64,000 bases of DNA from positions 3,070-67,069 of the forward strand of contig CAYVTP010000001.1 in the NCBI GenBank assembly GCA_964454615.1. The letters run 5' to 3'. The stretch comes from an uncultured Acidimicrobiaceae bacterium (lineage in GTDB: Bacteria; Actinomycetota; Acidimicrobiia; Spongiisociales; ZC4RG35). The translations under genes and the position numbers were made by a program. The notes beneath the pieces were generated by a model. That model had not been told where the DNA came from, searched no databases, and worked only from the letters and a program-made list of their open reading frames with translations. Below are positions 1 through 64,000 of this stretch, in pieces. Position 1 is the stretch's first letter, and each line of letters begins with the position of its first letter.

Positions 1-100
1 TCGAACCGTTTCGTAGCGTCGACAGCGGTGATCACCGGCGGCAACATTAGGGGCGAGCGAGCAGCTACGGATTGGGCGCCCGGGGACATACACTCGCCGG

Positions 101-1480
101 GTGTCCATGAGGCCAACGCGCCAGCCGAGTCCTTGGGTCGCGGCCTTTCTCTCCGCACTGATACCCGGGCTGGGTCAGTTGTACGCCGGCGAGCGGGGCC
201 GTGGGCGCAGGCTCCTCCTCATCGACCTCGCACTCCTGGCCTTCCTGGTGGTGGCTTTCCTCTTCTTCCAGTCCGATGTCCTCAAGGCATGGGCCTCACT
301 CTCGTCACTGGCCCTGATCATGGTGGCCAACATCACCCTCCTCTCCTACAGGGCATGGGCGGCCTACGACGCTTATCACTCCATCGGCGGAGGGGGGGCC
401 GCCGGGATGGTGGGCCTTGCTTCGGGGCTGGTGGTGTTCGCCGTGGTGATGATCCCCCACCTCGCCCTCGGCTACCTCAACGTGGTCCAGTACTCGCTGA
501 TCTCGGACGTGTTTGCTCCCAGCCCGACGACAACCATCCCCACGGCCGCTCCCGGCACCACCGAGCCGGGGCAGACCACCACCACCACGCCCGGCCCCAC
601 CCTGTGGGACGGTCTGGAGCGTCTGAACATCGTTCTGCTGGGCAGTGACCGCTCCGGAAGCCGGACCGATTCGGTCACCCTGATCGACACGGTGATCCTG
701 GTCTCGATCGACCCTGACTCGGGAGATGCGGCGATGATCTCCCTGCCCCGGAACATGACCCAGTTCCCCTTGCCCCCCGGCCACGGCTACTGGGACTGCG
801 ACTGCTTCCCGCAGCTCCTCAACGACCTGTACCAGAGGGCGGTGGAGCGGCCCGACGCATTCCCCGGCTCCGGGGACCCCGGGGCCAGGGCGATGAAGGC
901 CGCGGTCGGACATCTGCTCGGCGTCGAAGTCCACTACTACGCCATGATCAACATGGACGGGTTCGTGGGGTTGGTCGACGCCTTCGGGGGGGTCGACATC
1001 AACGTACCCCGGCGGATCGTCGACGAGGAGTATCCCCACGAGGACGGCTCGGTGGTCCACATGGTGATCGAGGCCGGGCCACAGAGGCTCGACGGGCACC
1101 ACGCCCTGGCCTATGCCCGCATCCGCAGACATGCCGATGACTTCGCCCGGATGAACCGGCAACGGTGCATCCTCGGGGCGCTGGTCGAGCAGTCGAGCCC
1201 GCTGGAGATCGTGGCCCGCTACGGATCGATCGCCGAGGTGCTCCGGAACAGTCTGGTCACGGACATCCCACGGGATCAGCTGCGCGACTTCATCGACCTG
1301 CTTCCCAAGTTGGGCATGGAGCGCATCGGGGTGCTGCTGGTGGACACCGCCTACTCCCTGGGCCAGCACGAAGTGCGGGGGACGCTCTACGACCTGGATC
1401 GGATCCACTCGGAAGCCCAGGCGATCATCGCCGACCCGACCACGGGAGCGTCAGCCAACCTGGAGCAGGCCTGCGACTGA
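101..1480 (+). CDS. LytR-CpsA-Psr (LCP) family cell-envelope-associated protein
   Basis: N-terminal TM segment, Pro/Thr-rich linker, LCP core motifs (LGSDRSGSRTDSVTLI..., HALAYARIRRH...). Start could be the ATG at 101 or 107. Confidence 0.8.
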   Translation: MSMRPTRQPSPWVAAFLSALIPGLGQLYAGERGRGRRLLLIDLALLAFLVVAFLFFQSDVLKAWASLSSLALIMVANITLLSYRAWAAYDAYHSIGGGGAAGMVGLASGLVVFAVVMIPHLALGYLNVVQYSLISDVFAPSPTTTIPTAAPGTTEPGQTTTTTPGPTLWDGLERLNIVLLGSDRSGSRTDSVTLIDTVILVSIDPDSGDAAMISLPRNMTQFPLPPGHGYWDCDCFPQLLNDLYQRAVERPDAFPGSGDPGARAMKAAVGHLLGVEVHYYAMINMDGFVGLVDAFGGVDINVPRRIVDEEYPHEDGSVVHMVIEAGPQRLDGHHALAYARIRRHADDFARMNRQRCILGALVEQSSPLEIVARYGSIAEVLRNSLVTDIPRDQLRDFIDLLPKLGMERIGVLLVDTAYSLGQHEVRGTLYDLDRIHSEAQAIIADPTTGASANLEQACD

Positions 1481-1516
1481 CGGATCAGGTCACGACGAAG
1501 TGACTATAATGGTCAT

Positions 1517-1795
1517 ATGGATTCTGCCTCGGTGTCGGAGCTGAAGGCCCGACTCTCCCACTACCTGCGCAAGGTCCGGGCAGGGGGAGAGGTCCAGGTG
1601 CTCGATCGCGGCGTCCCGGTGGCGCGTTTGGTGGCCGTCGAGAGCGTCGGCCCCGAGGCGCGCCGGATTCTGGCTTCCTCAGGGTCGGTGAGGGCGGCCG
1701 AGCGTGTATCAGGCGGAGGCCTCCGGCTCGATCCGGTGAAGGCCGACGTCGACCTGCTCGCTGCGCTGCACGAGGAGCGGGAAGACCGGATTTGA
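1517..1795 (+). CDS. Phd/YefM-type antitoxin
   Basis: 92 aa; N-terminus SVSELKARLSHYLRKVRAGGEVQVLDRGVPVARLVAVE matches the Phd/YefM antitoxin signature. 4-bp overlap with the downstream PIN gene. Confidence 0.75.
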   Translation: MDSASVSELKARLSHYLRKVRAGGEVQVLDRGVPVARLVAVESVGPEARRILASSGSVRAAERVSGGGLRLDPVKADVDLLAALHEEREDRI

Positions 1796-2223
1796 AGTAC
1801 TGGGACGCCTCCGCCCTGGTCCCTCTCCTGGTCGAACAACCCGACACCGGCCACCTGCGACCGGTAGCTGAGCAGGATCCACAGTTGATCACCTGGGCGT
1901 GGTCCAAAGTCGAGATCGCCGGGGCTGTGGAACGGCTGACTCGAGCCGGTGCGATCGGACGGTCCGAACGCCGCCAGATACTGGCGAGGCTCGAAGATCT
2001 CTCCCGGCGCTGGGACGAAGTGACCGATCTCACAGCCGTCAGGAAGAGGGCACTTTCGCTCCTGGCCCGGCATCCACTCAGGGCTGCCGACGCCGCACAA
2101 CTCGGTGCCGCTCTCCTCGTCTCGGACCTGGGACTTCCTCACCTCGAGTTCGTCTGCCTCGATCAGAGGCTGTCACTGGCAGCCGAGCGGGAGGGTCTCA
2201 TCGTGCACCCTTCCCCGGGATGA
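1792..2223 (+). CDS. vapC: VapC-family PIN-domain toxin
   Basis: 143 aa; conserved acidic residues (D6 in WDASAL, D in RAADAAQLG) typical of a PIN nuclease. Translationally coupled to the upstream antitoxin. Confidence 0.75.
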   Translation: MKYWDASALVPLLVEQPDTGHLRPVAEQDPQLITWAWSKVEIAGAVERLTRAGAIGRSERRQILARLEDLSRRWDEVTDLTAVRKRALSLLARHPLRAADAAQLGAALLVSDLGLPHLEFVCLDQRLSLAAEREGLIVHPSPG

Positions 2224-2226
2224 CCC

Positions 2227-3549
2227 TCAGAGCTGGCCGGAGTCGGCCTGGTTCATCGTCTGCTCCATGTATCCGGGACGCTGATACCGGTCGAGGAGGA
2301 AGTCGGGCCCGTACCAGGGGACCTCGCCACCTGTGATGTGGGCCGCGGCCAGGTCCCCGGCGCCCGCAGCCACCATCACCCCGAACCCCGACATGCCGGT
2401 CACCAGGTGCAGCCCCTCGGGCCCCGCCGGGCCGATCAGCGGCCGGTTCTCCGGGGTCTTGGTGTAATACCCGCCGTCGACTGTGGCCTCCGGCATGCGG
2501 TCGTGGTAGACCGACAGTCCGGGGACCATGGTGGTCAGGCCCCGCATCACGACCTCCGGATACAGGGCGTCATCGGGGATGGGCCAGACCGGCTCGACCA
2601 CCTGGCCGTGGTACTCCCACAGGGCGAGGAAGTAGGGGGACTTCCCGTGTCCTTCCGGCCTCCCGTGACAGAAGACCGGCATCTCGCCGAGGAGGTCGTG
2701 GCGTCCGAGTGCCTCCAACCCCTGGCGTTCCTCGGGTGACCAGTCGATCCTCTGGGTGTCGGACCAGATGATCATGGGAGCCTCCCTGGGGATCACCGCC
2801 AGGTGGTCCCGGAAGGCCACCTTCAGGTGCAGCTCGGAGAACAGGGGCAGATCCAACCCAGCCATGGCCGCCACCGGTTTGCTCAGCGGGCCGGCGGCCA
2901 CCACCACCTCCCCGGCCTCGATCTCCTCCCCGTTTCGCAGGCGCACCCCGGTCACCCCTTCGTCGCCTGCCGAGATTCCCGTCACCTCCGCCGGGATCAG
3001 CTCGGCCCCCACCGCCTTCGCCTGCTCCAGCATCCATGAGCCCAGCTGTTGGGCGCTGAACCAACCGGCCCTCCTCACATGGGCCGCCCCCACTGCCGAC
3101 GAGGTGATGTAGGGGAAGTGCTCGGCGAGCTCGGCTGGCGACAGGAGGTCGATGCCGTCGGAGGCCATGCCGTAGGGGACCGGCCCGGGGTGGGATCGGG
3201 CCTCCCCGGCGCCGTAGGAGGAAATGACCTGGGCTTGCGCCGTCATCGCATCCATGCGACCCCGGCTGGCGGTGACGAACAGATACCCGCGGTTGCTCAA
3301 GCCGAAGAAGTTGCCCGACTCCCCGGCGAGCGCCTCGAGCAGGTCGATCGAGCGGTTCATCAGCCCCACCATCGGAGAATTCGGCCACCAGTTCCGGTAG
3401 CACTCCGTCGACTTGTCCGAGGTGAGGGTCAATGGCGGCCTTGGATCGACGATGGCGATCCGGGACATGCCCCGCCGGGCTAGGTGGAAAGCGGTCGAGA
3501 CACCGGCGATGCCAGCCCCGATGACCACCGCGTCGGCGCGGCGCGTCAA
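2227..3549 (-). CDS. FAD-dependent oxidoreductase (DAO family)
   Basis: N-terminal Rossmann dinucleotide motif VVIGAGIAGVSTAFHLARRG; 440 aa. Confidence 0.8.
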   Translation of the reverse strand: MTRRADAVVIGAGIAGVSTAFHLARRGMSRIAIVDPRPPLTLTSDKSTECYRNWWPNSPMVGLMNRSIDLLEALAGESGNFFGLSNRGYLFVTASRGRMDAMTAQAQVISSYGAGEARSHPGPVPYGMASDGIDLLSPAELAEHFPYITSSAVGAAHVRRAGWFSAQQLGSWMLEQAKAVGAELIPAEVTGISAGDEGVTGVRLRNGEEIEAGEVVVAAGPLSKPVAAMAGLDLPLFSELHLKVAFRDHLAVIPREAPMIIWSDTQRIDWSPEERQGLEALGRHDLLGEMPVFCHGRPEGHGKSPYFLALWEYHGQVVEPVWPIPDDALYPEVVMRGLTTMVPGLSVYHDRMPEATVDGGYYTKTPENRPLIGPAGPEGLHLVTGMSGFGVMVAAGAGDLAAAHITGGEVPWYGPDFLLDRYQRPGYMEQTMNQADSGQL

Positions 3550-3552
3550 GGG

Positions 3553-5508
3553 TCAGGCCCCCAGGTGTTCCCGGATCCGGCTGGCGATCGCCTCCGGCGT
3601 GAAGCCGAGCTTCTCGGCGATCACGTGGTCCGGAGCCGACGCCCCGTAGTGGTCGATCCCGATCTTCAGGCCTTTTCCCACTATCCGCTCCCAGCCGAAA
3701 GTGGCGGCGGCTTCGATCGACACCAAAGGCGCCTCCCCGAGCACCTCTCTTCGATAGTCCTCGGGCTGTTCGAAGAACAGCTCCCAACAGGGAAGGGAGA
3801 CCACCCGCGCCTCGATGCCCGACTCGAAGAGGAGGTCCGCCGCGTCGAGAGCCAGCGCCACTTCCGAGCCGGTGGCGACCAGGGTGACATCCTGCCCATC
3901 CCTGACCACATAGCCGCCGCGAGCGACACCGCCGTCCACGGCCTCGAGGGTGCGCACCTTCTGGCGAGTCAGTACCAGGCCAACCGGTCCTTCGGTCCGA
4001 TTGAGGGCCACCTCCCATGCCTGCACCACTTCGTTGGCGTCGGCCGGTCGAATCGTCCACATCCCCGGCATCGCCCTCAACGACGCCAGGTGCTCGATCG
4101 GTTGGTGGGTGGGACCGTCCTCACCGAGAAACACCGAGTCGTGGGTCCACACCCATATCGAGGGCGCCTCCATGAGGGCGGCCAGCCGAACCGCCGGTCG
4201 CATGTAATCGCTGAAGAGGAAGAAGGTGGCCCCGTAAGGGCGCAACCCTCCGTGGATCGCCATGCCGTTGACCACCGTCCCCATCGCATGCTCACGGACG
4301 CCGAAGGGGATGTCGCGGGCCGCCCTGTCCTCCTTCGAGAACAGACGCCCGTCTTCTATGACCGTGGAGGTCGATCCGGCCAGGTCCGCCGCACCGCCGA
4401 TCAGCCCTGGCACCTTCTCGGCGAGCTCGGCGAAGAGCTTGCCCCCCGACGAGCGTGTGGCGATGTCCTCTCCCACTTCGAACCCGGGGCCCGACAGGCT
4501 GACCGGCTCGGGGTTGTGGAGGCGGTCCCACAGCTGGCGGACGTCGCCGTCGGCGGCGTCGAGTCGGCGACGCCACTCCATGTTGGCCGACCGGCCACGC
4601 TCCATTGCCTCGTCGAAGAACTCGCGCACCCCCTCGGGGACGTAGAACTCCTCATCGACGGGAAAGCCCATCCCTTCCTTGACCAGGGCTACCTCCTCCT
4701 CACCCAATGGCTTGCCATGGGCATCGGCGGTGTCCTGGAGGTTGGGGGAGCCGTGGGCGATGTGAGTCCGACAGATGATGAGTGTCGGCTGGTCTTCCTG
4801 GGCCAGAGCCTCTTCGATGGCCCGGTCGATCTCCTCTCTGTCGTGGCCGTCGACCTCGGAGGTGTGCCAGCCCATGGCGCCGAACCGTCGGGAAACATCC
4901 TCCGAGAAGGTGATGTCGGTGGAACCGTCGATGGTTATCCGGTTGGAGTCGTAGAGGTAGATCAGCCGTCCCAGGCCGAAATGGCCGGCCAGTGATGCGG
5001 CCTCGGAGCTGACGCCCTCCATCAGGTCCCCGTCCGAGACGAAGGCGTATGTCCGATGGTCGACCAACTCCTGGCCGAGGCGCGCCCTCAGGTGGGCTTC
5101 GGCGAGGGCCATCCCCACCGCCGTGCCGAACCCCTGGCCGAGGGGGCCGGTCGTCATCTCCACTCCGAGATCCTGGTGGATCTCCGGGTGGCCGTCGGTG
5201 TGGGACTCCCACTGCCGGAAGTTGCGTATGTCCTCGAGGGTGGTGCCGAAACCAGCGAGGTGGAGCAACGAGTAGAGGAGCATCGAGCCGTGGCCGTTGG
5301 ATAGGACGAACCGGTCGCGGTCCGGCCAGGTCGGATCCGTCGGGTCGACCTTCAAGTGACGTGTCCACAGGGTCACCGCAATATCGGCCATTCCCATGGG
5401 CATGCCAGGGTGTCCGGCGTTGGCCCTCTGGACCGCGTCCATGGACAGGCCTTTGATGGTGTTGACGGCTAGTTGCTCCAGGGCGGCGCGTTCTGTCCTG
5501 GCTGTCAT
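3553..5508 (-). CDS. tkt: transketolase
   Basis: Full-length similarity to Tkt (LEQLAVNTIKGLSMDAVQRANAGHPGMPMGMADIA..., TPP-binding and pyrimidine-binding regions). Start chosen at MTARTER (cat at 5506-5508); the upstream 5509..5730 extension is Pro/Arg-rich and unlikely to be coding. Confidence 0.9.
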   Translation of the reverse strand: MTARTERAALEQLAVNTIKGLSMDAVQRANAGHPGMPMGMADIAVTLWTRHLKVDPTDPTWPDRDRFVLSNGHGSMLLYSLLHLAGFGTTLEDIRNFRQWESHTDGHPEIHQDLGVEMTTGPLGQGFGTAVGMALAEAHLRARLGQELVDHRTYAFVSDGDLMEGVSSEAASLAGHFGLGRLIYLYDSNRITIDGSTDITFSEDVSRRFGAMGWHTSEVDGHDREEIDRAIEEALAQEDQPTLIICRTHIAHGSPNLQDTADAHGKPLGEEEVALVKEGMGFPVDEEFYVPEGVREFFDEAMERGRSANMEWRRRLDAADGDVRQLWDRLHNPEPVSLSGPGFEVGEDIATRSSGGKLFAELAEKVPGLIGGAADLAGSTSTVIEDGRLFSKEDRAARDIPFGVREHAMGTVVNGMAIHGGLRPYGATFFLFSDYMRPAVRLAALMEAPSIWVWTHDSVFLGEDGPTHQPIEHLASLRAMPGMWTIRPADANEVVQAWEVALNRTEGPVGLVLTRQKVRTLEAVDGGVARGGYVVRDGQDVTLVATGSEVALALDAADLLFESGIEARVVSLPCWELFFEQPEDYRREVLGEAPLVSIEAAATFGWERIVGKGLKIGIDHYGASAPDHVIAEKLGFTPEAIASRIREHLGA

Positions 5509-5527
5509 CGGGGGCGAGGGTAACCGC

Positions 5528-6280
5528 TCAGGCCGGGCGGCAAAGGAGACACGCCCGATAGCCGGCTTCCTCTGCCTCTCCGGGGGAGTGGAAGTCGACC
5601 ACATTGGAGCTCGATGAGCGTCTGATGGCCCGGCAGGTAGGGTGGCAGAACACCCTGGTGCTGGTGTTGCCCTGCACTCTGACCCCGGACCCGGCGAGTC
5701 GGGCCAATCTTTCCGGCTCGGCCCCCTCATGGTCGAGGAGTTTGGTCTTCACCTGGGGCCCTCCCATCGAGTACTCGCCGATCGTCCCGTCCGACCGCAC
5801 CACCCGGTGACAGGGGATCATCAGAGGGATCGGGTTGCGGGCCAGGGCGGTCCCCACTGCCCGGACCGCTCCCGGTTTGCCAAGCTCGCCGGCCACCCAT
5901 CCGTAAGGTCGGACTTCGCCCCTGGGTATCGACCATGTGGCTTGCAGCACCTCCCTGTGGAAGAGTGAGAGCCGCCTCAGATCGACCGGGACCTTGCCCG
6001 GTCTGCCTGCCTCGATCGCCTCGGGGATGTGGCGGCCCCAGGCGCGTGGTGCCTCCGCCCTGATCAGCGGTAGCCCGGTCTTTTCGCCGATGGCGGGTAG
6101 CTCGGTCCCCGCCGGCGAGAGGGAGATCACACCTTCGGTCCCGAAGGTGACGATGACGTCTCCTATCGGTGACGGGTACAGGTCGAACCCCTCCGCCAGC
6201 CCGGTGCCCAATGCCACACCCTCGGCCAGCCCGGGCGGTGCCGATGTCTCCAATGCGGCCAGCGCGGTCTCGATGCTCAT
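5528..6280 (-). CDS. ogt: methylated-DNA-protein-cysteine methyltransferase fused to a C-terminal Ada-type Zn-binding (methylphosphotriester repair) domain
   Basis: MGMT active site IPCHRVV. The C-terminus VFCHPTCRAIRR...GYRACLLCRP matches the Ada N-domain pattern FCRPSCRAR...GFRPCKRCQP. 4-bp overlap with the upstream ECF sigma gene. Confidence 0.8.
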   Translation of the reverse strand: MSIETALAALETSAPPGLAEGVALGTGLAEGFDLYPSPIGDVIVTFGTEGVISLSPAGTELPAIGEKTGLPLIRAEAPRAWGRHIPEAIEAGRPGKVPVDLRRLSLFHREVLQATWSIPRGEVRPYGWVAGELGKPGAVRAVGTALARNPIPLMIPCHRVVRSDGTIGEYSMGGPQVKTKLLDHEGAEPERLARLAGSGVRVQGNTSTRVFCHPTCRAIRRSSSSNVVDFHSPGEAEEAGYRACLLCRPA

Positions 6281-6807
6281 TGCTCTTCCTCCATGATGGC
6301 TCTGAGTCGGTCCAGTGCCCTGTGGATGTCCGCCTTGACGGTCCCCTCGGGCCTACCGGTGACTTCGGATATCTCTGCGATGGAGAGTCCCGCCACGTGC
6401 CGGAGCACCACTGCGGTGCGTTGTGCCCGGGGCAGGGCCCCGAGCCTCCGGTCCCAGGCGGCATGGTCGGCGGGCTCCTGATCGGACACCGCCCGATCGA
6501 GCTCGACCGCCGGGATCGGGCGCCTTGCCCGGTCCCGTAGGTGGTTTCGCCCCAGGTTGAGGGCGATGGTCCACATCCACGCCTCGAGCCGCAGGCTCTC
6601 GACGCGAGTCCGGTCGTACCCGCTCAAGGCGCGGTATGCCCTGATCATGGCCTCCTGGGCCAGATCCTCCGCCTCCTGGTGGTCGCCCGTCAGCCGGCGC
6701 AGACCGGAGTACAGCCTGCCTGCCATGGCCCCTACCAGTTCGGGGAAGGCGCCGTCGAGATCGCTGGCCAGCCGCCCATTGAGATCGTCCATCAGCATGT
6801 AGAACAC
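6277..6807 (-). CDS. ECF-family RNA polymerase sigma-70 factor
   Basis: Region 2 (DLAQEAMIRAYRAL) and region 4 HTH (GLSIAEISEVTGRPEGTVKADIHRAL). Confidence 0.8.
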   Translation of the reverse strand: MFYMLMDDLNGRLASDLDGAFPELVGAMAGRLYSGLRRLTGDHQEAEDLAQEAMIRAYRALSGYDRTRVESLRLEAWMWTIALNLGRNHLRDRARRPIPAVELDRAVSDQEPADHAAWDRRLGALPRAQRTAVVLRHVAGLSIAEISEVTGRPEGTVKADIHRALDRLRAIMEEEQ

Positions 6808-6857
6808 GAGATAGGGGCGTCCGGTTGCATGGAGAGCAAGGTACCTAGTCTGGTGTC

Positions 6858-7535
6858 GTGGAGATGCACGAGATCGAGGCTGCGCTCACCAGGGCGGAAG
6901 AGAGTGTGGCTGCCGGCAGGGGTCTCGCCGGCACCGGATTCTGGAAGGCGGTCGGCGCACTCAAGAAGGACCCCGGGATGGTGGACCGTTACGCCCTGAG
7001 GGTCGCCGCCATCGACGAAGCCGCCTTTCGGTCCTGGGCGCTCCTGATCATCCCGATCGGCCTGGGCACCTTCCTGGCCGTGGTCGCCACCCTGGTCGGT
7101 CTGGGGTTGGTGGCCGCCGCCTACTGGCTGGAGGGGTGGTGGGCCATCGTGGCGTTCTTCGCCGGGGTGGGAGCACTCCTCGGGTCGACCCATGGCCTCG
7201 GCCACCTCGCGGTGGGGAGGGCGATGGGGATCCGCTTCACCGCCTGGTTCGTCTCTGAGGTCAAAAAGCCCCAGCCCGGCGTCAAACTGGACTACGCCAC
7301 CTACCTGCGAACGCCGCCGAGAGCCAGAGCCTGGATGCATGCCTCGGGGGCGATCGTCACCAAGGTGATCCCCTTCGCAATGATCGGGGCTGCCGTCGCA
7401 GCGGGGCTTCCCGGCTGGACGGTCTGGGCACTGGTGGCGCTGGGTGTCGTATTGGCCCTCTCGGACATCTTGTGGGCCGATACCTCCGACTGGGCCAAGG
7501 TCAAGAGGGAGATGTCGTTCGCTCAGAGCGAGTGA
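6858..7535 (+). CDS. hypothetical polytopic membrane protein
   Basis: 225 aa with 4-5 predicted TM helices; no recognisable family. Confidence 0.5.
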   Translation: MEMHEIEAALTRAEESVAAGRGLAGTGFWKAVGALKKDPGMVDRYALRVAAIDEAAFRSWALLIIPIGLGTFLAVVATLVGLGLVAAAYWLEGWWAIVAFFAGVGALLGSTHGLGHLAVGRAMGIRFTAWFVSEVKKPQPGVKLDYATYLRTPPRARAWMHASGAIVTKVIPFAMIGAAVAAGLPGWTVWALVALGVVLALSDILWADTSDWAKVKREMSFAQSE

Positions 7536-9172
7536 TCCGGCAGGCTGATCGACCCGTCGGTTCGGTGCATCTCCTCGTGCTCGGCGACCATCCGCTCGAA
7601 CACGTCGTTGTCGGCCACGTCTATGGCGATGATGTGGCGGTTCACCGGGCCGTCGGCCCGGTCGAAGGATCGTGCCCTGGCGATCAGAGCCGCAGCGGCG
7701 TCGTCGATGCGGGTGTGCTGGGCCAGGTGCTCCTCCCAGCTGTGGATCTCGAACAGCTCGGTGATCCTGTTCGGGTCCGAGATGTTCCTCATCAGCCGCC
7801 AGCGGTATGCCCCGGTACTCAATCGGACCAGCCGGAGGCTGTTCATCACCTTGGCGAACTCGATGAACTCGTCGGGCTCGATCACCCAGGTGTTGAGGAC
7901 TATCACGGGTCCTCCCTCCACTGCCGACTCCGTGTGGGGCTGTCCCGGCTCGCCGGTGAAACCCGGTGACTCGATGTCGTCGATCCGCGGTATCTGGAAC
8001 CTGGGGGCGAACAGACCGAGGACTATCGAGCCCGACGAGAAGATGATGAAGGTGGCCGCGGTGTCGATCTGGTCGGCAACCACTCCGGCAATGATCGAGC
8101 CGAGGGGAATGGTCCCCGCCCAGGCCAGCATGTAGAGAGACATCGCCCTACCCCGGATCCACTCCGGTGCCATCAGCTGTGCGGTGGCGTTCAGCGTCGA
8201 CATGGTGAGCAGCCAGAAGATGCCGCCGATGAACATGCCGATGCCCGCAACCCAGACGTTCGGGGCGAGACCGATCACGATGCCCACCACCCCGAACAGT
8301 GCCATGGTGGAGGGGACGGTGTTCCGGGTCGCCGACCTGAACAGCCGGGGCCTGATCACCGCCCCTGCCAGTGCCCCCGCACCCATCGCCCCCAGCATGA
8401 CGCCGAAGGCGCCGGCCTCCCCACCGAGACGCACGGTGTGCACCGGCAGGATCGCCTGGACGACGGCCGAGGTCATGGCGAACAGCGCAACCAGGGCAAG
8501 GAGGTTCCGAAAGGCCGGTGTGAAACGGGCGAACCGGATACCGGTCGATGCCGCCGACATGAGAGAGGTGTCCAGCCTGGCCCGTATCTTGAGATTGGGA
8601 GCGATGTAGAAGAGGACGGCGATCACCGACAGGTAGGAGACGGCGTTGATCCCGAAGCCGATGGCAGCCCCATAGGCCGCCACCAGGGCCCCGCCCAGCG
8701 CCGGGCCGATGGCCCGGGCCGTGTTGAAGGCGGCTGCCTGGAGGGCCACCGCCGACGCCAGGTGGTCCCGGGGGACCAGCTCGGGGAGGAGCGACTGCCA
8801 GGCCGGGAGGTTGAGAGAGGCACCGGTCCCCAGGACAAATCCGAGGGTCACCAGGAGCCACGGGGTCATCAGCCCGAGCTGGGACAGCAGGGCCATGGCC
8901 AGGGCGGACGAGGCCATGATCGCCTGTGCCACCCTCATCAGGTTGGCCCGGTTGAACATGTCGGCCAGCACGCCCGAAATGATCGAGAAGAAGAGCAGCG
9001 GCAGGAAGGCGGAGGCCACCATGAGTCCAACCCAGGTGCTCGACCCGGTGAGCTCGTACATCAGCCACGAGCCGGCCACCTGCTGGATGAACCCGCCCGT
9101 GGCCGAGAAGATGGTGGCGGCCCACAACGAGCGGAAGTGGGGGAACCGGAGTGGTGCTACGGCCGAGGTCAT
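7523..9172 (-). CDS. MFS transporter with a C-terminal ABM (antibiotic biosynthesis monooxygenase)-like domain
   Basis: 12-TM MFS core (EntS-like). ~120-aa C-terminal ferredoxin-like domain (PNRITELFEIHSWEEHLAQH). Confidence 0.75.
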   Translation of the reverse strand: MTSAVAPLRFPHFRSLWAATIFSATGGFIQQVAGSWLMYELTGSSTWVGLMVASAFLPLLFFSIISGVLADMFNRANLMRVAQAIMASSALAMALLSQLGLMTPWLLVTLGFVLGTGASLNLPAWQSLLPELVPRDHLASAVALQAAAFNTARAIGPALGGALVAAYGAAIGFGINAVSYLSVIAVLFYIAPNLKIRARLDTSLMSAASTGIRFARFTPAFRNLLALVALFAMTSAVVQAILPVHTVRLGGEAGAFGVMLGAMGAGALAGAVIRPRLFRSATRNTVPSTMALFGVVGIVIGLAPNVWVAGIGMFIGGIFWLLTMSTLNATAQLMAPEWIRGRAMSLYMLAWAGTIPLGSIIAGVVADQIDTAATFIIFSSGSIVLGLFAPRFQIPRIDDIESPGFTGEPGQPHTESAVEGGPVIVLNTWVIEPDEFIEFAKVMNSLRLVRLSTGAYRWRLMRNISDPNRITELFEIHSWEEHLAQHTRIDDAAAALIARARSFDRADGPVNRHIIAIDVADNDVFERMVAEHEEMHRTDGSISLPDHSL

Positions 9173-9178
9173 CAGGGC

Positions 9179-9466
9179 CTACTCCCGGGCGGCAAGGACG
9201 CTCTTGCGCTCGGTCGTGAATGCCCACCAGGGTTGTTGGGGGCCGCCCTCCATGTATCTGACGGCGGCGATGAAGACATCGAGGAGGCACGGGTCGTGGC
9301 GCGAGCCGGTGCGTAGGTTGATCTCGTCGTACATCTCGAAGGGGTCGCGACCTACCAGATCTCGAGGTCGACTGAACCCGAGGTACCTGAGGTTGGCGGC
9401 GATGGAGGGGCCGACGTTGGGAATGTCCTCCAACCGCTCGACCGTGCGGGAAGGGGCGGCAGGCAT
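9179..9466 (-). CDS. helix-hairpin-helix domain protein
   Basis: 95 aa; LEDIPNVGPSIAANLRYLGF is an HhH motif. Confidence 0.55.
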   Translation of the reverse strand: MPAAPSRTVERLEDIPNVGPSIAANLRYLGFSRPRDLVGRDPFEMYDEINLRTGSRHDPCLLDVFIAAVRYMEGGPQQPWWAFTTERKSVLAARE

Positions 9467-9505
9467 GAGGTTCGCAGCATAGATGGCGCGGACAGGACCG
9501 AGCCC

Positions 9506-9934
9506 CTACGACCCGAGGGTCGACTCGACTGCGGCGAGGTCGGCGAAGGTGGTGTCGCCCAAGGTCGAGCGGAGAGCCTCCTGGGCGGATGCCCAGGTCT
9601 CGTGGATGGCACAGCGATCGGCCCAGGCGCACACTCCGCCGCGGAGGATGCACTGATCCGACCTGATCGGACCATCGATCGACTCGATCAGCTCGAGGAG
9701 GGTGATCTCCGACGGCGGGATGGCCAGTCGGTAACCCCCGTCAGGGCCGGGTTCGGATCGGACCCTTCCCGTTCGGACCAGGGCCGCCAGGACCTGCGGG
9801 ATGTACTTCTCGGGTATGCCCATGGCCCCGGCGATCTCCTTGGCCTTCTGGCGGCCCGGGGATTCCCAATGTCGGGCCAGGTGGAGGACGGCGCGGACCG
9901 AGTAGTCAGCTCGCCGACCCAACTCCAATCGCAT
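9506..9934 (-). CDS. Rrf2-family transcriptional regulator (probable [Fe-S] sensor, NsrR/IscR-like)
   Basis: Start at MRLELGRRADYSVRAVLHLAR (cat at 9932-9934). wHTH plus three Cys with C-x6-C-x5-C spacing (CILRGGVCAWADRC). Adjacent to the nos genes. Confidence 0.8.
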   Translation of the reverse strand: MRLELGRRADYSVRAVLHLARHWESPGRQKAKEIAGAMGIPEKYIPQVLAALVRTGRVRSEPGPDGGYRLAIPPSEITLLELIESIDGPIRSDQCILRGGVCAWADRCAIHETWASAQEALRSTLGDTTFADLAAVESTLGS

Positions 9935-9959
9935 CCTCGTTTCCCTCTCGTTACCGGCC

Positions 9960-10787
9960 TCAGACGTCCCGACTTCGGAAGACCGCTGCGGCCGCCGCCA
10001 GTGGGGCGGCCAGCCACGCTGTCGTGGCCACGGCCAGGACAGCGGCTGCCTGGGCGACTCCGAAGCGGCTCTCCAGGAAGAACATGAATGGACCGAGGGC
10101 ATGGCCGTCGGTGGCCAGCAGCCCGAGGGTCCGGATGGCGGCCAACGGGTTCAGCAGTGTCATCCACAACAGGCCTGCCGGCCCGAGGTTCACCGGGGCG
10201 AGAGCGATCAGGATGACGTCGACGCCGAGGGCGATCAGGAACCACACGGCGACGGCGATCGCCGTCGCCTGGCCCCGCCCGTCTGCGAGCACCGAGATCA
10301 GGAGTCCGATCGCAACCCCGGCGGTTGCCGCGGCGAGGGTGACCGCGGTGGCCATCGCCAGTCCGGCCAGGTCGGACATGGTCATTGCCGGGGCCGTGAC
10401 CACCGCCACCAGCCCCAGACCGATGCAGATCGAGGCCCATACGGTGGCGGTGACCCCGAGGAAGCCTCCCCAGAGAATGGAGGACCGGGGGATCGGCTGA
10501 GCGGCCACCATGGCCAGTGTGCCCTGATCCCGGGCGCCGGCGACCACTCCCGAGCCGAGGAGGATCCCAAAGAGCGGGGGCACGAGCACGCCGATGGTGA
10601 GCAGGCCGTCGACGACGGCGCTGACACCTCTCAGGCCGAGGACGCTCATCGAACGCAGGTTGACCAGGGCGATCCCGACCGCCATGAGGGCATAGAGGGC
10701 GGCTGCCGCCAGGACCCACCGGCTTCGGGCGGCACCCCTCATTTCCCATACGGCGATGGTGAGGATGGGGCTCCGTGTCTTGGTCAT
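9960..10787 (-). CDS. nosY: NosY-like ABC-2 permease
   Basis: 275 aa, 6 TM. Start ATG (cat at 10785-10787) overlaps the NosF stop (ATGA). Context nosD-nosF-nosY. Confidence 0.75.
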   Translation of the reverse strand: MTKTRSPILTIAVWEMRGAARSRWVLAAAALYALMAVGIALVNLRSMSVLGLRGVSAVVDGLLTIGVLVPPLFGILLGSGVVAGARDQGTLAMVAAQPIPRSSILWGGFLGVTATVWASICIGLGLVAVVTAPAMTMSDLAGLAMATAVTLAAATAGVAIGLLISVLADGRGQATAIAVAVWFLIALGVDVILIALAPVNLGPAGLLWMTLLNPLAAIRTLGLLATDGHALGPFMFFLESRFGVAQAAAVLAVATTAWLAAPLAAAAAVFRSRDV

Positions 10788-11440
10788 GGCTTTGCCACTT
10801 TCAGCTTGGTGACCGTCGAACCGGGTCTTTCGACCAGCTTTCCCTCGGCCAGGCCGACCACGCGGTCGAAGGCCCGGGTCAGGTCGTCTGCCCGGGGGGT
10901 GGCGACCAGCACCGAGGCACCCTCTGCGGTGGCAACTACCAATCCCTGCTCCAGGGTTGCCCGACCCTCGTCGTCCAGGCTGGCCGCCGGCTCGTCGAGC
11001 AGTATCAGTGGCGGGCCGCCGAGCATCGAAACCGCCAGAGCCACTCGCTGCCGTTGCCCACCGGAGAGGACCCTCGCCGGGAGGCTGGTGTCGGGGAGGA
11101 ACTCCGGATCGAAGGGATGGGCCCCGGGGTCGACACCACGCAGTCGGGCGAAGAAGTCGATCACCTCGGCCACCGTCGGCCAGCCGGGGAAGCTCACCGA
11201 CTGGGGCAAGTACCCGATGCGGGAGCGGCCGGAGAGGGAGTCGAGCCCGTCGACGAGGATGGTTCCCTCGAACTTCGCCAGGCCGGCCACACATCTGAGG
11301 AAGGTGCTCTTGCCGCTCCCGTTGTGACCGGTGATGGCGGTGACCGTACCGGGCTCGAGATCGAGGTCGAGGTCGACCAGTACCTGTCGCGGGCCGAAGC
11401 TCTTGGAGACCCCTTGGGCGTGGAGTCGTGGTGGGGTCAT
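10784..11440 (-). CDS. nosF: NosF-like ABC transporter ATP-binding protein
   Basis: Walker A GHNGSGKST, signature LSGGQRQR, Walker B LILLDEP. Start MTPPRLHAQGV (cat at 11438-11440); the upstream in-frame extension is non-coding-like. Confidence 0.8.
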   Translation of the reverse strand: MTPPRLHAQGVSKSFGPRQVLVDLDLDLEPGTVTAITGHNGSGKSTFLRCVAGLAKFEGTILVDGLDSLSGRSRIGYLPQSVSFPGWPTVAEVIDFFARLRGVDPGAHPFDPEFLPDTSLPARVLSGGQRQRVALAVSMLGGPPLILLDEPAASLDDEGRATLEQGLVVATAEGASVLVATPRADDLTRAFDRVVGLAEGKLVERPGSTVTKLKVAKP

Positions 11441-13542
11441 GTCCGGACTCCTGTTCTGGGACGCCGCGAGAGCCTGAAGAAACTTCCCGCCGAGGTGACC
11501 AGCACCGCGAACCCGGCGATGCCCGCAGCAGCGGCTGCTGTGGGGTCTTGGGGGGCTTCGGAGATCCTGGGCGACACCGGCTCGGTGAGAGGCCAGTCGT
11601 CGGTGGCGACCGGCGACAGTGTGAGCCACCGACTCTCCATCGCTCCGATGATTCGCATCGAGGGGGAGTTGGCGAGCGAAGAGAGGATTGGCGAGCGAAT
11701 CAAGAGGCGGTTCACCGAGCTCGCCTCCGAGTGGGGGACTAGGCCCCGCCCGTTCTCCCCATAGCCCCTGTAGCTGCTCCAGTAGTTACCCCAACCTCTA
11801 TCCGACCATACGATCTGGGTCGCCACGCTGCGTCCCTGCTGTGAGACCTGCACGAGATTGTCGACGAAGCTGTTGGCGGTGAACACCACGGCTGCCGAAG
11901 GGAACACCACCACCCCGAACTGGTTGTCGGCCACGGTGTTGGCCACGACCATCATGGGGAGTGCGCCACCGGCGGGGCCGTCGAGGTGGAGCCCCACCCG
12001 ATTGTCGGTCACTCGGTTCTCCACGACCGTCGCATCGGTGACGTCCTTGAGGAGGATCCCGAACCCGGTCGATGATGACACATTGCCGGAGAGGGAGTTG
12101 CGGACCACCTCCACCTCCCCGCCGTACATGAGAACAGCCCCGGACAGGTTCCCTTCGAACCGGTTCTCGATCAGCATGAGCTGTCGGCTGTACATGGTGT
12201 GGACTGCGTAGCGGCTGTTGGCCACTTCGACGTTGTCGATCAAGACGGAGGAGGCGAATGAGGCGTAGATCCCATCGCGCACATCCTGGATACGGGTCCC
12301 CCGGACCAGGACCCAGTCGGACTCCCACAGCGAGATCCCGTCTCCGCGGCCCCCGACGAGGTGTGCATCGTGAGATCCGTCGGCGGCATGGCTCTCACCT
12401 CCGAAGGCGGCCTCCTCGCGACCGAGTATCAGGCTGTTCAGGATACGGGTCCCCTCGACATCGCCCACCGCGATGCCCATGTAGCTGTCGGCGACGATTA
12501 CGCCATCGATCTCCACACCATCGGCCGCCACCCTGATCCCGGCCGGTTGCCCTCCGGGCCCGTGCCCGCTGCCGGTGACATGGATCCCCTTGAGGGTGGT
12601 GCCCGGTGCGGTCACCGTGATCACGGTGCCTGACCGGCTACCCACGATCAGTGGCATCCCATCCCCTTCGATGGTGATTGAGCGATCGATGACCAAGTCC
12701 CCGCGGTATGACCCAGAGGGCAGAGTCAGAGTCCCGCCATCGGGCACACCTGCGATCAGAGATGCCAGATCGAGCAGTTCGTCGTGATCGACCATCCCGC
12801 CCGACGGGCTCGGGTGAGTTGGAGTTGGTCTTGTAGCGTCGCCGGAAGGGGTGAGGCTGCCCTGTCCGGAGTGGTCATGTCCGGAGTGGTCATGTCCATC
12901 GTGAGCCACTGCGGGCAGGGCGGTGGTCATCGTCAGGATCACCAGGAGGGCGAGGGCCGTCGTCGTCGACCTCAGGAGTTTGTCGGCCAGCTTGGGGCCG
13001 AAGCTGATGAGCGCGGCCGTGGCCAGGAGGGCGAGAGTGCCGGTCCCTGGCAGGGACCACGCCGTGAAGTTCCAGACCCGGGTGGGCCCGACCGCCCATG
13101 GTGTGAACCCTTCCATGCGGAAGGCGGCGCCAGGGTCGAGGTCGTGGCCGAACTGGTGCAGTCGGAGCTGGATGACGGCGAGGATGGAGAGAGGGAACAG
13201 CCACAGATAGAGTCTGGCCAGCCTGCCGATTACTCCCCTGACCATCAACCCGAGGATGACCGCCACGCCAGCCACTGCCAGCCCGAGGGGCCAGAGGGCA
13301 ATCTCCGGGAAGTCCTCGATGCTGAAGGGTCGCATCCCGATGTAGTGGTTGAGGCTGTCGATCTCGGCCAGGTCGCCTTCGGCCCGGTCACCGAACACCA
13401 CCAACTCGAGACCGTCCGGGTACTGAGGTGCGGCGAGGGCGGACCTCCAGAGCGGCAAGGCCATTGCGGAAGCGATCAGGAGGATGGCGACCAGGGCGAT
13501 GACCACCCTTGGCCAACCGGGAGTCCTATTGGAAGATCCCAC
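11437..13542 (-). CDS. nosD: NosD-like right-handed beta-helix protein fused to an N-terminal polytopic membrane domain with a His-rich segment
   Basis: Central/C-terminal part has parallel beta-helix (CASH/NosD) repeats (IHVTGSGHGPGGQPAGIRVAADGVEIDGVIVADSYMGIAVG..., repeated NxxxxN/VxxN turns). N-terminal ~230 aa has 5-6 TM helices followed by HDGHDHSGHDHSGQG. Likely GTG start at ~13542 (AAGGAG 10 nt upstream); the ORF tool started at a TTG at 13590. Confidence 0.7.
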   Translation of the reverse strand: MGSSNRTPGWPRVVIALVAILLIASAMALPLWRSALAAPQYPDGLELVVFGDRAEGDLAEIDSLNHYIGMRPFSIEDFPEIALWPLGLAVAGVAVILGLMVRGVIGRLARLYLWLFPLSILAVIQLRLHQFGHDLDPGAAFRMEGFTPWAVGPTRVWNFTAWSLPGTGTLALLATAALISFGPKLADKLLRSTTTALALLVILTMTTALPAVAHDGHDHSGHDHSGQGSLTPSGDATRPTPTHPSPSGGMVDHDELLDLASLIAGVPDGGTLTLPSGSYRGDLVIDRSITIEGDGMPLIVGSRSGTVITVTAPGTTLKGIHVTGSGHGPGGQPAGIRVAADGVEIDGVIVADSYMGIAVGDVEGTRILNSLILGREEAAFGGESHAADGSHDAHLVGGRGDGISLWESDWVLVRGTRIQDVRDGIYASFASSVLIDNVEVANSRYAVHTMYSRQLMLIENRFEGNLSGAVLMYGGEVEVVRNSLSGNVSSSTGFGILLKDVTDATVVENRVTDNRVGLHLDGPAGGALPMMVVANTVADNQFGVVVFPSAAVVFTANSFVDNLVQVSQQGRSVATQIVWSDRGWGNYWSSYRGYGENGRGLVPHSEASSVNRLLIRSPILSSLANSPSMRIIGAMESRWLTLSPVATDDWPLTEPVSPRISEAPQDPTAAAAAGIAGFAVLVTSAGSFFRLSRRPRTGVRT

Positions 13543-13593
13543 GGTCGTCACGCTCCTTTCACTCAGTATCTGGAGGCCCAACGCCCTCAACCT

Positions 13594-13971
13594 CTATTCG
13601 GAGATCAACGTTCCGAACATTCCGGACTCGTAGTGGCCCGGGATGGTGCAGATGAACTCGTAGGTCCCCGGCTGGAAGGTCACCGTTTCCCTCACCGTCT
13701 GCCCTGGGTCGGCGTACATGTCCAGGCCCACGGCTTCGATGGTGAAGTCGTGCTCGACGACCCCATGGTTCATGAAGACGAAGGTCACCGGGACCCCGGC
13801 AGGGACCTCGATGGTGCTGGGATCGAACTCGAACTCCGTTGCGTGGATTTCGATTTCGATCCCGCTCGGGGCTGTCGTGGGTGCGGTGGTCCCACCGCCT
13901 CCCCCGTCCCCGCCGCAGGCGGCGAGGACGAGGATGAGGGCGGTGATGGAGGCTGTGTATCGGTGTCGCAT
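13594..13971 (-). CDS. type-1 copper cupredoxin lipoprotein (plastocyanin/azurin-like)
   Basis: Lipobox LVLAACGG. Type-1 Cu ligands in HDF...FICTIPGHYESGM (His, Cys, His, Met). Confidence 0.7.
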   Translation of the reverse strand: MRHRYTASITALILVLAACGGDGGGGGTTAPTTAPSGIEIEIHATEFEFDPSTIEVPAGVPVTFVFMNHGVVEHDFTIEAVGLDMYADPGQTVRETVTFQPGTYEFICTIPGHYESGMFGTLISE

Positions 13972-14014
13972 TTTGTTCACGCTCGCTTGTCTAGTCGTTC
14001 TCTCTCGTGTGTTC

Positions 14015-16006
14015 TCAGGGCTCCACCAGGAGCCAGCCCTGCATCTCCAGGTGGAGGGCGGAGCAGAACTCGGTGCAGTAGAAGGCGAAGGCGCCACTGC
14101 GATTGGCGGTGAACTCGAGCGAGACCACTTCGCCCGGGTCGAGGCTCGCCTGGAGGTTGTAGGCCGGTATGGCGAACCCGTGGGTGGCATCGCGGGCGGT
14201 CTCGATGTTGGTGATGTGCATCACCACCTTGTCGCCTGCCCGCACCCTGATCACGTCAGGGGTGAAAGTGCTGCGCCGTGCAGTCATGTAGATGTGGGTC
14301 TCGTCTCCTACCTGCTCGATTCGCTCTTCGCCGGCCGCAATGGCCACGGCGGAAGGGCCCATGGTCAGGGGGTCGGTGCCCACCGGATACACCACCCACG
14401 GATCGGCCAGCTTGTCCAGTGCGATCATCTGCACGTAGTGGGGCTCGCCGAAGCCGATCGGCATGTCCTTGAGGATCCGCAACTCCGGCCCGTCGATGTC
14501 GATGAGCTGGAAGTTCTGCGGATGAAGGGTGCCTATGGCCGGGAACCGATCGACCGACCACTTGTTGAGGGCGACCAGGTACTTGCCGTGCGGGTTGACG
14601 GTGTCGCCGTGGGCGGTCACCAGGTGCCCGATATTGTAGTGCACCGGCACCTTGTCGACCAGCTTGAAGGCGTCAGCCTCGGCCACGCCGGCCTCCGGCC
14701 CCAGAGTCCAGCGGGCGACCGCGCTCTCCACGAACAATGACGTGTAGGCGTTGCCCCTGTTGTCGAACTGGGTGTGTAGCGGGCCTGCGCCAAGCTCCAC
14801 CTGGGCCTCGACGACTGCCTCGAACCGGAGGATCGGGACGCCGAACTGGTCGGTCCCTTCGAAGTCCTGGTTGGCGATGGCCTCCTTGATCCGATCGATG
14901 GTGTAGACGGTGGCGATGGGGTCGAGCTTGCCTGACACCACGATGTAGTTGCCGTCGGGGGAGACGTCGACACCGTGGGGGTTCCTCGGCTCGGCGGCGA
15001 AGTGGAGGAGACCCTCGTCGATCGCCGTCTGGAGCCGGATCATCCGCGCCCCGTTGATCATCTCGTACTTGCCTTCGGCGACCACCTGCTCTGCCAGCTC
15101 CCAGTTGATGATGTGGAGGTAGTCGAAGCTATTGGCGATGGCCCCCGACTCCAGTGGCGGGTTTCCTTCCCAGATCCCCCCGGTAGCCATCTCGGTGTTG
15201 TACGAGTTGATGAACGCCCAGCCGTGGCTTGCCAGCTTGCCGGCGTCGGCCAGGTCCTGGTTGTACGGGGGAAGCTCGATCTGGAAGCTCCTGTCCAGGT
15301 CGGCATGCCCGGTCTCGGGGTCGATGGCCACGAACATCGAAGCGCCCCGGTAGTACTCGGCGTATTCATCGAGGTCGGCGTATCCCCCCGGCGCCAGGTA
15401 CGGCGAAGGGGTCTTGGCCGCCACGTGGACGTACTCGGTGTTCGGTGTGGCGAACACCCCACCATGTGAGGTCTGCATGTTGGGGAGGTCGATGATCTGC
15501 TTGGTCTTGAAGTCCCGCAGGTCGACCATCGCCAGTCGGCCGTTGGCCCTGTCGTTGATGTAGAGGAAGCGGCCGTCGTAGTCGCCGTCGGTCTCCGAAA
15601 TGGCAGGGTGGTGTGTGTCCCCCCATGCCAGCGGGTTGTTCTGCATCGGGTCGACGCCCTCGTCGAGCACCTCCATGCTCCAGTCGGCCCCGAACCCGAA
15701 TCCGGACCATGCATCGGGGGCGAAGACCGGAATCGTCTTCAGCAGCCGCATCGACGGCACCCCGATCACATGCATCTGCCCGGAGTGGCCCCCGGAGGCG
15801 AAGATCAGGTACTCGTCGTGGTCGCCCGGGGCGACGAAGGTCTGAAGCGCGGCGGTGGCCTCGGCTCCGGTGAGCCCGCGTTGTGATGCGATGTCGGCGA
15901 GCTGTCCTCCGGCCGCCGTGCCGAATCCGACCCGGCCGCCCACCACCCCGATCACCAGACCCAGCACCAGTGCCAGGGCCAGGAAGATCCTGTTCTTACC
16001 GTTCAT
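14015..16006 (-). CDS. nosZ: nitrous-oxide reductase NosZ, Sec-dependent clade-II type
   Basis: CuA motif YCTEFCSALHLEMQGW with upstream HGF. CuZ beta-propeller His motifs (GDTHHP etc.). Signal peptide MNGKNRIFLALALVLG lacks a twin-Arg. Strong SD GGAGGTG upstream of the ATG (cat at 16004-16006). Confidence 0.9.
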   Translation of the reverse strand: MNGKNRIFLALALVLGLVIGVVGGRVGFGTAAGGQLADIASQRGLTGAEATAALQTFVAPGDHDEYLIFASGGHSGQMHVIGVPSMRLLKTIPVFAPDAWSGFGFGADWSMEVLDEGVDPMQNNPLAWGDTHHPAISETDGDYDGRFLYINDRANGRLAMVDLRDFKTKQIIDLPNMQTSHGGVFATPNTEYVHVAAKTPSPYLAPGGYADLDEYAEYYRGASMFVAIDPETGHADLDRSFQIELPPYNQDLADAGKLASHGWAFINSYNTEMATGGIWEGNPPLESGAIANSFDYLHIINWELAEQVVAEGKYEMINGARMIRLQTAIDEGLLHFAAEPRNPHGVDVSPDGNYIVVSGKLDPIATVYTIDRIKEAIANQDFEGTDQFGVPILRFEAVVEAQVELGAGPLHTQFDNRGNAYTSLFVESAVARWTLGPEAGVAEADAFKLVDKVPVHYNIGHLVTAHGDTVNPHGKYLVALNKWSVDRFPAIGTLHPQNFQLIDIDGPELRILKDMPIGFGEPHYVQMIALDKLADPWVVYPVGTDPLTMGPSAVAIAAGEERIEQVGDETHIYMTARRSTFTPDVIRVRAGDKVVMHITNIETARDATHGFAIPAYNLQASLDPGEVVSLEFTANRSGAFAFYCTEFCSALHLEMQGWLLVEP

Positions 16007-16049
16007 GTCGCCACCTCCACGGAGTCGGGTTCCGGCTCCAGCCAGAACC

Positions 16050-16066
16050 ATTAGTCAAGTACTAAT
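16050..16066. promoter_or_regulatory. AT-rich 6-5-6 palindrome ATTAGT-caagt-ACTAAT upstream of nosZ (candidate operator)
   Basis: The only AT-rich patch in the nosZ/DLH divergent intergenic region; perfect inverted repeat ~45-60 bp upstream of the nosZ ATG. Confidence 0.4.
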
Positions 16067-16163
16067 AGATACGGTCCACGTTTCCGGCCCGAAGCGGTAG
16101 GGTCGAAAGTCCCTATCGGGCCGGGTGTGTCGCCCACGCCAGGACCTCGCCTAAGTTGAAGGG

Positions 16164-16805
16164 GTGGCACGAGACCTCGCATACTTCGTCCAGGAGGTAA
16201 CCGGCCGCGGGGTTCTCATCCTCCACTCACTGTGGGGCCTGACCCCGTCGGTGAAGCAGCGTGCCGATGAATTGGCAAGCCGGGGATACACCGTTCTGGC
16301 ACCGGATCTCGGATTCGGGGCCCTGCCGCAGACCGAGACCGAAGCGCTGGACCTGCTCGCCTCGGCCAGCCCCGACCGGCTCGCCCGACTCGTTCTGTCG
16401 TCGGCCGCCCTTCTTCAGGAGAGAACATCCGGCGATCGGGTGGCCGCGGTCGGTTTCGGGATGGGTGGTTCCCTGGGGCTCTGGGCATCGGTTCGCCTCC
16501 CCGACACCATCGAGGCGGTGGTCTCCTTCTACGGGAGCCAGCAGATCGACTTCGCCGGCTCCCGCTCCTCCTACCTGGTGCACCTGGCCGAGACGGACGA
16601 GTTCATCGACGACGACGAGGCGGCGTTCATGGAGGCGACCATGGGTCTGGAGGGGTTGCCCGTGGAGATGGTCCGCTACCCGGGGTCCCGACACGGCTTC
16701 GCCGAGCCCGAAGCAGCAGGGTACGACGCGGAGGTGTTCTCCCTCGCCTGGGCGAGGACCCTCGAGTACCTCGAGATGTCTCTCGGTCAGGCTTCGGACA
16801 TCTGA
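16164..16805 (+). CDS. dienelactone hydrolase family protein (alpha/beta hydrolase)
   Basis: DLH fold with nucleophile-elbow-like GFGMGGS (Gly in place of the usual Cys) and a C-terminal His (GSRHGF). Non-ATG start. Confidence 0.6.
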   Translation: MARDLAYFVQEVTGRGVLILHSLWGLTPSVKQRADELASRGYTVLAPDLGFGALPQTETEALDLLASASPDRLARLVLSSAALLQERTSGDRVAAVGFGMGGSLGLWASVRLPDTIEAVVSFYGSQQIDFAGSRSSYLVHLAETDEFIDDDEAAFMEATMGLEGLPVEMVRYPGSRHGFAEPEAAGYDAEVFSLAWARTLEYLEMSLGQASDI

Positions 16806-17266
16806 GCCAGGTCGGCCTCGAGAGTTGCCCGCTCCTCGGGGTCGGTGATCTCTGCCAGGAGAGCCCTTGCCAGCTCGAGGTGCTCGGCGAAGGTGGCCAC
16901 GTCGTCGACGACCGCCGCCGCCCGGGCGATCGCCTCATGGGCGAACCCGGTGATGAACGGGCCCAGATCGTTGGCCATTGCCCGCTCCAGCGACCGCTCG
17001 CCGAAGCGGAGGGCCAGCTCCTCGTAGCCGAGCACCGCAGCCACCCGCGACACCTGCCAGTCGGCGATCGCCCTGTTACGAGGCTCGCCGACTGCGTACC
17101 AGTGGTGTCGCTGGGCGAAGGCGGCTGCGATCATCGCCTCCTCCTCGTCCCTGGTCGGCTCCGGGAGATCGAGCAGAGACCATGCCGTGTTGAAGGCGTG
17201 GGGAGCCATGAGCCTATGACTCGCTTCGAGTTCGCCGGACGAGAGGTGCCCTGATGGCTCGGTCAC
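16787..17266 (-). CDS. hypothetical protein
   Basis: 159 aa, acidic and helical; no family recognised. GTG start. Confidence 0.45.
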   Translation of the reverse strand: MTEPSGHLSSGELEASHRLMAPHAFNTAWSLLDLPEPTRDEEEAMIAAAFAQRHHWYAVGEPRNRAIADWQVSRVAAVLGYEELALRFGERSLERAMANDLGPFITGFAHEAIARAAAVVDDVATFAEHLELARALLAEITDPEERATLEADLAQMSEA

Positions 17267-17285
17267 ATTGATACCTTAGGTCACG

Positions 17286-18287
17286 ATGGCAGACGAAGTC
17301 GTGGTGGAGGTGGGCGGCGAACAGGTGCGGATAACCAGCCCCGACCGGGTCATCTTCCCCGACCGGGGGTGGACCAAGATCGATGTCGTCAACCACTTCG
17401 CCCTGGTCGCCGAAGGCGCCCTCCGGGCGGTTCAAGGCCGGCCCACCATGCTCAAGCGCTACATGAAAGACGTCACCGTCGAGCCCATCTATCAGAAGAG
17501 GGCCTCACCCAAGTCACCGTTCGACTCGGTCCAGGTGAGGTTCCCCTCACAGCGCCCGGGGAGGATGGTGGTGCCCCGCACGGAGGCCGACCTGGTCCGG
17601 CTCGCCCAGCTCGGCTGTCTCGACCTCCATCCGTGGCCGGTGCGGGCGGAGGACACCGACCACCCCGATGAGCTCCGCTTCGACTTCGACCCCACCCCCG
17701 GCGTGGGATTTGAGGAGGTGCGGGCGGCGGTGGCCGGGGCCAGGGACCTGCTCGACGAGTTGGGGCTGATCGGGTGGCCCAAGACCTCTGGCAGCAGGGG
17801 AATCCACGTCTACGTCCGGATCGAGCCGATCTGGGACTTCTTCCAGACCAGGCGGGCGGTGCTCGCCTTCGCCAGGGAGCTGGAGCGGCGGATGGAGGGT
17901 CTGGTGACGACCAAGTGGTGGAAGGAGGAGCGGCACGGCGTCTTCATCGACTACAACCAGAATGCTCGGGACAAGAGTGTGTCGGCTGCCTACGGCGTCA
18001 GGCCCACAGGCTACGTCTCGACTCCTTTCGCATGGGAGGAGCTGTCGACGGTCGCCGTCGAGGACTTCCCTTTGGGCTCGTTCGCCGAGCGATGGCGATC
18101 GGTGGGCGACCTCACCGAAGGCATCGATGATGTGGCGGGGCGCATCGACACCCTCCTCGAGTGGGTGGCTCGGGACGAGGCGAACGGTCAGGGAGACGCG
18201 CCCTGGCCACCGCACTATCCCAAGATGCCGGGGGAGCCTCCCAGGGTGCAGCCATCGAAGCAGAGGCGGCCGGATGAGGACTACTAG
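17286..18287 (+). CDS. NHEJ DNA polymerase/primase (LigD polymerase domain, PolDom)
   Basis: Motifs KTSGSRGIHVYVRI and HGVFIDYNQN characteristic of LigD-Pol. Confidence 0.8.
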   Translation: MADEVVVEVGGEQVRITSPDRVIFPDRGWTKIDVVNHFALVAEGALRAVQGRPTMLKRYMKDVTVEPIYQKRASPKSPFDSVQVRFPSQRPGRMVVPRTEADLVRLAQLGCLDLHPWPVRAEDTDHPDELRFDFDPTPGVGFEEVRAAVAGARDLLDELGLIGWPKTSGSRGIHVYVRIEPIWDFFQTRRAVLAFARELERRMEGLVTTKWWKEERHGVFIDYNQNARDKSVSAAYGVRPTGYVSTPFAWEELSTVAVEDFPLGSFAERWRSVGDLTEGIDDVAGRIDTLLEWVARDEANGQGDAPWPPHYPKMPGEPPRVQPSKQRRPDEDY

Positions 18288-19009
18288 ACGGCGTCGCGCT
18301 TGCTCAGGGCCCAGGTGAGGACGCCCCACCCAACGAGGATCACCGCCCCGATCTTGGCCAAGCCACCCCAAACCCCGGGGACCAGAGGGTCGAGATAGTC
18401 GTTGAGCACCCAGGTAGGCAGGTCTCCGGCGACACCCGCATACACCGAGACCGCGATCCTCCAGATGGACACCTCGGCGACGCCTCCCACCTCCTGGGCC
18501 ACGATCGACTCGACGATCACGACATAGGTGATACCGATGAGCAGGGCTCTCGGGGCCAGGTAGCCGAGTGGCACGAAGACGGAGGCGTACCCGATGGCAG
18601 CGATCGAGAAGAGTGCCAGGGCCGGGACCATCTCCTCGAAGCCGAAACCAGCAGCCATTCCACCGAGGACGGACGCTCCCCAAGCTCCGATAGCCAGGGC
18701 AAGAGCTGCCAGCATCCCGGCTCCGATGGACGCCGCGGCGAATGCGGCCCTCTCGATGGGTCTCATGTAGATGTAGGGGAGCGTCCCGGAATCGCGCTCG
18801 TCACGGAGAACTGCCACCGTCAGGATCAGGACGGCCAGGGAGACGACCATGCCACCGGCCACCACGATGCCCGGGTAGGTCGCCCGCGTCGGCCCGTCGA
18901 TGCTGGTGAGCCAGAGGATCACCCCGAGGACCGAGACCAGTGCCAGCAGGGAGACGACACGTCCCCTCCTCATCACCTGGCGGTAGAGGTGGGCCGCAAG
19001 AGTGATCAA
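18284..19009 (-). CDS. ABC-2 type transporter permease
   Basis: 241 aa, 6 TM. Overlaps the upstream ATPase gene by 4 bp. Confidence 0.6.
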   Translation of the reverse strand: MITLAAHLYRQVMRRGRVVSLLALVSVLGVILWLTSIDGPTRATYPGIVVAGGMVVSLAVLILTVAVLRDERDSGTLPYIYMRPIERAAFAAASIGAGMLAALALAIGAWGASVLGGMAAGFGFEEMVPALALFSIAAIGYASVFVPLGYLAPRALLIGITYVVIVESIVAQEVGGVAEVSIWRIAVSVYAGVAGDLPTWVLNDYLDPLVPGVWGGLAKIGAVILVGWGVLTWALSKRDAV

Positions 19010-19923
19010 CGTTTGGCCACCAGGTAACGGAACACCGACTCCAGCGACTCGTCGGCAGGCTGGACACTGGTCACCGAGAACCCGTGGGCGACCGCCAGGC
19101 GGGGTATGGCCATTGCGACGGCAGCGGCGTCGGCGGCTTCGATCCGCAGGCTCTCCCCATCGAGGTGGACGCCGACAACACCCTCGCTCTCGAGCAGGGC
19201 ACTGCCCAGGCGGCGGGCGTCGGGGGACTCGACATAGATCAATCGCGGTCGGTCGGTCATCGCCGCCCTGATGGTGCCGACGTTGCCCACCGCGGCCAGT
19301 CTTCCATCGACCATGGCAACCACCCGGTCGGCCATCCGCTCCACTTCGGCCAGGATGTGCGAGGAGACGATGAGGGTCCTTCCCGATCTCCCCAAGTCCT
19401 GGAACAGGCGGATCAGCTCCGCCCTCTGCACGGGGTCGGTGCCATTCAGAGGCTCGTCGAGGAGGAGCACCTGCGGGTCGGTGACCAGCGCAGCGGCCAC
19501 TTTGGCCCTCTGTCGCATGCCCTTGCTGAATCCGCCCAACTCCCTGTCGGCGGCGTTGGAGAGGTTCACCATCTCCAGAGCAGTCCTCGCCGAAGCCACC
19601 GGGTCATCGACCCGGGAGAGTCTGGCCATGGTGCTCACGAAGCCGACGGCAGAGACCCGCTGGTACACCGACTCCTCTTCGGGCACCAGGGACATCTCGC
19701 GGTAGATGTCGGTGTCCGCCCTCGGGTCCCGGCCGAGCACTTCCACCGTTCCCTGCGAGGGCCTCTGCAGTCCGGCGATCACTCGCATCAGGGTGGTCTT
19801 CCCCGCACCGTTGGGCCCGAGGAGCCCGGTCACGCCAGGTCCGAACCCGACCGACACCTCGCTGACGGCCACCTTGAGGCCAAACCACTTGGACAGCTCG
19901 GCGACGACGACCGTGTCGCTCAT
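19006..19923 (-). CDS. ABC transporter ATP-binding protein
   Basis: Walker A GPNGAGKTT, signature FSKGMRQR, Walker B LLLDEP. Start MSDTVVV (cat at 19921-19923). Confidence 0.8.
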   Translation of the reverse strand: MSDTVVVAELSKWFGLKVAVSEVSVGFGPGVTGLLGPNGAGKTTLMRVIAGLQRPSQGTVEVLGRDPRADTDIYREMSLVPEEESVYQRVSAVGFVSTMARLSRVDDPVASARTALEMVNLSNAADRELGGFSKGMRQRAKVAAALVTDPQVLLLDEPLNGTDPVQRAELIRLFQDLGRSGRTLIVSSHILAEVERMADRVVAMVDGRLAAVGNVGTIRAAMTDRPRLIYVESPDARRLGSALLESEGVVGVHLDGESLRIEAADAAAVAMAIPRLAVAHGFSVTSVQPADESLESVFRYLVAKR

Positions 19924-20801
19924 GCCAGTCTCCGGTAGCGCCAACGTACGAACGACACCGACAGGAGGAACACCGCGGCTATCACGATCACCGAGGCCTC
20001 CACCCCGAACCCGGCGATCTGCGCCGGATGGTCGACGGTCGGGTTGAAGAGCTCATCACGGATGATGCGAGGGTGCTGGTCGAGGTTGAGCAGTGACAGC
20101 CACCGGGCACCCGGGAAGTCGGCCCGGGCCACCTGGGCTGCGATCGCGCCGCCGGCGGTGATGATGCCCAGGAAGGCGGCGGCAGCTATCCCGGGACGCT
20201 TGATCACCGATGAGAGCCCGAAGACCAGGCCTCCGTGGAGGAGGGCGAAGGCCAGCGTCACCGCCGGCACCTTCCACATCACATCTAGGTTGTCGCCCAG
20301 ATAGGGAAGGAACCCGTCGCGGGCGATGAGGGCCAGCCCGAGATGGAGGATGACCTGGGGAACGATGTAGATGGCACCCACGATCGTGGCGAAGGCCCCG
20401 AACTTGGCCCCCAGATAGCCGTCGACCGTCAGCGGGCGTGAGAAGTAGATCGACAGGACACCTTTCTCCCGGTCCGGGATGAGCAGGGTCGGCCCGGCGA
20501 AGGCGATGAAGATCACCGCTATCCAGGAGTAGAAATCGAAGAGCTCCCCATAGGTGGGGACCCCCTGGCCGATGGCCTCTGCGATCTCGCCGATGGCCCA
20601 GGCGATGCCCACGAAGACCAGGGCCTGGACCATTGCCACCGTCATGAGGGACCAGGGAAAGATCTTGGTCCTGGCCTTCCGGCCGAGTCCCAGAAGACGG
20701 CGAATCCCCTCCCGGTACACGGCGCGCCGGGCCCCGGCGGCGCCTCTCCGGGGCCCGTCGTAGGATCGATAGCCCCGGTCGTAGATGACCTGGTCGGTCA
20801 T
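19920..20801 (-). CDS. ABC-2 type transporter permease
   Basis: 293 aa, multi-TM. Coupled to the flanking ATPase genes. Confidence 0.65.
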   Translation of the reverse strand: MTDQVIYDRGYRSYDGPRRGAAGARRAVYREGIRRLLGLGRKARTKIFPWSLMTVAMVQALVFVGIAWAIGEIAEAIGQGVPTYGELFDFYSWIAVIFIAFAGPTLLIPDREKGVLSIYFSRPLTVDGYLGAKFGAFATIVGAIYIVPQVILHLGLALIARDGFLPYLGDNLDVMWKVPAVTLAFALLHGGLVFGLSSVIKRPGIAAAAFLGIITAGGAIAAQVARADFPGARWLSLLNLDQHPRIIRDELFNPTVDHPAQIAGFGVEASVIVIAAVFLLSVSFVRWRYRRLA

Positions 20802-21739
20802 GGCCCGGGCGCCTGGTTGAGGAACAGGTCCTCGAGGGATGCCGAGCCCCGGATCATCCGGACCAGGCCGGCGTCGGCAGCCGCAGCTGCCTGGAGGACC
20901 GCCCTCTCCAGTTCCTGACCCGGTCCCACCACCAGCCTGACCCCGTCGACGGTGGCAGTGATCCCCTGCGACCGGAGCAGGTCGGCGACAGCGGCGGCAT
21001 CTCCGACCACCTCGACCGCCAGGTTGGCGTCCTTGTCGAACCCCTTGAGGGGGGCCGATCGGAGCAGACGGCCGGCGTCGAGCATGACCACCCAGTCGCA
21101 GGTCAGCTCGATGTCGGGGAGGACGTGAGAGCTGATGATCACGTCGATGTCGAAGGTGGCAAGACGCTTGATCAGGTCGAGCATCTGTTCCCGGCCCTCC
21201 GGGTCGAGGCCCGAGGCCGGCTCGTCGAGGAGGACCAGGTCAGGGTCGTGGACGATCGCCTGGGCCAGTTTCACCCTCTGGCGCATCCCTGTCGAGAAGT
21301 CTCCCAGGTACCTGAATCTCTCCTCCTCCAGTCCCACCAGGAAGAGAGTCTCCGAGGAGCGTCTCCGGGCGTCCTTTGGAGGGAGCCCGGCGAGCTGGGC
21401 GGTGAAGGACACGAAGTCGGCAGCGGTCTGGTCGACGGGGAGGCAGTCGCCCTCGGGCATGTAGCCCACCCGGGTCCTCACCTCCAGCGGTTCTTCCGAA
21501 GGATCATGTCCCAGGACCCTGACACCACCCTCGGTCTGGTGTAGCAGCCCGAGGAGGATCCGGAGAAGGGTCGTCTTGCCAGCGCCGTTGGCCCCAACAA
21601 GGCCGGTGACCCCCGGCGGCACACTCAGGGTCAGGTCGGTGAGTGCCTTGACATCGCCGTAGTCATGGGTCAGCCCGGAGACTTCGACGATGTTGGCTCG
21701 GTCCACGAACGGCACAGTCTTACAGGTCGGGGGAGCCAC
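20798..21739 (-). CDS. ABC transporter ATP-binding protein
   Basis: Walker A GANGAGKTT, signature FSTGMRQR, Walker B VLLDEP. Confidence 0.8.
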   Translation of the reverse strand: MAPPTCKTVPFVDRANIVEVSGLTHDYGDVKALTDLTLSVPPGVTGLVGANGAGKTTLLRILLGLLHQTEGGVRVLGHDPSEEPLEVRTRVGYMPEGDCLPVDQTAADFVSFTAQLAGLPPKDARRRSSETLFLVGLEEERFRYLGDFSTGMRQRVKLAQAIVHDPDLVLLDEPASGLDPEGREQMLDLIKRLATFDIDVIISSHVLPDIELTCDWVVMLDAGRLLRSAPLKGFDKDANLAVEVVGDAAAVADLLRSQGITATVDGVRLVVGPGQELERAVLQAAAAADAGLVRMIRGSASLEDLFLNQAPGP

Positions 21740-22721
21740 CGATCACGTCGGCAAAGCCGGCGCCCTGGGGACGGTCGAGCTGATCCATGGTGCACTCCTC
21801 CGCCGGCTTGTCCGGTCTCCAGCGATGAAACCTGGTGGCATGTCTGAACCGGTCTCCCTCCAGCTGATCGTAGGAGACCTCCACCACCACCCCGGGTTGG
21901 ACGGGTGTCCACGCACCGTCCTTGCCCCCCGACCAACGGCTCTGGGCCCCGGGAGCGCGGGCCGCCTCGGAGAAGCTGTCTTCCACGACCAGTTGCTGGA
22001 ACTGCTCGAAGATCTCGACGCGATCTGACTCGCCGAATCCGGAGCAGTGGCCGATGAAGTGCAACTCCCCCCGGTCGTTGTAGAGGCCGAGAAGGAGAGA
22101 GCCGATCTTGCCGCCATCCTTGTGCTCCCTGAAGCCCCCCACCACCACGTCGATGGTCCTCCTGTGTTTGATCTTGATCATCGCCCTCTTGCCGGGCTGA
22201 TATGGGGAGTCGGGGTCCTTGGCGATGATGCCGTCGCACCCGGCCGACTCGAAACCGTCGAACCACAGCCGGGCCTCATCCTCCTCTGAGGTCTGTGGGG
22301 TGAGGTGCCACGGGGGAGTGAGGTCGGAGGCGAGCGCCACCAGCCGCTCCCGCCTCTCGGAGAACGGGGCCGACCTGAGGTCCTGCCCGTCGACTGCCAG
22401 GAGGTCGAAGGCAACCAGCTCGGCGGGGTGACTCTCCGAGAGCAGCTCGACCCGAGAGGCGGCCGGATGGATACGCTGCTGGAGCGCCCCGAAGTCGGTG
22501 ACCCCGTCGACTACGACCACGATCTCCCCGTCCACCACCGTGCCCTCCGGGAGTTGCTCGAGTGCCGGTCTCAGCTCCGGGAAGTAACGGAGCAGCGGTC
22601 GCTCGCTCCGCGAGTCGAGCCGTATCAGGGGCTGTGACCAGGAGAGCGATCGGAACCCGTCCCACTTGGGCTCGTAGAGGAATCTCCCCTTCGGCCAGCC
22701 TTCGTAGACGCGAGCCTCCAT
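21720..22721 (-). CDS. ATP-dependent DNA ligase (LigD ligase domain/LigC-like)
   Basis: Adenylation motif I EPKWDGFR (KxDG), OB-fold C-terminal region. Start set at MEARVYEGWPKG (cat at 22719-22721), which avoids overlap with the downstream gene. The ORF extends in frame to 22835. Confidence 0.75.
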   Translation of the reverse strand: MEARVYEGWPKGRFLYEPKWDGFRSLSWSQPLIRLDSRSERPLLRYFPELRPALEQLPEGTVVDGEIVVVVDGVTDFGALQQRIHPAASRVELLSESHPAELVAFDLLAVDGQDLRSAPFSERRERLVALASDLTPPWHLTPQTSEEDEARLWFDGFESAGCDGIIAKDPDSPYQPGKRAMIKIKHRRTIDVVVGGFREHKDGGKIGSLLLGLYNDRGELHFIGHCSGFGESDRVEIFEQFQQLVVEDSFSEAARAPGAQSRWSGGKDGAWTPVQPGVVVEVSYDQLEGDRFRHATRFHRWRPDKPAEECTMDQLDRPQGAGFADVIGGSPDL

Positions 22722-22788
22722 GGTGGGGATGGTCGGTGGGAAGGGGTGACTCACGAAGGGCGAGTCTACGACGGATACCCTGGGGCCC

Positions 22789-23658
22789 ATGATCGACCGT
22801 CTGATGCGCCTGCCCATGGTGGACCTGCTCGCCACCGCCGGACAGTCGTTCGTCCAGTCGCGGGGGAGCCGGATGGCCGCAGCGATCGCCTATCGGACCA
22901 TTTTCGCCCTCGCCCCCCTTCTCCTGATCGCGGTCGCGGTGTTCGGGTGGGTGGTCGGAAGCTCGGAGGAGGCCCGCCTGGCGATCCTGGGCGCCATCGA
23001 GGGCTTCGCCGGCCCCAACGTCACCGACGCCGTGGAGACCATGATGATCTCGGCAGCGGCAACCAGCGGGTTCACCGCGGTGATCGGCTTCCTGCTGTTC
23101 GTTTGGGCGGCGTCGACACTGTTCTTGGAACTGCAGAACACCCTCAACGACATCTTCGGTGTTCCCTTCGAGGAGACTGCCGGGTTCAAGGGCTTGGTGA
23201 GGAAACGGCTGATTGGGTCGCTGTGGGCGGTGGGTCTCGGCTTGCTCACGGTGGGTGTTTGGGTCCTCAACGTGGCATCAGGATGGTTGGGCTCGCTGCT
23301 CCCCGACACCCTGGCGGCGCTCAGGACCGTCATCGACTGGCTCTCACCACTCCTTTCCCTGGTGGTGTTCCCGCTGGTGTTCACCCTCATCTTCAGGACC
23401 CTGACCGCGATCCGGATCAACAGAATGGCCGTGCGGGTCGGGGGGTTGTTCACCGCGGTGGTTTTCCTGCTGACCGCCATGGGGACCAGGATCTACTTCG
23501 AATGGGGCAGCGCTTCCTCGGCCCCCCAGTTCGCCGCCGGGTTCTTCGTGCTCCTGCTGCTCACCTTCTTCCTGGCGTCGGCGTTCCTGCTCGGGGCCCA
23601 CGTCACCAGGGTCTACAACCAGCGATTGGAGGAGCCCGTCGGCTCCGCGAGCGGATAG
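22789..23658 (+). CDS. YihY/BrkB family membrane protein
   Basis: YihY signature (RMAAAIAYRTIFALAPLLL...), 6 TM. Confidence 0.75.
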   Translation: MIDRLMRLPMVDLLATAGQSFVQSRGSRMAAAIAYRTIFALAPLLLIAVAVFGWVVGSSEEARLAILGAIEGFAGPNVTDAVETMMISAAATSGFTAVIGFLLFVWAASTLFLELQNTLNDIFGVPFEETAGFKGLVRKRLIGSLWAVGLGLLTVGVWVLNVASGWLGSLLPDTLAALRTVIDWLSPLLSLVVFPLVFTLIFRTLTAIRINRMAVRVGGLFTAVVFLLTAMGTRIYFEWGSASSAPQFAAGFFVLLLLTFFLASAFLLGAHVTRVYNQRLEEPVGSASG

Positions 23659-23668
23659 TGTCGTCCCC

Positions 23669-24226
23669 ATGTCAGTCGACATCGCCGGCTTCGTCACCGA
23701 CCTCAAAGAACACGCCACCGAGCATGGCTTCCACGTCCACGACGAGAGGCACTTCGTCGAGACATACTCCCTCCGGCAGTCTTGGGAGGTCGACGTCCAT
23801 CCCGAGTCCGGATGCGGCGGCCCGATCGACCTCCACCTCGCGCTGGACGTCGACCCAAAGGTGATCCTGTCGCTGCGGGACAGGCTGGAGGAGTCCGACG
23901 ACGAGCCCGAGGACGTGTTCCATCTGGACCTCTATTTCAACTGGGCGGTGCCACCGCTCAGGCGACCTCCCGACCTGCTCGTGCTGGCCACCGACTTGGC
24001 CGGAATCGGAGGGACCCTCCTCCCCATCGAGGTCTCCGCCATCGACTCCTACGCCGCGGTGACCGAGGCGGCCGAGAGCAGGCTGATGGTCCAGGGCAAG
24101 ACCACGGTGAGCCTTGTCGGTGTCCTGGCCGGCCGGGATGACCTGTGCGAGGTCCTCGATTGCTCCCACGAGGTCTCCGAATACCTGGTGGAGCGGGTTG
24201 ATGGCTGGCTCGAGCTGCCCGGTTAG
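23669..24226 (+). CDS. hypothetical protein
   Basis: 185 aa, acidic; no recognisable family. Confidence 0.45.
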   Translation: MSVDIAGFVTDLKEHATEHGFHVHDERHFVETYSLRQSWEVDVHPESGCGGPIDLHLALDVDPKVILSLRDRLEESDDEPEDVFHLDLYFNWAVPPLRRPPDLLVLATDLAGIGGTLLPIEVSAIDSYAAVTEAAESRLMVQGKTTVSLVGVLAGRDDLCEVLDCSHEVSEYLVERVDGWLELPG

Positions 24227-24759
24227 AGGAGCATGTTGATCAGGGCCCACAGCCCTAGGGCAGCGGTCAGAGCGGCCAGAGCATAGAAGGCAACCATGGT
24301 GATGGCTTTGGGTGCTGCGGCATCGGACTGGGTGGCATCCACGTTCGGCTCTACGGCCCTGTACCGGGCGGTGTCCACTCGATCCGCTGTTGCAATTCGT
24401 GTTTCGTGGCGTCCAGGGCTTGCCGAGGTCGGGGCGGGTGATGTCCCCGGGTCTTCACCGAGACTGGCGGCGAAACGCTCCGGCTCCAAAGGGACGAAGA
24501 ACAGGGTCTCACTCTCTGCCTTTATGGCGAAGGTGCCGCCCTCGAGAGCGTCGATGGCAAACTCCCCGGACCCCCACTCACCTATCAACTCCCCGTTCGA
24601 GGAGAGGCGGAGGGTGTCGTCGGCCAAACCCACGATCACAGGCACTTCGTCGTCGGCAAGTGTCACCACGCCGTCAAAGATCGGCAAATAGACCCCCAGC
24701 TTCGGGTTCCCGGTGGACAACATAGGCGAAAACCGCAGGATGTGAAGCCAGAACCCCAT
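24223..24759 (-). CDS. hypothetical protein with C-terminal TM anchor
   Basis: 178 aa; good codon usage. Start uncertain (possibly MLSTGNPKLG). Confidence 0.4.
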   Translation of the reverse strand: MGFWLHILRFSPMLSTGNPKLGVYLPIFDGVVTLADDEVPVIVGLADDTLRLSSNGELIGEWGSGEFAIDALEGGTFAIKAESETLFFVPLEPERFAASLGEDPGTSPAPTSASPGRHETRIATADRVDTARYRAVEPNVDATQSDAAAPKAITMVAFYALAALTAALGLWALINMLL

Positions 24760-24857
24760 GTGCCCCCGCCGCCGGCCGTGGAACGCTCTATGCGATCTGG
24801 GCCCAACTACGATGCCCCGGCCATGAGAGAGCCGGCGAGATCCTGATCCCCAGCCTC

Positions 24858-25835
24858 TTGCTGGCGGTCGAGGAGTCCCGCCCCGGTTTTGCGACTTTCG
24901 ATGTTCCCCTATGGGTTTGGGTCGCCTTCGTCGCCTTCGTCGCTGCGCTGCTCTTGGCCGACCTGCTCATCGTCCACCGCAAGCCTCATGTCATTTCCCT
25001 GAGGGAGGCCGGGATCCAGTCGGCGGTGTGGATCGGGATCGGCCTCGGCTTCACCTTCGTGCTGTGGTGGTGGCAGGGAGGAGGGGCCGCCGGTGAGTAC
25101 CTGGCCGGCTATCTGATCGAGAAGAGCCTGTCGGTGGACAACGTCTTCGTGTGGGCCGTCATCCTCACCTACTTCGCCGTGCCACCGGAGTACCAGTACA
25201 GGGTGCTCTTCTGGGGGATCTTCGGCGCCCTCGTCTTCCGGGGCATGTTCATCTTCGCCGGCATCACACTGCTCGAGAATTTCGACTGGATCCTCTACGT
25301 GTTCGGGGCATTCCTCATCTTCACCGCCTACCGGATAGCCGCCCACAAGGGAGTCGAGGTCCACCCGGACCAGAACCCCGTCCTCAAGCTGGTCCGCAGG
25401 GTCCTGCCCTCCACGAGCGAGTACCACGGCCAGCACTTCTTCATCAAGATGGATGGGCGATTGCTGGCCACCCCGCGGTTCGCAGTTTTGGTGCTCATCG
25501 AGACCACCGACACCCTGTTCGCCGTGGACTCGATCCCCGCCATCCTGGCCGTCAGCCGGAACCCGTTCATCGTCTTCTCCTCGAACGCCTTCGCCATCCT
25601 CGGACTGCGCGCTCTCTACTTCCTGCTCGCCGGGATGGCGGGCAAGTTCCGCTATCTGAACCTCGGGCTGGGCGTCATCCTCGCCTTCGTCGGCGTGAAG
25701 ATGGTCATCCACGACTGGTACCACTTCCCCATCGAGTGGAGCCTGAGCATCATCGCCCTGATACTGACCGTGACCATCTTTGCCTCGGTGCGCACCGAGC
25801 GGAGGGAGTCTGCGCACTCCGGGCGGTATCCCTGA
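24858..25835 (+). CDS. TerC family integral membrane protein
   Basis: TerC/Alx signature (LSVDNVFVWAVIL..., DSIPAILAV...), ~7 TM. TTG start. Confidence 0.8.
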   Translation: MLAVEESRPGFATFDVPLWVWVAFVAFVAALLLADLLIVHRKPHVISLREAGIQSAVWIGIGLGFTFVLWWWQGGGAAGEYLAGYLIEKSLSVDNVFVWAVILTYFAVPPEYQYRVLFWGIFGALVFRGMFIFAGITLLENFDWILYVFGAFLIFTAYRIAAHKGVEVHPDQNPVLKLVRRVLPSTSEYHGQHFFIKMDGRLLATPRFAVLVLIETTDTLFAVDSIPAILAVSRNPFIVFSSNAFAILGLRALYFLLAGMAGKFRYLNLGLGVILAFVGVKMVIHDWYHFPIEWSLSIIALILTVTIFASVRTERRESAHSGRYP

Positions 25836-25849
25836 CCCGGTTCAGGGGG

Positions 25850-26998
25850 TCAGAGGACGCGTCGGCAGGACCATGCCTGCCAGTAGTAATGACCCAACTC
25901 CTCGTAACGGTTGGCCAACCACGCCGCTGAGCGGGTGTTGGCCACCGGGTCGAACACCTGGCCGGATTCGTAGGTGCCACCGCTCACCGAGAGAGGCAGG
26001 CTGTTCCAGGTGCTGCGGAGGAACTGGAACAGACCGGCGGCCCCCGAGTACGGGTTTATCGCGTTGGGGTCGCCGTTGCTCTCACAGCGCATGATCTTCA
26101 AGGCCTCCTCCACCCGGTGCTCGGGAAAGTAGGTCTGGACCAGGCTGCGCCAACGTTCGACGCTGGGGGGGAACACGGTTGGTGTGGTCGTGGTGGTCGT
26201 GGTGGTCGTGGTGGTGGTGGTGGTCGGTCCCGGGGTGGTCGTGGTGGTGGTCGAGGAAGTTGGCGGCGGCCTCTCCTCCTGGCGACGTCTCTCCTCCTCC
26301 CGGAGCCGCGCCAGATCGACCGCGGTCAGGGCGGCGAAATACTGCTCGTCGGCCGCAGCCGACTTGCGGACAGCATCGGCGACCGCTGCGTCCGCCTGGG
26401 CGTACAGGTCGGCCAGGTGCTGGAGCTCGGCATCGAGCTCCGCCTTGAGCTCGATGTAGTCCTCCTGCTGCCCCAGGTAGTAGAGCTTGAGCTCCTGGAG
26501 GCTTCTCCGTTTGACGAACAGTTCCCCGGCTCTCTGGCGCCCGCCGGCCATCACGTCTTCCACGACGATCGAAACCACCATGGCCTGCTCGACGGTGCCA
26601 TTGCTGACCAGGGTGATGGTCGGTGTCGCCAGCACCGACATGTAGGCGTCGACCGCCTGCAGCTCGATCTGCTCCTGTATTCCCGCCAGCTCGATGTCGG
26701 CGAATCCAAGCTGTGTCCCCAGTCGGTCGAGGCTGACACCGATCGACGAGAGGGCGGCGGCCAGGTCGTTGAGCCGGGAGATGCTGTCGGCTATCTGGTT
26801 CTCGATCTCGACACGGTTGGCCACGGCCTCGTCGACCAGGCCGCTGGCCATGTTGCGCCGCCATTCCGCCTCGGCTGCCTCACGCTCCGCCTGGGACACA
26901 CTCTGACCGGCGGCCACCATGGCACCGGGCACGAACAGGGAGGCAATCAAGGCGAAACCGAGGATTGTGGAAGTTATGCGGGACCGCATAGATCCCAT
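25850..26998 (-). CDS. secreted coiled-coil protein with C-terminal Rpf-like transglycosylase domain
   Basis: Signal peptide MGSMRSRITSTILGFALIASL, long coiled coil, poly-Thr/Pro linker, C-terminal CESNGDPNAINPYSGAAGLFQFLRSTW (Rpf/transglycosylase-like). Confidence 0.7.
   Translation of the reverse strand: MGSMRSRITSTILGFALIASLFVPGAMVAAGQSVSQAEREAAEAEWRRNMASGLVDEAVANRVEIENQIADSISRLNDLAAALSSIGVSLDRLGTQLGFADIELAGIQEQIELQAVDAYMSVLATPTITLVSNGTVEQAMVVSIVVEDVMAGGRQRAGELFVKRRSLQELKLYYLGQQEDYIELKAELDAELQHLADLYAQADAAVADAVRKSAAADEQYFAALTAVDLARLREEERRRQEERPPPTSSTTTTTTPGPTTTTTTTTTTTTTTPTVFPPSVERWRSLVQTYFPEHRVEEALKIMRCESNGDPNAINPYSGAAGLFQFLRSTWNSLPLSVSGGTYESGQVFDPVANTRSAAWLANRYEELGHYYWQAWSCRRVL
26170..26250. 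repeat. low-complexity GGT/GTC-rich tract encoding a poly-Thr/Pro linker
   Basis: The sequence gtggtcgtggtggtcgtggtggtcgtggtggtggtggtcgg on the plus strand encodes TTTTTTPGPTTTTTTTTTTTTTTP in the minus-strand Rpf-like protein. Confidence 0.8.
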
Positions 26999-27087
26999 GA
27001 GGGTATACGAATGAATCCGCCAGGGAGAACCGGCAACCCGATGAAACCCCTGCCCGGCTCTCCAGACAGTGCCGGCAGTGGGCCAGA

Positions 27088-27483
27088 ATGGCCGGTATGA
27101 GCGAACGAACCAGGGTGACTTCCGGCTCGCCATACGAGCCTCGCTACGGCTTCAGCAGGGCGATCAGAGTGGGGCCAAGGGTGGTGGTGGCGGGCACCGC
27201 TCCCATCTGGTCCGACGGCACCGTCGACCCCGATCCAGGAAACCAGGCACGCCGTTGCCTCGAGATCATGCTCCAAGCTCTGGCCGAAGCCGGAGGCCGC
27301 CCCGAGCATGTGGTCCGGACCCGGATGTACATCACCGACGCGGCCCACGCCGATGCTGTCGGCGAGGCTCACGGGGAGGTCTTCACAGAGATCAGGCCGG
27401 CTGCCACCATGGTGGTGGTCGGCGGCCTCCTCGACCTGGCGTGGGTGGTGGAGATGGAATTAGAAGCCGTTCTCGACGATTGA
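27088..27483 (+). CDS. RidA/YjgF family protein
   Basis: 131 aa; YjgF fold pattern (RVYITD..., VVVGGL...E). Confidence 0.7.
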   Translation: MAGMSERTRVTSGSPYEPRYGFSRAIRVGPRVVVAGTAPIWSDGTVDPDPGNQARRCLEIMLQALAEAGGRPEHVVRTRMYITDAAHADAVGEAHGEVFTEIRPAATMVVVGGLLDLAWVVEMELEAVLDD

Positions 27484-27492
27484 ACAGGTGAC

Positions 27493-28134
27493 ATGATGTT
27501 CGGATCCAAGAAGGCCAAGTTGCCCGGAGCCGGTGACACCCTGCCTGGCAGGGAACAGCCCCTGGTGGTCCCCGACGACCACTATGTGCACGGCAGGACG
27601 ATCAAGCCCCCGTTTCCAGCGGAGACAGAGGTGGCGGTGTTCGGTATGGGATGTTTCTGGGGCGCCGAGCGGCGGTTCTGGACGATCGACGGCGTCCACA
27701 CGACCTCCGTCGGGTACTCCGGTGGTCACACGCCCAACCCCAAATACGAGGAGGTCTGCACCGGGATGACCGGCCATGCCGAGGTGGTCATGGTGGTCTT
27801 CGATCCGGCCCTGGTCTCCTACGACGAGCTCCTCAGGGTGTTCTGGGAGACCCACGACCCGACACAGGGCTACCGCCAGGGAAACGACATCGGGACCCAG
27901 TACAGATCGGCCATCTACACCACCAACGAGTCCCAGCTAGACGAGGCGAAACGCTCCGCCGACATCTACCAGGAGATCCTCGCCGCCAATGGGTTTGGGG
28001 AGGTCACAACCGAGATCCAAACACTCGGCCCCTACTACTACGCCGAGGGATATCACCAGCAGTACCTGGCCAAGAACCCGAACGGATACGACTGTCACGC
28101 CAACACCGGGATGGCCTACCCCGGTCTCGGCTAG
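27493..28134 (+). CDS. msrA: peptide-methionine (S)-S-oxide reductase
   Basis: Active site GMGCFWGAE and full-length MsrA similarity. Confidence 0.9.
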
Positions 28135-29519
28135 GAGGCCGCCGCCCGGATGGCCGCGATCAGCTCTGCGGGCTCGAGGTCGGCGCCGAGGTCCATTGCG
28201 ATGTCCGGCGAGAGGCCGACGCCGCCGAAGTCGAGACCTCCCGGCGTCAGCCAGCGGGCCGTGGTCAGCCGGAGCGCCCCTCCATTCGCCAGGTTGAATC
28301 TCTGCTGCACGGTGTTCTTGCCGAAGGTGTTCTCGCCGAAGGCGGTCACCCGTTCCCGCTCCTGGAGGACCCCGACCACCACCTCCGACGCCGATGCACT
28401 CCCGCGGTTCACCACCACGTCGACCGGCATGTCGGCGGGGACTATGGACGCCCCCGACACCTGGAAGGTGAAGGTGCCCTCCGGGCCCTCGGTGGTCACC
28501 ACGTCGCCATCGGGAAGAAAGACCGAAGCCACGGCCACGGCCGTGTCCAGACGCCCGCCCGGGTTGCTACGGAAGTCGATCACCAGCCGCTCCACCCCCT
28601 CGGCGATGAGCTCGATGATCGCCGCCTGGAATCGCTCGTCGGCCAGCTCGGAGAAGGTGAGCAGCCGAACGTAGCCGGTGTCTCCCACCCGCTCCGAGGT
28701 GAGCGATGGGATCTCGATTCGCTCCCTCACGATCGGGATGCTCAGGATGGTTCCCTCCCGCTCCAAGGTCAGGGTGACCTGGGTGCCAGCCGGGCCCCGC
28801 ACCCGGGAGACGAGCTCGTCGATGGTCCAACCCATGATCGACTCGCCATCCACCGCAACCATGATGTCGTTGGCCATGACGCCGGCTGCCTGCGCCGGGC
28901 CACCGGCGATGGTGTCGACGATGATCAGGCGACACGTGTCCGAGATGGTCGAGCACTGCTTGTTGTCGCCGGGGATGGTCTCGTCCTCTGTGGTCACCTG
29001 CGCCCCGACCCCCTCCACCTGGCCACCCTCGGTCTGGAGGACCCGGATCAAGGTCTCCGGGTTGAGGTAGACGGAGTTCGGGTCCAGCGCATTGGCCACG
29101 AACCCGCCGACGATCAGCTCTGCGGTGTCGGCGCTGCCCAGGCCCAGTTCGGCGGCTGCCTCGCAGACGAGCACGAAGTCCTCCGAGGGGACGGCGCACA
29201 TGAGAGGCTCGGTGCTCTCACCCGGCTCGATCTCGGCGAAGGCATCCATGGCTGCTGCGGCGAGGACACCCGGCTCGATGTCGTCGACGTACCGGTCGAG
29301 GATCAACCCGAACGACTGGCAGACGATCACTATCTCGGCCGGAGGGTTGGTGCATCCGAAGGTCTCCACTTCGCGCCCGTTGTTGGAGGTGAAGCTGCTG
29401 GTAGTGGTGGTGGAGGGCGAAGTCGTGCTCGTCGTCGAGTCGGGCATGGCCGGAGAGCACGCCGCGACCAGCAGGATCAGGGCCAATCCGAACGCAGACC
29501 GTCGATTCACCGGACCCAT
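28131..29519 (-). CDS. S41 family C-terminal processing peptidase (lipoprotein, PDZ domain)
   Basis: Start [22 protein letters not shown] (cat at 29517-29519), Thr/Ser-rich linker, PDZ, S41 catalytic region [13 protein letters not shown]. The upstream in-frame extension is Pro/Arg-rich junk. Confidence 0.8.
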
Positions 29520-29548
29520 TATGTAGGGGCATCCGCCGTTACCGTGGG

Positions 29549-30616
29549 GTGATGGCGACAGCCGTGACCCTCCGGAGCCCCGACGGCACTGTGGTCTCCA
29601 GGGGCATCGACCGTGGCCTGTGGGTCGGTCCGGGCCGGGCTGCGGCGACAACGGTCGGAGAGGACCTGTGGGCCCTGCCCGGGCTGGTAGACGCCCATTC
29701 GCACATAGGGGCCGCCGAGTTGAACTACCGACCCGGCGAGCTGGAAGGCGCCATGGCCAGGGCACGGGAGGCCCTTGCGGCGGGGGTCACCCTGCTTCTC
29801 GACAAGGGATGGTTGGACGACACCGCGATCCAGGTCGCCGACCTGGTTCCCGAGGGCGAGCGCCCCGACATCGAGGCGGCACGTCATCTTCTCTCAACGC
29901 CCGACGGCTACTTCCCCGGGGCCGCCCGGGAGATAGAGGCGGGAGAGCTGCTGGCCGTCGCAGAGGAGGAGGCCGCCGCGGGGCTCGGGTGGGTCAAGCT
30001 GATCGGCGACTGGCCGCGAAAGGGTATGGGGCCGGTCGCCAACTTCACCGAGGACCAGATGCGGGCCGTCGTTGGGATGGCTGACGGTGTCGGCGCCCGC
30101 GTTGCCATCCACACCATGGCGAGGGACGCGCCGTCGATGGCGGTCGCCGCCGGTGTCCACTCGATCGAGCACGGTCTGTTCCTCGACGACGACGACATCG
30201 AGGCCCTGGGAGAGAGGGAAGGGATGTGGGTGCCCACCTTCCTCCGGGTCGAGGCGCTGGTGGCCCAGCTGGGGAGCGAGTCCAGCGGGGGTCGCCTCAT
30301 GGCAGAAGGCCTGGCTAACGCCTCCCGGCTTCTCCCCAGAGCGGTCGACGCGGGGGTGCTGGTGCTGGCCGGCACGGATCTGATCGGCACTCCAGCCAAT
30401 GTGGCCGCCGAGGCCTTGAAGATGGGCGAGTACGGGCTCACTGCCGAGCAGCTGGTCGAGGCCGTATCTGTCTCGGGTCTGCGGGCCACCGGCCGCCCGG
30501 TGGCATTCGAGATCGGTACCCCTGCCGATGCGGTGCTCTTCCCGGCCAACCCGGTCGTCGAGCCAAGCGTCATGGCCCATCCCCGGATGGTGATCCGGAA
30601 AGGCCGGGTGCTGTGA
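29549..30616 (+). CDS. amidohydrolase family metal-dependent hydrolase
   Basis: LVDAHSHIG (H-x-H metal site) and TIM-barrel hydrolase pattern. Confidence 0.75.
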   Translation: MMATAVTLRSPDGTVVSRGIDRGLWVGPGRAAATTVGEDLWALPGLVDAHSHIGAAELNYRPGELEGAMARAREALAAGVTLLLDKGWLDDTAIQVADLVPEGERPDIEAARHLLSTPDGYFPGAAREIEAGELLAVAEEEAAAGLGWVKLIGDWPRKGMGPVANFTEDQMRAVVGMADGVGARVAIHTMARDAPSMAVAAGVHSIEHGLFLDDDDIEALGEREGMWVPTFLRVEALVAQLGSESSGGRLMAEGLANASRLLPRAVDAGVLVLAGTDLIGTPANVAAEALKMGEYGLTAEQLVEAVSVSGLRATGRPVAFEIGTPADAVLFPANPVVEPSVMAHPRMVIRKGRVL

Positions 30617-30672
30617 ACCCACCCTCGAGCACACGGTCCGATCTCCTGGCGAGTTCCGGCCTGCTCTCCCTG

Positions 30673-30705
30673 CGTTCCTTAGGATTGGACGGCCATATCT
30701 GGCCG
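30673..30705 (+). repeat. REP/MITE-like palindromic repeat copy A (CGTTCCTTAGGATTGGACGGCCATATCTGGCCG)
   Basis: Identical over 33 nt to copy C in inverted orientation. Contains a 6-bp stem hairpin CGGCCA-tatc-TGGCCG. Confidence 0.85.
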
Positions 30706-30740
30706 ACTACGCGTTTCGTTCGAGTGGCAATCGGGGTGAT

Positions 30741-31331
30741 ATGAGGCTGGTGCTGGCTTCTGGCTCGCCGAGGCGTTCTGACCTACTGGCGAATTTGGGG
30801 GTGGTGTTCTCGGTGTCGGTGCCCGAGGTGGATGAGACCCGTCGGCCCGGCGAGGACCCCCATGGGTATGTCGAGAGGCTCGCCCGGGAGAAGGGCCTCG
30901 CCGCAGCCGCTCCTGGAGCGGTGACCGTGGGAGCGGACACCGTGGTGGTGATGGATGGCGTCATATTGGGCAAGCCGGGCCATCCCGCGGAGGCGCGTCG
31001 GATGCTCGACAGCCTCCAGGGCACCCGTCACGAAGTGGTGACCGGGATAGCAGTGGTCGACGGAGAGAGGATCGTCTCGTCGGTGGATTCGACGGAGGTG
31101 GTGATGCTCCCGATGACCGAATCCGAGATCAGCGACTACATCGATACCGGCGAGCCCATGGACAAGGCCGGCGCCTATGCCTTACAGGGTCGAGCTGGCC
31201 GCTTCATCGAATCTGTTCACGGCAGCCCCTTCACCGTAGTCGGCCTCCCAATCCACCTACTCGACAGACTGTTGGCTGCACTTGGGCACGATCTGCGCCA
31301 CTTCACATCCGCCACACCCCCCGTTCCTTAG
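30741..31331 (+). CDS. maf: Maf-like nucleoside triphosphate pyrophosphatase
   Basis: LASGSPRR N-terminal signature and full Maf similarity. Confidence 0.85.
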   Translation: MRLVLASGSPRRSDLLANLGVVFSVSVPEVDETRRPGEDPHGYVERLAREKGLAAAAPGAVTVGADTVVVMDGVILGKPGHPAEARRMLDSLQGTRHEVVTGIAVVDGERIVSSVDSTEVVMLPMTESEISDYIDTGEPMDKAGAYALQGRAGRFIESVHGSPFTVVGLPIHLLDRLLAALGHDLRHFTSATPPVP

Positions 31332-31356
31332 GATTGGCCGGCCAGATGTGGCCGGG
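31322..31356 (+). repeat. REP/MITE-like repeat copy B
   Basis: CGTTCCTTAGGATTGGCCGGCCAGATGTGGCCGGG. Forms an inverted pair with copy C 75 bp away (a composite ~145-bp hairpin). Confidence 0.85.
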
Positions 31357-31430
31357 AGCGCATCCGGTTCGCAAGGCCAACGTCCGGGCCTCCGCACCAC
31401 TCGGAGTGCCCTTCGAACCAAACCTGTATT

Positions 31431-31463
31431 CGGCCAGATATGGCCGTCCAATCCTAAGGAACG
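31431..31463 (-). repeat. REP/MITE-like repeat copy C
   Basis: The reverse complement equals copy A exactly. Confidence 0.85.
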
Positions 31464-31502
31464 CTGAGACAGCAGCCCCGCGCCAGCCACTATGTTGGCC
31501 CG

Positions 31503-31913
31503 ATGGAGAATCCGTTCGCCGACAGAACCACCTTCGTCCAGCACACCGGGATCGAAGTGACCGAGGTCACAGTCGACATGGCGCGCGGTCGCCTCGAGAT
31601 CAACGAGAACCACCATCAGCCCTACGGGGTGGTACACGGAGGCGTCTACTGCACCCTCGCCGAGACGATCGCCTCGTTCGGAGCCGCCACCTGGGCCACC
31701 TCCGAGGGGTTCCTCGGCGCTGTGGGGGTCTCCAACACGACCGACTTCCTGCGGGCGACCACGGAGGGGGTCCTGGTCGCCGAAGCCACCCCCATCCATC
31801 GCGGCAGGACTCAGCAACTCTGGGAGGTGGTCACCACCCGGGAGGACGATGGCAAGATGGTGGCCCACAGCCAGGTCCGCCTCCACAACGTCTCCGACAT
31901 GTCCGCGTTCTGA
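31503..31913 (+). CDS. PaaI-family hotdog-fold thioesterase
   Basis: 136 aa; HGGVYCTLAET motif typical of PaaI/YbgC-like thioesterases. Confidence 0.75.
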   Translation: MENPFADRTTFVQHTGIEVTEVTVDMARGRLEINENHHQPYGVVHGGVYCTLAETIASFGAATWATSEGFLGAVGVSNTTDFLRATTEGVLVAEATPIHRGRTQQLWEVVTTREDDGKMVAHSQVRLHNVSDMSAF

Positions 31914-31943
31914 GGGCGCCGACCCTCACCTCGACCTGAACAG

Positions 31944-32459
31944 CTACCAGGTCTCCCGGTGGACGATCTCCCCCAGCGGTCGCCGGCTCGGGTTCTCGAT
32001 CACACCGAGAGGTCGGTCCGCCGGGTAGCCGAGAGACATCAGGTAGGCGCAGAAGTAGCCCTCCGGGAAGCCGAGCAGCGTGCGGGCAAGCGCCTCGTCG
32101 GAGACCGAGGCGTGGCAGCTCCCTATACCCAGGTCGGCTGCGGTGAGCATCATCGACATGACGGCATGCCCCAGGTCGAACTGGGCGAGGTCGATCCATC
32201 GACCCTCCAGGGTGTCGGGCACGATGAACGCCACCGTGGCCTGAGACCCGGCCACGTGCCAGGCACCCCGCCAGACACCGGTCAGTTCCCGGAGCCGGTT
32301 CCTGTCGGTGACCACGACGAAATCCCACGGCTGAGTGTTCTTGGCCGACGGAGCTCGCCGTCCTGCTTCGAGGATCCTGTCGAGATCATCGGCGGCCAGC
32401 GGTCGGTCGCTGAACTCGCGGACGTTACGTCTCGACCTGACTGCGTCCCATGTCTCCAA
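31944..32459 (-). CDS. nitroreductase family protein
   Basis: 171 aa; nitroreductase fold signature (RRSVREF..., SAKNTQPW). TTG start. Confidence 0.7.
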   Translation of the reverse strand: METWDAVRSRRNVREFSDRPLAADDLDRILEAGRRAPSAKNTQPWDFVVVTDRNRLRELTGVWRGAWHVAGSQATVAFIVPDTLEGRWIDLAQFDLGHAVMSMMLTAADLGIGSCHASVSDEALARTLLGFPEGYFCAYLMSLGYPADRPLGVIENPSRRPLGEIVHRETW

Positions 32460-32523
32460 ATGCCGCTCCCTGATTGCTGTACCCGGGTGAATCTAGACCT
32501 CCAGTGACGTAGTCTCCCCAGGG

Positions 32524-34191
32524 ATGATCGATCTCACCTTCCCACTCAAGGCCCCACATGGCCCCGGCCTGAACACCAAAGGATGGCTCCAGGAGGGCGC
32601 CCTGCGCTGCTTGCTCAACAACCTCGACCCTGAGGTGGCCGAGGATCCCGACAATCTGATCGTCTATGGCGGCAGGGGGAAGGCCGCTCGCGATCATGCC
32701 TCACTGCGGGCGATCGTGGCCACACTCGAGCGTCTGGAGAACGACGAGACCCTTCTGGTCCAGTCGGGGAAACCGGTGGGCGTTTTCCGGACACACGACA
32801 TGGCGCCGAGGGTGCTGATCGCAAACAGCCTGCTGGTTCCGAAGTGGGCCACCCTGGAGCACTTCTGGGAGCTGGAGGCGGCCGGTCTCACCATGTACGG
32901 GCAGATGACGGCCGGGTCGTGGATCTACATCGGCACCCAGGGCATCCTCCAGGGGACTTTCCAGACTTTCGCCGCCATCGCCGAGAAGCTGTTTGGCGGC
33001 TCACTCGCCGGGACCGTCACTCTCACCGGGGGACTGGGAGGCATGGGCGGGGCCCAGCCGTTGGCCATCACCATGAACGGTGGGGTGGCCATCTGCGTGG
33101 AGGTGGACCCGCACCGGATCGAGCGCCGCCTCGAGACCCGCTATCTCGATGTCTCCGCCGACACGGTGGAAGAGGCGGTCGAGATGGCCATGGCCGCAAA
33201 GAGGGAGCGACGGGCCCTCTCCATCGGGGTGCTCGGGAATGCCGCCGAGCTGTTCCCCCAGATCCAGGAGATGGGGGTCGATATGGACATCGTCACCGAC
33301 CAGACCTCGGCTCACGATCCCCTCTACGGGTATGTGCCGGCCGGATACGACCTGGAGGAGGCCCAGCGGCTTCGCCATGACGATCCCGACACCTATATCA
33401 AGGCCGCCAGGGAGTCGATGGCGACCCAGTGCGAGGCGATGGTGGCCTTCCAGGCTGCCGGCTCGGAAGTCTTCGACTACGGCAACAACCTGCGTGGGGA
33501 AGCTCTCACTGCGGGGTTCGCCGACGCCTTCTCCTATCCCGGCTTCGTCCCCGCCTACATCCGGGATCTGTTCTGTGAGGGATCGGGGCCCTTCCGTTGG
33601 GTGGCCCTCAGCGGTGACCGTGCCGACATCGCCGAGACCGATCGGGCCCTCCTCGATCTCTTCCCCGATAACGCCTCGCTGGCGCGCTGGATCGAGATGG
33701 CCAGGGAGAGAGTCCAGTTCCAGGGGCTGCCCGCCAGGATCTGTTGGCTCTCATACGGGGAGAGGCATCTGGCAGGGCTTCGCTTCAACGACCTGGTCGC
33801 CAAAGGCAAGGTCTCGACGCCGATCGTGATCGGGCGGGACCATCTCGACTCTGGCTCGGTTGCCTCCCCGTTCCGGGAGACCGAGTCCATGGCCGACGGA
33901 TCCGATGCGATCGCAGACTGGCCGATCCTCAACGCGATGCTCAACGTGTCCTCTGGGGCGGCCTGGGTGGCGGTCCATCACGGCGGGGGAGTGGGCATCG
34001 GGAACTCGATCCACTCTGGCGCCCAGGTGGTTGCCGACGGGACCGCTCAGGGTGCCTTCCGGGTGGAGCGAGTCCTCACCAATGACCCTGGCACCGGGGT
34101 GATGCGCCACGCCGATGCCGGATACGAGACCGCACGACGCGTTGCCCGGGAACGCGGCGTCGACATCCCGATGCTCGATGGCGTTAGTTGA
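32524..34191 (+). CDS. hutU: urocanate hydratase
   Basis: Full-length HutU similarity ([13 protein letters not shown]..., [12 protein letters not shown]..., [18 protein letters not shown]). Confidence 0.9.
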
Positions 34192-35077
34192 CCCCCACTG
34201 GCCCCGGGCCGACGCCTGGCTGGCGTCCGACCACCCCGATGCCAGGTTGCTGGTTGTCGGTGTGCCGTCGTCGAAGGCCTCGTTGTCGCCTTCCAGGGCA
34301 GACCTGACACCCGGCGCGGTTCGGGATCGGCTGTCGCGGTTCTCCACCTATCACGGCGAGATGGATGTCGACCTGGGTGCTCTGAGTGTTCGTGACCTCG
34401 GGAACTGGCCTGTCTCGGAGCTCGACATGCATGAGATGCCCGGCGAGGTCCGGTCACGGGCGGCGGCTCTGCCGTCCTTGGATCTGGTGGCCTTCCTCGG
34501 CGGCGACAACGCGATAACCCGTCCACTGGTTGCCTCCCGTGGCCCCGACCTGTCGAAGGTGGGGGTGATCACTTTCGATGCCCACCATGACGTCCGTTCG
34601 CTGGGGAACGGGCCGACCAATGGGACGCCGATCAGGGGGCTCATCGAGGAGGAGGGGCTCCCCGGCGAAAGTGTGGCGCAGATCGGGATCCACTCCTTCG
34701 CCAACTCGGCTGCCTACAGGTCTTACTGTGACGAGAAGGGCATCGGGATCTTCACCGTCGCCGATGTCGAGCGTCTCGGAGTCGATGTGGTGGTCGAATC
34801 GGCCCTGAACCGGCTGCGTCATTGCGACTGGATCCACGTCGACGTCGACGTGGACGTGCTGGACAGGTCCTTTGCTCCCGGTTGCCCGGGGGCCCGTCCA
34901 GGCGGTCTGACGGTGCGGCAGCTGGCAACCGGAGTGGCGCGCTGCACTGCCGACCCGAGGGTCAGGGCGATCGACTTCGTCGAGGTGGACGCGGCCGCCG
35001 ACGTCGGCCACCAGACCCTCGACATCCTCGCCCACCTGTTTCTCACCGCGGCCGCCGGTTTGGCGCGCCGTCTCTGA
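34178..35077 (+). CDS. hutG: arginase-family ureohydrolase, probable formimidoylglutamase
   Basis: Mn-binding motifs FDAHHD and DVDVLD; adjacent to hutU. ATG at 34178 overlaps the hutU stop. Confidence 0.75.
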
Positions 35078-35091
35078 TCCCACCTTTCCCG

Positions 35092-35124
35092 CTTCCTTAG
35101 GATTGGTCGGCCAGATCTGGCTGG
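35092..35124 (+). repeat. REP/MITE-like repeat copy D
   Basis: CTTCCTTAGGATTGGTCGGCCAGATCTGGCTGG. Lies between the convergent hutG and DUF559 genes. Confidence 0.8.
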
Positions 35125-35149
35125 ATCAGCCCGCGGAATGGGCATCAGT

Positions 35150-36094
35150 TCAGGATCCGAGGACCACCGCGCCCGAGAGAGTGGACGGCTCATTGTCGAG
35201 GGCTGCGGTGATGGCCCGGACCACATAGATCGGCCTGGTCTCGATGTCCTCCCAGGTGAAACGGAGGATTCGCCAGCCGGCGATCTGAGCGAGGTTGTCC
35301 CGTACGCGGTCCTTCTGGAAGTGCTCGGGGGTTCCGTGGTACTTCATGCTGTCGCCTTCGATCACAAGTCGGTGCTCGGGGTAGGCGAGATCCACCCGCC
35401 CGCTGACATGGCTAAGCCACTCGGGGCGGTACTGCATCCTTGGAAGTGGGAGGCCTTCCGTTCGGATCAACTCGATGAGCCGGGTTTCGAGGACACTCTC
35501 CGAGACGAAAGCACTCGAGCGCTGGTCGAGGATCGAGCGGAGTTTCACCACGCCAGGCTTTCCTCTCCGCGCAAGGGAGGCGAGGAGCTGGGAGATCTCG
35601 TCGTAGGTGGTGAGCTTGCGGTGTACCCCTTGGTCGACGACATCGGCCAGCTTCTTAGGCGGGAGAACGGCTGCCAGGTCGACGATGGTGCGTGCCGTGG
35701 TTGTGACGGGAAGCTCCTGCAGCTCGACCACGTGCTCGGGTTGGAGGTCTGTGGACTGGTGAACGGTCACACCGTTGAGGCGGTTGCTTCGTCGTACCGG
35801 GACCGACACAGTGACCAGCTCAGGGTTCAGCCCGGTCATGCCGAGGAGGCGGGTCGCCGAGTGATGCGACACGACAGCTCCCAGGGTCGCGCATGCGGCT
35901 CTGAGCATCGGCAATTCGCCGAGCAGGACCCCCGGCAGCCCGAGCACGCGCCGGTTGATTGCGACCAATCGGCCTTCATCGATCCGCCTCCCAATGGTCC
36001 TTGGCGACATGCCCATCGCCATGGCCTTCTCACGTGAGATCACCCCGGCGTTGCGATACATGAAGTCGTAGACCCGCCGTTCCGCCTCTCCCAT
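35150..36094 (-). CDS. DUF559 endonuclease-like protein with N-terminal AbiEi-like wHTH domain
   Basis: N-terminal AbiEi_4-like region, C-terminal DUF559 (Vsr-like REase fold) pattern. Flanked by inverted copies of the 33-bp repeat. Confidence 0.7.
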   Translation of the reverse strand: MGEAERRVYDFMYRNAGVISREKAMAMGMSPRTIGRRIDEGRLVAINRRVLGLPGVLLGELPMLRAACATLGAVVSHHSATRLLGMTGLNPELVTVSVPVRRSNRLNGVTVHQSTDLQPEHVVELQELPVTTTARTIVDLAAVLPPKKLADVVDQGVHRKLTTYDEISQLLASLARRGKPGVVKLRSILDQRSSAFVSESVLETRLIELIRTEGLPLPRMQYRPEWLSHVSGRVDLAYPEHRLVIEGDSMKYHGTPEHFQKDRVRDNLAQIAGWRILRFTWEDIETRPIYVVRAITAALDNEPSTLSGAVVLGS

Positions 36095-36153
36095 CCCGAC
36101 GATCGTGGCGGATCTGAGTCGACTTCGGAAGACCCACGTGAACCAAACGCGTT

Positions 36154-36188
36154 CCCGGCCAGATATGGCCGCCCGATCCTAAGGTTCG
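36154..36188 (-). repeat. REP/MITE-like repeat copy E
   Basis: Reverse complement CGAACCTTAGGATCGGGCGGCCATATCTGGCCGGG. Inverted relative to copy D; together they flank the DUF559 gene. Confidence 0.8.
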
Positions 36189-36193
36189 GGGAG

Positions 36194-37306
36194 TTAACCC
36201 CCGCTGACGGCCTCCTCGGCCTCCCGTGGCGGGATGGCGGTGCTGGTTCGGGAGGTGAGGTAGCCGTCGGGGAGCCGGACCGGGCGGGGACCTTGGGAGT
36301 GGCCGCGGACCATGCGGGCGGCCTCGAGCGGGTAGGGGATGTCGGGGTCGAGGCCCGATACGAGGTCCTCGACCTGGGACAGGGACGAAGCGTTGGAGAG
36401 GGCCTCACGGACTGCGGGCCCGACCGGGAACCCTTTCAGGTACCAGGAAGGGTGTCTCCGGAACAGGATGATCCCGTAGTCGCCGAAGTGGTCGACCAGC
36501 AGCGAGGCATGGCGCACCATGATCGCCGCCACCTCCCCCAGACTGGGGGGCGGGGCCGGCTCCCGGCCCGCCATCAAGTCGGCCAGGTCGCGGAACAGCC
36601 ACGGACGTCCCAAACACCCCCTGCCGACCACGACACCGTCGCAGCCGGTCCGGGCCATCATCTCCATGGCGTCCTCTGCCACCCATATGTCGCCGTTGCC
36701 GAGGACCGGGATCGTGGTCACGGTCTCCTTGAGTCGGGCGATCGCCGGCCAGTCGGCAGCGCCGCTGTAGAGCTGGCGGGCGGTCCGGGCGTGGAGCGCC
36801 ACCGCGGACACCCCCTCATCCTCAGCGATGAGCCCCGCATCCAGGTAGGTGGGGTGGTCGTCGTCGATCCCCATGCGAAACTTGACGGTCACCGGAACCG
36901 GCCCCGCGTTCGACACCGCAGCCCTTACGATCGCCCGGAACAGGTCGGTCTTCCAGGGGAGCGCCGCCCCTCCGCCATGCCGCGTGACCTTGCCCATGGG
37001 GCATCCAAAGTTCATGTCGATGTGGTCGACACCGTGCTCGGCCACCAGGACTGCCACTGCCCCTCCGAGACTGGCCGGATCGGTCCCGTACAACTGGATC
37101 GAGCGGGGCCGCTCGTCGTGGGCGAAGCGGGCCATGTCCAGAGTCTTGACGTTGCCTTCGGCCAGTCCTCTGGCCCCGATCATCTCCGACACGTAGAGCC
37201 CGGCCCCGAACTCCCGGCACAGCCGGCGGAACGGAGAGTTCGTGACCCCTGCCATGGGGGCGAGAACTACGGGCGGGTCGACTGCGAGCGGGCCGATCCT
37301 GAGCAC
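36194..37306 (-). CDS. dus: tRNA-dihydrouridine synthase
   Basis: Dus signature (LAPMAGVTNSPFR..., DMNFGCP..., GNGDI). GTG start. Confidence 0.85.
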   Translation of the reverse strand: MLRIGPLAVDPPVVLAPMAGVTNSPFRRLCREFGAGLYVSEMIGARGLAEGNVKTLDMARFAHDERPRSIQLYGTDPASLGGAVAVLVAEHGVDHIDMNFGCPMGKVTRHGGGAALPWKTDLFRAIVRAAVSNAGPVPVTVKFRMGIDDDHPTYLDAGLIAEDEGVSAVALHARTARQLYSGAADWPAIARLKETVTTIPVLGNGDIWVAEDAMEMMARTGCDGVVVGRGCLGRPWLFRDLADLMAGREPAPPPSLGEVAAIMVRHASLLVDHFGDYGIILFRRHPSWYLKGFPVGPAVREALSNASSLSQVEDLVSGLDPDIPYPLEAARMVRGHSQGPRPVRLPDGYLTSRTSTAIPPREAEEAVSGG

Positions 37307-37309
37307 GGC

Positions 37310-38077
37310 CTACTTTCTCAGCAGGCCGTCGAATCGCCGGGCGGCGATGGTCGCCCCGGTCAACCCGAGGGCGAGCAGGTAGGCGGCGTGCCCGAGGATG
37401 CTCCAGTCGATGATGCCGAGCGACAGCGACCTGAGAAGCTCGTTGCCGTGGTAGAGGGGCGAGAGGCGCACGAGGACCTGGAGGGCCGGCGGGTAGACGT
37501 CGATGGGGAAGAAGGTCGCCGAGAACAGGAACAGGGGCATGGTGGCCAGTGTCACTAGGTCGAAGTCCTGCCACGAACGCATCCAGGTGCAGGCGGCGAG
37601 CCCCATGCCACCGAAGGCAAAGCCCACCAGGAAGGCACCGGGGACGGTGAGGACCGACCACCAGGTCTCGGTCAGGCCCATGACCACCAGCATCACCAGG
37701 AAGACGATGGAGTACAGGACCCCACGGAACAGGGCCCAGCCGATCTCGCCGACGGCGATGTCCCTGGTGCTCATCGGGGTGGTGAGGATGCCCTCGTACA
37801 CCTTGCCGAACTTGAGTTTGAAGAAGATGTTGAAGGTGGTCTCCATCACAGCCCCGTTCATGGCCGAGGTGGCCATCAGCGCCGGGGCCACGAACGCGGT
37901 GTAGGCCACCACCTGGCCGCCGGGCAGCTCCAGGTCGCCGATCAGGGCCCCGATGCCGACGCCGATGGCGAGGAGGTAGAAGACGGGCTCGAAGAACCCG
38001 GTGACGATCACCTTCCAATACCTCTTTGCTGCGAGCAGGTTGCGTTCCCAGAGGCGCTGTGCACGAAGGTCTGTCAT
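37310..38077 (-). CDS. ABC-2 type transporter permease
   Basis: 255 aa, 6 TM. Start MTDLRAQRLW (cat at 38075-38077); the 38078..38638 in-frame extension is not coding. Confidence 0.7.
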   Translation of the reverse strand: MTDLRAQRLWERNLLAAKRYWKVIVTGFFEPVFYLLAIGVGIGALIGDLELPGGQVVAYTAFVAPALMATSAMNGAVMETTFNIFFKLKFGKVYEGILTTPMSTRDIAVGEIGWALFRGVLYSIVFLVMLVVMGLTETWWSVLTVPGAFLVGFAFGGMGLAACTWMRSWQDFDLVTLATMPLFLFSATFFPIDVYPPALQVLVRLSPLYHGNELLRSLSLGIIDWSILGHAAYLLALGLTGATIAARRFDGLLRK

Positions 38078-38115
38078 GCGGCCGGTGGGGGTGATGCGGG
38101 TCGGTGCCGAGACGC

Positions 38116-38904
38116 TCACGGGCGGAGCTTTCTGTCGAGGAGGCGTCGGGCGAAGAGGACTCCAACAGTGGTCATGGTCAACAGGTAGGCGAAGTGGACC
38201 CAGATGGGGAGGCTGGTGATCATCTCGGGGGCGATGTCGGGAAGGGCGATCTTCCTCACCAGTTCGACGCCGTGGAACAGTGGCGTGATGTATGCCACAC
38301 CCTGGAAGAACGCCGGCAGGTTGCTTATCGGGAAGAAGGTCCCTGAGAAGAGGAACAGCGGCATGATGCCGAAGCGGAACACGTTGGTGAGGCCCATCTC
38401 GCTCTTGATGGTGATGGTGTAGGCGGTCATGGAGACGGTGAAGGCCAGTCCGGTGAGAACGGCCGGGGGGATGGCGAGCAACGCAGTGCGGAGCTCTAGG
38501 GCGCCGAGCAGGCTGGCGATGACGGTGAACACCGAGAGGATGAAGGTGAGCCTGATGACGGCCCACACCGCCCGGCCCTGGACGATGTCCGCTGCCGACA
38601 TGGGGGTGGTGATGGTGGCGTGGAACTCCTTGCGCCACTTGATGCCGGCCATCACCGGGAAGGCACCGTCACTGGCCCCCGCCTGCATGGCGTTGGCGGC
38701 CATCAGCCCGGTGGCCACGAAGGTGAGGTAGGGCACACCGAGGCCGGCATCGCCGCGGTCGACCAGCGACCCGATCCCCATGCCCATGGCCGACAGGAAG
38801 AACACCGGGTTGACGAAGCTGGAGATGACCGTGCCCCGCCAGGTACGGCGGTAGGCGATCAGCTCGGCTTCCACCACCCTGAGTGAGCGGGTGAGGGCGG
38901 TCAT
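38116..38904 (-). CDS. ABC-2 type transporter permease
   Basis: 262 aa, 6 TM. ATGA overlap with the upstream ATPase gene. Confidence 0.7.
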   Translation of the reverse strand: MTALTRSLRVVEAELIAYRRTWRGTVISSFVNPVFFLSAMGMGIGSLVDRGDAGLGVPYLTFVATGLMAANAMQAGASDGAFPVMAGIKWRKEFHATITTPMSAADIVQGRAVWAVIRLTFILSVFTVIASLLGALELRTALLAIPPAVLTGLAFTVSMTAYTITIKSEMGLTNVFRFGIMPLFLFSGTFFPISNLPAFFQGVAYITPLFHGVELVRKIALPDIAPEMITSLPIWVHFAYLLTMTTVGVLFARRLLDRKLRP

Positions 38905-39824
38905 CAGTCGATCAGCCTTCGCCCGGTGAGGCGGAGGAACACGTCCTCCAGGGTCGATCGTCGGACCATCACCTGCTCGGGGTGGATGTTCCGCTCGTGG
39001 AGGTGCCTTTGGGTGGCGTCGGAGTCGTCGGTGTAGAGGAGCACCCGGTCGGCGAGTCTCTCGGTCTGTGCCGCCACCCCGTCCAGGTCGAGTCGGTCGT
39101 GGTCTCCCTCCCGGAAACGGAGCTCGACGACCTCTCTCGGGGCATGCTCCCGGATGAGCGCCGACGGGGAGCCTTCGGCCACGATCTTTCCGTTGTCCAT
39201 GATCACCAGCCGGTCACAAAGCTGTTCCGCCTCGTCCATGTAGTGGGTGGTGATGATCAGGGTCGCCCCGCGCCGCTTGAGGCGATACAGCCGTTCCCAG
39301 AGAAGGTGGCGTGCCTGGGGGTCGAGGCCGGTCGTCGGCTCGTCGAGTATCACCAGCTCGGGGTCGTTGATCAGAGCCCGAGCTATGGTGAGTCGCCGTT
39401 TCATGCCTCCGGACAGGGGCTCGACCCGGGAGTCCTTGCGTTCGGTGAGCTGGGCGAAGTCGAGTAGCTCGGTGACCCTGGGGGCTATCTCGGACCGGGT
39501 CATGTCGTGGTAGCGGCCGTATATGTAGAGGTTCTCGCCGACGGTCATCTCCAGGTCGAGGTTGTCCTCCTGGGGGACCACGCCGATCCGCGACCTGATC
39601 TGCCGACCGTCGGTGGCCGGGTCGAGGCCGAAGACCGAGAGTTTGCCCTCGGTGATCGGGCTCACCGTGGTGATCATCTTCATGGTGGACGTCTTGCCGG
39701 CCCCGTTTGGCCCGAGGAACCCGAAGGCCTCCCCCTTGCGGATGTCGAAGTCGATGGCGTCCACCGCGGTGAAGTCGTCGAATCGCTTGGTAAGGCCGCG
39801 GGCCTCTACGAGGTTCTCGGTCAT
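38904..39824 (-). CDS. ABC transporter ATP-binding protein (DrrA/NodI-like)
   Basis: Walker A GPNGAGKTST, signature LSGGMKRR, Walker B VILDEP. Start MTENLVEARG (cat at 39822-39824). Confidence 0.8.
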   Translation of the reverse strand: MTENLVEARGLTKRFDDFTAVDAIDFDIRKGEAFGFLGPNGAGKTSTMKMITTVSPITEGKLSVFGLDPATDGRQIRSRIGVVPQEDNLDLEMTVGENLYIYGRYHDMTRSEIAPRVTELLDFAQLTERKDSRVEPLSGGMKRRLTIARALINDPELVILDEPTTGLDPQARHLLWERLYRLKRRGATLIITTHYMDEAEQLCDRLVIMDNGKIVAEGSPSALIREHAPREVVELRFREGDHDRLDLDGVAAQTERLADRVLLYTDDSDATQRHLHERNIHPEQVMVRRSTLEDVFLRLTGRRLID

Positions 39825-39926
39825 TGCTCCTGGCAAGGTAGTCGGGGTGTGTGACAAGGTCCCAAGGGTTTTCGGACCGCGCCGGGATCTATGGACCCGG
39901 CCTCGGACTTCGCGCCGGGAGGAGTC

Positions 39927-40424
39927 TCAGTTCACTCCGTCGATCCGCACCAGTGCCTCCCGGTCCTTGCGCCCTCCGAACTTGCGGGGCTTGGCGTCCG
40001 CGGCGGGATAGCCCAGGGCAACCGCGTACATCGCCACCTGGTCTTTCCCGAGGCCGAGGAAGGACCCTGCGTCATCGTTGCGATGCAGGGTGATCGGACA
40101 GCTCGCGACTCCGACTGCCCGTGCCGCCAGCATGATGTTCTGCGCCACCCGGCCTATGTCGAACATGTTTCCACCGGCCTCCTTGACCAGGACGATGGTT
40201 GCAGCAGAGTCGCGGACGGGTTGGGTGAAGTCCCCGTGCTCGGCGAGTCCCTGGAGCCGGTCCGGGTCGTTGACCACCACGAAGGACCAATCCTGGCGGT
40301 TCTTCGAGCTCCCGGTCCACCTGGCAGCCTCGAGAATGGCATCGAGGTCGTCGGGGTCGAGGGGACCGTCCTTGTAGTCACGGATGGCGCGCTGGCCGAG
40401 GATGAACTGGTAGATGTCGGACAT
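39927..40424 (-). CDS. nitroreductase family protein
   Basis: 165 aa; paralogue of 31944..32459. Confidence 0.75.
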   Translation of the reverse strand: MSDIYQFILGQRAIRDYKDGPLDPDDLDAILEAARWTGSSKNRQDWSFVVVNDPDRLQGLAEHGDFTQPVRDSAATIVLVKEAGGNMFDIGRVAQNIMLAARAVGVASCPITLHRNDDAGSFLGLGKDQVAMYAVALGYPAADAKPRKFGGRKDREALVRIDGVN

Positions 40425-40433
40425 TCGGTCAGG

Positions 40434-40874
40434 TTAGGTGCGCGGGTAGAGGATGTACTGGGTGCAGCGGAAGAGGGCTATCACCTTCCCGCTCGCATCC
40501 GCGGTCACCTCGGTGTCCCACACCTGGGTCGTCTTCCCGCCATGTACCAGGGTTGCGTCGGCGATCAGGGCGCCTTCGAGTGCTGTTCCCAGGAAGTTGA
40601 TCTTCATCTCGATGGTGGTGAACCCGGTTGCACCGTCGGGGAGGCTGGCGATGCACCCGTAACCGGCTGATGTATCGGCCAGGGTGACGACCGTACCGGC
40701 GTGGAGATATCCGTTGGGCGCCTTGTGGAACTCCTGTATGTCGCATCTCATCCGTACCCGTCCGTGCCCGATTTCGATGACCTCCAAGCCCATGTGCCCG
40801 GGGAGGAGACTGTCACCGGCAGAGGCGAGGGTCTCCGCGAGTTTGTGTCGCGAGTTGTCGTTACCATCGGTCAT
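40434..40874 (-). CDS. PaaI-family hotdog-fold thioesterase
   Basis: 146 aa; YLHAGTVVTLADT motif; paralogue of 31503..31913. Confidence 0.75.
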   Translation of the reverse strand: MTDGNDNSRHKLAETLASAGDSLLPGHMGLEVIEIGHGRVRMRCDIQEFHKAPNGYLHAGTVVTLADTSAGYGCIASLPDGATGFTTIEMKINFLGTALEGALIADATLVHGGKTTQVWDTEVTADASGKVIALFRCTQYILYPRT

Positions 40875-40935
40875 CTCGCGAAGATAACCAGTCGAGTTCG
40901 CGCCACCGACCCTTCAGCATGAGGAGTATCAACCA

Positions 40936-41661
40936 ATGCCAACACCCACGCCGCACATCTCGGCCGAGAAGGGGGACTTCGCCCCTTCGATCCTGCTCCC
41001 CGGCGATCCGCTCCGGGCCAAGTACATCGCAGAGAATTTCCTCGACGAGGTCCGTCAGGTGAATGCGGTCCGCAACATGTTCGGTTACACCGGGAGCTAC
41101 GAAGGTGTCCCCATCTCGGTGATGGGGACCGGCATGGGGATCCCCTCCGCCTCCATCTACGCAACCGAGCTGATCGTCGAATACGACGTGGAGAGGCTGA
41201 TCCGGGTCGGCTCCTGCGGCGGAATCCAGCCCGATGTCGAGGTCCGCGATGTGGTCCTGGCCGTCGGCGCCTGCACCGACTCGCCGGTCAATCGGATGCG
41301 CTACGGGGGATACGACTTCGCCGCCACCGCTGACTTCGCCCTCCTCGTTGGGGCTGCCGAGACCGCCGCCGAGAAAGGGGTGGAGGTGAAGGTGGGCAAC
41401 ATCCACTCCGCCGACCTGTTCTACAACCCCGACCCGCGAGCCTTCGACCTGATGGAGGCGATGGGTGTCCTGGCGGTGGAGATGGAGGCCGCCGGGCTGT
41501 ACGGCGTCGCCGCCGAGAAGGGTGCCCGTGCACTGGTCATCTGCACCGTCTCCGACCATGTCCGCACCGGCGAGTCGCTCAGCTCAGACGACCGTGAACG
41601 GTCATTCGCCGAGATGGTGGAGATAGCCCTGGACACGGTCCGGAAGGACTCCGACGCTTGA
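40936..41661 (+). CDS. deoD: purine-nucleoside phosphorylase, DeoD-type
   Basis: Full-length DeoD similarity ([15 protein letters not shown]..., [10 protein letters not shown]..., RVGSCGG). Confidence 0.85.
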
Positions 41662-41676
41662 AGCGTTGAGCCGTCA

Positions 41677-42357
41677 GTGACCCTCAACCGAAGCATGGTC
41701 CGCAAGGGGGTGGGCGACGCCCTCCCCCTGTTCCTCACGGTGATCCCGTTCGCCCTGATCATCGGGTTGGCCGTGGTCGAGTCCGGTCTTGCGCCCCTGG
41801 TCGGGTGGTCCACCTCACCCCTCATCTTCGGGGGCGCGGCCCAGCTGGTGGTGTTGACCCTCCTCGGGACGGGGGGAGCAGTCTTTGCGGTCATTTCGGC
41901 TGCGCTGGTCATACAGGCACGGCACCTCCTCTATTCGGCGGCGCTGGCGCCGGTGTTCCAGAGACAGCCGCGTTGGTTCCGTTGGATCGCCCCGTACGCC
42001 CTCATCGACCAGATGTTCGCCCTCACCGTTGTCCGTGTCGGCGACGACCCGGTCGACTTCCGCAGCTACTACATAGGCACTGCCTCGGTCTACATGATCG
42101 GCTGGAACACCATGACCGCCGCAGGGCTCCTCATCGGCCCACAGGTGCCCACCAGCTGGGAGTTGGGGTTCGCGGTTCCCCTGATGTTCGTGGTCCTGCT
42201 GGTCATCGGCATCGATCGTTGGCCGAAGCTGGCGGCGGCCGTCGCCGCGGCCGGGGCCACCTATCTCTCGGCCGGATTGCCCAACAAGACGAGCCTCCTT
42301 GTGGGTGGTGGTGCCGGGGTGTTGGTGGGTCTCATCGTCTCGAGGTTGCGACGATGA
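41677..42357 (+). CDS. azlC: AzlC family branched-chain amino acid transport protein
   Basis: AzlC pattern, 5-6 TM. GTG start. Confidence 0.8.
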   Translation: MTLNRSMVRKGVGDALPLFLTVIPFALIIGLAVVESGLAPLVGWSTSPLIFGGAAQLVVLTLLGTGGAVFAVISAALVIQARHLLYSAALAPVFQRQPRWFRWIAPYALIDQMFALTVVRVGDDPVDFRSYYIGTASVYMIGWNTMTAAGLLIGPQVPTSWELGFAVPLMFVVLLVIGIDRWPKLAAAVAAAGATYLSAGLPNKTSLLVGGGAGVLVGLIVSRLRR

Positions 42358-42662
42358 CCGCGATGTTGGTGATTCTCGCCGTGGGTGTGGGCACCTACCT
42401 GACCCGGTCGGTGTTCATCGTGGCCCTGGCCAACCGCCGCATTCCACCCCTGGTCCTCACCGCCCTGGAGTTCGTAGCACCAGCGGTGCTGGCGGCCCTG
42501 GTGGTCTCGTTGGTGGTCGACGTCAACGGCGGTCTCGACGTGGCGGCACCGGAGATAGCCGGTTTGCTCGTCGGAGGCACCACGGTCTATCTCCGGCGCA
42601 ACTTCCTGCTGGCGGCCGCCCTGGGGATGACCGCTTTCTGGGTTGTCCGGGCGCTTGTCTAG
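42354..42662 (+). CDS. azlD: AzlD family protein
   Basis: 102 aa, 3 TM. ATGA overlap with the azlC stop. Confidence 0.75.
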   Translation: MTAMLVILAVGVGTYLTRSVFIVALANRRIPPLVLTALEFVAPAVLAALVVSLVVDVNGGLDVAAPEIAGLLVGGTTVYLRRNFLLAAALGMTAFWVVRALV

Positions 42663-44035
42663 CCGAACAGGTCGGTGATCAACCCGGTCTCGAGCGCAAT
42701 GATCAACACGGAGAGGACCCACATCATGGGATGGACCTCCTTCACCTTGCCGCTGATCGCCATGAGAACGGTGTGGCCAACGATCCCGAGAGCGATGCCG
42801 AATGTGATCGAGAAGGTGAATGGCATCCCGAGGATCGCGAGGAGGGCGGGAATCGCCATCCGGTAGTTGGTCCAGTCGACCTTGACCGCACCGGTCATCA
42901 TCATCGCCCCGATCACGATCAAGGCGGCCGAGGTAGCCACCTGGGGTATCGCTGCGGCTAGAGGCGAGAACATCATCCCGAGGAGGAAGAGTCCCGCAAC
43001 GACCAGGCCGGTCAGCCCGGTCCGGCCGCCCTCCTCCACGCCAGCCGCCGACTCGATGTAGGTGGTGGTGGTCGAAGTGCCGAGCAAGGCCCCCACGCTG
43101 GTGGCCGCACCATCGGCCGAGAAGGCGGCCCGGGGAGCGGCGATGTTGCCCTGCTCGTCGAGCATCCCGGCCTTGTCGGTCAGCCCAATGAGTGTGCCGG
43201 CGCTGTCGAAGAAGTCGACGAAGAGGAAGGTGAACACCACGGCCACCACTCCCAGTCCGAGCGCAGCACCAATGTCCAGCTGGCCGATCAGGTCGCCGGG
43301 CCAGGTGAACCCGAAGATCTGGCCGAATCCTCCAAACGCCTCTCCCTGGTAGACCGGGAGCCGGCTCACGATGGCGATCGCCGTGACGCCCAGGATCCCG
43401 ATGAGGATCGCCCCCTTGACCCGGAGGGCGAGCAGGGCGGCGGTCCCGAGGAGCCCGGCCAAGGCAAGCCACGGTGTCCAGGTGGTGAAGTCACCGAACG
43501 TCACGAGTGTGGCCTCGCTGGCCTGGACCAAGCCGCTCCCTTGGAACCCGATGAAGGCCAGAAATGCCCCGATGCCGGCGGTGATGGCGTGCTTCAGGTA
43601 GAGCGGGATGGCGTCGAGCACCCACTTCCGGACGCCGGTGAGGGCGATGATCAGGAAGAGGATGCCGGACACGAACACCGCTCCCAGGGCGGTCTGCCAG
43701 GGGATACCCAGCCCGAGCACCACGGTGAAGGTGAAATAGGCGTTGAGCCCCATACCCGGAGCCAGGGCGAAAGGCAGCTTCGCCCATAGCGCCATCACCA
43801 GGGTGCCGATTGCGGCCGCCAGAGCGGTCACCGTCAGCAGCTGTGGGAACACGTTGTCGACGTCGCTGATCGCTATCGACAGAATCGACGGGTTGACGAA
43901 GAGGATGTAGGCCATGGCCAGGAAGGTGGTCACCCCTGCCCGCACCTCGGTCCCGACCGTGGACCCTCGTGCCGTTATGTCGAAGTAACGATCGAGCCCA
44001 CTGGTGTTCGTGGCGGGCGTTTCTGTCATGGCCAT
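42659..44035 (-). CDS. NCS2 family nucleobase permease (AzgA/PbuG-like)
   Basis: Full-length NCS2 similarity. Start MAMTETPATN (cat at 44033-44035) with a GGAGGAGAG SD. The 44036..44425 extension is non-coding. Confidence 0.8.
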   Translation of the reverse strand: MAMTETPATNTSGLDRYFDITARGSTVGTEVRAGVTTFLAMAYILFVNPSILSIAISDVDNVFPQLLTVTALAAAIGTLVMALWAKLPFALAPGMGLNAYFTFTVVLGLGIPWQTALGAVFVSGILFLIIALTGVRKWVLDAIPLYLKHAITAGIGAFLAFIGFQGSGLVQASEATLVTFGDFTTWTPWLALAGLLGTAALLALRVKGAILIGILGVTAIAIVSRLPVYQGEAFGGFGQIFGFTWPGDLIGQLDIGAALGLGVVAVVFTFLFVDFFDSAGTLIGLTDKAGMLDEQGNIAAPRAAFSADGAATSVGALLGTSTTTTYIESAAGVEEGGRTGLTGLVVAGLFLLGMMFSPLAAAIPQVATSAALIVIGAMMMTGAVKVDWTNYRMAIPALLAILGMPFTFSITFGIALGIVGHTVLMAISGKVKEVHPMMWVLSVLIIALETGLITDLFG

Positions 44036-44148
44036 CTCGGCTCTCCTCCAGACTCTCGACTGTGGGGCGAACCTAGTACCGGGCGCAGGGCGCGTGTCGC
44101 CCGAATCGGGTGTCAGTTCCGGGGAATTTGGGCGGTGCCTCGCCAGGT

Positions 44149-44436
44149 TCAGTCGTCGGTCTCGACTATCACCACACTCCGGTTGCTGCAGGCCTGTGCC
44201 TGGCCGGTGATGGCCTGGTACTCGGGAGACCGGTAACAGGCTATGGCCTGCTCGAAGGTCTCGAAGCGGATGACCACATTTCGGGCGTGGTCCTTCCCCT
44301 CCATCTGCTGGTACCGGCCCCCCCGGGCGATGAACACGCCGCCTTTCGACGGAAGAACCTGGGCCGCTTTGGCCGCATACTCGGCGTAGCCGTCGGCATC
44401 GGTGACTTCGACATGCCCGATCCAAAGCGCCGGCAA
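44149..44436 (-). CDS. DUF1330 domain protein
   Basis: 96 aa; LWIGHVEVTDADGYAEYAAK pattern of DUF1330. TTG start preceded by AAGGGAG. Confidence 0.55.
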   Translation of the reverse strand: MPALWIGHVEVTDADGYAEYAAKAAQVLPSKGGVFIARGGRYQQMEGKDHARNVVIRFETFEQAIACYRSPEYQAITGQAQACSNRSVVIVETDD

Positions 44437-44528
44437 TTGATCTCCCTTCGTAGAGAGTACGATCCTATGTCTTCCGAGTACCCAGTACCCGGTACCCGGA
44501 TCGGCACAGGGACGAGGCCCGGGCGGGT

Positions 44529-45161
44529 TTATGTGCCCTGGGGCTTTCCGAGCAGTGGGGCGACACCGTCCGGGACGCGGATCAGGATCTCGTCGGCCAG
44601 GCCGTAGGAGACGGCCTCCTCGGCGGTCATCCAACGGTCTCGTTCGGTGTCGTCCTTGACCTGCTCCTCGCTACGACCGGTGTGCCGGGCGAGCACCTGG
44701 TGCATCTCCTGCTTCTGGCGGAGTAGCTCCCGGGCGTGGATCTCGATGTCTGTGACCTGGCCGGTGAGCCCTCCGTGGAGGCTCGGCTGATGGATGAGCA
44801 CCCTGGCGTGGGGCAGCACACGTCTCCTGCCCGGTTCCCCCGAGGCGAGGATCACAGCACCAGCGGAGGCTGCCATTCCGACGCAGGTGGTGGAGACCGG
44901 CGGCCGGACATACTGGATGGCGTCGTAGATGGCCATCATGGCCGAACCGTCGCCGCCGGGGGAGTTGATGTACAGGGAGATCTCCTTCTCCGGGTCTTCG
45001 CTCTCCAGGTGGAGCAACTGGGCGACGATGAGGTTGGCCAGGGTGGGGTCGAACTCGCGACCGAGAAAGATGATCCGGTGGGCCAGGAGACGTGAATAGA
45101 TGTCGTAGGCGCGTTCGCCCCGCGCCGACTGTTCGATCACGGTGGGTATGAGGGTCGACAC
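44529..45161 (-). CDS. clpP: ATP-dependent Clp protease proteolytic subunit
   Basis: Catalytic triad context ([15 protein letters not shown]). GTG start with an AAGGAGG SD. Confidence 0.9.
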
Positions 45162-45183
45162 GGTTCTCCTCCTTGCCGGGTAA

Positions 45184-45240
45184 GGTGCAACTGTTGGGTT
45201 GCGTTACCCTAACATATGCGCAACCACTAGGTTGCGTAAA
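45184..45240. promoter_or_regulatory. array of GTTGCG/CGCAAC hexamer repeats in the divergent clpP / SRPBCC-arsR promoter region
   Basis: TGCAAC(45187-91), GGTTGCG(45198-204), CGCAACC(45219-25), GGTTGCG(45230-36) give inverted and direct copies. Candidate ArsR-family or ClgR-type operator. Confidence 0.35.
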
Positions 45241-45249
45241 GGAGCGAAC

Positions 45250-45666
45250 ATGAGTGATGCAGGCGAGGCCGGCTGGGCCGACATCTCGGTGGAACGATCG
45301 ATGGAGTTGGAGGCCGAGATCGAAAGTGTGTGGGAGAACGTGGTCGAGGGGCCACTGGTCTCCGAGTGGATCGGTTCGCCGATGTCCATCGAGCCGCGGG
45401 TGGGGGGAGCAGTGGACTTCGCTCCCGACGGCGAGCCATTCATCGGAACGGTGGAGGAGGTTGTGCCTGGCCGCTCCATCACCTGGTCGTGGAGGCATCC
45501 CGATCGCGATCCGTCACAGGTGACCATCACACTCGAACCGGCAGGAAGGGGGACAACGATCACGGTGGTCGAACGTCTGCTGCCCTATCGGATCATCGAC
45601 ATCAGGACTTGGCCCGGCGCCATCGAGATGCGCCAGAGCACGATGGCAGTTCGCCTCGCCGCATGA
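45250..45666 (+). CDS. SRPBCC/AHSA1-family protein
   Basis: 139 aa; Aha1-like/START-like fold pattern. AAGGAG SD. ATGA overlap with the downstream arsR. Confidence 0.7.
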   Translation: MSDAGEAGWADISVERSMELEAEIESVWENVVEGPLVSEWIGSPMSIEPRVGGAVDFAPDGEPFIGTVEEVVPGRSITWSWRHPDRDPSQVTITLEPAGRGTTITVVERLLPYRIIDIRTWPGAIEMRQSTMAVRLAA

Positions 45667-45971
45667 CGGATGTCCAGGCGCTCTTCGCCGCCCTGGCCGA
45701 CCCAACCAGGCGCAACGTCCTCTACCGGCTGGTGAGCGACGGCCCTACGACGGCAACCTCGTTGGCCTCCGGGCTCCCGATGTCGAGGCAGGCTGTGTCA
45801 AAGCACCTGGGGATCCTCCATGACGCCGGCCTGGTGGAGCGGGAGGTGGTGGGACGGGAGGCGCACTTCCGGGCTGCCCCGGCGGCCCTGGACGAGGTGC
45901 GCGACTGGATCGACAGAGTCGGAGGCCAATGGGACAGGCGATTGGAGAGGCTCAGGGACACCTTCGGGTAG
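45663..45971 (+). CDS. ArsR/SmtB family transcriptional regulator
   Basis: LADPTRRNVLYRL...SRQAVSKHLGILHDAGLV is an ArsR HTH. Confidence 0.8.
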   Translation: MTDVQALFAALADPTRRNVLYRLVSDGPTTATSLASGLPMSRQAVSKHLGILHDAGLVEREVVGREAHFRAAPAALDEVRDWIDRVGGQWDRRLERLRDTFG

Positions 45972-45991
45972 GGGCCGGATACGATCCCGGG

Positions 45992-46624
45992 ATGCCCACC
46001 GACCGGCCCTCGCGCCACACCGGGTCGACATTGGCCGACTCCGACCGGCTGAAGGGTCGCGCCCGACGCGCCAAGAATGCGCTGAGGCTGGCCGGCGGAG
46101 TCCTCTTCATCCACGCCATGGTGAGCCTTGCCCTGGTCTTCACTGCCGAGACGGCCGCGGTGCTGTGGACCGCATACGACCTGTTGGGGTACTGGTACCT
46201 GCTGGTCCTGGTCGCCACCGCCGGGTTGTTCATCAGCTGGCACCACTCGGCGCACCGGAACCTCCGGACATATGGGAGGGAGCCGCGATTCGCCGATGCC
46301 GCAACCGTCTACTGGTGGTTCATACCGGTGGCCAACCTGATCATGCCCTACCTGGTGGTCAAGGAGACTGTCGATGAGACGAAGGAACTGTTCCCCGGAT
46401 TTGTCGAGTCGGATCCAACCCGCCTGTGGTGGGGGCTCTTCGCCGGTGGTTACGTGTTGAGCCTGGCCACCGCGCTGACCGCGGGCGGCGACCTCGCTCA
46501 GGTGGAGTTACTCCTCGGCCTGGAGAGTGCCGCAGGGATGATGATGGCGATTGCCACTCGTCATGCAGTCAAGCTGGTCCGGTTGGTGACCGCGATCCAG
46601 ACCGGGGAGACGGCCTCGCTCTGA
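45992..46624 (+). CDS. DUF4328-like membrane protein
   Basis: 4 TM; WWFIPVANLIMPY motif. Confidence 0.5.
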   Translation: MPTDRPSRHTGSTLADSDRLKGRARRAKNALRLAGGVLFIHAMVSLALVFTAETAAVLWTAYDLLGYWYLLVLVATAGLFISWHHSAHRNLRTYGREPRFADAATVYWWFIPVANLIMPYLVVKETVDETKELFPGFVESDPTRLWWGLFAGGYVLSLATALTAGGDLAQVELLLGLESAAGMMMAIATRHAVKLVRLVTAIQTGETASL

Positions 46625-46658
46625 GCAGTTGTCGCTTGGATTTCGGGACAATGCGGGT

Positions 46659-47990
46659 TCAGGCGACGACGAAGACAAAGGCCACGACGCCCAGCACCGC
46701 GCACACACCGATGGTGCGGAGCAGGGGCCATCGCCACCTGAACAGCGCCAGGAACGCCAGCACGGCGATCAGTGCGGCGACAGGATCCAAAGTCGACAGG
46801 TCCGGCAGATGGAGGCGGATGCCCCAGCGGGATGTCTCGGTCACCTGTCCGAAAAGGGTGTGCAGGGAGAACCAGATCGCGAGGTTGAGGATCACCCCGA
46901 CGACCGCAGCCGTGATCGAGGAGAGGGTGGCAGTGAGGCGCTGGTTTCCTCGAAGTGACTCGACGTAGGGGCCACCGGCGAGGATCCAGATGAAGCATGG
47001 GACGAAGGTCACCCATGTGACTAGGACGGCGGCGAGCACCCCGGCGAACATCGGGTCGATCCCGAGATCCGCCCGGTAGGCGCCCATGAACCCGACGAAC
47101 TGGACCACCTGGATGAGGGGCCCCGGTGTCGTCTCCGCCATCCCCAGACCGTCGAGCATCTCCCCGGGGAGGAGCCAGCCGAAGTTGTCGACGGCCTGTT
47201 GCGCCACATAGGCCAGGACCGCGTACGCGCCACCGAAGGTGACAACGGCTGCGGTGGAGAAGAACACGCCCTGTTCCACCCAGATGCTGTTGCGTCCGAA
47301 GAGGACTGCGAGGACGGCGATCGGGGACAGCCAAATGGTGAGGCCGATGGCGAGCACCCTGAGCGACCGCCTCGCCGAAGGTGCTGCCGGTTGAACGTGG
47401 TCGGGCAGTAGCGCCGGCCGGTTCGGTACTCCGGTCGGCTTGGGCTCGTCGATGACCTCGAACGACTCAGGCCGGTATCGGCCTCCGAGGTAGCCGATGA
47501 TGCCGGCGCCGGCGATGATCAGGGGAAAGGGGATGTCCAGGAAGAAGATGGCGACGAACGCACCAGTTGCGATGCCGTACATGGCGTGGTTCTTGAGGAC
47601 GCGTGCTCCGAGTCGGACCACGGCGGCGGCGACGATGGCCATGACTGCGGGCTTGATCCCATAGAAGATCCCCTCCACCAGCGTGACGTCGGCGTATCCG
47701 GCATAGAGGACGCTGAGGATCAGGATGGCCACGAACCCGGGCAGGATGAACAGGCCGCCGGCGATCAGCCCTCCCCGAACCCCGTGCAGGAGCCAGCCGA
47801 GATAGGTGGCCAGTTGCTGGGCCTCGGGGCCGGGGAGAAGCATCGAGTAGTTGAGGCCGTGGAGGAACCTCCGCTCGGAGAACCAGTTGCGCTCCTCCAC
47901 CAGGAGGCGATGCATCACGCCTATCTGGCCTGCCGGGCCACCGAAGCTGTTGAGGGCTACCTGACCCCAGACGCGGGTGGCATCGCGCAT
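46659..47990 (-). CDS. chrA: chromate transporter ChrA (CHR family)
   Basis: Duplicated CHR domains (ALNSFGGPAGQIGVMH..., LPGPEAQQLATYLG...). Start MRDATRVWG (cat at 47988-47990). Confidence 0.8.
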   Translation of the reverse strand: MRDATRVWGQVALNSFGGPAGQIGVMHRLLVEERNWFSERRFLHGLNYSMLLPGPEAQQLATYLGWLLHGVRGGLIAGGLFILPGFVAILILSVLYAGYADVTLVEGIFYGIKPAVMAIVAAAVVRLGARVLKNHAMYGIATGAFVAIFFLDIPFPLIIAGAGIIGYLGGRYRPESFEVIDEPKPTGVPNRPALLPDHVQPAAPSARRSLRVLAIGLTIWLSPIAVLAVLFGRNSIWVEQGVFFSTAAVVTFGGAYAVLAYVAQQAVDNFGWLLPGEMLDGLGMAETTPGPLIQVVQFVGFMGAYRADLGIDPMFAGVLAAVLVTWVTFVPCFIWILAGGPYVESLRGNQRLTATLSSITAAVVGVILNLAIWFSLHTLFGQVTETSRWGIRLHLPDLSTLDPVAALIAVLAFLALFRWRWPLLRTIGVCAVLGVVAFVFVVA

Positions 47991-48161
47991 GCTGATTCCA
48001 TGGTCGGGCCCGCCCTGGGCTCTCTCGGACTCGCCGCCGGCCCTGCTCTCCTGTTCACTCACCTGTCCGGCATTCTCGCGCGCCTCCCGCCGGGGTGCGG
48101 CTACGCCAGCAGTGTCTGGACGTCGGCGACGCACCTGAGACGACGGGGATACACTCCAGGC

Positions 48162-50738
48162 GTGGTCAGCAGCGCGCCCCTTGTGGAGCGTGACGAGCAG
48201 CTCCTCCGACTCCAGGCTGCTGCTTCGTCCAAGACCGGAAGCGTGGTCCTGTTGTCAGGTGAGGCAGGGTCGGGCAAGACGTCCATCTTGTCACTTCTGA
48301 TGGATGGGCTCGACCATCGCTACAGGGTCCTGTCCGCCGCCTGCGAACCTGTTGGGGTCCCTGCCGGCTTTGCTCCCCTCTTCGAGATCTTGGACGAACT
48401 TCCGCAATCGGTTCGATCGGATGTCAGAGGAGGATCCGGCCGTACCGCGGTGCAGGCGGGTGTTCTGGAGATGCTCAGGTCCGATCGGTTGGTCCTGATC
48501 CTGGAGGACATCCATTGGGCTGATGAGGCAACCTTGGGGCTGGTTCGGTATCTGGGCCGCAGAATCGCCTCGACGATGAGCTGTCTGATCGTCACTTATC
48601 GAACAGAGGAACTTTCGCAAAGGCCTCTACTGGCCCTGGTGGTGGCCGACCTCGGGCCTTCAGCCGAGCGGATCGAACTCCTTCCCTTGACGCTCGCTGC
48701 AGTCGAGCAGTTGGCTCAAGGGGTCGATGTCGACCCGGTCAGGGTGCATGCCGTGACTCTTGGAAACCCGTTCTTCGTGAGTGAGGTCATCGCCAACCCG
48801 GAATCTGTCGTTCCGCCGTCGGTCGGGAGCGCAGTTCAGGCCCGAGTGAATCTCCTGTCCGACCTGGCCAAGGACCTGCTCTATATGGCAGCCATCAACC
48901 GCGATGCGGTCCCGATCGATCTTGCCGAAGAGTTGGGCCCGGGGGCTCTGGAACAGCTAGACACCGCGGTCCAAAGGGGTCTGCTGGTGGCCACGGCAAC
49001 TCACTTCTCCTGCCGGCACGACCTGATCCGGGAGAGTCTTCACGAGATCGCGCCACCGACCCTGAAGAGGACCATCCATCGCCGGCTCTTGGGCTTCTAT
49101 GAGGGGCGGGAAGACCACACGTCGGACATCGCACGCCTTGCCTATCACGCCAGAGGCGCGGGAGAAGAGTCGGCGGCGTTGCGCTATTCGCTACGTGCCG
49201 CAGAGGATGCGTCGGCGAGCGGAGCCCACCGCCAGTCAGCCTTCCATTTTGCCAACGCTCTGGAATACCGGGAGCTTCTGGACCCGGAGTCTCTCGGCCG
49301 GGTCCTCCTGGAAGCCGCGAAGGAACATTGCTTGGTGAATGCGTTCGATCAGGCTACGGAGTGGGCATCCCAACGTTTGGAACTCGCCAACGGGCCAGAT
49401 GAGATGGCGGCGGCACGGGCCTGGTTGGCCTACTTCATATCCCGGGAGAACGATCTAGCCCCCGCACGACGGGAGGCCGAGGCGGCCTTGGAGACTCTCC
49501 GTCAGTCGACTCATTCGGAGGAGCTGGCTTTGGCGGCCTATGTTCTGTCCTGGATCGAACTTCATGAAGGACGCTTCGGGGAGGCGATCACTTTGGGGGA
49601 CTGGTCCGCGGAAGTGGCGTCTGAGATAGGGTCCGTCGGAGTAGAGGTCCATGCTCTAGCGGTCGCAGGGCGCGCACGAGTGCAGGCGGGGGACATCGGT
49701 GGGCTCCAGCTTCTAGACAGGGCGGTGCGGATTGGGCTCGATCACGAGTCGGTTGAGGCCGCCTCATTCGCCCTCATCTACAGGGCTTCTGCCCATTGGG
49801 AGCTGGGTCGGCTCGACGAGGCGCGGCGTCTCATCGAGGAGGCCGTCGACTACACGATGGAACGTGAGCTCGATGCCTGGTATGTGGCTGCGATTGCGAT
49901 GTTGGCCGACCTCGATGTCGCAACCGGTCGATGGGCGGGAGCTGATGTCGGATTGGAGCGTGTCCTCGGACAGAGGACCTGCAGACAGACCGAGATCCAA
50001 ATAATGAGGGCATCGGCGACGTTGAGACTGCGGCGCGGGGACCCCGGTGCGGCAGAGTTGGTGGGCCAGGCTCTCACCATGGCCGATGTATACGGCGGCT
50101 ACGACGAGCTCGTCCCTGCCTGCCTCCTGGCGGCGGAGGCAGCCTGGGTCGGCCTTGTCGATACTAAGAGAGCCGCTGCTCGTTACCAGACTCTGTCTGC
50201 TCATCCGGCCCTTGCCGGCGACCGTCGGGGCCGGAGTCGTCTCTCCTTCTGGGCGAGACGATTGGGGTTGGATCAGCTAGCACCAGCGACCGCCACCAAC
50301 TCCCAGTTAGAAGCGGCGAGGGAAGTCAGCCGATTCGAGAGTCTTGGGTTGCCCGTCGAAGAAGCCATCTCTCGGGCGATGGTGACAGATCCGAACCTCG
50401 ACCGGATCTTCTCGTCGCTATCCGAGATGAATGCCGACGGAGTCGCCCGGGGTCTGCGAAGGGAGCTTCAACGGCGCGGGATCAAGCATGTTCCCCGGGG
50501 TGAACGGCCGACGACCAGAGAGCATCCCGCAGGATTGACCGGGCGTCAGGTCGAGGTCCTAGGCCTCATATCGGCCGGTTTTTCGAACGCCGAGATCGCG
50601 GACCGCTTGTTCATCAGCGAGAAGACTGTCAGCCATCATGTGTCGGCCATCCTGGCCAAGCTCAACGTCGGCACCCGGCTCCAGGCGGCAGCAGTCGCCC
50701 ACGAGAAGGGCTGGTATCCGGCGGTGGCAGCAAACTAG
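48162..50738 (+). CDS. large ATP-binding LuxR-family transcriptional regulator (AAA + TPR-like + LuxR HTH)
   Basis: Walker A GEAGSGKTS near the N-terminus; C-terminal LuxR HTH (LTGRQVEVLGLISAGFSNAEIADRLFISEKTVSHHVSAIL). GTG start chosen at 48162; the ORF upstream overlaps chrA on the other strand. Confidence 0.75.
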   Translation: MVSSAPLVERDEQLLRLQAAASSKTGSVVLLSGEAGSGKTSILSLLMDGLDHRYRVLSAACEPVGVPAGFAPLFEILDELPQSVRSDVRGGSGRTAVQAGVLEMLRSDRLVLILEDIHWADEATLGLVRYLGRRIASTMSCLIVTYRTEELSQRPLLALVVADLGPSAERIELLPLTLAAVEQLAQGVDVDPVRVHAVTLGNPFFVSEVIANPESVVPPSVGSAVQARVNLLSDLAKDLLYMAAINRDAVPIDLAEELGPGALEQLDTAVQRGLLVATATHFSCRHDLIRESLHEIAPPTLKRTIHRRLLGFYEGREDHTSDIARLAYHARGAGEESAALRYSLRAAEDASASGAHRQSAFHFANALEYRELLDPESLGRVLLEAAKEHCLVNAFDQATEWASQRLELANGPDEMAAARAWLAYFISRENDLAPARREAEAALETLRQSTHSEELALAAYVLSWIELHEGRFGEAITLGDWSAEVASEIGSVGVEVHALAVAGRARVQAGDIGGLQLLDRAVRIGLDHESVEAASFALIYRASAHWELGRLDEARRLIEEAVDYTMERELDAWYVAAIAMLADLDVATGRWAGADVGLERVLGQRTCRQTEIQIMRASATLRLRRGDPGAAELVGQALTMADVYGGYDELVPACLLAAEAAWVGLVDTKRAAARYQTLSAHPALAGDRRGRSRLSFWARRLGLDQLAPATATNSQLEAAREVSRFESLGLPVEEAISRAMVTDPNLDRIFSSLSEMNADGVARGLRRELQRRGIKHVPRGERPTTREHPAGLTGRQVEVLGLISAGFSNAEIADRLFISEKTVSHHVSAILAKLNVGTRLQAAAVAHEKGWYPAVAAN

Positions 50739-50805
50739 GCAGTCTGTCCGATGCCATCAGCTGCCCCTTGCCCGTAGTTTCCTCGGTGTGAAGGATGGTC
50801 GATAG

Positions 50806-51099
50806 GTGCCCCGCTATATGGTCGAGCGAGCTTTCCTCGAAGACGCCGATGTTCCCTACGGCTCCTGGCCCCGCCAGCGATTCGTCGAGGTGATCGCATG
50901 CAACTTGGATCGGCGGGTCACTTGGCTCCACTCCTACATCTCGACCGACCCACCGACCGTTTTCGACCTCGTCGAAGCACCGAGTCCTGAAGCGGTCAGG
51001 CTGACGGCGCGTATGAATGGGTTACCCGTCGACCGAATCATCGAGGTGACCACGTTCGACCCTTATGCGTATCGGATGTTGACCGAGCCGGGGTCATGA
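50806..51099 (+). CDS. DUF4242 family protein
   Basis: 97 aa; MPRYMVER..., WLHSYIS, GLPVDRIIEV match DUF4242. Confidence 0.6.
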   Translation: MPRYMVERAFLEDADVPYGSWPRQRFVEVIACNLDRRVTWLHSYISTDPPTVFDLVEAPSPEAVRLTARMNGLPVDRIIEVTTFDPYAYRMLTEPGS

Positions 51100-51449
51100 C
51101 CCTCGGTGGTGAAGGCGAAGCCGAAGGCCCCATGTGTCGCGGCCCGGCCGACTCCCGTCCAACGGGGCATGCCAATCCCTAGCGCAATTGTGTGCGGCCT
51201 CCAGGTCAGTTCTGGTCACACTCCGTCTGTACGGTCGATGAAATGGACTTGGCCAGCTTCACTTTGGGTATAGCGGTCGGTGTGGTCGGCACCGCGATCA
51301 GTGACTTCCTCCGACCCTGGATCTCAAGAGCGAACCGACGTCTCGCCTCCTGGCTGGATGCGAAGGGCGATGAGCGGGCCGGCAGGAGGGCCGAGAGAGA
51401 GGCGAAGCGGAAGAAGCCCTGATCTCGCTACCGCCGGCTCCGCTGCTCA

Positions 51450-52313
51450 TTAGGGCCAGTTGAGTCCTTCAACCAACTCGCCAGTGCAGGTCCCGTCGCC
51501 GTGGAATGTGATCACGGCGGTGAAGTCCTCCCACTTGCGTAGAACAAGGTCAACGGCGCACACCAACATCCCCTTCTCGAGCCACTGGCCTTGGGCACAG
51601 CTGCGTCCCGAAGGGCATGTGGCGGAGAACACCTCGAGTCGTGAGGGGTGCGATCTATCGAAGAGCATCGCCGCCCGGCCGGGGCGGAACCATCCGCCGT
51701 CGGGTGAGATGTAGAGGAGAGGGTCGCCCGTCTCTGTCGGGGGCGCCGTCTCGATGAGGAAATGGTACCCAGAGGGATCTCCATCTAGCACCAGCGCCAA
51801 CTGCGGTTCTGCCCACCACGGTTCTGGCATGTTGGGGTCGGTAAGATCAACCTCGATGGCCTCCTCAGGGCAGCTCCAACAGGTCTTCTCCTCCGCCAGC
51901 GACAGGGTGAATCGCTCCGGTAGGGCGGATCGGTCGACTGCCAACCAGAACATGGCCGGGTTGGCGTCAGCGGTGCACCCGCCACTGAATATCCCCGTGT
52001 CGAAACGGTATCTCCCGTAGACATGGTCCTCTTCGATCACCAGTCCCCGGAAGGAGATTTCAGGGCAGGATCCGGAGACTGCATGTCCGAGCCCGATGAG
52101 GACCTGCTCTTCGAAGTTGATCGTGGGCTTGTCCAGGGCGAGGTGAAATCTCTCCCAGATACGATCGACGTCGTCCTGGGACTGGGCCAAGACCACCGAG
52201 TACGTAGGGCCATTCCGGTCGAAAGCAACCAGCTGCCATCCCCTCCCTGAACTGACGTCTCCGCATGCCGCCAGCACGGCAACCGCCAGCACAGCAACGA
52301 CGACGCGTTTCAT
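51450..52313 (-). CDS. Cys-rich secreted lipoprotein, hypothetical
   Basis: Lipobox VLAACGD after MKRVVVAVLAVA (cat at 52311-52313); several CxxC-like pairs (CWSCPEE, CPSGRSC). Confidence 0.55.
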   Translation of the reverse strand: MKRVVVAVLAVAVLAACGDVSSGRGWQLVAFDRNGPTYSVVLAQSQDDVDRIWERFHLALDKPTINFEEQVLIGLGHAVSGSCPEISFRGLVIEEDHVYGRYRFDTGIFSGGCTADANPAMFWLAVDRSALPERFTLSLAEEKTCWSCPEEAIEVDLTDPNMPEPWWAEPQLALVLDGDPSGYHFLIETAPPTETGDPLLYISPDGGWFRPGRAAMLFDRSHPSRLEVFSATCPSGRSCAQGQWLEKGMLVCAVDLVLRKWEDFTAVITFHGDGTCTGELVEGLNWP

Positions 52314-52465
52314 TGCTCTTTGGACGATGCTGGCCTTGACCCGGTTCCTGGGCGGATCAGGTCCCAGACAGCGGCTCCCGTCCTGACCCCTTCCTGCTTC
52401 ATGAGGCGAGTGCTGAAAGCGCCTGACTAGAGGACGAACGTCCGCAATCGGGGAAGCGGCTCGTT

Positions 52466-52846
52466 CTAGTCGCCATCGGGTGTGGGCCACCCGGATGTGA
52501 TCCCGTCGGAGCGAATCACGGAAACGGCGGCTTGGTCGAGAAGTCGGGGCGCGACCTCGGCGACCGCCCGAGTGGCCCGGGCGTGCAGATCGGCTAGGAC
52601 CGAGTCGACATCGTCCTCGCTGATGTCGTCGGAGAGCTCCACGAAGGCGACGATGCTGTTTGTGGAGTGGTCGAAGTCTGTGGCCGCGTTGCGAACCTCT
52701 GGGCTATCGAACATTGCGTAGTGAACAGCTGGTACTGCTTTGTCGATCAGCTCGGTGATGATTGGCTCAGGTGACGGCGAGCAGGCCACAGCCAAGAGGG
52801 AAGCCAAAGTGGTGGCGGCCAATAGCTGTGGTCGTCTCATGTTCAT
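52466..52846 (-). CDS. small lipoprotein, hypothetical
   Basis: Lipobox LLAVACS; GAGAGGA SD before MNMRRPQ. Confidence 0.5.
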   Translation of the reverse strand: MNMRRPQLLAATTLASLLAVACSPSPEPIITELIDKAVPAVHYAMFDSPEVRNAATDFDHSTNSIVAFVELSDDISEDDVDSVLADLHARATRAVAEVAPRLLDQAAVSVIRSDGITSGWPTPDGD

Positions 52847-53031
52847 TAGATGTCCTCTCATCCACAAGTAGTTCCAGGAGGCCTATGCCAAATCTACAAG
52901 GCAGACGAATCGCGGATGCGCGGGGCGCCCCGGCTGCTCCAACGAGGTGAAGTTCCTCCGGACACGCCGCCGACCCTCGGGGCGGCAACGGGCGGACGGG
53001 GTACCTTTCCTGGCGTGAGACCTGGACGGCG

Positions 53032-53844
53032 GTGGTGAGCCGCAAGGGGTTGATCGGTTCTGCTGGCGGGGTGGCCCTAGCCGTGCTGGTTGTCATGAGT
53101 GTCTCGGAACTGGGACGGCTCTCTGAATACCTTGGACACCCGTTCCCCTGGGTCCTGGCGACGGTGCCCTGGTTGGTAGGACTCGGGGCTGTCCTTGGCG
53201 TTGCTCTTCGCCTCAGCCCAAGGTATCCAGCCCTGGCCGGGGTGGCTGCCGGACTGTTGATCCTTGCTTACATCACAAGACGTCCGATCGGTTCTCTGAC
53301 CACTTCCTTCGTTCAACTGAAGGGTTACGCACCGGTCAGCGTTTTCATCATCGGAGTGCTGCTGACGGCGACTGCCTTCGCTCTTCGCGGTCGGCCCGGG
53401 TCAGCGGATGACGGATTTGGCTTGAGGCGATCCGGTCTCGCAGCAGTGCTCGGGTTCCTGCTGGCGCTGGTCTCCGCCTATGTGCTCCTCCCTCTACTGG
53501 GCCTCCACAACAGGTCAATGTCCGGCCTGGACTGGTCGGGGATGCCGTGGTTGGTACTCGGCCTGACTCTGTTTGGCGGCGCATTCGGTGTGCTCGTCTG
53601 GGCGGCACTGAGAACGACAGCTCTCGGCCTTGGCGCACTGGCCGGTCTCACAATGCTGATAGTCACCACTCCTTGGCTTTGGACCGGTGGGTTGCGGCTG
53701 GGCCCCTCATCGTACGGGCTCGCAGTGGGTTCGCCGGTGGGCTTGATCATGGTCGGAATGCTCCTGGTCACAGTGTTCCCCAGCCGTCGAGCATCCGAGC
53801 GGCCACCGGTCACAATCCCGACTGATTCGGTTTCCGCCAGGTGA
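53032..53844 (+). CDS. hypothetical polytopic membrane protein
   Basis: 270 aa, ~7 TM. GTG start. Confidence 0.5.
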   Translation: MVSRKGLIGSAGGVALAVLVVMSVSELGRLSEYLGHPFPWVLATVPWLVGLGAVLGVALRLSPRYPALAGVAAGLLILAYITRRPIGSLTTSFVQLKGYAPVSVFIIGVLLTATAFALRGRPGSADDGFGLRRSGLAAVLGFLLALVSAYVLLPLLGLHNRSMSGLDWSGMPWLVLGLTLFGGAFGVLVWAALRTTALGLGALAGLTMLIVTTPWLWTGGLRLGPSSYGLAVGSPVGLIMVGMLLVTVFPSRRASERPPVTIPTDSVSAR

Positions 53845-53958
53845 GCGGGTTGCCGAGCTTCCTGGTGGGTGCTGCGAGGGGATGACGACACCTGGCGGCG
53901 TGGTTCTTCGGGCCTTTTGTCAGTTGAGGTCTCGCCTCCCTCACGTTGCCCTCACTAC

Positions 53959-54190
53959 GAAGAAAGGCGACTTACCGGCGCCGCCCTTCTCCGCTTCTCT
54001 CAGTTGTCTCCCGGGCCCTTTCGGCCCGAACCGCTAACTCCGGCTCAAGTGCGAGTGCTGAAAACGCCACTCTCATTCCGAGAAAACGACACTCTCATTC
54101 CATTGACAACGCCCAGGATCCGAGTGTGTAGACGCTCATCAGCTGTGAAGTGACAGGTAAATGCGACGGGAAGTGACACTGTCGCACTTG
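53959..54190. repeat. structured intergenic element R1
   Basis: GC-rich block with GGGCC-cuuuc-GGCCC hairpin. Tandem 22-bp units at 54068..54112 (CACTCTCATTCC core). CTCATCAGCTG at 54135..54145. Terminal hairpin TGCGAC-gggaaGTGACActg-GTCGCA. Confidence 0.8.
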
Positions 54191-54219
54191 CCGCTTGAAG
54201 GTTCGTGGGCCTTCGTGCT

Positions 54220-54657
54220 TCAGTCCTTCTCAGGCCTGTCGTCGGGGTTGAACACCGCTACCTGCTGTGTCCCCCCGAGGCACCGAGTAGGGATGTCGAC
54301 CTCGAGGGTCTCCCTGCGGGTGTAGCCGCCTGCTCCGCGAACCTTCTCGCCGACAGCCAGCCGCTCGCCTGAAGGGAGGCGAACGACGAAGGGGTCGGTC
54401 GATGCGATCCGGGTTCCACTCGGCCAGATCACCGGATACCAATGGGACACGTCGGGCCACTCGAGCACCACACATCCATCACGAACAGCGAGGAGTCCGC
54501 CAACGATGGCGTCAGTCCCTCCTCGTGGTAGTAGCGAGCCCGAATGCACGTAGATGGTGTACTCGCCGGACTCGACCGCACGCTGGGCAGGCCCTGAGCA
54601 GGCCAGCAGAGCCAGGAGGGACGCTGCGACAAGCACGACTCTGACCGTTCTCACCAC
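54220..54657 (-). CDS. secreted lipoprotein, hypothetical
   Basis: Signal/lipobox LLALLACSG. GTG start. Preceded and followed by R-elements. Confidence 0.5.
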   Translation of the reverse strand: MVRTVRVVLVAASLLALLACSGPAQRAVESGEYTIYVHSGSLLPRGGTDAIVGGLLAVRDGCVVLEWPDVSHWYPVIWPSGTRIASTDPFVVRLPSGERLAVGEKVRGAGGYTRRETLEVDIPTRCLGGTQQVAVFNPDDRPEKD

Positions 54658-54699
54658 TTCTTGGACGACGTCTCGCCGTCGGCCGGTTCCGGCCCCCGT

Positions 54700-54910
54700 T
54701 TCGGCCGGCTCCCTCCGCCTTCTCCGGGTGTTCTCCCGGGCTTGCTCGGCCCGAGTCTTGAGTCCTACTCAGAATGCGACCGCTGTCAGTTCCACTCGCA
54801 TTTCGTGTCAGAACCACTCGCATTCGGTGTCAAGACCCGTCGCACTGCCTTTCAGTTCTCATCAGCTGTGAACTGACAGGGAAACAAGAGCGAAATTGAC
54901 ACGCTCTCAA
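54700..54910. repeat. structured intergenic element R2
   Basis: GC-rich hairpins. Tandem 22-bp units at 54792..54835 (CCACTCGCATT core). CTCATCAGCTG at 54858..54868. Hairpin AGAGCG-aaaTTGACA-CGCTCT. Confidence 0.8.
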
Positions 54911-54959
54911 CTTGGTACTTCTTCCAGGGACGTAAGGGCCCGCTGCTCCAAATGGAGGC

Positions 54960-55883
54960 TCACCTGGTGCACGCCGCGTGATCGGCGATCACCTCATCGA
55001 TCACCGAGAGGGCGTTCTTCCGCCACCCAAAGCTCATTCCCGCAACTCGCGCCGCAGACTGGCTCGCCTCCGTTGCCTCAACGTGAGTAATCAGGGCCTT
55101 CCACAACGCCCATCCACGGGCGCGTGCCCACGTCCCGGAGTCGAACCCGACGGCGTCGCGAAACATGCGGCGACTCAAGTCGTCGAAAAAGGTCCAGGCC
55201 ATGGTCAGATCGCAGGCAGGATCCCCGACGGCCATGGTCCCGAAATCAATCACCGCGCTGAGCCGCCCATCAGTGACGAGCAGGTTGGACGGGGTGACGT
55301 CGCCGTGTAACCAGACCGGTTGCCCTTGCCAAGACGATGACAGGCTCGTCTCCCACACCGACATGACAGCGCTGGCGTCAAGGTCGTCCTCGAGTACGTC
55401 GACAGCCTGCCGCGTCTGGTCGTCGTAGATCTCCGGCGACGCGCCGCGAAAGAAGTTGTGCTGGCCGGGGGGTGGCCCGGCGGCCGAGGGAATGGCATAC
55501 AAGTCGTTCAAGAATTCTCCGAGGCAGCGAGCGAACTCAACCGGATCTGTCACGTTGTCGACTGTTGCGCCGACCCCGGGCAACCATCGGTAGATGGACC
55601 ACGCCCGCGGAAATCCGCAGGCCGCGCTGCCTTTTGCCAGCGGCTGTGGAATCGGGAGTGGGAGATGCTCGGCGAGGTAGGGCAGCCACCGGTGTTCCTT
55701 GTCAACCTGTGCGCTATACGCATCCGCAGACGGCAGGCGTACCAACATCTCGGTCCCGAGCCTGTAGGTGGTGTTGTCCCACCCGTCTTGGTCGACGGGT
55801 GTGATGGGCATCTCAGCCCACAGGGGAAACTGCGACTTGATCAAGCATGCAACAACGGATGGGGTGATGTCAGACTTTTTCAC
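54960..55883 (-). CDS. aminoglycoside/choline-kinase-like phosphotransferase (APH family)
   Basis: HGDVTPSNLL and IDFG motifs (Brenner and DFG-like). GTG start with AGGAA upstream. Confidence 0.75.
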   Translation of the reverse strand: MKKSDITPSVVACLIKSQFPLWAEMPITPVDQDGWDNTTYRLGTEMLVRLPSADAYSAQVDKEHRWLPYLAEHLPLPIPQPLAKGSAACGFPRAWSIYRWLPGVGATVDNVTDPVEFARCLGEFLNDLYAIPSAAGPPPGQHNFFRGASPEIYDDQTRQAVDVLEDDLDASAVMSVWETSLSSSWQGQPVWLHGDVTPSNLLVTDGRLSAVIDFGTMAVGDPACDLTMAWTFFDDLSRRMFRDAVGFDSGTWARARGWALWKALITHVEATEASQSAARVAGMSFGWRKNALSVIDEVIADHAACTR

Positions 55884-55956
55884 ACGCGTTCCTGGCTCGA
55901 AGTTGTCTCTTCACCTCTTCTGTCGTACGCATCGTTCCTGACAGTGCCTCCAGTAT

Positions 55957-56119
55957 GAAGAGAGGCGACCTACCCCGGCCGCCTCTCCGCTCCTTTTGGT
56001 TTGTTTATTGAGCGCCGCTCAAAATGAGAGTCCTGTCAAACCCACTCTCATTCCTTGGCAAACCCACTCTCATTCCGTGGCAAAACCCAGGATGAGAGTA
56101 TGTCAATACTCATCAGCTG
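55957..56119. repeat. structured intergenic element R3 (overlaps the last codons and stop of nrdJ)
   Basis: 5' GC-rich block GAAGAGAGGCGACCTACCCCGGCCGCC nearly identical to R1. Tandem 22-bp units at 56041..56085. CTCATCAGCTG at 56109..56119. Hairpin GAGTA-tgtcaa-TACTC. Confidence 0.8.
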
Positions 56120-59100
56120 CACCCGGTCGTGTCTCCGCAGGTGAGGCAGACGTAGCAGTTTCCGTTGCGGATGGTCATGTGGCCGCAGTTTGAGCATGCG
56201 GGCGCATCACCCATGTTCTCTCTCAGGGCCAGATCAGCCGCATTGGTCTTGGTGACCGTCATCGAGGCGGTGGCAACAGTCGCGGAGTAGGTGAGAGACG
56301 AGCTCGCTTCGCTCGCACCCCCCTCGCCCGGACTCCGTCCGTGCGGTCCCCCCACGAGTGGGGGGACACTGCCCGCTTCACTCGCACCCCCCTCGCCCGG
56401 ACTGCGTCCAGAAGGAACACCAACCGACTCGACCCCGCCGTTGGGGGAGTCGACGAAATCGGCCGCACTCTGCAGGGCGTCGATGTCGATCTCGGCGACA
56501 GCCTCCTCGAGGGTGGCTTGCACCCCGGCCTCCACAGCCAGACCCTTGGGCGGCTCGGGGAGCTCCCGGTCGGGTGGCACCTGGGCTAGCTCATCACGCT
56601 CCAGGTACTCCACACCCAGGGCCCGGAACACGTAGTCGATGATCGAGTTGGCCATCTTGATGTTGGGGTGGCCTTCGACCATGCCCCTCGGCTCGAAGGT
56701 CTGGAAGGTGAAGGTGTCGACGAACTCGTCGAGCGGCACCCCGTACTGGAGACCCTTCGACACCGCGATGGCGAAACAGGAGAGAATCCCCTTCAGGGTC
56801 GCACCCTCCTTGGCGAGGTCGATGAAGATCTCGCCAAGAGTCCCGTCGTCGTACTCGCCCGTGCGGAGGTATACCTTGTGGCCACCTACACGTGCCTCCT
56901 GGTTGAAGCCGTGTCGCTTGGCGGGGAGCAGGAACCTCGGGGGCTGCAGACCCTGTGCGTATGCCTGGGTCGGGGAGAGCCCCTTGGGCAGGTTGCCCCA
57001 GTGGATCGCCTTCTCGGCCTCGACCGCGGTGGTCACCGCAGCGTCCTCCTCCTCACTGTCCTCGCCCTCGTCGGCAGTGGAGTTGAGCGGCTGAGCCGCC
57101 TTCGACCCGTCCCGGTAGATGGCCATCGCCTTCAACCCCAGCTCCCATGAGGTGTGATACGCCTCTGCAATCTCCTCGACGGTGATCTCGTTGGGCATGT
57201 TGATCGTCTTCGATATCGCACCCGAGATGAACGGTTGTGCCGCAGCCATCATCTGGATGTGGCCGTTGTGGTGGATGAACCGCTTCCCGTACTTGCCGTT
57301 CTTGTTGGCGGTGTCGAACACGGGCAGGTGCTCGTCCTTGATGTGTGGTGCGCCTTCGATGGTCTGGCGGCCACAGATGTGGTCGTTGGCCTCGTTGATC
57401 TGAGCCGAGGTGAACCCCAACTCCTTGAGGAGGTTGAAGTCCCATGCCGTGTATGCGTCGGGTGTCAGACCGATCCTCTGCAGGGTGTCCTCGCCGAAGG
57501 TGAACACGTTGAAGGCGTGCTTCAGTTCGAACACCGATGGCAGGACCTTCTCCAGCTTCTCCAGGTCGGACTCGTCGAAGCCCTTCGCCAGCAACGACTC
57601 CCGGTTGATGTGGGGTGCCCCGTCGACCGAGCTGGTTCCGACTATGTACCGGACCACTTCCATGATCTGGTCGTTGGAATATCCAAGGTTTCGCAGCGCC
57701 GGGGTGACTGACTGGTTGACGATCTTGAAGTAGCCGCCACCGGCCAGCTTCTTGAATTTGACCAGGGCGAAGTCGGGCTCCACCCCGGTGGTGTCGCAGT
57801 CCATCAGGAGCCCGATGGTGTTGTGCGACACGAACCCGTTGGCCACGTAGGTCACGTTGTCCGGCACCGACAGGTCAAAGGTCAGTTCCTCTTCACCCAG
57901 CTCGGCCGTGGTGACCCGGTCATAGAAGAAGCCGAGCAGGTGCCCGAGTTCGGTGTCCCCGGTCCGGTCCAACAACTCCTGAGCCGACCGACGGGAGACC
58001 ATGCCTGTGCGGCTCAATGCCATCAGCATCGTCTTTCTGAGGGCATCGTTCTCGGGGGCCAGACGGTCGACCAAATGCCTGGTCACCGGCACCCAGTCCA
58101 TCTTCGACGCCTGACGGGTGGTGATGGCCTGGACCGCTGCGTTCTTGCGGTCGCTCATGAAGCCGACCGAGTCGGTCCACAGCTGCCCGTATGACAGGTT
58201 GAGCACACGGAGTACTGCCAGCGGCGACCCGCCCCAACCAGTTGTGTCGAGCTTTCTGGTCGTGGGGATACCCATCGCAAGCAGGAGCGTCTGCACGTCG
58301 TGGGAGAACTCGATCGAGGTCGTTGACCATGTCGGGTAACCACCGTGATGGACAGAGCCGTCCGCTTCGAACAGTCCCCGAAGGAACGCCGAGTAGACCT
58401 CGGGATCGTTGCTGTGGAGCACCGCATCGGGAATGTGGGGGTGCCATCCCTTGCCGGTGTGTCCTTCTCGTGGAGCGACCTTGGCGAACCCGGAAGCTTC
58501 CCACCACAGGGTGAGGGGGACCGAGTGGAACGCCACTTCGTTGTATCCCGTCTGCTCGGTGACGTGGGCTTCCAGGCCGAACAGTTCTTTACCCAGGAAC
58601 GACAGCCGCTCGACGACGTCGAGGTCTTCGGCTGCGACGGCCATCCGGATGCCCTTGGCATGCAGAGAGCCATCGCCCATGAAGTAGCCGACGAACTCGG
58701 CCAACTCGGGGGTAACAGTCTTCGGGACTCGCGTCGAGAAGTCGCCGGTCCAGTGCATCTCACCAAGTGGCGGGAGTTGCACCACCTGTGGCTCGCCAAT
58801 CAACTGGTTCAGCTGGAGTGGCACGAGATCGTCGGCCGTGATCTGGGCAAAGCGCTTCCACTCCCAGGTGCCATCGCGCTGGACCACCCTGATCCGGTGA
58901 GTAGGGGTCCCCTTGATCCGGTAGCCACGGCTGGTCTCAACCGTGACCACTGGTTCGACACCATTGATGTAGAACTGCGAGGCGTTCCGAGGTCCTTCAT
59001 CGGTGGCGACGTCAATACCGAGGTCCTGCCATTCTTCGCCGTTGGCATCACCCAGCGAATTGAGCCGGACAAGACCACGCTCGGTCGGGATCAGAGAACC

Positions 59101-60900
59101 TCCAGCGAGGCACCCGGTGGGAGCGATAACGCTCTCCTGACCGTTCCGGTAGCCGTACTTCTCGCCGAGTTCCAACGCGAGGTCCCACGACTGTCTTGCT
59201 GCGTCGAGCATGTCAGACGGGCAGTAGTCAGGGTCCAACCCCACCACTGTGTGGCTAACGCCCTCGTAGGTTTCGTCGTTGTATGCAGCCCGACGGTGGT
59301 TACGCATAACGCGGAGCATCGCGTCTCGGTTCTCCTCATACTTCGGGAAAGGGCCGACCACGCTTGCGATCTCGGCCGACGTGGCGTACCCAAACCCAGT
59401 CAGGACGGCGGAGAGTGCACCGGCGATCGTCCTTCCCTCGTTGGAGTCGTAGGCGATGCCCTGACGCATAAGCAGAGATCCCAGGTTGGCGTAGCCGAGG
59501 CCGAGTGGTCGATAGTCGTATGACCCTTGTGCGATCTCCGCCGACGGGAAATGAGCCATGGCGACCGAGATCTCTAGAACGATGGTCCACAGTCTTACTG
59601 CATGCTTGTAGGCCTCGATGTCGAAGACACCCGATGTGTCATCGTAGAAACGGACCAGATTGATCGATGCCAGGTTGCAGGCAGTGTCGTTGAGGTAGAC
59701 GAATTCTGAACACGGGTTGGACGCGTAGATCTTTCCTCCAGCCGGGCTCGTGTGCCACTCATTGATGGTGGTGTCGAACTGGATGCCAGGATCGGCGCAG
59801 GCCCATGCGGCATCGGCGATCTTCTGCCACAAGTCACGTGCCTTGATGGTCTTTCGGACTGCACCGTCGGTTCGGTTGGTCAATGCCCAGTCGCCGTCGT
59901 CGAGGACGGCCTGAACAAACTCGTTGGTGACCCTCACCGAGTTGTTCGAGTTCTGACCCGAGACCGTGGCGTAGGCCTCGCCGTTGAAGTCTGCCGGGTA
60001 CCCACCATGCTGAATGAGGATTCGGGCCTTCTCCTCCTCGACCTTCTTCCACTCGATGAACTTCTCGATGTCCGGGTGATCGACGTCGAGGATGACCATC
60101 TTGGCGGCACGGCGTGTGGTGCCACCCGACTTGATCGCACCCGCAGCACGGTCCCCGATCTTGAGGAAAGACATGACTCCGGAGGACTTGCCACCACCAG
60201 AGAGACGCTCGTTCTCGCCCCGGATCTCGGAGAAGTTGGAGCCGGCACCGGAGCCGAACTTGAAGATCCGCGCCTCACGCAGCCAAAGGTCCATGATCCC
60301 ACCGGGGTTCACCAGATCGTCCTTGGCCGAGAGTATGAAACAGGCATGCGGGGCAGGGCGGCTGTAGGAGTCGGGTGAGGAGGTCAGTTCCTCGGTCTCG
60401 CTGTCCACGTACCAGAAGCCCTGGGCGGGCCCTTCGAGTCCGTAGGCGAAGTTGAGACCGGTGTTGAACCACTGAGGGGAGTTGGGCGACGCCATCTGGT
60501 TGGCGAGCATGAACTTGAGCTCGTCCTCGAACGCCTGGGCGTCCTCGGTCGAGGCGAAGTAGCCCTCGCGCTCGCCCCAGTGGCGCCAGGTCCCGGCGAG
60601 ACGATCGAACACCTGCTTGGCGGACTGCTCGGGGCCGAGCACCGGGTTGCCTTTGGCGTCGATTAGCGGGCTGCCTTCGGCGTCGACCTGGGGGACACCG
60701 GCCTTGCGGAAGTACTTGGAGACCATGATGTCGGAGGCCACCTGGCTCCACCCGGCGGGGATCTCGGCCCCGGTCATCTCGAACACCACCGAGCCGTCGG
60801 GATTGGAGATCTTCGAGTCGCGGTAGGACCACTCGAAACTGTCGTAGGGGTCGGCCCCTGCCTGGGTGAAGCGGCGGTTGATCCGCAGGCCTTCGCTCAT
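56113..60900 (-). CDS. nrdJ: adenosylcobalamin-dependent (class II) ribonucleotide reductase NrdJ, intein-containing, with C-terminal Zn-ribbon
   Basis: Class II RNR catalytic core (active-site Cys regions NPCSEF..., thiyl loop). C-terminal CSNCGH...CYVCLTCG zinc finger. GGAGGAGG SD. The 1595 aa include a 431-aa intein. Confidence 0.9.
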   Translation of the reverse strand: MSEGLRINRRFTQAGADPYDSFEWSYRDSKISNPDGSVVFEMTGAEIPAGWSQVASDIMVSKYFRKAGVPQVDAEGSPLIDAKGNPVLGPEQSAKQVFDRLAGTWRHWGEREGYFASTEDAQAFEDELKFMLANQMASPNSPQWFNTGLNFAYGLEGPAQGFWYVDSETEELTSSPDSYSRPAPHACFILSAKDDLVNPGGIMDLWLREARIFKFGSGAGSNFSEIRGENERLSGGGKSSGVMSFLKIGDRAAGAIKSGGTTRRAAKMVILDVDHPDIEKFIEWKKVEEEKARILIQHGGYPADFNGEAYATVSGQNSNNSVRVTNEFVQAVLDDGDWALTNRTDGAVRKTIKARDLWQKIADAAWACADPGIQFDTTINEWHTSPAGGKIYASNPCSEFVYLNDTACNLASINLVRFYDDTSGVFDIEAYKHAVRLWTIVLEISVAMAHFPSAEIAQGSYDYRPLGLGYANLGSLLMRQGIAYDSNEGRTIAGALSAVLTGFGYATSAEIASVVGPFPKYEENRDAMLRVMRNHRRAAYNDETYEGVSHTVVGLDPDYCPSDMLDAARQSWDLALELGEKYGYRNGQESVIAPTGCLAGGSLIPTERGLVRLNSLGDANGEEWQDLGIDVATDEGPRNASQFYINGVEPVVTVETSRGYRIKGTPTHRIRVVQRDGTWEWKRFAQITADDLVPLQLNQLIGEPQVVQLPPLGEMHWTGDFSTRVPKTVTPELAEFVGYFMGDGSLHAKGIRMAVAAEDLDVVERLSFLGKELFGLEAHVTEQTGYNEVAFHSVPLTLWWEASGFAKVAPREGHTGKGWHPHIPDAVLHSNDPEVYSAFLRGLFEADGSVHHGGYPTWSTTSIEFSHDVQTLLLAMGIPTTRKLDTTGWGGSPLAVLRVLNLSYGQLWTDSVGFMSDRKNAAVQAITTRQASKMDWVPVTRHLVDRLAPENDALRKTMLMALSRTGMVSRRSAQELLDRTGDTELGHLLGFFYDRVTTAELGEEELTFDLSVPDNVTYVANGFVSHNTIGLLMDCDTTGVEPDFALVKFKKLAGGGYFKIVNQSVTPALRNLGYSNDQIMEVVRYIVGTSSVDGAPHINRESLLAKGFDESDLEKLEKVLPSVFELKHAFNVFTFGEDTLQRIGLTPDAYTAWDFNLLKELGFTSAQINEANDHICGRQTIEGAPHIKDEHLPVFDTANKNGKYGKRFIHHNGHIQMMAAAQPFISGAISKTINMPNEITVEEIAEAYHTSWELGLKAMAIYRDGSKAAQPLNSTADEGEDSEEEDAAVTTAVEAEKAIHWGNLPKGLSPTQAYAQGLQPPRFLLPAKRHGFNQEARVGGHKVYLRTGEYDDGTLGEIFIDLAKEGATLKGILSCFAIAVSKGLQYGVPLDEFVDTFTFQTFEPRGMVEGHPNIKMANSIIDYVFRALGVEYLERDELAQVPPDRELPEPPKGLAVEAGVQATLEEAVAEIDIDALQSAADFVDSPNGGVESVGVPSGRSPGEGGASEAGSVPPLVGGPHGRSPGEGGASEASSSLTYSATVATASMTVTKTNAADLALRENMGDAPACSNCGHMTIRNGNCYVCLTCGDTTGCS
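56290..56410. repeat. near-perfect ~36-bp direct repeat inside the nrdJ C-terminal linker
   Basis: GCTTCGCTCGCACCCCCCTCGCCCGGACTCCGTCC and GCTTCACTCGCACCCCCCTCGCCCGGACTGCGTCC encode the duplicated peptide GRSPGEGGASEA. Confidence 0.75.
57820..59112 (-). mobile_element. intein with LAGLIDADG homing-endonuclease domain inserted in NrdJ (residues 597-1027)
   Basis: Begins Cys (APTG|CLAGGSLIPT) and ends ...GFVSHN followed by +1 Thr (TIGLLMD). Two LAGLIDADG motifs (FVGYFMGDGSLH, LRGLFEADGSVH). The flanking extein residues rejoin into a contiguous RNR sequence. Confidence 0.8.
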
Positions 60901-60983
60901 CTGTAGTGCCTCCTCCGCACTCGACCCCGGGGAGATTGATCCGGGGAAAGTCTCGATTTCAAAAGCCGCCTAAACGACTCCAA

Positions 60984-60999
60984 CCACAAGATGTTGTGG
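60984..60999. promoter_or_regulatory. candidate NrdR box 1 upstream of nrdJ
   Basis: CCACAAGATGTTGTGG is a palindrome matching the NrdR consensus acaCwAtATaTwGtgt at ~11/16 positions, ~90 bp upstream of the nrdJ ATG. Confidence 0.5.
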
Positions 61000-61014
61000 T
61001 CTGCGGGGAAGTGT

Positions 61015-61030
61015 CCACTACATCTGGTAT
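61015..61030. promoter_or_regulatory. candidate NrdR box 2 (tandem, 31 bp centre-to-centre from box 1)
   Basis: CCACTACATCTGGTAT is a weaker match. The spacing is typical of tandem NrdR boxes. Confidence 0.35.
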
Positions 61031-61309
61031 GGACTTCAGCAATGTAATTACACGTTTGTCAGGAGTCAAGTACCAGTTGCCGCAGGCCCGAAGACGCACC
61101 CGCGACAGACGTCTGCCGCTCTGTGGGGAAGCGAGCGCTCCTGGCACTCGGGGAAGCGGAGAGGACTCTAACTGCCATGTCTCCCGACCGTACCGGGGCA
61201 CGCCGACAGATTTTCGCGACCGGTCGACTCACCGTCGTAGCGGGCCACCCGGTGCGCCAGCCGAACTGGATCGCCGCGGCCCCCTCCCCCATGAGATACT
61301 CAATCCCCC

Positions 61310-62287
61310 ATGCCAGGAAAGAAGCCTCCGGTCAAAGAGGAGCCAAAACGCATCTTCGTCAAAATGGTCTTCCTGGCCAGCCTGGTCACCGCCGCCGGCC
61401 TGTTGATATGGAACGCCAGCATCGGGCAGCGGATCGATCTCACTGAGACCGCCAGCGCGGGCAATCTGGGGCTCGACCCGGATGTCTTCGTGGACGTAGA
61501 CGGCCTCCAGGTCTACGTGGTCGGAAGGACCGGGGGGGAAGTCCCGGTGGTGCTGTTGCATGACCTCGATGTGTCCGGGAGCGTCACCATGGACGGGCTG
61601 GTCGAGTCGGCGCCGCCCGCAGCCCGGGTCCTGACCGTCGACCTGCCCGGTTTCGGCCTCACCACCCGGACTCCCGAGGCGGGCCCTGCCCACACTGTCG
61701 CAGCAATGGGAAGGACGATCGCCAGCGTCATAGAGCAGAGGCTCCAGCCACCGGTGGTGATCGCGGGAGTGGGGCTGGGTGGCGAGGTGGCGGCCGAGGT
61801 AGCAGCCACCAGACCCGACCTGGTCAGGGGGGTGCTGCTCGTCGACGTCGACTTCTGGAGCCAGGACACATGGCGGGAACGATCCCAGCGGCTGCCCGTG
61901 CTGGGCACCGCGATGACCTTCCTGTATGAGACATCCGGCTACATGTCCCTCCGGACGTGGGCCCCACACTGCGGCGATGGAGGATGGTGCCCGACCCCGG
62001 ACCAGCAGGCACGGAGGCAGGTGACTGTCACGATCGCCAACTCGACCCGCTCGATCAATGCCTTCCGGCATACGCCGAGGTCATCGTTCGTCCCCGACGA
62101 TCTGGATCGGATCGAGGCCCCGGTGATCTACGTCTGGAGCGCAAATGGGGCTGTTCCGGACGGCTCGGTAGCTCTGATCGCCAACCGGATCGAGGGGATG
62201 GAGTTGGTGGAGGTCGACGCCTTCCAGGCCCACCTCGAACAACCAGCCGTGCTGGCGCAGGCAATCGCCAGGTTGGTCGATCGCTAG
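61310..62287 (+). CDS. alpha/beta-fold hydrolase
   Basis: N-terminal TM anchor, HGxxxS-like nucleophile region (GVGLGGEVA), C-terminal His. Confidence 0.65.
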   Translation: MPGKKPPVKEEPKRIFVKMVFLASLVTAAGLLIWNASIGQRIDLTETASAGNLGLDPDVFVDVDGLQVYVVGRTGGEVPVVLLHDLDVSGSVTMDGLVESAPPAARVLTVDLPGFGLTTRTPEAGPAHTVAAMGRTIASVIEQRLQPPVVIAGVGLGGEVAAEVAATRPDLVRGVLLVDVDFWSQDTWRERSQRLPVLGTAMTFLYETSGYMSLRTWAPHCGDGGWCPTPDQQARRQVTVTIANSTRSINAFRHTPRSSFVPDDLDRIEAPVIYVWSANGAVPDGSVALIANRIEGMELVEVDAFQAHLEQPAVLAQAIARLVDR

Positions 62288-62787
62288 GCGGGCTCCACCT
62301 TCCATCCGCGTGACCGGAGCTCGTCGGCGAGGATCCCATCGGGAAGGTGGGAGAGATCGATAGCGGTGTCCGATCCGAGGCAGCGTTCGATCGGGTCCCG
62401 AAGCGTCCGGGCCCATGCCCGACCTCGGGCTTCGGCCTCGAGGGTTAGGGTCGAGTCGGCGTTGACCGTGTAGACCCGGGCCATGATCTGGGGGTTGGCC
62501 CGCGAGCCCCGCTCGCCGTAGACCAGGAGGACCCCTCCAGCGGGTAGGTCCTGTATTCCACCAACATCGACGAACGAGCCCTCGAATGCCCAGCCGGAGC
62601 TCCTTGCGGTGTCGACCGACTCGACCAGCTTTGCCCAGTTCTTGTGGCGCTCATCGCCGGCGAGGGGGACGTCGACAGGCACCAGTACCTTCTCACCCAT
62701 ACGAAGAGGGTAAGGCATTTCGGACGCGCCGGGGACTCGGCCACGTAGGCTCTGGTCTATGGTCAAGCCTGCATGCCGCGCAGACAC
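62284..62787 (-). CDS. hypothetical protein
   Basis: 167 aa; coding-like composition; no family recognised. Start uncertain. Confidence 0.4.
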   Translation of the reverse strand: MSARHAGLTIDQSLRGRVPGASEMPYPLRMGEKVLVPVDVPLAGDERHKNWAKLVESVDTARSSGWAFEGSFVDVGGIQDLPAGGVLLVYGERGSRANPQIMARVYTVNADSTLTLEAEARGRAWARTLRDPIERCLGSDTAIDLSHLPDGILADELRSRGWKVEPA

Positions 62788-62849
62788 AACCGCCCCTGGC
62801 TGGAGGGCCTTCTGTGACCGGGCGTAGCCAACCCGTGGCTGCGGCCACC

Positions 62850-63587
62850 ATGAACCCCATGAGCCTGGTTCCCCTGGCCCTGCTCGTCGTGGCGGTGTTT
62901 GCCAACCTGCAGTCGGCCGAGCTGTGGGCAGCCTTCCTGGTGGCCGCCGCCGGGCTCTGGTCCGTCGACCTTCGCTCCTCCCTCGAATCCAGAGGGAAGA
63001 TCTTCGCCCCGCTAGCCGTCACCACAGCCGCAGCGGCAGGGACCCTGGCGGCTCACAGCCTCGGGGGAACCGGATACGGGCTGGCCGTTGCCCTCGCCGT
63101 GGCGGTCTGTCTGGGATGGGCCGTCGCCTTCCGGGAGTACCGCAAGGTCGATGTCTTCGCTCCCACGATGCTCGTCGGCCTTCTCGCCGCGGTCGGGGCT
63201 GCCTCCCTGATGCTGACGAGGTCTGCTGCCAGCCCCGACCCCCAGGCCGTCGACGTCTTCCTGGTGGCCGTCGTCGCCGGCGTGGTAGCCGGCTCCGTGG
63301 TCTCACGGATGCCAGCGGTGCCGTTCCTCGACCCGTTCTCCGCAACCGCACTGGTGGCAGTTTTCTCTGCCCTGGTGGCGGCAATGGTCTGGGACCTGGA
63401 CGTGGTCGGCTACCTACTCGTAGGCATCGGAGTGGCAGTGGCCCTCATCGCCGGGACCGGTCTGTCCAGCATGATTCGCACCGGGCGGGTGCGTCTCACG
63501 GTGCGGCCTCTGGGGCTGGTGCCTTCGCTCGACGGGATCGTCCTGGCCGCTGCCATCTACTACCCGCTGATCCGGGTCATCCTCTAG
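62850..63587 (+). CDS. hypothetical polytopic membrane protein
   Basis: Start MNPMSLVPLALLVVAV (ATG 62850); 6-7 TM. Confidence 0.5.
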   Translation: MNPMSLVPLALLVVAVFANLQSAELWAAFLVAAAGLWSVDLRSSLESRGKIFAPLAVTTAAAAGTLAAHSLGGTGYGLAVALAVAVCLGWAVAFREYRKVDVFAPTMLVGLLAAVGAASLMLTRSAASPDPQAVDVFLVAVVAGVVAGSVVSRMPAVPFLDPFSATALVAVFSALVAAMVWDLDVVGYLLVGIGVAVALIAGTGLSSMIRTGRVRLTVRPLGLVPSLDGIVLAAAIYYPLIRVIL

Positions 63588-63641
63588 CCGGAGCGCGGCT
63601 GGCTTCTCCAAAGGCCCGACGGTGGTTAGTCTCTGGGGCGC

Positions 63642-64000
63642 ATGGCTGCCCATAAGGTGATACGCCGCGCCGCTCCTCCACTGGCACTGATGATGATGTT
63701 CGCCCTGCTACCGGCGACGGGCTCGGCGCAGACCACCCGTGCCCAGGTGGATGCCGCCTGTGAAGACTCTCGGGAGCAGCTCGCCGCCTACCGGGCCGCC
63801 CGGACCGAATTCGAAGATGCCGCCATGGCCTACGAGCGTGTCCTTGTTGAAATCGACCGGTTGGAGCGCCAGCAGGCGAGGGTGTCGAACTCGGTGGAGA
63901 TGCACTCCCAGACCTACGAGAGCGTGCAGCGTCAGATCGAACAGCACGCCGTCGAGCTCTACATGCGAGGGGGGTTCACCTCACCAGGGATCATTCTCAG
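63642..64000 (+). CDS. partial: secreted coiled-coil protein (N-terminus resembles cell-wall hydrolase coiled-coil domains)
   Basis: Not in the ORF track because there is no stop within the window. Signal peptide MMMFALLPATGSAQ then a heptad-rich segment similar to the N-terminus of 25850..26998. Runs off the window end. Confidence 0.4.
   Translation, partial: MAAHKVIRRAAPPLALMMMFALLPATGSAQTTRAQVDAACEDSREQLAAYRAARTEFEDAAMAYERVLVEIDRLERQQARVSNSVEMHSQTYESVQRQIEQHAVELYMRGGFTSPGIIL

Follow-up and report, generated by a model that had tools for sequence, protein, structure and literature searches.

A predicted class 1 intein and its nested LAGLIDADG endonuclease of the double-motif type in the class II ribonucleotide reductase gene nrdJ of an uncultured Acidimicrobiia bacterium

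What kind of element interrupts the nrdJ gene on the minus strand of the window (the whole 64,000-nucleotide stretch of DNA analysed here), and can it still splice and move? A preliminary description of this DNA had placed a 431-aa intein within the gene, and translation of the minus strand bore out its coordinates to the base (Table 1). The 1595 codons of the nrdJ ORF form an uninterrupted reading frame, in which the insert starts with CLAGGSLIPTERG and ends with YVANGFVSHN, and the ORF translation placed it, as had been claimed, between VIAPTG and TIGLLMD. We concluded that the insert is very probably a canonical intein of class 1, in which a double-motif LAGLIDADG homing endonuclease is nested, and that it is located in frame in nrdJ of an uncultured Acidimicrobiia bacterium. 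The intein is real and looks intact.

Table 1. Location of the nrdJ gene, the intein and their parts in the window
Feature	Position	Strand	Remarks
nrdJ precursor ORF, intein included, 1595 aa	56113..60900	-	class II adenosylcobalamin-dependent ribonucleotide reductase
N-extein, aa 1-596	59113..60900	-	contains the NPC thiyl-radical motif (IYASNPCSEF)
C-extein, 568 aa and stop codon	56113..57819	-	first residue is the Thr+1 nucleophile, codon 57817-57819
Intein, 431 aa, Cys1 to Asn431	57820..59112	-	in frame within nrdJ
Hint splicing domain, N-terminal half, intein aa 1-105	58798..59112	-	block A with Cys1; block B GTPTH (T69, H72)
LAGLIDADG homing-endonuclease core, intein aa 135-330	58123..58710	-	two alpha-beta-beta-alpha-beta-beta-alpha halves
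LAGLIDADG motif 1, EFVGYFMGDG, intein aa 139-148	58669-58698	-	catalytic D147
LAGLIDADG motif 2, FLRGLFEADG, intein aa 243-252	58357-58386	-	catalytic D251
Helical region 3' of the endonuclease core, intein aa 340-392	57937..58095	-	confidently predicted (AlphaFold2)
Hint domain, C-terminal half, intein aa 395-431	57820..57930	-	block F ELTFDLSVPDNVTYVA (D413); block G NGFVSHN (H430, N431)
nrdJ 5' control region	60983..61069	-	context for the host gene, outside the intein

The host enzyme can be assigned on the basis of its sequence to the class II (adenosylcobalamin) ribonucleotide reductases (RNRs), NrdJ, as the preliminary description had it. The Pfam domains Ribonuc_red_2_N (1.5e-37), the Ribonuc_red_lgC barrel (3.5e-123) and TSCPD were all matched, and the NCBIfam models NF005122 (1202.7 vs. 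a cut-off of 859) and TIGR02504 (549.7 vs. 399.95) scored above their thresholds, while NF005736 remained below its cut-off (1603.6 vs. 1737) with a query that included the intein. The product ends in a Cys-rich CxxC...CxxC tail. The predicted length of the spliced protein is 1164 aa, and the copy in the window belongs to the long NrdJ type (about 1160 aa, PRK07562-like) of Acidimicrobiia. The ATG of nrdJ is preceded by a Shine-Dalgarno sequence, GGAGGAGG, and by a sigma-70-like promoter match (TTGACT-17-TACATT at 61069-61041), which is the only one in 5.4 kb. The control region also contains two palindromes, CCATACCAGATGTAGTGG (61015-61032) and ACCACAACATCTTGTGGT (60983-61000), with 32 bp between their centres, which resemble the NrdR-box consensus and are taken to be putative NrdR boxes. 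Since Rfam gave 0 hits at gathering thresholds in the whole window, nrdJ has no cobalamin riboswitch, and no other structured RNA was detected either. A 392-aa ORF on the opposite strand of nrdJ (58345-59523, +) was rejected as a real gene, as Pfam gave no match for it and such antisense frames are common in high-GC DNA.

All splicing residues are in place in the insert: C1, T69-P-T-H72, D413, H430-N431 and T+1, which are the same as the dominant residues in the family alignment, so that the reported signature of Cys1, His-Asn and Thr+1 was found complete. The two LAGLIDADG motifs were recovered as well. Pfam LAGLIDADG_3 (E=1e-15, 58 bits vs. a cut-off of 22.5) and Intein_splicing (E=1e-10, 41.9 bits vs. 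35.8) both matched, and among the NCBIfam models intein_Cterm scored above its cut-off (22.6 vs. 15.6) and intein_Nterm just below (22.0 vs. 24.5). Given these scores and the 380 homologues of the intein found in databases, the insert is far beyond chance. A BIL- or Hedgehog-type Hint domain was ruled out by the C-terminal His-Asn, the +1 nucleophile, the nested endonuclease and the precise junction, which restores the host protein. No second related intein was found in the window: of all its 420 stop-to-stop ORFs, nrdJ alone was matched by the family HMM in hmmsearch.

The predicted structure of the intein is consistent with this assignment. The AlphaFold2 model (pLDDT 92.7, pTM 0.93) contains a predicted Hint fold, and its top Foldseek match was the TliVMA intein (7qss, E=7e-26, TM 0.74). 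PI-PfuI, PI-TkoII, PI-SceI and I-DmoI were matched as well, and the intein structures hit include 7qss, 1dq3, 2cw7, 1vde and 1am2. In comparison with I-DmoI/DNA complexes, a TMt of about 0.72 and an rmsd of about 3 Å were obtained. DSSP assignments over residues 135-330 of the model fit two alpha-beta-beta-alpha-beta-beta-alpha lobes, which would form the DNA-binding saddle, and the helical region at aa 340-392 may represent an accessory DNA-binding module.

The preliminary description had proposed the alignment of the exteins with intein-free NrdJ as a check of its claim, and the claim stands: the spliced junction aligned without gaps to the NrdJ of PDB 7b9q, where G596 and T1028 of the query correspond to the adjacent G675 and T676, and all the 80 nearest intein-free orthologues (80/80) were contiguous across the junction. 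The insertion point corresponds to the position between E623 and T624 of E. coli NrdA, within the loop where the diphosphate of the nucleotide substrate is bound; Ser622 and Ser625 of this loop hydrogen-bond the NDP phosphates (PMC4728125). If the endonuclease is active, its target would be a motif that RNRs of both class I and class II have conserved. The locus provides one more data point for the targeting of catalytic loops of replication-related enzymes by inteins.

From these features the following pathway can be proposed. Translation would produce the 1595-aa precursor, which must be inactive as a reductase because the intein lies in a catalytically essential loop. Splicing would begin with an N-S acyl shift at Cys1, after which the N-extein would be transesterified onto the hydroxyl of Thr+1, Asn431 would cyclise with the help of His430 and an O-N shift would finish the bond, resulting in contiguous 1164-aa NrdJ and the free 431-aa intein. 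The latter, via D147 and D251, may cut an intein-less nrdJ at the reconstituted site ...ATCGCTCCCACCGGG/ACCATCGGGCTCCTG... (the slash marks the insertion point; the predicted target can also be written GTTATCGCTCCCACCGGG/ACCATCGGGCTCCTGATGGAC), and repair of the cut from the intein-bearing copy would copy the element in, that is, lead to homing. For annotation, the gene should be regarded as a single intein-containing nrdJ instead of split ORFs or a "LAGLIDADG endonuclease", with the 1164-aa spliced product as the mature enzyme.

The distribution of the intein was followed at two levels. Comparison of the intein and its insertion site with known ones, also proposed in the preliminary description, revealed that bacterial NrdJ genes carry more than 100 homologous inteins at precisely the same position: among the best 120 of the 380 homologues, all with E<=7e-87, every recognisable junction was at the same site (70/70 C-junctions and 51/51 N-junctions). 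The identity of the intein to the listed homologues was 45-67%. Over the first 250 aa of the C-extein, in contrast, they were only 33-41% identical to the window copy, except for P0101 (55%) and for P0034 (72%), the protein of the near relative L081. Among close relatives of the window NrdJ, one carrier was found against 80 intein-free species representatives. The list of the best 80 orthologues might place split genes lower, which is partly answered by an independent sample of N-extein relatives, where the intein was present in 3 of the 101 informative sequences (about 3%). According to the neighbour-joining tree of the exteins, which carries no support values, an intein inherited vertically since the window copy and L081 shared an ancestor would require one gain and at least four precise losses, as opposed to two gains. 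Patchy presence in close relatives together with an intein similarity exceeding that of the host genes is what horizontal spread by homing should produce, and these comparisons favour such a spread.

The nearest intein-bearing relative, L081 (locus of the Acidimicrobiia MAG GCA_035292685.1), shares 81.4% identity with the window copy in the intein and 77-79% in the exteins. The dN/dS ratio against L081 was 0.106 for the intein, 0.117 for its endonuclease part and 0.10-0.17 for the exteins, while the dS of the intein (1.1-1.7) was near saturation, much like the dS of the exteins. This deep synonymous divergence does not point to a recent transfer, nor does the lack of a near-identical copy of the intein elsewhere, the closest being 81% identical. 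No compositional sign of recent import was found, as the GC and GC3 values of the intein (0.622/0.777) are almost equal to those of the exteins (0.62-0.63/0.81-0.84), and a co-conversion tract common with L081 finds no support, since many wobble positions differ within the +/-30 nt flanks. No evidence for a phage vector of this allele was obtained: in 50,697 phage genomes, tblastn with the intein detected only distant inteins (21-28% identity) in terminase, helicase, polymerase and other genes, and a pattern scan of IMG/VR found no relative of it.

Whether the endonuclease is still active is the less certain part of the answer. Judged from its sequence, we slightly prefer the view that it is, and its dN/dS of about 0.12 favours its maintenance by purifying selection; if so, it would represent a new LAGLIDADG meganuclease. 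It is possible, though we think it rather unlikely, that the intein splices while its endonuclease is dead or dying, and that the element is a vertically inherited passenger which is no longer mobile and is kept since imprecise loss would ruin an essential enzyme. The absence of a near-identical copy from the sequences searched, the synonymous divergence from the nearest allele, as deep as that of the host gene, the fully ameliorated composition and the lack of a phage-borne copy in the phage genomes and the IMG/VR scan all agree with such a passenger. Furthermore, endonuclease decay does happen in this family, since some alleles have lost the catalytic Asp: D147 is conserved in 30/35 and D251 in 32/35 members, D147 being replaced by S, A or N in 5/35 and D251 by A in 2/35, and the allele of Haloquadratum walsbyi reads GSG and AIG at these positions. 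However, neither catalytic Asp is lost from the window intein, nor any of the residues that are near-invariant in the family, the dN/dS of its endonuclease is as low as that of the essential host enzyme, which is unexpected for a decaying domain, both lobes of the fold are present in the high-confidence model, and the patchy presence in close relatives is explained more simply by gains.

An intein in a catalytically essential loop could also serve as a conditional post-translational switch, where redox- or metal-responsive splicing, e.g. via Cys1, gates the formation of active RNR. Functional sites of this kind are where inteins tend to cluster, and conditional splicing has been reported for other inteins (PMC4513877, PMC4760082). 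The nucleophile Cys1 is sensitive to redox state, and a further Cys is found at extein position +8 (TIGLLMDC). Nevertheless, nothing in the sequence points specifically to regulation, and C1 is the only Cys of the intein, so an intra-intein disulphide trap is impossible. As 98 of the 101 informative N-extein relatives and the 80 nearest orthologues (80/80) manage without the intein, a switch role, if any, is not required by the lineage. We regard this alternative as very improbable, and equally improbable that the intein is more than a parasite and forms a post-translational gate on the dNTP supply in this Acidimicrobiia lineage, in a host that maybe has this sole RNR. In a weaker variant, the intein could be homing actively at present and, having jumped from short-type NrdJ hosts, be spreading into the long type of Acidimicrobiia. 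Finally, it is extremely unlikely that the insertion does not splice and this nrdJ copy is disrupted and non-functional, for which nothing specific speaks, although the window alone is no guide to other RNRs in the genome, while the uninterrupted 1595-codon frame, the presence of every splicing residue, the strong purifying selection on the exteins against L081 (dN/dS 0.10-0.17), the promoter-like site, the NrdR-box-like operators and the Shine-Dalgarno sequence all stand against it.

Among solved structures, the best sequence matches of the intein were the endonuclease-associated TliVMA/PhoVMA inteins of the archaeal V-ATPase subunit A (PDB 7qss, 7qsu, 7qst; E=3e-14), which have the same domain order but differ in host protein and insertion site and are only about 20% identical. 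An RNR-borne relative in fold is PI-PfuI, which comes from the ribonucleotide reductase gene of Pyrococcus furiosus. This bifunctional LAGLIDADG intein (PDB 1dq3; E=3e-18, TMq 0.64) has 16% identity to the window intein and contains an additional 'stirrup' domain. Two inteins of ocean metagenomes, NrdJ-1 and NrdJ-2, share the host enzyme class, NrdJ, but are mini-inteins that occur split in nature, and their endonuclease gene stands on its own (Dassa et al. 2009, PMC2677866). Their insertion point lies one residue beyond the thiyl-radical Cys site and differs from the APTG/T site of the window intein.

The closest counterparts are the alleles at the APTG/T site of NrdJ (P0002, P0019, P0067 and L081), which share the host enzyme and the insertion point (..APTG/C....SHN/TI..) and are homologous over the full length, including the Hint domain, the double LAGLIDADG motif and the helical module. 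The first three are named 'intein-containing adenosylcobalamin-dependent ribonucleoside-diphosphate reductase' at NCBI, while the exact precursor protein of the window was absent from the public gene-position collection. Most alleles of the site reside in the short NrdJ type, in contrast to the window intein, which is in the long Acidimicrobiia type, a rare host of the intein. In the RNR of Haloquadratum walsbyi DSM 16790 (YP_658568.1), the second intein occupies the same insertion point (NHNTTTIAPTG/CVEEN...FVTHN/TTSMIG) and is colinear with the window intein over its full length (29% identity, E=3e-43), but it lacks both catalytic acids (GSG and AIG for GDG and ADG), which the window copy has. 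Because the site and the homology are shared, the allele spans Archaea and Bacteria. The survey by Soucy et al. 2014 (PMC4071816) includes the H. walsbyi intein among the catalogued 'rir1' alleles; rir1-b, g, k, l and m are listed there, and the supplementary alignment places the H. walsbyi intein at this site. By its site and sequence homology, the window intein can be assigned to the allelic family at the RNR APTG/T site, one of the 'rir1' alleles. This family and its insertion site are already known and have been well represented in public data and literature for years. The findings would not surprise specialists of inteins or RNRs.

The intein interrupting nrdJ was translated from a single long reading frame (see table below), and its coordinates, length, junction residues and two LAGLIDADG motifs agreed to the base with the preliminary description. 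The residues of class 1 splicing are complete (Cys1, T69xxH72 of block B, D413 of block F, H430-N431 of block G and Thr+1) and both catalytic aspartates of LAGLIDADG, D147 and D251, are kept; each of these is the dominant residue in the family alignment of 35 sequences. Within the insert, two Pfam models exceeded their gathering scores, LAGLIDADG_3 (E=1e-15) and Intein_splicing (E=1e-10), and the NCBIfam intein C-terminal model also passed its threshold. The AlphaFold2 model of the intein, built on 43 sequences, was very confident (pLDDT 92.7, pTM 0.93), and Foldseek searches with it retrieved the endonuclease-bearing inteins TliVMA (7qss, E=7e-26, TM 0.74), PI-PfuI, PI-TkoII and PI-SceI, while I-DmoI-DNA complexes matched its central part. 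Judged by sequence and predicted structure, the insert carries the well-preserved residues and fold of a bifunctional LAGLIDADG intein. No second intein of this family was found when the ORFs of the window were searched with the family profile. The reading frame lying antisense to the intein matched no Pfam family; an antisense artefact of high GC is its most likely explanation.

Coordinates of the features in and around the intein-bearing nrdJ gene
Feature	Position	Strand	Remarks
nrdJ ORF including intein	56113..60900	minus	1595 aa, single long ORF
Intein	57820..59112	minus	exactly 431 residues, CLAGGSLIPTERG...TYVANGFVSHN
LAGLIDADG motif EFVGYFMGDG	58669-58698	minus	inside intein
LAGLIDADG motif FLRGLFEADG	58357-58386	minus	inside intein
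N-extein aa 586-596	59113-59145	minus	just before intein
Antisense ORF	58345-59523	plus	392 aa, antisense to intein and N-extein
Sigma-70-like promoter match TTGACT-17-TACATT	61069-61041	minus	upstream of nrdJ, only such match in 5.4 kb
nrdJ leader	60983-61069	minus	promoter-like site, then imperfect palindromes CCATACCAGATGTAGTGG and ACCACAACATCTTGTGGT
NrdJ linker with duplicated peptide	~56290-56420	minus	precursor aa ~1495-1535
Intergenic module, copy 1	~53994-54186		
Intergenic module, copy 2	~54719-54909		
Intergenic module, copy 3	~56022-56119		starts at nrdJ stop codon

The precursor matched Pfam models for the N-terminal domain of class II RNR, for the RNR barrel, which the insert divides, and for the TSCPD domain, and scored above the cut-offs of the vitamin-B12-dependent RNR equivalogs NF005122 and TIGR02504 (NCBIfam); by these profiles the host of the intein is a class II RNR. 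Among solved structures, the B12-dependent RNR 7b9q aligned with the precursor in three blocks, with G596 paired to G675 and T1028 to T676, therefore excision of residues 597-1027 gives an uninterrupted enzyme. All 80 orthologues taken from species-representative genomes (Acidimicrobiia MAGs throughout, 67-87% identity) were free of an insertion at the junction, and tblastn with the intein gave no match in any of them. The restored junction is contiguous with intein-free NrdJ both in 7b9q and in these orthologues, so the refutation criterion set in the preliminary description did not refute the intein, and the earlier interpretation as a LAGLIDADG intein within class II NrdJ proved correct by profiles, junction, residues and fold alike. 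The N-extein residues just before the intein include Gly and Glu substitutions peculiar to the window copy; the counterpart in almost all of the 80 intein-free orthologues reads RNAQ(A/S)(T/S)V(L/I)APTG, and the nearest intein-bearing nrdJ (L081, from the Acidimicrobiia MAG GCA_035292685.1) retains the usual RNAQATVLAPTG. These substitutions may represent an adaptation of the extein to splicing. A peptide is duplicated, GRSPGEGGASEAGS ... GRSPGEGGASEASS, in the low-complexity linker that leads to the Cys-rich C-terminal tail of NrdJ; TRF did not call this duplication at the DNA level.

When the spliced extein was compared with E. coli NrdA by BLASTP, VIAPTG↓TIG aligned with LMPSE↓TSS (the arrow marks the insertion point), which places the intein between the residues corresponding to E623 and T624. 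In the E. coli class Ia enzyme, the diphosphate of the substrate NDP accepts hydrogen bonds from Ser622 and Ser625 of the same loop (Zimanyi et al. 2016, PMC4728125). An insert of 431 residues in this substrate loop would necessarily inactivate the precursor, so that RNR activity would depend on splicing.

The gene appears to be monocistronic, its neighbours encoding an APH-family phosphotransferase and an alpha/beta hydrolase, and a strong Shine-Dalgarno sequence precedes its start codon. The leader palindromes, whose centres are 32 bp apart, look like tandem NrdR operator boxes, a putative assignment based on the NrdR-box consensus. Rfam detected no family at threshold in the whole window, cobalamin riboswitches included. 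A repeated intergenic module lies directly downstream of three consecutive minus-strand genes. In each copy a 22-nt unit, GGAATGAGAGTGGGTTTGCCAA on the minus strand, is present twice in tandem (TRF: period 22, 2.4 copies), and a run of T follows the hairpins AATGAGAGT...ACTCTCATT. The module had no Rfam match and no further copies in the 64 kb; its appearance is that of a terminator or 3′-UTR element shared by these genes.

The intein was absent from all 80 nearest species representatives. In a second sample, chosen by N-extein similarity only and thus blind to the presence of the intein, the junction read APTG↓T in 98 sequences and APTG↓C, the intein-bearing form, in 3. The closest host gene (87% identity) is intein-free, and L081 ranks only 33rd by extein identity (78%). 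On the NJ extein tree, a single ancestral gain entails at least four precise losses, as against two gains. The inteins resemble one another more than their hosts do: intein identity was 45-67%, compared with only 33-41% for the first 250 C-extein residues in almost all matches, the hosts of such low extein identity having the shorter NrdJ type. Even between the window and L081, identity is slightly higher in the intein (81.4%) than in the exteins (77-79%). Several observations argue against recent transfer: dS between these two genes is near saturation, with the intein and the exteins giving similar values; the intein resembles its host in GC and GC3; the flanks hold no co-conversion tract common to both genes; and no phage-borne copy was found by tblastn in 50,697 phage genomes or by a pattern scan of IMG/VR. 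The dN/dS of a decaying endonuclease is expected to drift towards 1; the values between the window and L081 were 0.106 for the intein, 0.117 for its endonuclease part and 0.10-0.17 for the exteins. From these sequence comparisons we conclude that the element appears to have been mobile within NrdJ genes and its endonuclease to have been maintained by selection, and we lean slightly towards predicting that the endonuclease is active today.

In L081 the nrdJ gene forms one continuous frame at 904-5376 (~1490 codons). The public gene call covers 3274-5395, takes an internal Met of the intein as its start and is named 'LAGLIDADG family homing endonuclease, partial' at NCBI. Many of the homologues listed share this name or are LAGLIDADG-only fragments, thus errors of gene calling or naming seem frequent for intein-containing nrdJ genes; several homologues are already named as intein-containing at NCBI. 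The value of the window intein lies in annotation and in its being a candidate meganuclease; it will not surprise specialists.

The homologue search with the intein detected 380 sequences. Among the best 120 of these (all E<=7e-87), the insertion was at ..APTG↓C....SHN↓TI.. wherever the junction was recognisable (70 C-junctions and 51 N-junctions). The NrdJ hosts among the homologues listed belong to Acidimicrobiia, Gaiellaceae, Pseudonocardiaceae, Kribbellaceae and others within Actinomycetota, and outside it to Chloroflexota, Gemmatimonadota, Binatota and one MAG labelled Nanoarchaeota. One homologous NrdJ (P0016) has, besides the allelic intein at APTG↓C, a second one at an unrelated site, ...SGAISK↓CVVGETLV..., therefore multiple intein sites coexist in the NrdJ family. 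The exact precursor protein was absent from the public gene-position collection, and the window intein is, by sequence, new, its nearest relative being 81% identical. Among bacterial proteins RNR ranks second in intein richness; Novikova et al. (2016, PMC4760082) counted 211 inteins in it. The RNR of Haloquadratum walsbyi (YP_658568.1) has an intein at NHNTTTIAPTG↓CVEEN...FVTHN↓TTSMIG (supplementary RNR alignment of Soucy et al. 2014, PMC4071816), which is colinear with the window intein (29% identity, E=3e-43) and occupies the same insertion point, but its LAGLIDADG acids have decayed. Together with the bacterial alleles, it means that the site and the intein lineage were already known from both prokaryotic domains; on the sequences compared, the window intein is an allele, rare in its host lineage, whose insertion site is known and whose host enzyme is a familiar carrier of inteins.
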